Origin: an uncultured archaeon
GTDB taxonomy: Archaea > Asgardarchaeota > Lokiarchaeia > Sigyniarchaeales > SOKP01
Direction of reading: 5' to 3'
DNA length: 25,704 nt
Assembly (NCBI GenBank): GCA_964525635.1
Contig: CAZGJX010000058.1
Coordinates: 1 to 25,704 of the forward strand
Notes under the pieces: generated by a model
Told to the model about the DNA's origin: nothing
Database searches by the model: none
Seen by the model: only the letters and a program-made list of their open reading frames with translations
Made by a program: the position numbers and the translations under genes
In this document: piece by piece, positions 1-25,704 of the stretch
How the letters are laid out: the number at the start of each line of letters is the position of its first letter
How positions within the stretch are numbered: the stretch's first letter is position 1

Positions 1-121
1 TTTAGTTAGAGTCAATTACATCTCATTATATAAAATAACTTTGAAAGTCAAGTAAACAGTAAAAATATAAAAAAGATATTGTTTAATTTAGCAACTAATT
101 TATCTAATAATTTGTATCAAT

Positions 122-1084
122 TCATCTAATACTTAAAATAATTCGTATGATAATCAATATTGATAATGAAATTAATGGACCAAATATCATAAAAAAACTA
201 TAATAATTAAATTCTTCAATCCAATGAAAATTTAATTCTATATATCATGTATCAATTATTTCATTTTCCCATTTCCAGAGATAGTCTCTATAATATAAAT
301 GATCAATAACAGTACAATTAGAAGAAGGTTATTTATAATCCGGATATTTTCCATATATTTGAAAATTTATTGAGACCGAAGTCGGTAATAAATCCCAATT
401 CTCATCTGTAAAGAGAAGATATTTAATATAATAAGAATAATTTGGAAGGTCATATTGAGGGAGAACTACAGATTCCAATCTAAAAGTTATAGTTATTGAT
501 TTATTTTTGGGGATTGTTATATTGCAGACTATAGAAGTGTATCCTTCATAACCCAAAGGAAATAAATAATTAAAATGAATATATGAATAATGATTTTCAT
601 TATAAATTAAATTACTATAATTATATGGAATTAGCTCATCATTTATTATTAATGTTGTATTATAATCATCTTGAAAAAAACTTGGAAAAGGAGATATTAA
701 ATTAATATTCTTATTTTCAGAATTACCATTATATAATGTATAATTGGCTTCAACATAAAAAGGAATATATTTCTTATCATGTGGTATATCTAATATGTAT
801 AAAATATTCGAATTCGTTAAAGAAATGTTTACTGGAGTATTTTCGATAAACGGTTGCGCCCAACCATGTTCATCACTGTACACTACATCTGAGTAACCAG
901 ATTCACTAAGTCCTCCTATTAAAAAAACAGGATAAATAAATATATTTATGATTATTAGAATTGTTATAATTTGTTTCCAAGTTGAAATATTATCTCTATA
1001 TTCTGTAGAATAATTAAATTTAACACTATAATAAGGATATTTAGATTTATTATTAATTTTAGCAGAAGAATTCGGAATAATCAT
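122..1084 (-). pseudogene. Probable pseudogene of a membrane-anchored/secreted hypothetical protein (ORF 329-1084 plus in-frame continuation to 122)
   Basis: The 251-aa ORF has an N-proximal hydrophobic segment and ends at TAA (329-331). The same frame continues PSSNCTVIDHLYYRDYLWKWENEIIDT-TGA(245-247)-YIELNFHWIEEFNYYSFFMIFGPLISLSILIIIRIILSIR-TGA(122-124), which is protein-like and ends in a C-terminal TM helix. Confidence 0.55.
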
Positions 1085-1233
1085 AATTTAAGGACTTTAT
1101 TAAATTCTCCACCTTTTTTTAATAATAAAGAAGCAACTCTTATTTATAAATACATATGGAAAAAAATTGACTACTAAATATATTAAAATAAGGGTAGTAA
1201 TTAAATACTAACCAATAAAGTCCATTAACTCTT

Positions 1234-1271
1234 TTTTTCACTTTATGAACATTTTATGAAAAAGGTTGAAA
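1234..1271 (+). repeat. Copy 1 (degenerate) of intergenic TTTTTCAC-TTCATGAA-N3-TTCATGAA repeat
   Basis: tttttcac tttatgaa cat tttatgaa aaaggttgaaa; aligns with the copies at 2225 and 3110. Confidence 0.7.
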
Positions 1272-1450
1272 AATTATATAAAAGAATTTTAAAAAAAAAG
1301 TAAATTAAATATAAAGAAATTTAAAGTTTCTAAGATGATTTTAATGAATCTAAGAATTCTCGCTTATTCTTTATTGCTTTATTTTCACATTTTAAGACTT
1401 ATTGATTTTTATTTGTCTGCATTTAATCAAACTAGTACATAAGGATAGAT

Positions 1451-1930
1451 TTATAAATCATTCAATATATCATCTAACTCTTTCTTATCTACCTTTTTCC
1501 TTATCCTCCACCATTTCTTTTTTCGTGGATCTACTAGTGCAAACAATACAGAAAATAAAGAACAGAATGTAAAATCAAATCCTAGTATAAGTAGAAGAGA
1601 ATTGGAGTAATAAATGGAAGTTGAAAAAAAAATAACAGAAATAAAGAAAGCAATAATAGTAATTAAGAAAAATTTAGCAGAATGTTTTATTAAAAATCTT
1701 TTATTTTTACCTTTTTTATCTGCTATTCTTGATTGTGGAGGGAAAAAAGCTAAGGGTGTAGAAATTCCAAAACAAATTATAATAAAAATCAATAGAATAT
1801 TAGAAAAGAAATTACTAGGATAATGAAAATTAATAAAAAAAACAATAATGGATATAAGAAGAGAAAAGATAGAAACTAACATTAATTTAGCAAAATGTAA
1901 AAAAAAAATTCTATTACTGATGTACTTCAC
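1451..1930 (-). CDS. Hypothetical 4-TM membrane protein with an internal two-fold repeat
   Basis: 159 aa with four hydrophobic segments. The halves align (LHFAKLMLVSIFSLLISIIVF...LAFFPPQ vs KHSAKFFLITIIAFFISVIFF...FALVDPR). Basic loops; SD-like AAGGA upstream of a GTG start. Confidence 0.7.
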   Translation of the reverse strand: MKYISNRIFFLHFAKLMLVSIFSLLISIIVFFINFHYPSNFFSNILLIFIIICFGISTPLAFFPPQSRIADKKGKNKRFLIKHSAKFFLITIIAFFISVIFFSTSIYYSNSLLLILGFDFTFCSLFSVLFALVDPRKKKWWRIRKKVDKKELDDILNDL

Positions 1931-2224
1931 TTTAGTCCTTTTTTATATAATTCTAATAATACTATATATGACTTTTTTTTAATTATTAATAAGTTATTTA
2001 ATAGGAGTTAAGGATATGTTTAATATTTTTTTTTATAATAATTCTACTTTTATGAAATATATTTGTAGTTATTTATCTTGAATACTCAAGAAAAGAAATA
2101 ATTATCAACGGAGAGGATATTTATTTTCCTAATAGAAAAATAAGAAATTTTACAGAATATATTGATATACAATATAATGATTCTATATTATTGTTTAGAA
2201 TAATAATAAAAGGTACCTTATTTC

Positions 2225-2265
2225 TTTTTCACTTCATGAAGATTTCATGAAATAAGATCATGAAA
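2225..2265 (+). repeat. Copy 2 of intergenic TTCATGAA repeat
   Basis: tttttcac ttcatgaa gat ttcatgaa ataaga tcatgaaa. Confidence 0.85.
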
Positions 2266-2397
2266 CACCTACACGATAATTACTAAAAAAGATCATATTT
2301 ATTATTCAGTTTCTTCCCATATACCTTTATATATGTAAAATAAGAGTATTTTATCTAATATCAAAAATAAAAAAAAAAGGAGAATATTACTTTTAAA

Positions 2398-2937
2398 ATG
2401 ATAAAAAATGAATTTAAAAAATCAATTAATAGAAAAAAAACCATTAAATATATCTTATTGAGTCTATCTTTAACTATCATAGTTTTCACAGGATTAAGCT
2501 CTAATGTCATGGCTGCTTCCTGGGGTTATCCTACAAGTGTTAAAATCTATAAGGGCTGGGATGGAGATGGATTTACAATAGATAGCTTTAGAGCCCCCTA
2601 TGATGACGATTACCTTGAAATTTCCGGTCTGTGTGGTGGTATTACATATGAAATTAACTTCAAGATCTATTTCCCCCAATTAGATAATTCAATTTGGAAT
2701 CCCAATAGAATACGAATATATTACCAGTTTCATGGATATGGTACTTTAGATATTATCTTAACTGGGAAGTTTGAAGGAGCAGATACAACAGTTGTATATA
2801 CGGTTTGGTGGACTAGTTATGGATTATATTCATTCAAATTTCCTGATGAAATGATTTTAGAAAGCGTACAATTTAAAAATCTAGAATATTGGTATCCTGG
2901 AGAAGTGTTAATTGATTATTTAATAGTATCATATTAA
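2398..2937 (+). CDS. Hypothetical secreted protein
   Basis: 179 aa; basic N-terminus, hydrophobic core and NVMA|AS signal-peptidase-like site; the mature part is aromatic/beta-rich; GGAG upstream. Confidence 0.75.
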   Translation: MIKNEFKKSINRKKTIKYILLSLSLTIIVFTGLSSNVMAASWGYPTSVKIYKGWDGDGFTIDSFRAPYDDDYLEISGLCGGITYEINFKIYFPQLDNSIWNPNRIRIYYQFHGYGTLDIILTGKFEGADTTVVYTVWWTSYGLYSFKFPDEMILESVQFKNLEYWYPGEVLIDYLIVSY

Positions 2938-3109
2938 ATAATTAAAGAAAATTCAGTTAATTGATATATCTTTAAAAATCTTTTTTTTTTACTAATAAAT
3001 TTTTGGAAAAAATGGAGAGATTAGTAATTACCAGATTAAATTCTCCATTTTCAAAATTTCGATTTTTCTTTATTATAACTCTTAAAATCAAAGTTTTTAT
3101 TGAGTGTTT

Positions 3110-3184
3110 TTTTTCACTTCATGAACATTTCATGAATAAAGATCGTGAAATAACCCTTTTACGATTAGAAGGTTATATCACGAT
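3110..3184 (+). repeat. Copy 3 of intergenic TTCATGAA repeat with an adjoining 14-bp inverted repeat
   Basis: tttttcac ttcatgaa cat ttcatgaa taaaga tcgtgaaa (3110-3150). atcgtgaaataacc (3142-3155) and ggttatatcacgat (3171-3184) are 13/14 reverse-complementary. Confidence 0.85.
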
Positions 3185-3211
3185 ATGATTAGGATATTAT
3201 ATTAAAAAAAA

Positions 3212-4306
3212 TTATACTTGTTTAAAATAACCAATAATCCGATTCTTATTCTGAAATTTGTTACTATCAAATATTAATCCTTTTAAACCAGTTTGATCGT
3301 GATACATCTTTTTCTCAAATCTAATTTTGATTTTTCCAATTTTTCCAGGAGAAATTTCATCTCCCTCAACAATTTTGAAAGGAGAAGTTTTTAAGTCAAT
3401 CAACGCAGTATATTGAATTCCATCTTTAGAACTAATCTTATTTCCTTTTGGGTTATAAAATTGATTAATATATGTATCTGCCCAGATCTCTTTTTCATAT
3501 TTAAAACTTCCCTGTGATACCAAAAGATTATCTCTACTTATTTCATTAGCATTTATATTTCCTTTTAATGATAGCCCAACTCTATCCCCTCTATAAGCAT
3601 CTTTAAAATCTCTATCATGTTTTTGAATACTTCTAATAATTAATTTCTTTTCAGGTCCCTCTGAGCCAATTAATTCAAGCATTTGTCCAGCATTTAAATC
3701 CCCTTTTTTTATTAATCCTAATATAACTGTACCAATACCTTTAACGGGAAAAGAATGGTCTATTAAAATTTTAATATAGTGAGAGTTCTCATTGTGTATT
3801 TTATTAAACTCAATGCCAATTTCTATTACTTTTTTCTTAAGTGTTTCATAATCATCTTTAGTTTTTAATAAAAATATTTCTGTATTCTTAATATCTGTTG
3901 TTAAAAGTATTTTCATTAGTTTTTCTTTTATTTCTACTAATTTCCAGCTATTTTTATCAGTAATATTTGTTATAACAATCAATGGCTCTGAATTATAGAG
4001 TTGATGAAATATATCTAATCCAATTAGAGATTCTCCAATTACAGAATTTAAACCAATTTCTAGATCAATAACTAGAATATGGATATCAGATAATTCTAAA
4101 GTTTGTAAGAATGGTTTTATCTTTTCAGGATAATTAACAGGAGCTAATGCACAAAATACTTGATTTAATTTTGAATCTAATCGATTATAAAATTGAATAT
4201 CTGATTTTGTACCTGGAGCACCAAAAGCTTGTCCGATTAGATTATTCTGCTCAAAATTTTCTCCAATTATTCCTATAACAAATGTATTTTCATATTGTTC
4301 ACTCAT
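3212..4306 (-). CDS. SelB-like / EF-Tu-like translation factor homologue with a degenerate G domain (aSelBL type)
   Basis: EF-Tu/SelB domain II motifs IDHSFPVKGIGTVILG, IRSIQKHD and GDRVGLSLKG. The P-loop position reads GIIGENFEQNNLIG (no GxxxxGKT) and the NKxD position reads TNITD. Confidence 0.85.
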   Translation of the reverse strand: MSEQYENTFVIGIIGENFEQNNLIGQAFGAPGTKSDIQFYNRLDSKLNQVFCALAPVNYPEKIKPFLQTLELSDIHILVIDLEIGLNSVIGESLIGLDIFHQLYNSEPLIVITNITDKNSWKLVEIKEKLMKILLTTDIKNTEIFLLKTKDDYETLKKKVIEIGIEFNKIHNENSHYIKILIDHSFPVKGIGTVILGLIKKGDLNAGQMLELIGSEGPEKKLIIRSIQKHDRDFKDAYRGDRVGLSLKGNINANEISRDNLLVSQGSFKYEKEIWADTYINQFYNPKGNKISSKDGIQYTALIDLKTSPFKIVEGDEISPGKIGKIKIRFEKKMYHDQTGLKGLIFDSNKFQNKNRIIGYFKQV

Positions 4307-4431
4307 TTAGAAATCAAATGCAGGATTTTTCATATATTTAATGGAAAATTAAAAACAAGAAAAAAATAAAAGATAAAATTATATTTTAAGTTATAGAATT
4401 AAGATTTTATTATAATGAGATTATTTTAAGA

Positions 4432-4697
4432 ATGGAAAAAGATTATATTATAATTCCTGCTTCAGAGAAGCACGTCAAAGGTATCCATAATGTATTTTTT
4501 CATCTTTTATAAAATATCATGATTTTTATACTCCTAAAGCATTTAAAGATACAACATTATCTGAGGAATGGGTTAAAGAAAAACTAAAAATAATGAAAAT
4601 ATATATCGCAATTACAGAAAAAGGAACAATTATTGGTACTATTGGTTGACAAAAAATAAGTAGAGAAGAAGGCCATATAAGATATACTCAAAGTTAG
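4432..4697 (+). pseudogene. GNAT-family acetyltransferase pseudogene (frameshifted, nonsense, truncated)
   Basis: MEKDYIIIPASEKHVKGIHNVF, then a frameshift in the T6 run at 4495-4500, then SSFIKYHDFYTPKAFKDTTLSEEWVKEKLKIMKIYIAITEKGTIIGTIG-TGA(4647-4649)-QKISREEGHIR. This matches the N-terminal half of a GNAT fold; the acetyl-CoA motif A is missing. Confidence 0.7.
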
Positions 4698-4954
4698 TGA
4701 TAAGACAACTTTTTTTATCACATATTTCTTAAGAAAATCATCCCATCTTTTTTTCTTATAATTCAAAAAATTAATCTGAAAACAATTTTATAATACTATT
4801 AATTTTTTTTTCTAATTTTTCCAAATTCGTTTATAAAATATTCAAAATAAATAATTAAATGAACTAGTCAAGAGGAAATTGTATTTTTTAAAAATATTTT
4901 TATATGAGATATTTTAAATTATTATTCACCAAAAGTCAGAAAAAAGGTGATTAT

Positions 4955-6013
4955 ATGTTTGAGAAATTAAAAACATATTTATATATGACAGGTACAGTTT
5001 TAAAACTTGGAGGTTCTTTAAAGAAAATAAGCCGTGATATATATAACTTTTATAAAGGTAATGTAATTAGTGTCTTAGGTGAAGAAGGTGAGGATTGGTT
5101 TAATTATCTTACCGCTCCAAGAACTATAGATGAGATTACTGAAAACTTTGGTTATACAGATAGTATATTTCTTCAAGACATCTTAGATATTTTAACCGAG
5201 GATAATATGGTTAATAAAAAAATGTCTAAATACCAAACTATAGGTGAAGTTAAGGGAAACGGGGCGATACCTCAAGTATTTAATGAATCTGCTGTCGATG
5301 TTTTAACTAGTTTTGCTAAAGCGATTCCAAGGCGATTAAAAGGGGATTATCCGAGTTTTTCTGAAGGTTTTGAATTATTTAATTGGGATGACACATTAAG
5401 CCTCAAGATGTACGAAATTCAAAGAAGATCATCTTTTATATTTTCCAAGGCTCTAAATTATAAAGGTAAATTACTTGATGTCGGTTGTGGAAATGGCTTC
5501 GGTACTACATTAATCTGGAGCTACTATGAAAAAAAGAAATGCTTTTATCCAGGAACCAAAATGGAAATCTTCGCTCTTGACCCTAATGAGGAATTCTTAG
5601 ATATTGCTAAAAACGAATTTGAACTGCGCTTAAAAACGCATTTGAATTATAGTAAAGACCAAATCGAATCATTACGCCCTTATTTTCCAAAAAAATTTGA
5701 ATTGGGCTCCGTTACGGATATGCCTTTCGAGGATAATACTTTTGATATCGTATATATCTCACAAGTTCTTCACTGGACAGATTCGCTGGCAGGATTAAAG
5801 GAGATAGTTAGAGTGACCAAACCAGGGGGTTTAATCTTCGGAAGTCAAGTACTTATACCTTTTGCAAATAAATATATAGACCTCCATATTAGAACAATAA
5901 AGGGTGCACAGGGGTTCTTTACTAAAAAAGAGTTCTTAGAATTCATTAATGAAGCGGGTGGAAAAGATATAAAAACCGCAACACCCGTAACATGCTTTAA
6001 GTTTACAAAATAA
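4955..6013 (+). CDS. Class I SAM-dependent methyltransferase with an N-terminal wHTH-like region
   Basis: Motif I LLDVGCGNG, ALDPNEEFL, MPFEDNTFDIVY..QVLHW, RVTKPGG. Start placed at ATG 4955 behind an AGGTGA SD (the ORF track starts at 4904). Confidence 0.9.
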   Translation: MFEKLKTYLYMTGTVLKLGGSLKKISRDIYNFYKGNVISVLGEEGEDWFNYLTAPRTIDEITENFGYTDSIFLQDILDILTEDNMVNKKMSKYQTIGEVKGNGAIPQVFNESAVDVLTSFAKAIPRRLKGDYPSFSEGFELFNWDDTLSLKMYEIQRRSSFIFSKALNYKGKLLDVGCGNGFGTTLIWSYYEKKKCFYPGTKMEIFALDPNEEFLDIAKNEFELRLKTHLNYSKDQIESLRPYFPKKFELGSVTDMPFEDNTFDIVYISQVLHWTDSLAGLKEIVRVTKPGGLIFGSQVLIPFANKYIDLHIRTIKGAQGFFTKKEFLEFINEAGGKDIKTATPVTCFKFTK

Positions 6014-6170
6014 CTCAAAGATTTAATTTGAGAAGGTTAATATTTCAGAATTTCAACACACCAGATATTAATTTACTTATTCTTTTTTTTTTTTATTATC
6101 TTGGGACTAATAACAACTATTATTTTTATACAAAATCCACACAATCAATTCATTTAGTTCAGTTCTTTAA

Positions 6171-7355
6171 TTATTCAAATAGTTTTCTTCTGTTGATAAA
6201 ATCATAAATTTCGATAAATTGTTCTAATTGACTTAAAATTCCTCTTTTGTTTAAAAAATCAATTAAACTCATCTCTTGGTTGAAAAATTCCTCTAAGATT
6301 TCTCTTTCTATCTTAAATGCTGAAGTTAATCGATCTATAATCCGAGGAAGTCTCTCTTTGTATTTTATTTGAATTTTTGAATATAATAAATCATCATCAA
6401 TTAATCTCTGAATTACAGGTATTTTATCAAGAGTAATTTCTTTTTCATTAAAATATTCATTAATAGTTAAAATTCTTGGACATTTAGAAATTAAATAATC
6501 TAAACTATGACTTTTTTGGGTTAATTTTTCCATCAACGGATTTACCCAATAAAGATTGTTATCATTTGTTAATTTATAACAAATTATATTTGAATTTAAA
6601 ACTCTCAATTGAAACTCTTGATCTGCTACTGAAATCTTTAGATATTTTTGTACTTCTGAATATACCTTTTTAGCCTCTTGGATTTTTTCATATAATAGAG
6701 AAGTTAATTGAATTGCATTTATTGAAGGAATACATACCATATCATAGATCCAATGGTCTGAAATATTAAAGATGATAAATAGATTAAAGATAGTATGTTC
6801 TTTTAAAGTTTCATGTGTTAATCCAGAATATCTATAAAATTGTTGAGTCGTACCCAGTTCTTTATTTGTATATTCCTCTAATTTTATTTTACTTGAACTT
6901 AATTGATCATAATATCTTCCAGTTTTATCTACAAAAACGTTATTAATATGTAACTCATTTTTAAAATAATGAGCAACTTTATAAAGTAAAAATTCTTTTC
7001 CAAAAAAAATATTACGCGAAATATTTTCAAGATATGAATTTTCATCATCAATTCGAAATCTAATTTTAGCATTACATAATTGACAATTAAAATTTGTTTC
7101 TTTTATTCCATCTATTAGTTCAAAATCAACTTTCTGATATCCACGTACCTTTAAATTATTATCTATATATAGTTGGAATTGATGATTACAGATTGAATCT
7201 TTTGGGATTGATATTGTTGTCAAACCTTTTGGTTTTAATATATCTCTTGGAATATGAATAAATTTACTTGCTTTACAAATTGGGCAAGCAATTATAACAT
7301 TCCCTATGTCATAATCTTCTTTATTTAGTAATATATTGTTATCACTCATCTTCAT
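6171..7355 (-). CDS. Hypothetical protein with two N-terminal putative Zn-binding modules
   Basis: CPIC...CNHQFQLYID...VRGYQ followed by a second module CQLC...H...HINNVFVD. No recognisable catalytic domain. Confidence 0.75.
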   Translation of the reverse strand: MKMSDNNILLNKEDYDIGNVIIACPICKASKFIHIPRDILKPKGLTTISIPKDSICNHQFQLYIDNNLKVRGYQKVDFELIDGIKETNFNCQLCNAKIRFRIDDENSYLENISRNIFFGKEFLLYKVAHYFKNELHINNVFVDKTGRYYDQLSSSKIKLEEYTNKELGTTQQFYRYSGLTHETLKEHTIFNLFIIFNISDHWIYDMVCIPSINAIQLTSLLYEKIQEAKKVYSEVQKYLKISVADQEFQLRVLNSNIICYKLTNDNNLYWVNPLMEKLTQKSHSLDYLISKCPRILTINEYFNEKEITLDKIPVIQRLIDDDLLYSKIQIKYKERLPRIIDRLTSAFKIEREILEEFFNQEMSLIDFLNKRGILSQLEQFIEIYDFINRRKLFE

Positions 7356-7604
7356 TCAATTTTTATGTATATTTTTATATTTAATTTTAAAATGTAATTG
7401 TGGAGTTATTAATGAAAAGAATTCCATTACTCCTAAATTGATCTCTAAAATTATCTATTACTCATATTTAAAAATGATAATATCAAAGGTCTTTGTCTTT
7501 GTTAAATAAAATTTAACTATAAATCTAATAAAAATATACATTTTTATACTTTTCCTCAATTATCATATGAAAAAAAAGAAAATTATATATATTACGAAAT
7601 TTTA

Positions 7605-9161
7605 TTATAGAGTGTTTTCGATTGAATTAAACATCAATTTTAATTTTTCATAGATTTCCATTCTATAATTCTCACCTATCCTAAATGACAGAAGAGATAT
7701 CTTTTTTTTTTCTATAAAGTCGTTAATATTAAAATCTCTCATGAAATTCGACCAATCAGTATTTTCATCAATTTGAAATCCTATTAATACAACTTTTTTC
7801 TCTTTAATCTGTTCTAAAACAGTTAATATTGCCTTTTTCCATTTTGAATCTAAATCTTTTCTATTTCGTGCATCAAATAAACAAAATACAGCATCAGAAT
7901 CATCAATTTCTATATTTTCTAAAAAATAATTTTTTAGAATTAATCCATTTTTATATTCATAGATGAGGTAATTAGATTCTTCCTTAGTATAAGCTAAATT
8001 TTGATTACCAGCAATTTTTGCTAAAATTTGTAATCCTGGACTCCATATTTTATTCTCAGTTATGAATGAAATTGTTAGTTTCTTTTCCAAAGTAAGTATT
8101 AATTTCAAAATCTCATAAATTTCATTCTTTGATATTTTTTCCTCAAATTCTTTATTTTTGAGAATGTAATGATATGAAATTAATCTAAAAGCATCAATAA
8201 TATTATCACCAGATAAAGCACTTGTTTCTATGTAAGAAATAGTTGAAATACCTTTAGTTGATAATTTTTTTGTAATTTCTACTCCTTCTTGATATTCAAC
8301 TTTTCTTGATTCCTTTAAATCTAATTTATTACCTATAACAACAACTGAAAGATGATCTGTATCTATAAAGTCATTTAATTCATTATACCAATTAATGACA
8401 TTATCATATGTTTCTCTATTAGTTAAATCAAATACGATAAAAACAGCTTGGCTATTTTGATAATAAGTTTTTCGAACTTTTTCATAATCTTTTTGTGCTC
8501 CCAGATCCCATATAGCTATATCTAGTTCATTACCAAAAAAAGTCATATTATGAGATACGATATTTAGACCAATTGTTGCTCGATAATCATGAGTAAATTT
8601 ATTTTCCGTAAAACGTCGTACAATGGATGTTTTACCTACTCCAGCATCGCCAATAATTATGAATTTATATCTATAATTCTTACCTAAATCTGGTCTTGAT
8701 TCGTATATTTGGTTTTTCAATATTTCCTTATTTTTTATATCAAAATCAAATTTAGGAATTGATAATTCAATAATATCTCCTTCATTCATATATAAAATTT
8801 GGGCTATTTTTTCAGCTAAAAAATAAGCATATGCATTAACTTTATCGATTGATGCATATGATTTAGTAATTATACATAAGGCAATATCTTTATTAATAGA
8901 AATAAATATTATTGTATTATTTTTATTTTCATATACAGCAGTACCAAATTTGTTAAATTCAAACTCTTCAATTATTACAGCTAAAATATGTTTCACAAGA
9001 GACGAATAATCAACAGTTGCATCATCTTTAATCTCTTCCCTTTTTTCTTCAGAGATTATTTGATTATTTCTACTGTATAATATTATTTGTTCAGTATCAT
9101 CATTAATCTTAAAGAAATTTTCACATAATTCTTTAAAAAATAAACTGAGATTTTTTGACAA
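7605..9161 (-). CDS. Roadblock/longin-like domain + Rab-like small GTPase + C-terminal degenerate GTPase-like domain (paralog A)
   Basis: G1 GDAGVGKTS, G2 YRATIG, G3 WDLGAQ, G4 GNKLD, G5 ETSAL. N-terminus homologous to the roadblock of 15532-17088 but diverged. TTG start. Confidence 0.9.
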   Translation of the reverse strand: MSKNLSLFFKELCENFFKINDDTEQIILYSRNNQIISEEKREEIKDDATVDYSSLVKHILAVIIEEFEFNKFGTAVYENKNNTIIFISINKDIALCIITKSYASIDKVNAYAYFLAEKIAQILYMNEGDIIELSIPKFDFDIKNKEILKNQIYESRPDLGKNYRYKFIIIGDAGVGKTSIVRRFTENKFTHDYRATIGLNIVSHNMTFFGNELDIAIWDLGAQKDYEKVRKTYYQNSQAVFIVFDLTNRETYDNVINWYNELNDFIDTDHLSVVVIGNKLDLKESRKVEYQEGVEITKKLSTKGISTISYIETSALSGDNIIDAFRLISYHYILKNKEFEEKISKNEIYEILKLILTLEKKLTISFITENKIWSPGLQILAKIAGNQNLAYTKEESNYLIYEYKNGLILKNYFLENIEIDDSDAVFCLFDARNRKDLDSKWKKAILTVLEQIKEKKVVLIGFQIDENTDWSNFMRDFNINDFIEKKKISLLSFRIGENYRMEIYEKLKLMFNSIENTL

Positions 9162-9322
9162 TTTCTTTTCCTTTATTTTTGTCTATTGCTGATTTTCAAT
9201 CAGAATAAAAGAATAATTTTGAATAATTATTTCTTTATAATTTAAAGAACAGGTTTTCAAATTTATTATTTATGATAATTATATTTATATTCCTAAAAGA
9301 AAGAAAATAATAAAATTAGATT

Positions 9323-9943
9323 TTAGATTTTATTACGTAAATCTGCGCCACAAAAAGCACAAAATTCCGCTCCTTTATCATGTATTTTTGAACCACACTC
9401 AGGACAAAACCGTGCAAATTTAATATTTGTTGGAATCTTATTCTTGATATTTTGAAACATATCCTTTAGCAAATCTTTTACAATCGTTGTCTTTTCATCT
9501 AATAGTTCATCTGGAAAGGATTTAATGAAAGATAAGGACAGTTCCCCAATAAAATTCTCCATAAATTGCAATTGTTCAATAAAATTTTCACTTACTTTAA
9601 ATTTTACGATTTGTGTACCAGCATCTGTCAAAGAATAGACGTTTTTTAACGGTCCAATTGGACTTTTTATTTTTCTTGAAGTTAAATATCCATTAGTCAC
9701 TAATTTATTTAGAATAGGATATATAGTTCCTGATTTTGCTTCCCATGTTTTAGCAAATTGATTATTTAGAATCTCTATTAAATCATATCCAGAAATTGTT
9801 TTTACATTGAAGATTGCTTCTAATACTGTGAACTCCAAGGGTGTTAACTTTTTTTTCTTGATTTTTTTGAATATATCTTTTTCTATCTTAGGAATTAATG
9901 CTTCAATACCTTCTTCCACATCAAGAAATTTATTTAGCCACAT
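9323..9943 (-). CDS. PadR-family transcriptional regulator with a C-terminal zinc ribbon
   Basis: SGYDLI...GTIYPILNKL...GYL...KNVYSLTDAG PadR wHTH; CPECG...CAFCG. Likely ATG at 9943 after GGTGA (the ORF track starts at TTG 9976). Confidence 0.9.
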   Translation of the reverse strand: MWLNKFLDVEEGIEALIPKIEKDIFKKIKKKKLTPLEFTVLEAIFNVKTISGYDLIEILNNQFAKTWEAKSGTIYPILNKLVTNGYLTSRKIKSPIGPLKNVYSLTDAGTQIVKFKVSENFIEQLQFMENFIGELSLSFIKSFPDELLDEKTTIVKDLLKDMFQNIKNKIPTNIKFARFCPECGSKIHDKGAEFCAFCGADLRNKI

Positions 9944-9962
9944 TTGTAAATCACCCTTAGAA

Positions 9963-10559
9963 TCATTGAACTCCAATCTTTCTTTTCATTTTATCAATCT
10001 CTTTATCAATGGTTCTTTCTTTTCTGTTTTTTATATTACCATCTTTACTAAATTTTACAGAACTGTATATAAGAGTTAAAACTACATGTATAATCATTGG
10101 AAATCCCCAAATAATAGCAACAATATGAGCCCATTCAATATAAAAAGATATATAAAGCCATTCATCAGGCATAGGTTCAATAGAATATTTCAAACCCATA
10201 ATATTAAAATCTATCATAAATAAAAATAACATAACTGTCAAATATGCTACAAGATGAACAAATGCAATCCTTTTCATTATAGGATAAACACCATAAGCAT
10301 AGCAATAATAACAAGTTGCATGTACACTTAATCCTATAAACCAACTGAATAATGGAAATTGAAACCAATAAATCCGATCAAAATAATATCTTGGCATACT
10401 AGTAAAATTTTTAGTAAAATTTAGAATAAAAAAGAATGTATTTATCATTATAAATAATAAAATATGAATTCTCAAAAATAACCTATATTTAATCTTTTGA
10501 GCAGCAATCTTTCTTAAACTTTGTTCTGAAAAGCCAGGAATTTTTTCTTCAATATTCAT
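9963..10559 (-). CDS. Tandem 2TM-domain membrane protein, probably co-transcribed with the PadR gene
   Basis: Two copies of the 2TM pattern H...F/Y...NF...W......W......H (IHILLFIMINTFFFILNF...YWFQFPLFSWFIGLSVH; VHLVAYLTVMLFLFMIDF...WAHIVAIIWGFPMIIH). GAGGTG SD. Confidence 0.85.
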   Translation of the reverse strand: MNIEEKIPGFSEQSLRKIAAQKIKYRLFLRIHILLFIMINTFFFILNFTKNFTSMPRYYFDRIYWFQFPLFSWFIGLSVHATCYYCYAYGVYPIMKRIAFVHLVAYLTVMLFLFMIDFNIMGLKYSIEPMPDEWLYISFYIEWAHIVAIIWGFPMIIHVVLTLIYSSVKFSKDGNIKNRKERTIDKEIDKMKRKIGVQ

Positions 10560-10670
10560 TTATTTCACACCTCATTTATTTTTGCATTATTTTTTTAAAA
10601 AAATTCTCTATTTATTTTTAATAAAAATAAAATTCTATATAAAATTAATATAGACCATTATTTATAGATA

Positions 10671-10865
10671 TTGTTGGTTCTACATACTATTATTATACTA
10701 TAGAAATCTTTATGAATTTAATCACCATATTGTTGATCATACATAGTCTAGCATTATAAAAGGAATATTAGGAAAACATAAATAATAATGGTTTGAGAGA
10801 ATAATTTCTTGTCAATTCTACATAATAAATAATAATATGAAAAATAGATTTGTTGATCCTACCTA
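10671..10865. promoter_or_regulatory. Four copies of a 16-bp TTGT-N7-AC(A/C)TA motif, probable operator array of the PadR operon
   Basis: ttgttggttctacata 10671-10686; ttgttgatcatacata 10730-10745; ttgtcaattctacata 10809-10824; ttgttgatcctaccta 10850-10865. All lie upstream of the 2TM-PadR operon. Confidence 0.6.
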
Positions 10866-11093
10866 TTATATTTAAAGAAAAAAGTGCGACAAGTAAGTCT
10901 GATGTCCGAATACAGGACTTGAAAAAGAGTATGTAAAAAGGTAATTTTCAAAAACTGGTATCAAGATGACTGATAATGGCTATCCAAACATGCATCATTA
11001 GTAATGATGATGTGTGAAGCTCTGGAGACAATGTACTTTCTGCACTTAGCTATAAAGTGGTCTAGAAAGACTAGCCAAGGAACCTATGGGAAA

Positions 11094-13320
11094 ATGCGGC
11101 GGAGAAAGCTTTCATATGGAATCCGAAAGGCCGTGGAGTTAGAACATGAGTGGCAGTTGTGCGGACTCATACCCAAAAGGTATGGGATCTAAAGCATGCA
11201 CAGCAATGTACCGATTCTGCTAACCCTTCAAGCAGATAGGGCTAGCCAAATGAACCTAAGGTAAACGAAAGTGAACCTGTGCTTAAAGCCTCGTGAAGGC
11301 TAGGCTGTGAAAAAGGGTTGATACGCAGCCGAACCAAAAGAAGGTAATGACGCTGAGAACATGTAGTTTTCCCTTACATGTTTATCTAACTAATGGCGTC
11401 CGGGGTAGAGCAGGTACCTAAGGGTTCAGTAATTATCCATATGATAGAACTCTGTAAAGTCTCCACGCGCAAAGGTGTAGGGAGATAGAGATGAGGCGGA
11501 AGCGAAAGACTCCGGTAATATGGAGGATAGGGTATATACCCAACCAAAAGGTGGCTGACTGCCTCTGAACTCAACGGAAATGAAATTATAGGAATATTTC
11601 TAATGGAAGGAGGACGTGAGACAAAATGAAAGGTTTTGTACGGACCAACCAGCAGGTGCAAGTTGAATGGGACCGAGTGAATTGGACCCAGGTCAAGCAT
11701 CAGGTCGAAATATTACAACAAAAGATTTTCCGAGATACTCAGAAAGGTGACTTTAGAGCTGTGAATCAGTTCCAAAAGTTACTGGTAAAGTCGCTTTCTG
11801 CGAGGTTATGGGTTGTATATCTCACTACTGAGGTTAACTCCGGGAGAAGTACACCCGGTATGGATGGTTGCCTTTACAAGACAACCAAAAAGAAATTGGA
11901 GCTCGTGGAAAGTTTAAAACTCAAGAAATATAAACCTAATCCAGTGAAAATTGTATGGATCCCGAAACCAAGTGGAGGTAAAAGGAAACTGGGAATTCCA
12001 ACAATTCGAGACCGCGCCATGCAGGCATTAATCTTGCTGGCAATGGATCCGGAATGGGAAGCTAAGTTTGAACCCCATAGCTTTGGGTTTCGACCTGGTA
12101 GATCTGCAATTGATGCGGTTTATCATATCTGGACTACAATAAGGTCTTATAAGGGACGCAAACCTCATCCAGGATGGGTTTTTGATGCCGATATTTCAAA
12201 CTGCTTTGATAATATTGATCATGAAGCTCTATTGACAAAGCTCAATGGAAGTTCATTTAAAAAGATAATTAGAGCATGGTTGAAATGTGGAGCGATTAGT
12301 GGGATTGGCTTTGAAAAGACAGAAAAGGGTACTCCTCAAGGCGGTGTAATTAGCCCTCTTTTGGCAAACATTGCCTTGGATGGTCTTGAGCGACAGTTCG
12401 GGATATATACTCGAACGGGTAATTACAAAAAGCCATCTGTACGAGGAGGCCAGGATAAGAATGTAGCATTTTTTCGATATGCTGATGACTTTATTATCCT
12501 TGCACCATCAAGGGAAGTTATTGTAAATTATATAATCCCTAAGGTGAAAGACTTTCTCTTTAAAGTAGGTCTAAGTCTTAATGAGGGAAAGACTCGTATA
12601 GTAAATGTATCTGACGGATTTAAATTTCTAGGATTTCATTTTAGAAGATTTTACCGTCGAGATGGTACTATTAAAGAGTCGATTTACTCCCCAAGTCGGG
12701 AAAGACTGGATCGCTTCATAAGAAATTTGAAGGTATATTTAAAACTCAATTGGAATGTGGACGTAAAGGACATAATTAAAGGTCTAAATAGGCGCATTAG
12801 AGGTTTTTGCAATTATTTTAGATGGAGTAATGCTCATAAAGCATTTTCCTATTTATCCTATAGACTTTGGGAATTGATGTGGTCATGGGCTAAGAAACGG
12901 CATCCTAGAAAAAGGGGTCGAAAATGGATTCGGGACCACTATTGGATGACGATTGGTAATATTAATTGGGTGTTCTCTTATCAAGGAGTTCATCTGATAG
13001 TACCATATAATTTAACAGTTCAATGGTGGAAGCGACCTAAGGTCAGGATATATGCGAGTCCATACGACCCAAAAGCAATAGAATACTGGCGAATTCGGCA
13101 ACAAAGAGCATGGATGAATAGAGTTTAGTTTAGTGAATTTATTGACTTCTCTCCTATAGTTGGTGGATTGGTGACATGAAGCTCACGGGAGGTATCCGAG
13201 AGGATCCCTCAAAGGAGACATGGTGACATGTTACTGAGTACTTGGGGACTGAGCCCCGTGCGATGAAAGTCGCACGCGGGGTTCTGATGAACAGGGGAAG
13301 TGATACTTCCCCTGATTCTT
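11094..13320 (+). mobile_element. Inner group II intron (IIB, CL1-like) nested in domain I of the outer intron
   Basis: 5' ATGCG. DI stems gcggag 11099-11104 / ctctgt 11450-11455 and tcatatgga 11112-11120 / tccatatga 11436-11444. alpha agttaga 11137-11143 / alpha' tctaact 11385-11391. EBS1 tttccc 11368-11373 / IBS1 gggaaa 11088-11093. J2/3 AGA 11489-11491. Canonical DV gagccccgtgcgatgaaagtcgcacgcggggttc 13251-13284. DVI with bulged A 13315. The 3' end is uncertain by 1 nt. Confidence 0.9.
11626..13128 (+). CDS. ltrA: Group II intron reverse transcriptase/maturase of the inner intron (RT0-7 + X, no HNH endonuclease)
   Basis: TPGMDG, IPKPSGGKRKLGIPTIRDRAMQ, SFGFRPGRS, DADISNCFDNIDH, GTPQGGVISPLLANIAL, RYADDF, FLGF, X-domain LN..IRGFCNYF. 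Ends shortly after SPYDP..EYW. Confidence 0.97.
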   Translation: MKGFVRTNQQVQVEWDRVNWTQVKHQVEILQQKIFRDTQKGDFRAVNQFQKLLVKSLSARLWVVYLTTEVNSGRSTPGMDGCLYKTTKKKLELVESLKLKKYKPNPVKIVWIPKPSGGKRKLGIPTIRDRAMQALILLAMDPEWEAKFEPHSFGFRPGRSAIDAVYHIWTTIRSYKGRKPHPGWVFDADISNCFDNIDHEALLTKLNGSSFKKIIRAWLKCGAISGIGFEKTEKGTPQGGVISPLLANIALDGLERQFGIYTRTGNYKKPSVRGGQDKNVAFFRYADDFIILAPSREVIVNYIIPKVKDFLFKVGLSLNEGKTRIVNVSDGFKFLGFHFRRFYRRDGTIKESIYSPSRERLDRFIRNLKVYLKLNWNVDVKDIIKGLNRRIRGFCNYFRWSNAHKAFSYLSYRLWELMWSWAKKRHPRKRGRKWIRDHYWMTIGNINWVFSYQGVHLIVPYNLTVQWWKRPKVRIYASPYDPKAIEYWRIRQQRAWMNRV

Positions 13321-13740
13321 GCGACAGTGAAGATGCGATAAACCTCGTTATTAAAAATCGGCGAAATATAGCTGATACGCCGAGACCAAAATGGTGAGTT
13401 GCCGGGTAGGAATGGTTTTTTTTCATTCCTTTGTCATCCATTGCGCAACCGGGGGAAAGCATCTCCCTAAGGGTTCTGTTGAACGTCGGATATTGGGAAC
13501 TTGGTAAACCCAACAAACCCCATACACGCAGGTGGAATGGTATCCCGACCGTGAGGAAGGGGGATGGTTTAGTGGGTAGAGGATGCTGGAAGAAGCGAAT
13601 GCCATGCTGTAATGGCATGGATAGGGCTGTAGTAACGCGCGAACTACAGGGATACCCCGCCCGAAAGGGTGCTGACTTCCTAAGCAGGTCTCAACGGAAG
13701 AAAAGTATTGAAAAATCTTAACCGGAGGTGAAGTTAGACG

Positions 13741-15240
13741 ATGTGTGAAAGCATTGAACAGAACAAGGGACATGTGGTGGAGTGGGATGATATCCAATGG
13801 GATAAAGCCCGCCGACATGTAAGACGGCTTCAAGAACGGATCTTTCGAGCAACCCGTGAGAAGGACTTTGCGAGGGTGAAAAACCTTCAAAACCTCCTTG
13901 TCAGATCACGTTCTGCACGACTTTTGGCGGTTAAAAGAGTCACGCAGGAAAATAAAGGCAAAAACACGCCGGGAATTGACGGAAAGATTTACACTACTTC
14001 GAATCAACGAGCTGAATTGGTAAATGACATCTGTCAAACCAATATTTTCAGTTATAAATGTAAATCGCTCAGGAGAGTATACATTCCAAAGAATCGCGGA
14101 GACAAGCGTCCTTTAGGCATTCCAACGGTCAAGGATCGAGCCATGCAGATGCTCGTGAAATTGGCATTGGAACCTGAATGGGAGGCTCGGTTTGAATCGC
14201 ATTCACAAGGTTTCAGACCGGGACGCAGGTGCATGGATGCAATTTGGCAAATCTGGAATTCCATTCGAATCTCAGGGGTTCAACAGAAGAGTGAATGGAT
14301 TTTAGATGCGGACATTTCAGGGTGTTTTGATAATATTAATCATGATGCATTGCTTAAAAGAATTCCCGTGTTTCGGGAAACGGTGAGAAGATGGCTTGAA
14401 TCGGGAATAATTGAGTTTGGAAAATACTTCCAAACCAAATCAGGCACGCCACAGGGCGGAATTATAAGTCCCTTGCTTGCTAACATTGCCTTAGATGGAA
14501 TGGAAAGGCTCTTTGGGGCGGAGAACTCCAAGGGGAGCTATACAACACCATCAAATAGAAGGGGTGAGAACTATAAGCTTAATTTAATTCGATATGCTGA
14601 CGATTTTGTGGTGACAGCACCATCAAGAGAGAGAATCGTTGATTACGTGCTTCCTAAGCTTCGAGCCTTTCTTAAGGAAAGAGGTATGAAGTTGAATGAA
14701 GCTAAAACCAAGATTATCCATCGAAATGAAGGTTTTTACTTTCTGGGATTCACGATCCGACAGTTTCACAACCGAGCGAGAAGTGTGTGCTTGGCAAAAC
14801 CGTCTAAAAAGGCGATTAAAAGCCATCTACAAGGCATTAAAATGGTAATTTCAGGAAATAAGCAGGTAAAAGCAGATGAACTCATCTCCTATTTAAATCC
14901 GATTATTAGGGGTTGGGCAAACTATTACGTATACAGTAGCGCCAAGGAAACGTTTAATTACATTGACTATCGGATTTGGAAAATGTTGTGGCAGTGGTGC
15001 TTACGACGTCATCCGAGAAAAGGAAAATTATGGATTCGGAGGTGTTATTTCATGAATATTGGAGATAAGAAATGGATTTTCGGTGAAAGAAAAGAGAATG
15101 TATTGTTATTTACCCGCTCTTTTCGGGCAGGAAGACGGTATACACCTGTTAAAGGATATAATAGTCCTTTTGATGCGAATTTACATGAGTATTGGAGTAA
15201 AAGACATGGTAAAGCTTGGCGTGAGACAACGCCGATGTGA
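13741..15240 (+). CDS. ltrA: Group II intron reverse transcriptase/maturase of the outer intron (no HNH endonuclease)
   Basis: TPGIDG, IPKNRGDKRPLGIPTVKDRAMQ, GFRPGR, DADISGCFDNINH, GTPQGGIISPLLANIAL, RYADDF, LNPIIRGWANYY. GGAGGTGA SD at 13724-13731. Confidence 0.97.
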   Translation: MCESIEQNKGHVVEWDDIQWDKARRHVRRLQERIFRATREKDFARVKNLQNLLVRSRSARLLAVKRVTQENKGKNTPGIDGKIYTTSNQRAELVNDICQTNIFSYKCKSLRRVYIPKNRGDKRPLGIPTVKDRAMQMLVKLALEPEWEARFESHSQGFRPGRRCMDAIWQIWNSIRISGVQQKSEWILDADISGCFDNINHDALLKRIPVFRETVRRWLESGIIEFGKYFQTKSGTPQGGIISPLLANIALDGMERLFGAENSKGSYTTPSNRRGENYKLNLIRYADDFVVTAPSRERIVDYVLPKLRAFLKERGMKLNEAKTKIIHRNEGFYFLGFTIRQFHNRARSVCLAKPSKKAIKSHLQGIKMVISGNKQVKADELISYLNPIIRGWANYYVYSSAKETFNYIDYRIWKMLWQWCLRRHPRKGKLWIRRCYFMNIGDKKWIFGERKENVLLFTRSFRAGRRYTPVKGYNSPFDANLHEYWSKRHGKAWRETTPM

Positions 15241-15531
15241 TCATTTCCAATAGAGAAGTCCGAGGTGACTTGGGCGGTCTCGGAGGGATTGTGAGAAGCA
15301 TGAACTAATGGAACACGGTGACGTGTACGGGTTCTTGGAGCGCGAGCCCTGTGCAGGGAAACTTGCACGCGGGGGTCCTAAAAGAGGAAGAGGACGGTAA
15401 CATCATCTCCTTATTTAACGAAAAAAGAAAAAAGAAATTGAATATTTTGAATGGATTTTTAATTCTTAAAATTTAATTCCTAATAGAAGCAATTATTTAC
15501 TTTAAGTACTTTATTTATTTATTTTTCTGGT

Positions 15532-17088
15532 TTATAAAGTATTTTCAATAGTATTAAACATAACTTTCAATTGGTCGAATATTTCTATTCTATACCTTTT
15601 TCCAATTTTTACAAATAGAAGTGATAAAGTTTTCTTCTTTAAATACTTATTAATATCAAACTCATACATAATATTGGACCAACTGGTATTTTCATCAACT
15701 CGAATTCCTATCAATATAACTTTATTTGCTTCAATAGATTCAATTAGTTGTTTTGTTATTAATTTCCATTTACTTTCTATGTTTTGTTTATTTCTAGCGT
15801 CAAAGATACAGAAAACCGCATCTGAATTAGTAACTTCTATGTGATCAAAGACATTATATTTTATTACTAAACCATTCTCATATTCATATAAACGTTGATT
15901 CTTTGTTTCTTCTATAGAAATTCTTTTAAATTCTGAAGCAATTTCTGCTAAAATTTGCAATCCAAGACTCCAATAATAGTATTCTGTGATAAATGAAATA
16001 GTCAATTGCTTTTTTAAAGAAATTATTGAATTTATTTTAGACCTAATATCATCTTTTAATAGTTCTTCCTCAAATTCTTTATCTTTAATGATATGATTAT
16101 AGGAAATTAAGTGAAAAGCTTCTTTAATATTTTCTCCAGTTAATGCGCTCGTTTCTATATAAGATAAGTTTAATAATCCCTTTTCATATAAAAGATTTGT
16201 AATTTCAATTCCTTTTTCATAATCTATTACCCTCTGGTTTTTTAAATCAGATTTATTACCTACTATCACAACTGATAACTCTTCCTTCTTGACGAAATCA
16301 ACTATTTCATTATACCATTCAATGATATTATTAAAAGATTTCATATTTGTTAGGTCAAACACAATAAAAACAGCTTGTGCACCACGATAATATGTTTTCC
16401 GAAATGGTTTAAAATATTTTTGTGCTCCAATATCCCAAATATATAACTCAATTTCGTTATTTGTAAAATTAATTGAGTGTGTTAATAAATTTAGACCTAG
16501 TGTTGCTCTATAATCGTGAGAAAATCTATTTTCTGTAAATCGCCGAACAATAGAAGTCTTACCTACTTCATTATCTCCAATAATAATGAACTTAAAACGA
16601 TATTTTTTGCCATGTTCTAATTTAGTTTGATATATTTGATTGTTCAATCTATCTATCTCTCTTGTTTCATATTCGAATTTTGGAATTACCAATTGGACAA
16701 TCTCATCTTCTTCAGCTGTTAAAAATTGAGCTGTTTTTTCCGCTAAAAAATAAGCATAAGAAGTTACTTTATCGATTGAGGCCATTGGATTAATTACTAA
16801 ACTCATAGTAATATCTTTAATTACTGATATAAACAATAATCTGTGATCTTCAGTATTGAAACTCGCCGTTCCAAATTGTTGGAAGGCAAATTCATCTCTT
16901 AATCTTTCTAGAACGGGATTAACTATTGATGTAAGAACTGAAATGATTTCAATATCAATATTTTCTCTTTTTTCACCAAATATTATTAAACCATCTACAT
17001 CAGAAACAATAATTGCTTCTACATCCCTATTAATTTTGAAAAAATTTTCACATAATTCTTTAAATATTAATTTAAGATTTTTAGGCAA
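15532..17088 (-). CDS. Roadblock/LC7 domain + Rab-like small GTPase + C-terminal degenerate GTPase-like domain (paralog B)
   Basis: Roadblock signature VEAIIVSDVDGLII; G1 GDNEVGKTS, G2 YRATLG, G3 WDIGAQ, G4 GNKSD, G5 ETSAL. GGAGGT SD with a TTG start. Confidence 0.92.
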   Translation of the reverse strand: MPKNLKLIFKELCENFFKINRDVEAIIVSDVDGLIIFGEKRENIDIEIISVLTSIVNPVLERLRDEFAFQQFGTASFNTEDHRLLFISVIKDITMSLVINPMASIDKVTSYAYFLAEKTAQFLTAEEDEIVQLVIPKFEYETREIDRLNNQIYQTKLEHGKKYRFKFIIIGDNEVGKTSIVRRFTENRFSHDYRATLGLNLLTHSINFTNNEIELYIWDIGAQKYFKPFRKTYYRGAQAVFIVFDLTNMKSFNNIIEWYNEIVDFVKKEELSVVIVGNKSDLKNQRVIDYEKGIEITNLLYEKGLLNLSYIETSALTGENIKEAFHLISYNHIIKDKEFEEELLKDDIRSKINSIISLKKQLTISFITEYYYWSLGLQILAEIASEFKRISIEETKNQRLYEYENGLVIKYNVFDHIEVTNSDAVFCIFDARNKQNIESKWKLITKQLIESIEANKVILIGIRVDENTSWSNIMYEFDINKYLKKKTLSLLFVKIGKRYRIEIFDQLKVMFNTIENTL

Positions 17089-17291
17089 TAGTTGACCTCC
17101 GGTTTTTTAGAATTATATATAAAGTTAATTTACAGAAAACGAAATTTATCTACGAAAAAAATATCTTATTATAATTAAAAGATCGAGTAGTTATTTTTTA
17201 ATATTCTTAAAAACAAAATAATTCCAAAAACTAGATAGCTTTTATTTATTTTAGAGAATAGATTATATATAGAAAAAATATTTTTCTAACA

Positions 17292-17732
17292 TTATAACAT
17301 AGTATCTAAAATTTTAACAGAATCTCGAACAAATTTGGGACAAACTAACTCAAAAAGCCCTTTTTCTTTTGCAAACTCTCTTCCTTCATTTGTACTTATG
17401 TCACAATTAAGTAAATCTTTACATTTTATGGAACCATTTATTTCAATAAATTTTCTTGTAAAATCTTCTATTTTAGAATAAGTATTTTCTTTTGCATCTA
17501 TATCTTCCTCATTGGTTCTTCCATATTTAAGACCTAATACCATAAATGCTCCTGTAATTGCTCCACATGTTTTGGCCTTCCTCGCCATACCGTCCCCAAA
17601 ACCAGTAGAAATTTTTAAAGCTAATATTCTATTCAAACCAAATTCTTCACAGTATGTCGATAATACTGCTTGGGAGCAAGAAAAACCTTTATTATAAAAA
17701 TCACTAGCTTTATCCAGATTTTTCATAATCAA
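17292..17732 (-). CDS. C_GCAxxG_C_C family putative redox-active protein
   Basis: GFSCSQAV, GFGDGMA...TCGAITGA, SIKCKDLL, VCPKFV. Confidence 0.9.
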   Translation of the reverse strand: MIMKNLDKASDFYNKGFSCSQAVLSTYCEEFGLNRILALKISTGFGDGMARKAKTCGAITGAFMVLGLKYGRTNEEDIDAKENTYSKIEDFTRKFIEINGSIKCKDLLNCDISTNEGREFAKEKGLFELVCPKFVRDSVKILDTML

Positions 17733-18125
17733 TTAAAAAGTAGAATAATTCCATATAAATAAAATTGATTTAAATTTATTATGTTAGATTATTTGTGTTA
17801 ATTTATCTATAAATAACATAAGTAATTCACTATTTGGTAGTTGAGATAAAAATAACTTATTGGAATTAATAAGATCATTTAAATTATTTTTATTATTAAA
17901 ATCTCTTAAGACATCGAAGATTTAAAAAAGGGCTATTTTATTCTACTTGTTAATCAAATACCTATTAATTTAATAACAGATCAAAATTCATAGAAAAATC
18001 AACAGTTCCATAATAGTAATAGTATTAATTTAATTAATCGTTGGAAAAAATATAAATATATAAAAAAATCCTATAATCAAAACTGATAGAATATAAATTA
18101 AACATAATAAGATCATAAGATAGAT

Positions 18126-18752
18126 TTGACAGTAGAGACCAATTTAAAGGTAATTATTAAGAAAATAGAGGATTGGGATAATCGAATATTTTTGGACCTC
18201 TATGAAAGTAAATTTTCAAGAAAAAAAGCAGTTATTCTATTTGCGAAAATTTACTCTTTCTTTGGAAATATCTTTATTTGGGGCTTCTTATGGATAATTA
18301 TAGGAATATATGGATTTATTACCAAAGAATATGATTTATTTATTTTAATGACTGGAGGTTTTGAACAAAGTTTACTATTATACTTAGTAATCCGTTATAT
18401 AATAGTAAGACGAACTCGACCTTATATCAAACTTAAAGAAAGAGGAGTTGAACAAGGAGATGAATTAATTAGAGAAAAGAGATCGTTTCCTTCTGGTCAT
18501 GTTACCTTTTTCTTATTTTTTGGTTTTATTTTTGCATTCCATTTTGAAATCTGGTTAATTTTGTTGGTTTTTGTTATTTTAGATATAATAATGGCAGTTT
18601 CTAGAGTAATACTTGGTGTTCACTTTCCCATGGATGTAATGTTTGGATTCATATTTGCAGTTATGTTCGCATTTTTATATTTATCTTTAACCTATTCTTA
18701 CTGGTTAGATTTTTACTATTGGTTAGGAAATTTATTATCTCCTTTTAAATAA
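18126..18752 (+). CDS. PAP2-family membrane phosphatase
   Basis: RTRPY, SFPSGH and SRVILGVHFPMDV catalytic motifs; multiple TM helices. Confidence 0.93.
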   Translation: MTVETNLKVIIKKIEDWDNRIFLDLYESKFSRKKAVILFAKIYSFFGNIFIWGFLWIIIGIYGFITKEYDLFILMTGGFEQSLLLYLVIRYIIVRRTRPYIKLKERGVEQGDELIREKRSFPSGHVTFFLFFGFIFAFHFEIWLILLVFVILDIIMAVSRVILGVHFPMDVMFGFIFAVMFAFLYLSLTYSYWLDFYYWLGNLLSPFK

Positions 18753-18783
18753 AACGATCATTTCATTAAATACAATAAAAATG

Positions 18784-19317
18784 TTAATACCAATCAACAA
18801 AATTATCTAGACTTCTTCGATTGCGTTCTTCTAGATCTTTAGCTTCTTTTTGGTCATCTGAAACACCTATAGCAATAACACCCATTAATTCATAATCTTG
18901 GTCATTTAATTTGAACATTTCATTAATTTGCTCTTTGTTATTTAATATTTCTCCAATCCATACTGCCCCTAATCCCATAGCATGAGCCCCAAGTAATAAA
19001 TTCTCCATAAAAGCTCCAATTGCTTGAATATCTTTTACTCTATTGTATCCTTTTTTTTGATCAAGAAAAATAACTATATTATAAGATGCACTATCAATAA
19101 TCTCACCATATTTAGTATTTTCTGCTAACATTCTCTTTATAGTTGGATGGTTGACAACACATACTTTCCATGGTTGATTATTAAGACCTGATGGTGCCCA
19201 TCTACCGCATTCAAGTATTTGTGTTATTGTTTCTTTATGAATTTCTTCAAAAATAAAATTCCTTATACTCCTTCTGGATTTAATAAATTTCAGATATTCA
19301 ATTGATTTTGTTTCCAT
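18784..19317 (-). CDS. Nitroreductase family protein
   Basis: SRRSIRNF, WAPSGLNNQPW, ENLLLGAHAMGLGAVWIG. Confidence 0.95.
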   Translation of the reverse strand: METKSIEYLKFIKSRRSIRNFIFEEIHKETITQILECGRWAPSGLNNQPWKVCVVNHPTIKRMLAENTKYGEIIDSASYNIVIFLDQKKGYNRVKDIQAIGAFMENLLLGAHAMGLGAVWIGEILNNKEQINEMFKLNDQDYELMGVIAIGVSDDQKEAKDLEERNRRSLDNFVDWY

Positions 19318-19520
19318 AGTATTAATTCATTATGGAAAATAATTTAAATATTCCCTTTTTTTATTTTGTATCTTAACTTAAAATAAAAGATAAATTTAAA
19401 AACAGTGTTTTTTATAATATTTCTGGAAGGTTAGATAATTTTAAAAAAGGGTAAGAAGAAAATTTCTGTTTAATATGCCTAATTTTCTCTTATTTATTTA
19501 TTGACTTATGGGGTTTTAGG

Positions 19521-20774
19521 TTGGATAAGCAAATCGAAATGTCTGACATTAATAAGGAAAAAGATTTTTTTAATTTGAGTAGTTTGGATCTAGCTCCAAA
19601 TTATATTGATGACTTTATTGAATATTATTCAGAAATAATGAAATATAACTCTAATGTAGGAGAACCGATTAAGGACGTTAATATAGATAGCGATGAAAAA
19701 AACCAAAAAGAAGAATTATATTTTTATTATGCTTTACCTGAAGAAGCTGAAATTATTACAGTAATAATAAATGATGCATTTAATAACTATCCTTTTTTAG
19801 AGATGGTAGATGTTGAAAATGTCAGGAATCTAATAATATCGAAAAATAGTTGTGTATTTGTTTTTAAAAGTAAAGCAAATGAAGTAGTTGGAACAATTTC
19901 ATTCGATTTAGATTTTCAATCAAAAAAAGGATATGTTAGGAGTCTTGCTATTTATAAAAAATACAGGGGAAAATTAGATATAACAAATATTAATATATCT
20001 ATATACGTACATATGTATAAAAAATATAAAGATCGGATATTAGTATGGTATGGTGAATCACTTCTTAGTGGAATAAAATCACAACATATTACATATTTAT
20101 GTCATCTTAAACCAATAGGACTTCTTCCAAATAAAGATATTTTTTCTAATCAGATTATGTCTGAATTTTTAATAATTGCATACGACAGAAAAGCATTAAA
20201 AGATTATCGAAGCAAAAAAACCCCGAAAATTATAATTGAAGTTATGAAGAGTTTTATTTATGCTTCCTTAAAATATGACTTAACTATGATAGATTGTATA
20301 GAACCAAAACTACACTTAGAGAAAAAAAAAATAATAGATTTGAATAGAGAATATAAGTTGGAAAGAAGTAACAATAAATATGGATATATAAGTGTAAAAA
20401 TGTTCTTTAAGAATTCAGATTCATATTTTAAATTTCTCTATACCCCTCAACATGAAAATATTATAAAAATCGAATATAAAATTTCTTTCCTAGAGGAGTT
20501 TTCAGTTTTTCTCGATAAATTGAATAAATTCATGAAGAATAATGATGTTAGATATTGTGAATTTTATATCAGTGCATATGAACCTTTACAACAAAAACTT
20601 ATTTCATTATTGGGATTCAAACCTAGAGGTTATGTTCCTAGCTGGAAGATTGATAAAGTTTCTGGTTTATTTGAAGATTATATATTATTTAATAAATCAA
20701 TTGAAGAAATTGATAATAATTTTAATGGTGAAAAGGATTATAATTTAGTCTTAAATCATTTCATTGATTACTAA
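19521..20774 (+). CDS. GNAT-fold hypothetical protein (probably tandem GNAT-like domains)
   Basis: VVGTISFD...KGYVRSLAIYKKYRGK motif A-like segment; C-terminal QQKLISLLGFKPRGYVP motif B-like segment. Confidence 0.65.
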   Translation: MDKQIEMSDINKEKDFFNLSSLDLAPNYIDDFIEYYSEIMKYNSNVGEPIKDVNIDSDEKNQKEELYFYYALPEEAEIITVIINDAFNNYPFLEMVDVENVRNLIISKNSCVFVFKSKANEVVGTISFDLDFQSKKGYVRSLAIYKKYRGKLDITNINISIYVHMYKKYKDRILVWYGESLLSGIKSQHITYLCHLKPIGLLPNKDIFSNQIMSEFLIIAYDRKALKDYRSKKTPKIIIEVMKSFIYASLKYDLTMIDCIEPKLHLEKKKIIDLNREYKLERSNNKYGYISVKMFFKNSDSYFKFLYTPQHENIIKIEYKISFLEEFSVFLDKLNKFMKNNDVRYCEFYISAYEPLQQKLISLLGFKPRGYVPSWKIDKVSGLFEDYILFNKSIEEIDNNFNGEKDYNLVLNHFIDY

Positions 20775-21500
20775 ATAAATTAAATCAATCCAATTTCATT
20801 TTCAAATATTTATAGTTAAATTGATATTTTTATGTGTCTATATTGTGAGAATATTGATTTCTGTTATACTTTATAGTCTAATTTAAAATAAAGTTATATT
20901 ATTAAAAAACTGTTGAGAATTTTTGATTTATTTTAAATATAATTGAAATTTTTTGTTACAAATTATAAATATTATTTATTTATTATTTTATTACTAAATA
21001 AACTCATTCTAGTAATTTAAAACTCATATCAATATGGATAGTTATAATCTTTGATTACAATTTAAATTGGAGGTATAATAACAAATTTTATATTGAGGTT
21101 ATTATCACATTAGTTTTAGAACTAATTTTTACGAAGATTTATCTCAATTATGGAAAAATATCTCCTTTCGAAAGAAAATTGCATGTACCCTTTTCTATAA
21201 TAATTAGACTAAAACGACCTCATGAAAGAATAAGTAATTAGAAATAGTTTTATTAAAATCTATCTGATAGAAGTTGCTGGTTTCCGCCTGTGTGAATAAG
21301 GGATCGAATCCATACTTCACATAAAATAATTTATTTTAAAGAATTATAATAATATGTATAATTTTTAATATTTTTGATAACCTAATGTAAGACTTAATGA
21401 TAACTTATTTAAAAAAAAGGATATTGAATTCTTTTATATTTTTAAAGAAATATAGAGGATTAAATTAAAAAAAAAAAAATTATAGTCATTATAATTTATC

Positions 21501-22607
21501 TTATAAGTCTATTTGCAATATAAGATGACTTCTATCTTTTTTTCCACCCATCTTTTTTGCTGCATTTGAATTCGGAATATTATCAGCTCCTACTGGCCAT
21601 GAACCTTTTTTAATATAGTGAGGTGTTTTTTTATCTTTTGCTTGTAGAGAAGTCATACCATACATTAACATTGAAATATAATTTCGTCTATGGTCTGGAT
21701 GAACAATCCATGCATGAAAACTTATAGAATCGAGTTCTCCCTTCCGGTTCCTACTAAAGATATCTGGAATAACATATCCATTAGCTACCATCTTTTTCGT
21801 ATCTTTTTGTCTTACAAACCACATCATCCAATCTGCTCCATATGTAAAAATAAAATCTATTAGATTATTTAGATTTTGTTCTGATTTAGGAGTTATACGA
21901 GCAGATGGGGGCATATGATCAATATTTAATTGGAGATATTCATCAAAACATTCATACATTCCTTCTTTTCCAGGATTAATAAATTCATAAGGATAATCTC
22001 CTGTATTAAGTGGATTTTCTTTATAATTCTCATTATTTATTCCCAATTCAATTAATTTAGGATTCCTATGAGGATCCATTTTTAATGCTGGCATGTCGTA
22101 TCTATCTTCTTGAAATAAAACTTTAAATCCTTTTTCTATGAATAAATTTTGATATATTGGGGGATTTATAGGAGATCCAATAAATATATCCTTGGAGCTT
22201 CCCTCAACCATAAATCCCCAACCAAAGATCATTGTTGGTACATTTATTGGTCCTCGAATTCTTTTATAATTATTTTTTATACCATAATCAATTAAATTTT
22301 TTAATAAGAATTTAATTTTTTCAGGATGATGATCATAGACTCCAAAAAATCCAAAAAATAATGTATCTGAACCATCACTATAAACTAAAGTTAAGCCCGT
22401 AATATTATCACTTTTCACTAAAGTATTATTTTCAAGAGGTTCCTCTAAGATTAATGCTTTAGCATTATATGCCTTCATATCATTTAGGATATATTTATGA
22501 AAATCATAAATGATTGGAATGCTTATACCTTTATGTAGATGTTTCAGAATTTGATTAGGTTCTTCTATAACATTTACTTTTAATTTATTTAGGTTCATAT
22601 TATTCAT
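21501..22607 (-). CDS. GNAT-like N-acetyltransferase family hypothetical protein
   Basis: LFFGFF...IRGPIN...NPPIYQNLFIEKGF in the N-half; WIVHPDHRRN and N..SNAAKKMGG in the C-half. Confidence 0.7.
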   Translation of the reverse strand: MNNMNLNKLKVNVIEEPNQILKHLHKGISIPIIYDFHKYILNDMKAYNAKALILEEPLENNTLVKSDNITGLTLVYSDGSDTLFFGFFGVYDHHPEKIKFLLKNLIDYGIKNNYKRIRGPINVPTMIFGWGFMVEGSSKDIFIGSPINPPIYQNLFIEKGFKVLFQEDRYDMPALKMDPHRNPKLIELGINNENYKENPLNTGDYPYEFINPGKEGMYECFDEYLQLNIDHMPPSARITPKSEQNLNNLIDFIFTYGADWMMWFVRQKDTKKMVANGYVIPDIFSRNRKGELDSISFHAWIVHPDHRRNYISMLMYGMTSLQAKDKKTPHYIKKGSWPVGADNIPNSNAAKKMGGKKDRSHLILQIDL

Positions 22608-22672
22608 ATTATTATTAAGTAATTATTATTTCAAGAGGGATGTTTAACTTCTTAACCTTCTTTAGAGATTAT

Positions 22673-23383
22673 CTAATTTGCTTCTAGGGATTTACCAACA
22701 CCATAGTAAATAAAGAATCCACCAGTTATTATAACAATCAATAATATTGGGGCTGAGATGATTTGAAATGTTTCATCAAGCCAGGTAGTATATAATATTA
22801 AATTATAAAATGCAATGCAAAAAAAGATAACTCCAATAAGATAAAATCTCCATCTTTTTTTCATCTCATTAGACTCAAAAGTCTTATAAACTAGAATTGA
22901 TGTGTATAAAAGAGGAATCATAAAAGCACCAGTATAGAAGACAATAATAACAATGCATTTAGTCCAAGAATATAAAGGTGCATAATTCTCTGCTATTGTA
23001 GTATCCATAGGAAAATATAATGCCAGAAAGATTATTATGGCATAGAAAATAAATATAATCCTTTGTTTTTTTAGAGTAAATATCTGTATTGTCTGCAATA
23101 AGTTAAGATTGAATAACAACACAAATATTAATGAGATTAATATCAAGTAAATCATTAAGAAGTCTAATATAATAATCAACAAATCTTGCGTTAGTAATAC
23201 ATATATTAAATTCAAAGAAAATCCAGTTGCTGCGAAAAAATAGATCATAGATATTATAATGCTATATCTATTTCTTTTTCGACCTAAAATCTTTATGAAT
23301 AAAAAAAGAAAAATTAATATAATCACTCCTTGTGCTATCCAGACAACAAAAATTCTTTGTAAATCTAGTTCTTGAAATATCAT
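22673..23383 (-). CDS. Hypothetical ~7-TM membrane protein (resembles a stand-alone sensor-type 7TM domain)
   Basis: 236 aa with about seven hydrophobic helices, a MKKRWRFYLIG cytoplasmic loop and a C-terminal YYGVGK. Confidence 0.7.
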   Translation of the reverse strand: MIFQELDLQRIFVVWIAQGVIILIFLFLFIKILGRKRNRYSIIISMIYFFAATGFSLNLIYVLLTQDLLIIILDFLMIYLILISLIFVLLFNLNLLQTIQIFTLKKQRIIFIFYAIIIFLALYFPMDTTIAENYAPLYSWTKCIVIIVFYTGAFMIPLLYTSILVYKTFESNEMKKRWRFYLIGVIFFCIAFYNLILYTTWLDETFQIISAPILLIVIITGGFFIYYGVGKSLEAN

Positions 23384-23799
23384 AAGTATATTCTATTTTT
23401 TTATTTTTATTAAGATTAAAACATTATATGTTTAAACTTTTATATATAATTTTGTTTACTTATCTGATCAATTATCATAGATTAAAACTCTCTAGTCGAA
23501 ATAGTAGAATTATAATTAAATATTAAAAATAAAAAAAATATCGATTTAATCTAAATTTCCCTGACCTCAAGTATAGATTTTAAAATGAAAATAATTATAG
23601 TATATGAAAATATGAATTTTTTGTTTCTAAATAATTTAAGATAAGTTCTTGAGTAGGATTTAGTTTATCTAAAAATTGAATAAAGTAATGGGGGGTGAAA
23701 AAATATAAAAATAAAATTTTTCAAATTATTAGATATTAATTTTATTATAAATTAATTTATAGTGGAATATATATCTAAGATCATAATATTTAAGGTATT

Positions 23800-25239
23800 T
23801 TATTTATTTCTCAAGCTATTGATATGATAAGTAATAATCTCTTTTTTTAACTTATTAGCTTCTAATACAATTTGTTCCGAATTTAACTTTTCAGTGTGAT
23901 GATCTGCAAAATTATCCCATGCTGAATGTTTATATAATAAATCTCGGCTGTTTAATTTCAATCCCCATTTTTCTGCATTTTCCCAGTAGTCTGTTCCTGG
24001 AAAAACTTGGAGAATTCTTACATCTGCATAATCCAATCCTAGATCTAATAATTTAAAAATAAAATCACGTGTTTCTTTAATGGTTTCTAATGATTCTCCG
24101 GGTAACCCAATCATCCAAGATGTTCCCACTAAATAATCATTATTTTTTGCAATTTTGACAGCATTAGAAAGATCTTGAAGATGTTTTTGACCACTAGAAC
24201 TTGATTTCCCTCGTAAGTTTTTTAAAATTGTTGGTGAACCTGATTCTGCACCATAAAATACCATAGCAGGATTAAATTTTTTGCAGATTTTAGCCATATT
24301 ATCATCAAAACTATCAGCACGGGTTTCGAAATATAATTTAAGGTCTAAATCTACTTTTTCATATGCTTCAACAAATTCGATTAATTTTTTCTTATTAATA
24401 GTAAAAGTAGAATCTGAAATATAACCTCCTTGACATCCATAGCTTTCCAAAACTTTTAATTCTTGCATAACGTTTTTTACTGATCTATGGCGGACATTTC
24501 TGCCCCAAAACCTTGTATGAGCACAAAATGGGCAATTGAATGGACATCCTCTTGAATATTGAATATTACAATAAGGATTTTCACTCATATATTTTTCAAT
24601 ACACATACCTTCAAAATCAAAAGGAGGACATTCTTCTAGATTTGGTTCAATTGCATAATTATCACTTATTCGTGTTTCACCATTTTTCTTATAACATAAT
24701 CCTTGAATATTAGAATAATTTGAAGGTGATGGATTCTTAACATATTGTCTAACTGCATATTCTCCAGAACCACGTAATAATAAATCTATCTGTCCATGTT
24801 TAAAAAAGATTTCAGGAACTAAGGAAGGAAACATTCCTCCAACGATAATCTTTGTTTCCGAATTAATTTTTTTGATAATTTTTGCATATCTTAAAGTTTC
24901 TAATGCAGTTTCTGGTGAACCAACAGATAACCAGACCTCATCATAATCAAATGATCTTATTATTTTTTCTATTTCATTGTTACTTAAATATCTTTTTTGA
25001 ACATCAAGTAGGAATGGATAATGGTGAGTTGATACATTCTCCTCCTTAACTATTGAAGATATTTGAGCAAGTCCTAAAGGTATTGAAAAAATACTCTTAA
25101 ATTTTAATTTATATTTTTTATAAATTAGAGTCCCTATATATGCCCATAATTTTTTATGTAATAATAATCCCTCGCTTTCAGTTTTATCTGGAGGAATATA
25201 ACTAAATGGTTCTAAGAGTAAAATATCTTTAATTTTCAT
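23800..25239 (-). CDS. Cobalamin-binding radical SAM protein (class B methyltransferase-like)
   Basis: PLGLAQISS, IIVGGMFPS and RGSGE in the B12-binding domain; SRGCPFNCPFC CxxxCxxC; GAESGS, MIGLPGES, FPGT. Confidence 0.93.
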   Translation of the reverse strand: MKIKDILLLEPFSYIPPDKTESEGLLLHKKLWAYIGTLIYKKYKLKFKSIFSIPLGLAQISSIVKEENVSTHHYPFLLDVQKRYLSNNEIEKIIRSFDYDEVWLSVGSPETALETLRYAKIIKKINSETKIIVGGMFPSLVPEIFFKHGQIDLLLRGSGEYAVRQYVKNPSPSNYSNIQGLCYKKNGETRISDNYAIEPNLEECPPFDFEGMCIEKYMSENPYCNIQYSRGCPFNCPFCAHTRFWGRNVRHRSVKNVMQELKVLESYGCQGGYISDSTFTINKKKLIEFVEAYEKVDLDLKLYFETRADSFDDNMAKICKKFNPAMVFYGAESGSPTILKNLRGKSSSSGQKHLQDLSNAVKIAKNNDYLVGTSWMIGLPGESLETIKETRDFIFKLLDLGLDYADVRILQVFPGTDYWENAEKWGLKLNSRDLLYKHSAWDNFADHHTEKLNSEQIVLEANKLKKEIITYHINSLRNK

Positions 25240-25704
25240 TATAATATATCAATTTTCATTTTTTATTTATTATAAATTTGAAATGTATAAAATTTATCTT
25301 GATTTAGGATAGACTTATGAAATTCAAGAAATATGGGGTGCTATTTTCTTAATGTAAACACATTATAATCATAGAAGGATCTGATTTCATATCACTCTGA
25401 AATATTTGATTATTCGTTAAAATTCTATACATATTAAAAATGTTATAATTTTATTATAAATAAAATAACAGTTTTTTTTTTTATATTTAACTAGAAGTAA
25501 TGATGTGTTAGTAAAACATAATATAAAATTAGAATAAAACTAAAATACTTTTATAAGTATTATAAAATATAAATAATAAATTCGCTTATTTTAATTATTT
25601 AATATCTATAGTACTAAAAAAAATAAGGATGTTAAAAAAAAACTGATCCTTTTTATTTTTTTTTCCTTATTATTTTTTTTTAGCAATAAATTCTTTGGAA
25701 ATGC

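What the first reader, a model, noticed from the sequence alone, without database searches (positions are those of the whole stretch)
10884..15419. Group II twintron: an RT-encoding intron inserted into the catalytic scaffold (DI zeta/kappa region) of another, in a probable Asgard archaeon
The two RT genes look tandem, but the RNA pairings show nesting. The segment after 13321 supplies the DI closing strand, alpha', EBS1 and EBS2 that pair with sequence at 10871-10970. Removing 11094-13320 restores ...gaacctatgggaaa|gcgacagtgaa..., homologous to the inner intron's own gaacctaaggtaaacgaaagtgaa. The insertion point is just 3' of the tatgg half (11085-11089) of the 11-nt tetraloop receptor, whose partner cctaag is at 13466-13471. 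The outer ribozyme should therefore fold only after the inner intron has spliced out (inference). Twintrons are known in some archaea and cyanobacteria, but a complete two-IEP example in an Asgard-like genome bears on the ancestry of spliceosomal introns.
Basis: partly seen in the sequence, partly recalled or inferred. Interest (0 to 1): 0.85.

Follow-up and report, generated by a model that had tools for sequence, protein, structure and literature searches.

The report
Asgard twintron with G-ended inner intron
One mobile self-splicing intron sits inside the catalytic scaffold of another in an Asgard archaeon (a rare but known layout), and the inner one belongs to an apparently undescribed Asgard lineage whose introns all end in G, as our own spliced introns do, instead of the C or U expected for this class.

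Summary
Nesting confirmed, inner 3' boundary corrected. In a Promethearchaeota (Loki) genome, an outer group IIB intron (10884-11093 + 13322-15419) carries an inner one at 11094-13321, one base longer than proposed. A natural empty-site contig skips exactly these 2228 nt (AT..TG), uninterrupted homologues agree, and independent assemblies span the junctions. Both RT genes are intact (YADD, no endonuclease). A two-RT twintron nested in domain I is already known (Trichodesmium), as are archaeal nests.

The new part is the inner intron's lineage. All 16 members with a recovered 3' end finish in G (UG 14, AG 2; two are GU...AG) instead of A-pyrimidine. The G is intron sequence: host reading frames restore only without it, and EBS3 pairs with the base after it (13/16). 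The gamma base is an invariant A, so the Watson-Crick gamma-gamma' pair that normally sets the 3' splice site cannot form. I found no paper describing this.

Splicing and its order are inferred; there is no RNA data. Window 13396-14340 is a patch from another allele. The scan noted Asgard nests before, and odd termini on this stretch with the end one base short.

The parts
10871..10883 (+). Outer 5' exon end: IBS2 (10871-10875, weak, A-U only) and IBS1 (A6, 10878-10883); a T-tract on the strand of the flanking genes
   Evidence: Sequence; EBS1 complement; same TTTAAA-N-A-tract target in about 10 relatives
10884..11093 (+). Outer intron, 5' segment: GTGCG start, 5' strand of DI basal helix, alpha loop (10964-10970), tatgg half of the zeta receptor (11085-11089), GAAA of the kappa junction (11090-11093)
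   Evidence: Rfam RF02012 at 10958-11097; 80-86% identical and colinear with uninterrupted homologues; fold of reconstructed DI
11081..11093 (+). Target site of the inner intron: IBS2 (11081-11085, 4 of 5 pairs) and IBS1 gggaaa (11088-11093), overlapping the outer zeta receptor and kappa
   Evidence: EBS1/EBS2 positions from the family alignment; motif conserved in uninterrupted IIB introns
11094..13321 (+). Inner group II intron, 2228 nt, starts ATGCG, ends ATTCTTG
   Evidence: Empty-site joint; homologues; family termini
11297..11301 (+). Inner EBS2
   Evidence: Column that pairs with the 5' exon in relatives; 4/5 pairs here
11367..11373 (+). Inner delta (11367) and EBS1 tttccc (11368-11373), 6/6 with IBS1
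11408..11408 (+). Inner EBS3 (G), pairs with C13322, the base after the terminal G
   Evidence: Covariation across the lineage, 12/15 in the automated count (permutation p 2e-4), 13/16 with L137 added by eye
11489..11491 (+). Inner J2/3: gamma A11489, then G, A; gamma cannot form a Watson-Crick pair with terminal G13321
   Evidence: A at this position in all 14 members the pattern scored; register by homology to the outer J2/3 (inference)
11626..13128 (+). Inner intron-encoded protein, 500 aa: RVT_N, RVT_1 (YADD), GIIM; no HNH
13251..13284 (+). Inner DV, AGC triad, AC bulge, GAAA loop
   Evidence: Rfam 51.2 bits; 98.5% of cells paired, 7 pairs with two-sided change
13289..13321 (+). Inner DVI with bulged A13315 (7 nt from the end) and terminal G13321
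13322..15419 (+). Outer intron, 3' segment: kappa extension, EBS2 (13351-55), EBS1 (13417-22), alpha' (13433-38), EBS3 (13457), cctaag (13466-71), DI closing strand (13486-13503), DII, J2/3 (gamma G13581), DIII, DIV, DV (15344-15377), DVI (bulged A15413), AC end
13396..14340 (+). Patch from another allele or copy of the outer intron (151 differences from independent assemblies; changes EBS3 from C to A)
13741..15240 (+). Outer intron-encoded protein, 499 aa: RVT_N, RVT_1 (YADD), GIIM; no HNH
   Evidence: 80-84% identical to Promethearchaeota proteins
15420..15420 (+). Outer IBS3 (G); matched by EBS3 C in the L135/L136 allele, mismatched by the window's A13457

Best explanation
An endonuclease-less group IIB intron first inserted into an intergenic A-tract, antisense to the flanking Ras-family and 2TM genes. 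A second IIB intron from a different lineage then reverse-spliced into the outer intron's DNA, because its EBS1, EBS2 and EBS3 match the conserved zeta-receptor/kappa motif of domain I (shown by pairing and by the empty site). In a transcript the inner intron should fold and leave first, rejoining gggaaa|cgacag and restoring the kappa junction and DV docking site, after which the outer intron can splice (inferred). The inner lineage cuts after a terminal G. That G travels with the mobile unit (shown at DNA level). Since retrohoming inserts the excised RNA end for end, the lineage's RNA must end in G (follows from the established mechanism). Its 3' splice site is then set by DVI spacing (branch A at -7) and EBS3-IBS3, with a non-Watson-Crick A.G contact, or a contact to the first base, in place of the gamma-gamma' pair (inferred).
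For: Empty-site contig in another study joins 11093 to 13322. L005-L007 colinear without the insert. Junctions spanned by Logan and JGI assemblies. Whole element absent between the same genes in three congeners. Reconstructed outer DI folds with its basal, alpha-bearing and receptor helices closed. 16 of 16 lineage members end in G, against 6 of 116 comparator introns by the same automated register, several of which are miscalls. Host frames restored only with G inside the intron: L297 methyltransferase and L131 (antisense), L302 (sense). Second insertion in the same genome gives the same A...G unit (C36). EBS3 complements the base after G in 13/16 and G itself in 1/15. Lineage is a clade, 100/99 support. 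Relaxation of both partners of the usual first/penultimate pair: first base A in 5 of 15, penultimate U in 14 of 16.
Against: No RNA evidence of transcription or splicing. The element is antisense to both neighbours, so its promoter is unknown. Gamma A could pair with the U before the G in 14 of 16 members, so a second site one base upstream is chemically plausible. Mutating gamma-gamma' or putting U at the penultimate position impairs the second step in RmInt1 (PMC4238363), so splicing may be inefficient. Members are related, so the permutation p overstates independence. Part of the outer intron in this window is a mosaic.
Confidence: 0.8

Rival explanations
1. The inner intron ends at U13320 and the G is the first base of the 3' exon, giving a normal A-U gamma-gamma' pair with the branch A at -6. 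As a description of the DNA unit this is refuted; it survives only as a possible alternative or major forward-splicing site that leaves one extra G in the host RNA.
For: Gamma is A in all members scored, and the base before G is U in 14 of 16. B.a.I2 of Bacillus anthracis uses two 3' sites with different gamma-gamma' and EBS3-IBS3 sets (PMC9294222).
Against: Empty sites lack the G. Three host frames break if G stays. EBS3 tracks the base after G, not G. Two members have A before the G, which gamma A cannot pair.
Confidence: 0.12
2. The inner lineage is mobile but a poor splicer in the second step, so the outer ribozyme is effectively silenced and the twintron is a parasite-in-parasite parked in a harmless intergenic site, rather than a working two-step cascade. 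Compatible with the boundaries above.
For: Loss of Watson-Crick gamma-gamma' harms exon ligation in tested introns (PMC4238363, PMC6224600, PMC13717195). The site is intergenic and antisense, so nothing selects for efficient splicing. Of the protein genes hit by the lineage, two of three are hit antisense.
Against: Retrohoming needs a fully excised RNA, and the lineage has spread to at least 16 distinct sites with about 70 protein clusters. One member sits sense-strand in an open reading frame (L302). DV/DVI and both RT genes are intact.
Confidence: 0.25
3. Two complete introns in tandem, the second starting at the TTGCGAC-like sequence at 13319.
For: The junction reads like a 5' end, and tandem insertion is known for groEL introns (PMC12584367).
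Against: The segment after 13321 is colinear with the middle of domain I in uninterrupted homologues, whose 5' halves match 10884-11093; it lacks alpha, the DI 5' strand and half the zeta receptor; the empty allele joins the two halves.
Confidence: 0.01
4. The nesting is an assembly artefact.
For: The window is a metagenome-assembled contig and 13396-14340 is a mosaic of two alleles.
Against: L135 runs through both inner junctions and L136 through the 3' junction and outer end, identical to the window there; run X2 contigs also cross both. EBS1/EBS3 of the inner intron match this exact site, which an assembler cannot create.
Confidence: 0.02

Closest known systems
Trichodesmium erythraeum twintron Tr.e.I7/Tr.e.I8 (PMC4649490)
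   Same: Inner IIB intron inside domain I of a host IIB intron, both with their own protein; inner splices first (shown there).
   Different: There the insertion is next to theta and interrupts a protein gene; here it is in the zeta/kappa core, intergenic, archaeal, and the inner intron has A...G ends.
Nested group II introns of Methanosarcina acetivorans (as summarised in PMC4424553)
   Same: Archaeal, intergenic, repeated homing of introns into other introns; same pattern in contig C36 of this genome and in L086, L298, L452.
   Different: Different host phylum and protein clade (Methanosarcinales proteins fall in a separate 100/100 clade); from my own knowledge those insertions are mainly in the RT gene, here in the ribozyme core.
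Group II introns with deviant 3' ends: RmInt1 (ends CC; PMC4238363), B.a.I2 (two sites; PMC9294222), class B 3' extensions (PMC4424553)
   Same: Departure from the A-pyrimidine end.
   Different: All keep a Watson-Crick gamma-gamma' pair with a terminal pyrimidine; this lineage has an invariant terminal purine opposite an invariant A.
Asgard group II introns incl. a 'separate CL type' (PMC9887622; bioRxiv 2024.12.10.627823)
   Same: RT genes of CL type in Asgard genomes; both clades here fall outside the sampled CL1/CL2-like groups.
   Different: Those studies were protein-centred; the preprint has no mention of boundaries, twintrons or nesting. Whether their 'separate CL type' is this clade was not tested.
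Spliceosomal GU-AG introns
   Same: Terminal G; two members are literally GU...AG; the branch context YUGAY resembles the branch-point consensus (own knowledge); no gamma-gamma' pair.
   Different: These are cis-acting ribozymes with EBS/IBS pairing; most end UG; found only in one Loki order in 400 Asgard genomes, which by current views is not the lineage closest to eukaryotes (own knowledge). Convergence is more likely than descent.

Membership tests
Group IIB intron (outer) | GUGYG start, AY end, DV with AGC triad, DVI bulged A | tested here: met
   10884 GTGCG; 15418-19 AC; Rfam 40.3 bits; A15413 at -7
Group IIB intron (outer) | EBS1-IBS1 and gamma-gamma' Watson-Crick pairs | tested here: met
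   U6 with A6; G13581 with C15419
Group IIB intron (outer) | EBS3-IBS3 pair | tested here: inconclusive
   Window A13457 vs G15420 mismatched; the allele in L135, L136 and runs X1, X2, X8 has C, which pairs
Group IIB intron (inner) | DV with AGC triad, DVI with bulged A, six-domain layout, RT gene in DIV | tested here: met
Group IIB intron (inner) | EBS1, EBS2, EBS3 pairing with exons | tested here: met
   6/6, 4/5 and G-C
Group IIB intron (inner) | 5' GUGYG | tested here: not met
   ATGCG; A1 in 5 of 15 lineage members. A1 is rare but known (PMC12584367)
Group IIB intron (inner) | 3' AY end with Watson-Crick gamma-gamma' | tested here: not met
   Ends UG; gamma A opposite G; lineage-wide
Group IIB intron (both) | Splicing through a lariat; retrohoming | not testable with these tools
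   No RNA run holds the stretch; mobility inferred from filled and empty sites
Twintron | One complete intron inserted within another | tested here: met
Twintron | Inner intron must splice before the outer | not testable with these tools
   Inferred from the split zeta/kappa element, which nucleates DI folding in ai5gamma (PMC3575829)
IEP class CL1 or CL2 | Protein groups within the CL1 or CL2 clades | tested here: inconclusive
   Both carry RVT_N and are CL-like, but both clades fall outside the 100/99 clade holding cyanobacterial, proteobacterial and Methanosarcinales relatives; no curated class labels or outgroup were available
Asgard archaeon (Promethearchaeota) | Host genome placement | tested here: met
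   G232, listed as same family, is the contig titled Promethearchaeota archaeon Loki_b31 (matching coordinates)

The most novel reading that the evidence does not exclude
The G-ended lineage is an active group II ribozyme that has replaced the gamma-gamma' pair by recognising a terminal G through the first intron base or a non-Watson-Crick partner, as the spliceosome does for GU-AG introns: a natural, independently evolved RNA-only model of the GU-AY to GU-AG transition, in Asgard archaea.
Probability: 0.3. Interest if true: 0.9.

Novelty: new variant of a known kind. Interest (0 to 1): 0.72.

Why it matters
Reviews contrast group II ends (GU-AY) with spliceosomal ends (GU-AG) (PMC4424553), and structures treat the gamma-gamma' pair as critical for docking the 3' splice site (PMC6224600). 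A whole mobile lineage that ends in G without that pair shows the rule is not absolute. It gives short, cloneable ribozymes, two with GU...AG ends, in which one can ask directly how a terminal G is recognised without spliceosomal proteins. The twintron supplies a built-in control: an AC-ended IIB intron from the same host, at the same locus. It does not show that spliceosomal introns descend from this lineage.

Tried and rejected
No RNA holder listed for the stretch; this is no evidence either way. No contig joining 10883 to 15420 in four runs laid; absence of the whole element was shown in congeners instead. An end at 13322 (GC, branch A at -8, as Rfam aligned it) was rejected: C13322 is present in the empty site and varies with EBS3. 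Alignment-based locus scans were swamped by distant CL introns. Apparent AG ends in a Bacillota clade: one is an AT end with a 2-nt extension, one (L068) looks like a real sporadic G. A sister relation between the inner and outer clades had 93 SH-aLRT in the quick tree but was unresolved in the careful tree, so it is not claimed. My first pairing of ctctg with DII was wrong; it closes DI (covariation). My tree label 'classB' for the pXO1 protein came from memory and is not relied on. Sigma-70 promoter scan is not informative for an archaeon. Simon et al. 2008 and Wilkinson et al. 2017 were not held; pO157 accession not held. Eight paper searches found no report of a G-ended group II lineage, but subscription journals are largely missing.
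Full report
OBSERVATION. The window holds two intact RT genes on the + strand, 11626-13128 (500 aa) and 13741-15240 (499 aa), 43% identical, each with RVT_N, RVT_1 (YADD) and GIIM and no HNH domain. Rfam finds DV/DVI at 13249-13322 and 15342-15419 and a D1 fragment at 10958-11097. The element has 42-44% GC against 25% in the flanks. It lies between a Ras-family gene and a 2TM gene, both on the - strand, so it is intergenic and antisense. Three congeners keep this gene order with no room for the element. The host shares a family with the genome titled Promethearchaeota archaeon Loki_b31, so the Asgard guess holds.

NESTING. Three Loki introns at 80% nucleotide identity align colinearly to 10869-11093 and then to 13322 onward with no insert. 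A contig from a different marsh study joins 11093 to 13322, skipping 2228 nt with ends AT..TG and no sliding ambiguity. The rejoined domain I folds with its basal helix (10890-94/13499-503), the next helix (10902-09/13486-93) and the receptor helix (11080-89/13466-76) closed; alpha (10965-70) complements 13433-38 and the EBS1 U-loop complements the A6 before 10884. Independent Logan and JGI assemblies cross the junctions unchanged. Tandem and misassembly readings are rejected. The insertion falls four bases after the tatgg half of the zeta receptor, in what by homology is the kappa junction, the element that nucleates domain I folding in ai5gamma (PMC3575829). The inner EBS1, EBS2 and EBS3 match this site (6/6, 4/5, G-C), and the motif is conserved in about a dozen uninterrupted introns among the fetched loci, so it is a standing homing target. 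That the outer intron can splice only after the inner leaves is an inference; it was demonstrated for the Trichodesmium twintron (PMC4649490).

BOUNDARY CORRECTION. The empty sites show that G13321 belongs to the insert. A second, ORF-less relative in contig C36 of the same genome gives the same ATGCG...CTTG unit when compared with paralogous empty sites.

THE G-ENDED LINEAGE. About 70 protein clusters are 52-76% identical to the inner protein. In 400 genomes of the phylum, hits at that level occur only in the host's order. Sixteen distinct insertions with a readable 3' end all finish branch-A, Y, T, C or T, W, W, G: UG in 14, AG in 2. A decayed paralog with stops (L114) has T. DV and DVI pair and covary normally, with the bulged A seven bases from the end. 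Among 116 comparator introns scored by the same automated register, 109 end in a pyrimidine and 6 in G, several of them miscalls. Three independent tests place the splice site after the G. (1) Empty sites, above. (2) Host reading frames in L297 (a split N6/N4 methyltransferase), L131 and L302 are restored only if G is removed with the intron. (3) The EBS3 base, identified by covariation and confirmed in the outer family, complements the base after G in 12 of 15 (permutation p 2e-4; 13 of 16 with L137) and G itself in 1 of 15. The proteins form a clade with 100/99 support.

MECHANISM. Canonically the last base pairs Watson-Crick with gamma in J2/3, and the penultimate A contacts G1 (PMC6224600, PMC4238363). 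The outer intron obeys this (G13581 with C15419). In the lineage, counting back from DIII, gamma is A in all 14 members scored, facing an invariant G; J2/3 is also one base shorter than in the outer clade. The penultimate base is mostly U and the first base is A in 5 of 15, so both partners of the second contact have relaxed together. Most likely the site is set by DVI spacing and EBS3-IBS3, with a non-canonical contact to the terminal G. Because reverse splicing inserts the excised RNA end for end, the mobile RNA must end in G; whether forward splicing also uses the U|G site, where an A-U gamma pair is possible in 14 of 16, is open. Whether G is read by base 1, as in spliceosomal introns, is a hypothesis. 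Two members are GU...AG. I read the likeness as convergence: the clade is confined here to one Loki order and most members end UG.

CAVEAT ON THIS WINDOW. L135, L136 and runs X1, X2 and X8 differ from the window at up to 151 sites, all within 13396-14340, and are identical elsewhere. Their allele has EBS3 C, which fits G15420; the window's A does not. The window's version matches contigs of the empty-allele type in X22 and a minor contig in X1. So this stretch is a patch from another copy, by recombination or by assembly. Both versions encode a full 499-aa protein. The junctions are unaffected.

COMPARISON. Domain-I nesting with two proteins is known in Trichodesmium, multi-intron nests in Methanosarcina (PMC4424553), and Asgard group II introns from protein surveys (PMC9887622; bioRxiv 2024.12.10.627823). 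Nesting recurs in this lineage and its hosts at different sites: DII (C36), the DV-DVI junction (L086), early DI (L298), and, reciprocally, an AC-ended intron inside a G-lineage host ten bases from the same kappa site (L452). Four of about 17 insertions are in other introns, so the lineage is not an intron specialist. Described deviant 3' ends (RmInt1, B.a.I2, class B extensions) keep a terminal pyrimidine. Eight searches of the held library found no G-ended lineage; coverage of subscription journals is poor.

VERDICT. The twintron is real and is a new member of a known kind. The inner intron's fixed terminal G makes the finding a new variant of a known kind. Interest 0.72.

Noticed in passing
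L001 (G000 contig C36, about 2400-8200, - strand): An RT-encoding host intron holds an ORF-less AC-ended intron in domain I and an ORF-less G-ended intron in domain II, the latter interrupted by an IS4-like element with terminal inverted repeats.
   Followed up: partly
window 13396-14340: Mosaic patch: 151 differences from independent assemblies, including a compensated 1-nt deletion/insertion at 14271-14280 and an EBS3 change.
   Followed up: yes
window 10868-10883 and L005-L007, L089, L092, L095, L139-L143: The outer intron's clade consistently targets TWTAAA-N-A-tract sites, which are T-tracts on the other strand (possible terminators, entered antisense) or TATA-like boxes.
   Followed up: partly
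L088, L137, L307: A sub-branch of the G-ended lineage has EBS1 GGAAAW and inserts after T-tracts; L307 is ORF-less.
   Followed up: no
L298 (6450 nt): Triple nest: a G-lineage intron inside the 5' part of one intron, itself interrupted right after DV by another RT-encoding intron.
   Followed up: partly
L086 (G137 C18): G-ended intron inserted between DV and DVI of a host intron remnant.
   Followed up: partly
L302/L138, L299, L452: Atypical DV bulges (GA, CT); L302 and the first intron of L452 also have C in place of the J2/3 triplex G, suggesting a co-varied catalytic triplex in GC-rich hosts.
   Followed up: no
L101, L102 (G146, G149): Open frames of 824 and 893 aa around an IEP-like RT on a very long branch; possible fusion or domesticated maturase in the host's family.
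   Followed up: no
window 7605-9161 and 15532-17088: Two paralogous 518-aa proteins (53% identical) with a central Ras-family GTPase domain flank a 2TM gene and a PadR regulator; the order is conserved in congeners.
   Followed up: no
L068: A single Syntrophomonas intron of another clade appears to end in AG where its relatives end in AT; 5' part missing.
   Followed up: partly

Follow-up and report, generated by a model that had tools for sequence, protein, structure and literature searches.

Non-consensus terminal bases as inherited family traits of a group II intron nested within a related intron in a probable Asgard archaeon

Group II introns almost universally start with G (G1) and end in AY, and the tools used to find their boundaries rely on these bases; mutational work, moreover, connects them with the second step of splicing (PMC4238363, PMC4028801, PMC4424553). 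For the chloroplast-like 1 class (CL1, IIB1), the consensus reads GUGCGACnnG..AAGyyGy at the 5′ end and CyU-A-CCCG-AC at the 3′ end (Abebe et al. 2013, PMC4028801, Additional file 1), and a terminal G appears in none of the nine class consensus sequences (PMC4028801). RmInt1 of Sinorhizobium meliloti, a class D intron, finishes in CC; its penultimate base is regarded as the partner of nucleotide 1 and its last base as gamma′, and a U substituted at the penultimate position was among the changes most defective in the second step (PMC4238363). Shifted splice sites departing from GUGYG...AY are found in fungal rRNA IIB1 introns, C.te.I1 and class B introns with a domain VII, which splice 1–33 nt upstream or 50–70 nt downstream of the canonical motifs, with structures lost or gained (PMC4424553). 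Intron-in-intron nesting as such is already known: the passages of a review that deal with the nested group II introns of Methanosarcina acetivorans (Dai & Zimmerly 2003) describe site-specific homing into other group II introns and multi-level nests without surrounding coding exons, and cite the same study among reports of altered 5′ or 3′ termini (PMC4424553).

The stretch of DNA analysed here (25,704 nt, hereafter the window) belongs to a 245-contig draft genome whose host is called a probable Asgard archaeon. Rfam and the list of open reading frames place two group II introns at the locus, one of them complete inside the other and both on the forward strand, with DV/DVI matches at 13249–13322 and 15342–15419 and a D1–D4 match (D1D4-7) at 10958–11097. 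The outer (host) intron is split into a 5′ segment (10884–11093), which runs from GUGCGACAAG to the insertion point and contains the start of the D1D4-7 match, and a 3′ segment (13322–15419), which carries its own ORF for an intron-encoded protein (IEP; 13741–15240) and a DV/DVI ending in UUAUUUAAC. Between them lies the inner intron (11094–13321; 2,228 nt), whose boundaries follow from uninterrupted relatives, from the reading frame around one family copy (L121), from two other nested sites (L116 and C36) and from EBS3–IBS3 covariation. Once the two segments are joined, domain I (DI) of the outer intron aligns gap-free with three uninterrupted relatives, which makes the locus a twintron; the segment hit by the insertion, GGGAAA|CGACAG, is a conserved part of DI of the related intron. 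The window genome holds a second copy of the inner-intron family (C36), which is ORF-less, broken by an IS and located at a different site. Its locus is a multi-level nest of introns, comparable to the archaeal intron-in-intron nests of M. acetivorans; while the review passages speak of homing into related introns, the targets of the nested family copies here are ribozyme segments, namely DI sites, the DV/DVI junction and the EBS3 loop.

The inner intron is very probably a complete, retromobile IIB intron of CL1-like type, with an N-U-G end common to its family, an A at the gamma position and a heritable, tolerated A at nucleotide 1 (A1). Its IEP (11626–13128; 500 aa) consists of RVT_N, RVT_1 with a YADD motif and GIIM/X (PF13655, PF00078 and PF08388, with thousands of homologues) and has no endonuclease domain. 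Both the ORF and domain V (DV) are intact, as originally predicted (ORF list and Rfam), and the intron is probably active; copies at different sites with matching EBS sequences point to its mobility. The family 5′ block, RUGCGRCnnAG..AAGyy, fits CL1 apart from nucleotide 1, and so does DV (GAGCC...GAAA...GGUUC); further likenesses are EBS1 in a terminal loop, EBS3 in a DI internal loop rather than next to EBS1, a branch A 7 nt from the 3′ end, and an IEP with RT and X domains. The differences are the 3′ end (tail UUC-UUG in the window and N-U-G in the family versus ...A-CCCG-AC in the consensus), the gamma A, a 4-nt DV–DVI linker, and A1 in 8 of the 19 copies whose first base is known, the remaining 11 having G.

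The 5′ splice site is marked by pairing between the final six bases of the 5′ exon (IBS1, GGGAAA, 11088–11093) and EBS1 (UUUCCC, 11368–11373), which, according to the family alignment and the pairing table, occupies positions 3–8 of a 9-nt loop (11366–11374) and adjoins the conserved delta position, U11367. All six positions pair, and the intron starts at A11094 (AUGCG), as had been proposed, with A in place of the consensus G. Across 17 copies, 100 of 102 EBS1–IBS1 positions are paired (shuffled mean 43, maximum 63), and despite the many different sequences the six bases paired by EBS1 always end immediately before nucleotide 1.

The A at this position recurs within lineages. The window copy, L115 and L116 form one IEP clade of moderate support (0.91, SH-like, FastTree), all with A1 and all at different insertion sites, each with a matching EBS1. 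The C36 copy likewise has A1, at a fourth site, which means that both family copies of the window genome are of this type, and L020 and L124 make up a second A1 clade. The presence of an A1 clade at four sites, each with its own diverged and matching EBS1, implies repeated reverse splicing by A1 RNAs. A1 is thus a heritable and tolerated variant, neither an error nor decay, without a change of the penultimate base specifically tied to it. When the DI–DIII columns were scanned for a partner of nucleotide 1, none separated A1 from G1 copies beyond the noise of the target-specific EBS1 loop, and among the 3′-tail positions none tracked A1 versus G1.

It is unlikely that A1 disables or strongly weakens the intron, in which case the window copy would be a splicing-defective passenger in non-essential intron DNA and its relatives would have been copied otherwise or mobilised in trans. 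All nine bacterial classes have G1 in their GUGYG consensus (PMC4424553), and many A1 copies lie in other introns or in intergenic DNA, without host selection for splicing. Some A1 copies are indeed dead, given the decay of L033 (stop codons) and a DI deletion of ~130 nt in L020, and the broken C36 copy could be read in the same way. Such a passenger is hard to reconcile with the repeated reverse splicing implied by the four sites, nor does it agree with the IEP genes: those of the A1 copies compared are full length, with dN/dS of about 0.1 (0.08–0.13 in A1–A1 pairs, equal to G1–G1 pairs), values which are rough because dS is saturated (>1). The window ribozyme, moreover, retains all conserved blocks, and its helices are kept through compensatory changes.

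The original prediction placed the last base of the inner intron at U13320 and had itself named 13321 as a boundary that would speak against it; the comparison with homologues gave 13321. The outer 5′ segment is gap-free against the uninterrupted outer-type introns L022, L038 and L040 up to ...CCTATGGGAAA, and these introns continue directly as CCTATGGGAAA|CGA(C/G)AGTGAAG, without a gap relative to the window minus 11094–13321; L040 matches the joined window exactly across the junction. An equivalent of G13321 is missing from all four uninterrupted insertion-site homologues. L121 sits antisense within an N6/N4 methyltransferase gene. Taking out GUGCG...CUUG restores an ORF of 332 aa and, with it, a W seen in four of five intact-site homologues (in the fifth, a TAG stop codon takes its place), whereas taking out GUGCG...CUU breaks the methyltransferase frame. 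The same boundaries fit two other outer-type intron sites, those of L116 and of the C36 sister copy. The 3′ tail of the window intron is UUG (13319–13321), and its terminal G recurs in 17 of the 18 copies for which the 3′ end is clear, while the base that follows is C, A or U. The predicted penultimate U accordingly survives, now as U13320, but the last base is G, and the termini read 5′-AUGCG...UUCUUG-3′.

In L035, a G1 copy inserted in sense orientation into a possible ORF, the frame that stays open longest after joining (183 codons) requires the ...CUUG end, although other frames are open as well; its downstream exon gave no Pfam match. A pair of boundaries both lying one base earlier, and thus of equal length, was also considered and rejected: the junction base then mismatches the uninterrupted homologue in every test, and in L121 the W conserved in intact homologues is replaced. 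The base preceding RUGCG is not conserved across family copies.

EBS3 is G11408 (in GGGGUA-G-AGC), which pairs with C13322 (IBS3), as judged from covariation with the base after the terminal G. In 14 of the 16 insertion events whose 3′ end is clear, the EBS3–IBS3 pair is Watson-Crick (G-C, U-A and A-U); one G·U wobble (L138) comes on top, and two of the 16 are mismatched (L114 and L021). As a control, the EBS3 column in outer-type relatives was Watson-Crick in only three of six. Covariation thus replaces the pair first suggested, C11401 with G13321, and C11401 lies within a conserved CCGGGG block that is invariant with respect to the target.

An intron ending at U13320, with the branch A at −6, a 2-nt tail, EBS3 pairing as C11401–G13321 and A1 and U13319 compensating each other, is very improbable. 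The missing G in the uninterrupted homologues, the disrupted methyltransferase frame, the retention of the terminal G whatever the target site and the covariation of EBS3 with the base after it, rather than with anything in the target-independent CCGGGG block, all speak against this end, even though the gamma A of J2/3 (AGA) would pair canonically with a terminal U and four copies reading ...AUG (L021, L124, L034 and L136) would finish in canonical AU were the G exonic. The compensation between A1 and U13319 is contradicted by G1 copies that carry the identical UU. Nor does it hold for the penultimate U as now placed: wherever the 3′ end of an A1 copy is known, the base at −2 is U, and so it is in 10 of the 11 G1 copies, the eleventh (L123) having A. 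Since the G1 copies mostly bear the same UUG tail, there is no strict A1/U compensation; the terminal-base oddities are inherited traits of the whole intron family and not a private compensating pair.

For the intron ending at G13321, the structure next to the 3′ end takes on an ordinary layout. DV (13251–13284) was matched by Rfam RF00029 with 51.2 bits (threshold 40 bits) and forms a hairpin of 34 nt in which the AGC triad, a 2-nt bulge and a GNRA loop are all present; across 16 copies, 99% of its cells are paired and compensatory changes are present. The linker to domain VI (DVI; 13289–13318) has 4 nt (13285–13288), as had been read from the window. The DVI helix is 96% paired, with covariation in its basal pairs (A-U to G-C and G-C to A-U) and a bulged A that never varies; for DV and DVI taken together, 97.8% of the structure is paired and 11 pairs covary. 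The basal helix (GAA/UUC) has 3 bp, formed by 13316–13318 with 13289–13291, and is followed by the 3-nt tail UUG. With the boundary moved to G13321, the bulged branch-point A13315 therefore lies at the usual −7, within the 7–8 nt from the 3′ splice site typical of a branch A; the position at −6, the 2-nt tail and the "shifted register" described earlier arose because the boundary was off by one. The outer-type relatives, which end in AAC or GAC, share this layout, with the tail (A/G)AC and J2/3 GGA.

An assembly or sequencing error at A11094 or 13319–13321, a concern raised with the original prediction and natural for a 245-contig draft, has a negligible chance of being the cause, because copies in independent assemblies share A1 and the UUG end: A1 recurs in L115, L116, L020 and L124, as well as in the C36 copy of the window genome, and CUUG in at least 10 copies.

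Overall, the family termini are RUGCG...NUG versus the consensus GUGYG...AY; in the window (AUGCG...UG), positions 2–5 (UGCG) agree with the consensus and the ends do not, while L123 has the termini GU...AG. The splice sites are nevertheless at canonical positions, unlike those of the shifted-site introns, and all that has changed is which bases stand at the ends. RmInt1 retains G1 and ends in a pyrimidine paired with a purine gamma, whereas the inner-intron family ends in a purine; moreover, the penultimate U that is highly defective in the second step of RmInt1 is the normal state in the inner-intron family. J2/3 of the inner intron (11489–11491) reads AGA against GGA in the outer type, a difference which the original prediction had pointed out, and homology with the outer-type GGA makes A11489 the gamma position. 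The gamma A is invariant in the family, while the outer-type relatives combine a gamma G with a terminal C. Although an A at gamma would be expected to face U as its Watson-Crick partner, the actual last base is G, so that gamma and gamma′ either form a non-canonical A·G pair or gamma pairs with U13320.

The U at −2 may allow either purine at position 1, a suggestion drawn from its presence in all A1 copies whose 3′ end is known. Tentatively, the second-step contacts could have been rewired as a whole, the G1–A(−2) contact becoming purine–U (G·U or A-U) and gamma–gamma′ becoming A opposite the terminal G; a purine–U contact would allow G and A to substitute for each other at position 1. The contacts given up in this way would be the canonical G1–A(−2) contact, which is non-Watson-Crick, and the canonical Watson-Crick pair at gamma–gamma′, which is G-C in the sister lineage, with RU...UG, and GU...AG in L123, as the resulting termini.

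The path by which the twintron would arise and splice can be outlined from these elements. The inner intron would have reverse-spliced into DI of a related intron. On splicing, EBS1 (11368–11373) and IBS1 (11088–11093) would fix the 5′ splice site before A11094, where the 2′-OH of the bulged A13315 would attack and produce an A(2′-5′)A lariat. EBS3 (G11408) together with C13322 would then fix exon ligation after G13321, and this ligation would rebuild the outer DI, so that the outer intron would be able to fold. U12-type AT-AC spliceosomal introns, an analogy drawn in the original prediction, likewise start with AU instead of GU, and in them a change of the first base goes with a change of the last (A with C). 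The AU start and the expected A(2′-5′)A branch are likenesses for which no homology is claimed; in the inner-intron family, as opposed to the AT-AC introns, A1 and G1 share one 3′ end without covariation.

This is a sizeable family that ends in UG and has A1 in several lineages. It bears signs of continuing mobility and of selection acting on the IEP, and its natural variation can serve to test which contacts define the intron ends. Because of the non-consensus termini, annotation based on the consensus would misplace the 3′ boundaries of the family by one or two bases; both the Rfam alignment and the original prediction misplaced that of the inner intron. If the second-step contacts were truly rewired, the family would amount to a natural example, tested by evolution, of a change in end-base identity in a group II-type catalytic core, and, as it comes from the archaeal group closest to eukaryotes, would bear on the origin of the GU-AG and AU-AC rules. 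The debate has so far been based on maturase proteins alone (bioRxiv 10.1101/2024.12.10.627823), and RNA-level detail can be added to it because the family occurs in Asgard-type archaea.

The family has so far been seen in Asgard-type archaeal assemblies. A full-text literature search returned nothing relevant linking AUGCG to group II introns, and a search of genome contigs with a single IEP gave distant bacterial matches only. In a search of metagenome contigs with an IEP alignment, which draws on generic RT motifs, family members made up 2 of 80 among the matches listed. The distant IEP matches include cyanobacterial IEPs with an endonuclease domain, and dozens of family IEP clusters, with 52–75% identity, are present in metagenomes.

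The outer group II intron spans 10884 (5' GUGCGACAAG) to 15419 (3' ...UUAUUUAAC), and the inner element sits within its domain I. Rfam models placed a D1-D4 module at 10958-11097 and two DV/DVI modules at 13249-13322 and 15342-15419; two RT/maturase ORFs, each of 500 aa, lie at 11626-13128 and 13741-15240. The inner intron-encoded protein (IEP) carries RVT_N, RVT_1 and GIIM domains and lacks an endonuclease domain, and its few close homologues bearing names are labelled Sigynarchaeota, Lokiarchaeota or Promethearchaeota, which makes an Asgard archaeon the probable host. The sample of inner-type introns comprised 20 distinct copies, several of which share ancestry. Two come from the window's genome (the window copy and a broken one on contig C36), others from further genomes of this order (loci L019, the same as L119, L120 and L134; L020, L021, L033 and L136), and the rest from contigs with the closest IEPs (L034, L035, L114-L118, L121-L125, L138). 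The C36 copy is interrupted by an insertion sequence within domain I (~1.5 kb, inverted ends ATGTCATTAAGTTAAG, duplicated CCCGTAAGGGCA), and its ORF is mostly deleted. This broken copy belongs to a stack of nested and in part decayed group II introns, which occupies ~2500-8200 of the contig on the minus strand (L014) and contains three or more DV modules.

The 5' boundary held as originally predicted, with A11094 as the first intron nucleotide. The EBS1 register is fixed at positions 3-8 of a 9-nt loop (window 11368-11373), and EBS1 pairs with the six bases directly 5' of RUGCG in 17/17 aligned copies (100/102 positions), with sequences that differ from site to site in nearly all cases; when every EBS1 was instead matched to another copy's 5' exon, 43 positions paired on average and 63 at most. 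Moreover, the window reads GGGAAA/AUGCGG where uninterrupted outer-intron relatives read GGGAAAC, so the fourth A belongs to the intron.

On five lines of comparative evidence, the 3' end of the inner intron is after G13321, and not at U13320 as the original prediction had it. First, three uninterrupted outer-type introns (L022, L038, L040) read CCTATGGGAAA followed by CGA(C/G)AGTGAAG; the window without 11094-13321 aligns with them gap-free and is identical to L040 across the junction. Second, at L121:376-3588 (minus strand) an inner-type intron interrupts an N6/N4 methyltransferase gene in antisense; with GUGCG...CUUG taken out, a 332-aa frame is recovered that reads ...LSEFYLWHDTIIWDK, where homologues from uninterrupted sites read ...IW(Q/E/T)(E/D)TIIWDK. 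Excising GUGCG...CUU instead breaks this frame, and moving both boundaries one base upstream turns the conserved W into S. Third, L116 is flanked by GAGATGA and CCGATAATGG within an outer-type intron (the window's outer intron there reads AAGATGACTGATAATGG), and the C36 copy is flanked by GGTAAACCCAAT and AAACTCCATAC (uninterrupted sequences, GGTAAACCCAACAAACCCCATAC); both sites fit the uninterrupted sequence only with the G intronic. Fourth, a terminal G is present in 17/18 copies with a clear 3' end, while the next base varies between C, A and U. Fifth, the base N of GGGGUA-N-AGC (G11408 in the window) covaries with that next base: G-C in the window copy, L115, L116, L020, L124, L122, L123 and L035; U-A in C36, L118, L121 and L019; A-U in L034, L117 and L136; a G.U wobble in L138; and a mismatch in L114 and L021. 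C11401, previously proposed as EBS3, is part of a CCGGGG block that is invariant whatever the target. In the outer intron, the EBS3-equivalent A faces the first exon base G unpaired, and the 3' exon (15420-15445) is a (GAAAAAA)n tract.

For an intron ending at G13321, DVI spans 13289-13318 and the bulged A13315, the putative branch point, lies 7 nt from the intron end, followed by a 3-bp basal helix (GAA/UUC) and a 3-nt tail. Outer-type relatives have the identical layout with an AAC or GAC tail; the supposed shift of the branch-point register thus arose from the misplaced 3' boundary, whereas the DV-DVI linker does have 4 nt. The DV/DVI structure is 97.8% paired over 16 copies, with 11 pairs altered on both sides, and sliding the partners by one column reduces pairing to ~50%. 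The basal helix covaries as well, from A-U to G-C in C36 and L116 and from G-C to A-U in L034.

The 3' tails of the family are CUUG (11 copies), CAUG (4), CGUG (2), UAUG (1) and CAAG (1); the decayed L033 ends in CAUU and the L125 tail is ambiguous. The penultimate base is U, in the consensus A, and the last base is G, in contrast to a pyrimidine in every class consensus (PMC4028801 Additional file 1). An ORF-less, ~700-nt G-starting derivative (L136, G010:C252, minus strand) ends in CAUG before a U matched by its EBS3 A, so the UG end is retained even in a miniaturised copy. J2/3 is AGA in the family (ACA in two copies) versus GGA in outer-type relatives ending in C. By this homology gamma is an A facing the terminal G, and would be involved either in a non-canonical contact with G(-1) or in pairing with U(-2).

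An A at position 1 occurs in the window copy, C36, L115, L116, L020, L124, L125 and L033, and a G in L019, L021, L034, L035, L114, L118, L121, L122, L123, L136 and L138. With the outer IEP as root, a tree of the IEPs groups the window copy, L115 and L116 in an A-starting clade (support 0.91), sister to the G-starting clade of L114, L118 and L121; L020 and L124 form a second A-starting clade, and L125 and L033 branch separately. The first clade and the ORF-less C36 copy occupy four different sites, each with its own matching EBS1, so A-starting RNAs have apparently gone through excision and reverse splicing more than once. IEP pairs within A-starting clades have dN/dS of 0.08-0.13, as do G-starting pairs, at saturated dS. 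None of the DI-DIII columns or tail positions compared between the two groups tracks position 1. The starting A is best read as a heritable, tolerated variant with several origins. All A-starting copies with a clear 3' end have U at -2, but the proposed compensation by this U fails because G-starting copies have it too; the sole copy with A at -2 is the G-starting L123. The pattern, far from significant, is compatible with a purine-U contact between positions 1 and -2. Splicing activity, branch site and tertiary contacts of the inner intron we infer from sequence. Compared with L124, a close relative, the A-starting L020 (G013) is ~130 nt short in domain I, yet its IEP ORF is full length; it may be a source of maturase or RT that has no ribozyme of its own.

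The inner ribozyme fits the CL1/IIB pattern, its ends excepted. No report of AUGCG starts or a terminal G turned up in the papers searched, and an Asgard group II intron paper covers maturase proteins only (bioRxiv 10.1101/2024.12.10.627823). The A/G start and terminal G would be new termini on a known intron type, at some risk of an earlier mention. Nesting of archaeal group II introns is established in Methanosarcina (PMC4424553), and L019, L134, L125 and L138 are further examples. The DV/DVI junction of other introns holds inserted family members and an unrelated intron ending ...UUCGAC; the examples are L019/L134 (5' flank ...GGUUCCAAAAAG) and L125, in which a second intron begins directly after the DV. 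At L138 (1-173 and 2412-2444) a G-starting member is inserted in the EBS3 loop region (CCCGGGGUAGAGCAGGC) of a same-family member, so the family invades itself too. A sense-oriented G-starting copy in L035 separates two open, GC-rich, coding-like stretches (1-89 and 2261-2812) that form a 183-codon frame when joined after ...CUUG; no Pfam family was found in them, and they may be a host gene dependent on splicing. The window's genome holds five N6/N4 DNA methyltransferase copies (contigs C15, C27, C130, C150 and C115; L126-L131), 67-76% identical to one another, homologous to the gene interrupted in L121, and some with in-frame stops; such repetition points to a mobile element or provirus present in several copies.

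Follow-up and report, generated by a model that had tools for sequence, protein, structure and literature searches.

A covarying three-way-junction module downstream of the ORF, probably a peripheral sub-domain of domain IV, in an Asgard archaeal group II intron

Results

Layout of the inner intron

The window analyzed in this study, a stretch of 25,704 nucleotides of archaeal DNA, carries an inner group II intron and a second, outer one. In the inner intron, DIII is followed by DIV, which holds the ORF and a post-ORF segment of approximately 120 nt, and then by DV and DVI. Because the GCUGAC-UGCCUC motif of the intron's own DIII (11493-11565) ends at 11565 and DV starts at 13251, the segment lies between DIII and DV. 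The features considered below are as follows.

11569..11574, + strand: DIV closing (basal) helix, 5′ strand ACUCAA, adjoining DIII and pairing with UUGGGG at 13242-47 (5/6 pairs)
11575..11625, + strand: pre-ORF DIV, DIVa-like region with CGGAAA, a small hairpin and a GGAGG run 5′ of the start codon
11626..13128, + strand: intron-encoded RT/maturase ORF of 500 aa without an endonuclease domain (Pfam RVT_N, RVT_1, GIIM)
13129..13149, + strand: spacer from the stop codon to the module, variable in length and sequence, with free variation among the close relatives L197-L203
13150..13155, + strand: P0, 5′ strand UCUCCU, 6/6 pairs with AGGAGA at 13213-18
13159..13186, + strand: H1, in which a lower stem of 5 bp leads through a symmetric, purine-rich internal loop bearing tandem G·A to 2 bp and the GUGA tetraloop at 13171-74
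13189..13210, + strand: H2, with stems GAGG/CCUC and AUCC/GGAU and a GAGA tetraloop at 13198-201
13213..13218, + strand: P0, 3′ strand AGGAGA
13219..13230, + strand: H3, hairpin CAUG-GUGA-CAUG with its loop at 13223-26, the most widely retained element of the module
13231..13241, + strand: linker UUACUGAGUAC from H3 to the DIV closing helix
13242..13247, + strand: DIV closing helix, 3′ strand, ending three bases 5′ of DV
13248..13250, + strand: J4/5, 3 nt, placed relative to the DV match
13251..13322, + strand: DV and DVI of the inner intron (Rfam RF00029, 51.2 bits, match 13249-13322)
15245..15326, + strand: the same module (P0, H1, H2, H3) in the outer intron (model R1, 117 bits at 15241-15350)

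The sequence of the pre-ORF region 11575..11625 is kept in relatives with or without the module, and its role may be like that of DIVa elsewhere among group II introns (PMC2882425). Relatives also keep UUGA-CA in the 3′ part of the linker, even L201, which lacks the module; a search for a supported pairing partner of 13231..13241 found none. The post-ORF segment of the inner intron can be aligned with that of the outer intron. The covariance model R1, which was built from relatives, matches the inner segment at 13147-13257 (42 bits, E about 1e-9), and a scan of the whole window at E up to 1 returned only this match and the one at 15241-15350, and none at DIII. A search of Rfam 15 with 13129-13248 at E up to 5 gave no match, and no Rfam D1-D4 model covers the segment. 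A Pfam search of the antisense ORFs 13154-13618 and 11386-11700 found no family.

Architecture and covariation of the module

The module is a self-contained unit of approximately 80 nt in which P0 closes a three-way junction with H1 and H2, and H3 follows directly on the 3′ side. H1, H2 and H3 are all GNRA-capped. The loop variants are GUGA, GCGA, GCAA and GUAA in H1 and H3 and GAGA, GAAA and GAGAA in H2; variation almost always stays within GNRA, with a few exceptions such as AUGA in L012. The junction contains a conserved unpaired AUA, and H1 contains a conserved tandem G·A motif that, together with a U·U pair, forms a symmetric 3x3 loop (13165-68/13177-80). H3 is the sole module hairpin remaining in L118 and L207, and L206 retains it behind an otherwise unrelated stretch of 115 nt. 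Hairpins of the form G-GNGA-C are repeated and conserved in sequence, and one variant carries three of them.

Several other identities were considered for these elements and rejected. A kink-turn is defined by tandem sheared G·A pairs adjoining a 3-nt bulge on one strand only. By inspection, the symmetric loop of H1 has no one-sided bulge, which argues against a kink-turn or K-loop (L7Ae site) and against a box C/D-like H1. A hammerhead or another small ribozyme was discarded because the junction strands do not fit and Rfam gave no match. An anti-Shine-Dalgarno switch, in which the 5′ strand of P0 would pair with the pre-start GGAGG, is not general because GGAGG lies inside the ORF in most relatives.

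Taken by itself, the sequence of this copy folds no more stably than its shuffled versions (z = -0.52), and therefore all of the structural support is comparative. The comparison sets comprised 8 close relatives (inner-type), 8 outer-type introns, 7 sequences, and 20 modules. RNAalifold recovered P0, H1, H2 and H3 from the 8 close relatives, in which 91.9% of the cells are paired and 12 pairs show double changes. The same architecture in the 8 outer-type introns is 92.2% paired, with 19 double-change pairs, and the 20 modules, aligned with the covariance model, are 85.8% paired, compared with 32-45% in slid controls, with double changes at 23/26 pairs. None of 500 shuffles did as well in any of these three sets, although such tests are inflated by the small size of the sets and the relatedness of the sequences, and alignment A8 was fitted to the model. 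In the L28-type lineage, P0, H1 and H3 show 10 double-change pairs.

In P0 of relatives, double changes replace C-G by U-A, U-A by C-G, and U-A by A-U. The lower stem of H1 shows double changes at 5/5 pairs in the inner-type set, and the entire arm covaries in the outer-type set. The H2 pair 13190-13209 is A-U here and G-C in relatives, and H3, which is 98.8% paired across the 20 modules, shows U-A to C-G changes. Alternative pairings (the G-run with CUCC; GGAAC/GUUC) are equally well paired, but their covariation does not exceed that of shuffles. Stem S1, which combines CUCC and the G-run with GAACC/GGUUC, pairs well without covariation, and P0 and the lower stem of H2 were preferred to it.

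Position of the module within domain IV

The helix 11569-74/13242-47, which closes DIV, is 92.5% paired in relatives, with 20 distinct combinations, 0/5000 shuffles as good, and slid controls at 0.28-0.55. Several pair types occur at each position, as illustrated by CCCCAA/UUGGGG, CUCCAA/UUGGAG, CUUCAA/UUGAAG, CCCCG/CGGGG, CGAGA/UCUCG and CACGC/GCGUG. The helix is found with or without the module, over stop-to-DV distances of 13 to 136 nt. Because it spans from just after DIII to just before DV, both the ORF (11626-13128) and the module lie inside DIV. Thus, the module has the position of a DIV sub-domain: it is located between DIII and DV, it is enclosed by the closing helix, and the ORF lies inside the same helix. 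A seventh domain, in the sense of domain VII, would be placed at the central wheel or the 3′ end, whereas this module is nested behind the DIV closing helix. The inner intron has a single DIII, the upstream one. We consider it very likely that the segment is the 3′ half of the inner-intron DIV and that its structural identity is that of a P0/H1/H2/H3 module nested in this domain.

Distribution, gain and loss

The related loci were gathered with an alignment query; a single-protein query of the genomes yielded only 2 loci. Among bacterial relatives (82 loci with related IEPs), the module occurs in 0/82, and the ORF usually ends 0-40 nt from DV. In the metagenome set, matches occur solely in the archaeal clade. 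Model R1 contains DV-flanking bases and is biased toward a pre-DV context, and with this model the order-wide scan found the module in 9/151 genomes, with the inspected matches directly upstream of a DV, and every match in the window's own genome was inside an intron, also directly upstream of DV. The occurrence of the module is limited to a single Asgard-archaeal clade of introns of the chloroplast-like type, whose ancestor already had it. Subsequently it was trimmed, so that certain lineages lack H2 or H1, or was removed in its entirety several times.

A clean deletion of approximately 85 nt from P0 to H3 is observed in L014, L015, L018 and L119, and the module is also absent from L201, L010 and L205. 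Most of the module-less copies have intact ORFs (499-517 aa), and in the IEP tree they nest within module-bearing clades, which requires at least 7 changes. In L204, the ORF reads through the module to a length of 541 aa. Two ORF-less introns keep the whole module, which may indicate that it does more in cis than simply aid folding, for example by serving in protein recognition.

Because copies that have lost the entire module but kept an intact ORF persist in several genomes, the module appears to lie outside the catalytic core and not to be strictly needed for spread. It is most plausibly a peripheral element of DIV, a sub-domain that is specific to its lineage and can be dispensed with. Structural identity and dispensability taken together are likely, with slightly less confidence than the structural identity by itself.

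Discussion

A preliminary description of this DNA proposed that an extra conserved structured module follows the ORF, and this proposal holds: the module covaries in alignments of homologues, and bacterial relatives of the same intron lineage lack it. The same description interpreted the module either as an additional domain, a seventh, or as an alternative copy of DIII; in that view, the ORF stem closes at the stop codon and the ORF falls formally outside DIV. The complementary segments that it named are all present in this copy, namely, UGAACUC 11566-72/GAGUUUA 13121-27 (7 bp), AGGUA 13190-94/UACUU 13239-43, and CUC 13208-10/GAG 13236-38, and so are the GAGA-capped hairpin (loop 13198-201) and ACAUG-GUGA-CAUGU (loop 13223-26). 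Moreover, the 7-bp stem at the stop codon is matched by just 5% of control windows for this sequence alone. However, the stem is peculiar to this copy: most of the closest relatives form only 3-4 bp there, no better than random windows inside the ORF, and the stem overlaps the covarying DIV closing helix. L28-type introns show a similar G-rich pairing 3′ of the stop codon, but 24-36% of random windows in the ORF do as well. When the post-ORF regions of homologues are compared, as the preliminary description suggested, P0, H1, H2 and H3 covary, but the enclosing helices aggta/tactt and ctc/gag do not rise above shuffles (63.5% paired; 149-196/500 shuffles reach the observed values). The bases assigned to these enclosing helices are occupied by H2, and the AAAGGA taken for a DIII-like internal loop is mostly the 3′ strand of P0, which overlaps it. 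No likeness in sequence or structure to the DIII of its lineage was found with the module model (E up to 1), and the module is deleted in intact relatives. With both the ORF and the module placed in DIV by the covarying closing helix, a separate domain or an alternative DIII is extremely improbable. The counter-reading that the segment is the ordinary 3′ strand of DIV applies to its 3′ end (13242-47), whereas the remainder is a structure nested within DIV.

The module could instead be decayed coding sequence, left over from a C-terminal region that the IEP has lost (e.g., DNA-binding or endonuclease), in which hairpins occur by chance. The ORFs of endonuclease-bearing bacterial relatives do reach DV, and the ORF of L204 runs across the module. 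However, compensatory changes preserve the helices in three diverged lineages, the tetraloops stay GNRA, most copies have no reading frame across the module, and it is gained or lost as a single structural unit; we therefore regard a coding remnant as highly unlikely. An independent mobile RNA cassette, for example a miniature element or a small ribozyme, that entered DIV and spreads from intron to intron would fit the discrete presence or absence of approximately 85 nt in three intron sub-lineages. This origin is, if anything, a shade less credible than coding decay: all of the matches in the window's own genome and the inspected order-wide matches are pre-DV within introns (a context toward which R1 is biased), Rfam gave no family even with E values of up to 5, a hammerhead core does not fit the junction strands AUA, GG and AA, and the IEP tree fits a single origin followed by losses.

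For the nested DIV module, we tentatively propose that aid in folding and RNP assembly is the likeliest function, although our confidence in this function is low. The module might fold autonomously at the entrance to the ORF loop, where it would stay folded just past the reach of the ribosome and could help the two distant DIV strands to meet beside DV. Through the tandem G·A motif and the three GNRA loops, which are exposed, it might also offer tertiary or protein contacts that would make RNP assembly more efficient. No tetraloop receptor was identified. A less probable function is that of a protein-recognition platform, in which the module 3′ of the stop codon would bind the nascent IEP or an archaeal host protein, thereby favoring cis-preferential RNP assembly and trans mobilization of ORF-less copies. 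Consistent with recognition are the repeated G-GNGA-C hairpins with their three-hairpin variant, the conserved junction AUA and tandem G·A, the spacer that places P0 outside the ribosome footprint, and the retention of the whole module in two ORF-less introns. However, the IEPs of module-less introns are intact and of the same length, 0 candidate IEP columns change consistently with module loss, every copy contains the DIVa-like pre-ORF region, which is where the IEP usually binds, and retention in ORF-less introns could reflect just ORF-internal deletions. Still more doubtful, and drawn by analogy, is a putative dedicated loading platform for the fresh RT or an archaeal RNA-binding protein that would confer cis-preference and permit the trans mobilization of module-keeping ORF-less introns. 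If a recognition platform were true, it would be a group II counterpart of LINE/SINE-type 3′-tail recognition in the archaeal lineage closest to eukaryotes.

The usual view of DIV is that it passively carries the ORF and contributes a single hairpin, close to the start codon, for protein binding. In this Asgard intron clade, a conserved, modular and GNRA-rich three-way junction is found on the other side of the ORF. The six-domain plan and the catalytic picture are unchanged by the module. The natural deletion variants that exist beside it represent a ready-made experiment on the contribution of peripheral RNA to splicing and mobility. In addition, the covariance model marks this intron clade and aids in drawing correct DIV boundaries in nested Asgard introns.

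The module resembles the DIII of IIB and chloroplast-like introns in having an A-rich strand beside short hairpins. However, it is not located between J2/3 and DIV, it has no internal loop of the AAGCGAA/GCUGA type, which the intron's own DIII (11493-11565) carries, its enclosing helix is unconserved, and it is dispensable. In certain class B introns, B.c.I4 among them, domain VII extends the 3′ end: it follows DVI and shifts the 3′ splice site (PMC1865049, PMC4424553). Both are lineage-specific structured modules that supplement the six-domain plan with some 50-90 nt, but the module described here sits within DIV, 5′ of DV, and gives no sign of influencing splice-site choice. The RTs of non-LTR retrotransposons recognize stem-loops in the 3′ UTR or 3′ tails. 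The likeness to these stem-loops is a functional analogy only: in both cases, structured RNA lies directly downstream of the RT ORF and is common to ORF-less derivatives, whereas group II IEPs are known to use DIVa and the ribozyme core.

The closest comparison is with the DIV sub-domains DIVa, DIVa1/DIVa2 and DIVb, as depicted for Ll.LtrB and for the chloroplast-like TeI4 introns of Thermosynechococcus (PMC2882425). Unlike these sub-domains, the module is 3′ of the ORF and not around the start codon, it consists of a three-way junction and a hairpin that are all GNRA-capped, and it is missing in bacterial relatives and optional within its own clade; nothing marks it as the high-affinity site for the IEP. 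Like them, it is located inside DIV behind the basal helix, branches into small hairpins next to the ORF loop, and persists in derivatives without an ORF.

Results

[quoted passage not shown] Between the stop codon and DV, many archaeal copies have ~90-136 nt; a second group, made up of nearly all the bacterial relatives together with some archaeal ones, has 0-60 nt. An Rfam search of the post-ORF segment at E values up to 5 returned no family matches. Because the isolated segment folds no more stably than its shuffles (z = -0.52), claims regarding its structure must rest on comparison.

There are two group II introns in the window, and both carry an RT/maturase ORF (inner, 11626-13128; outer, 13741-15240) that matches Pfam RVT_N, RVT_1 and GIIM; the two ORFs are 43% identical. 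The resemblance of the inner intron to its relatives begins at exactly 11094, which supports a nested (twintron) boundary. The post-ORF segments of the two introns can be aligned, and they share a hairpin whose pairing is kept through base changes (ACAUG-GUGA-CAUGU vs ACACG-GUGA-CGUGU).

Predicted elements (P0 to H3 from RNAalifold on eight close inner relatives)
11569-74 with 13242-47: closing helix of DIV, 5/6 pairs
13150-55 with 13213-18: P0, closes a three-way junction holding H1 and H2
13159-86: H1, hairpin in the three-way junction
13189-13210: H2, hairpin in the three-way junction
13219-30: H3, third hairpin, directly 3′ of P0
13249-13322: DV/DVI match, inner intron
15342-15419: DV/DVI match, outer intron

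In the alignment of the eight inner relatives, 91.9% of the cells are paired and 12 pairs have changed on both sides; none of 500 shuffles reaches any of the measures, and sliding the partners lowers pairing to 39-52%. The same architecture is repeated in the eight outer-type introns (92.2% paired, 19 double-change pairs, 0/500 shuffles), as when CCU/AGG in P0 becomes CCA/UGG in the outer intron of the window. The outer-type covariance model detects inner-type modules at E values of ~1e-8 to 1e-12, and a 20-sequence alignment fitted to that model, and hence leaning toward it, has 85.8% pairing with double changes in 23 of the 26 pairs. A third lineage, the L28-type, has P0, H1 and H3 without H2, and L122, a single GC-rich copy, has P0, H2 and H3 without H1. 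The tetraloops are GNRA throughout (GUGA, GCGA, GCAA or GUAA in H1 and H3; GAGA or GAAA in H2), H1 of the inner and L28 types contains a conserved symmetric purine loop of tandem G·A plus U·U, and the junction strand AUA, within a conserved CCUAUAG, is nearly invariant.

The position of the module follows from a helix in which the six bases before the conserved CGGAAA/CGAAAG that succeeds DIII pair with six bases ending 3 nt before DV. Of the cells in 20 distinct combinations, 92.5% are paired; 0/5000 shuffles reach this value, and slid registers give 28-55%. Several pair types occur at each position (CCCCAA/UUGGGG, CUCCAA/UUGGAG, CUUCAA/UUGAAG, CCCCG/CGGGG, CGAGA/UCUCG, CACGC/GCGUG), and the helix is kept at stop-to-DV distances of both 13 and 136 nt. 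Its counterpart in the window places the inner ORF and the module within DIV and leaves 11493-11565 as the only predicted DIII.

The preliminary description had read 13129-13250 as an additional domain or an alternative DIII. Every complementary stretch that it listed in the segment is indeed there, but its enclosing helix (aggta/tactt with ctc/gag) is 63.5% paired in relatives, values that 149-196 of 500 shuffles reach, and the bases concerned fall in H2 and the linker. The AAAGGA likened to a DIII loop consists of two As from the junction and then the 3′ strand of P0. The stem proposed to close the ORF, between 11566-72 and the stop-codon region, is 7 bp long in the window (only 5% of control windows in this sequence match this), but most close relatives lack it: the best run in most of the closest ones is 3-4 bp, no better than in random ORF windows, and the stem overlaps the covarying DIV closing helix. 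That helix encloses both ORF and module, the result that the preliminary description had itself given as one that would refute its extra-domain idea; an extra domain or second DIII is very improbable.

Among 82 bacterial loci encoding related IEPs the module model found no matches, and its matches in the metagenome set are confined to members of the archaeal clade; the named IEP relatives are Asgard archaea (Sigynarchaeota, Lokiarchaeota, Promethearchaeota). In the window's own genome, all four matches are intronic and immediately precede a DV, although the model takes in DIV/DV flanks and is biased toward such contexts. The window accounts for two of them; a third is a variant bearing three GGUGAC hairpins, and the fourth is the complete module of an inner-type intron that has lost its ORF and sits on another contig. 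An order-wide sample gave matches in 9 of 151 genomes, one of them within an ORF-less intron (L217). The IEP tree places three archaeal groups in a clade that excludes the bacterial relatives, and module-less copies are nested in module-bearing groups, requiring at least seven changes. Loss in the outer type is a clean removal of ~85 nt, P0 through H3 (UCA...GGGUUC to UCAAGGGUUC), found in four different sources with the ORF intact in three; no IEP residues changing consistently with module loss were found.

Several individual loci were also recorded. The ORF-deleted intron (C36 ~4400-5300; L210:1440-2330, minus strand) has lost its ORF save ~60 N-terminal and a few C-terminal codons, still has DV, DVI and the full module, and lies in turn within an L28-type intron. 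The variant (L211:1501-1580; C36:7012-7091, minus strand) has its three GGUGAC-capped hairpins consecutively, directly upstream of DV. At L204:2541-2652 the usual stop codon is absent, and an IEP ORF of 541 aa spans the entire module, ending at a UGA within H3. In L019 (G167:C114, ~1400-4400), the end of an L28-type intron (…CUACUCGAC) falls within the DIII 3′ strand of an outer-type intron. Nesting of the inner, outer and L28-type lineages in one another seems common.

The inner intron starts with AUGCG (11094-11098), as does its relative L205; close relatives have GUGCG. The IEPs of L198 and L201 begin at an upstream AUG (MEGR...), the counterpart of which in the window (11603) meets a UGA at 11627; the long ORF starts at an out-of-frame AUG, 11626, preceded by GGAGG, and L199 shares this arrangement. 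On the minus strand, at 7605-9161 and 15532-17088, the twintron is flanked by two paralogous proteins of 518 aa, both with Ras/Roc small-GTPase domains.

Discussion

Comparison of these introns shows the predicted module to be a clade-specific, modular and dispensable sub-domain of the DIV 3′ arm, probably non-catalytic. Its strong conservation where present and its retention in ORF-less copies suggest that it is useful to the introns.

We tentatively prefer to regard the module as an autonomous folding unit adjoining the stop codon that aids RNP assembly. Such a unit would hold the two DIV strands together next to DV and might make the GNRA loops and the G·A motif available for contacts, tertiary or with protein. 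Its main rival, a true protein-recognition platform, appears less probable, at best a doubtful candidate beside the absence of IEP residues that follow module loss. An origin from decayed coding sequence is highly unlikely for a structure with so many compensated pairs, and a mobile cassette is just as unlikely, given that the matches in the window's own genome lie directly upstream of DV.

Our literature search found no description of this post-ORF module, within an incomplete coverage of archaeal-intron papers that makes an earlier description possible. Nesting of introns in archaea has a known precedent in Methanosarcina (PMC4424553). The module may be compared with the branched DIV sub-domains DIVa1, DIVa2 and DIVb of cyanobacterial chloroplast-like introns, which are kept in ORF-less derivatives (PMC2882425); those sub-domains lie at the ORF start, whereas the Asgard module is post-ORF. 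Cyanobacterial introns with an endonuclease domain (L071, L098, L099, L100, L110) carry, just before DV, a single AUGACA-type hairpin (CCC-AUGACA-AGGG) and then GUUACUGAG, an arrangement that may correspond distantly to H3 plus the linker. Domain VII of class B introns is likewise an extra module on the six-domain plan (PMC1865049, PMC4424553); however, it follows DVI and shifts the 3′ splice site, whereas the Asgard module lies inside DIV, upstream of DV.
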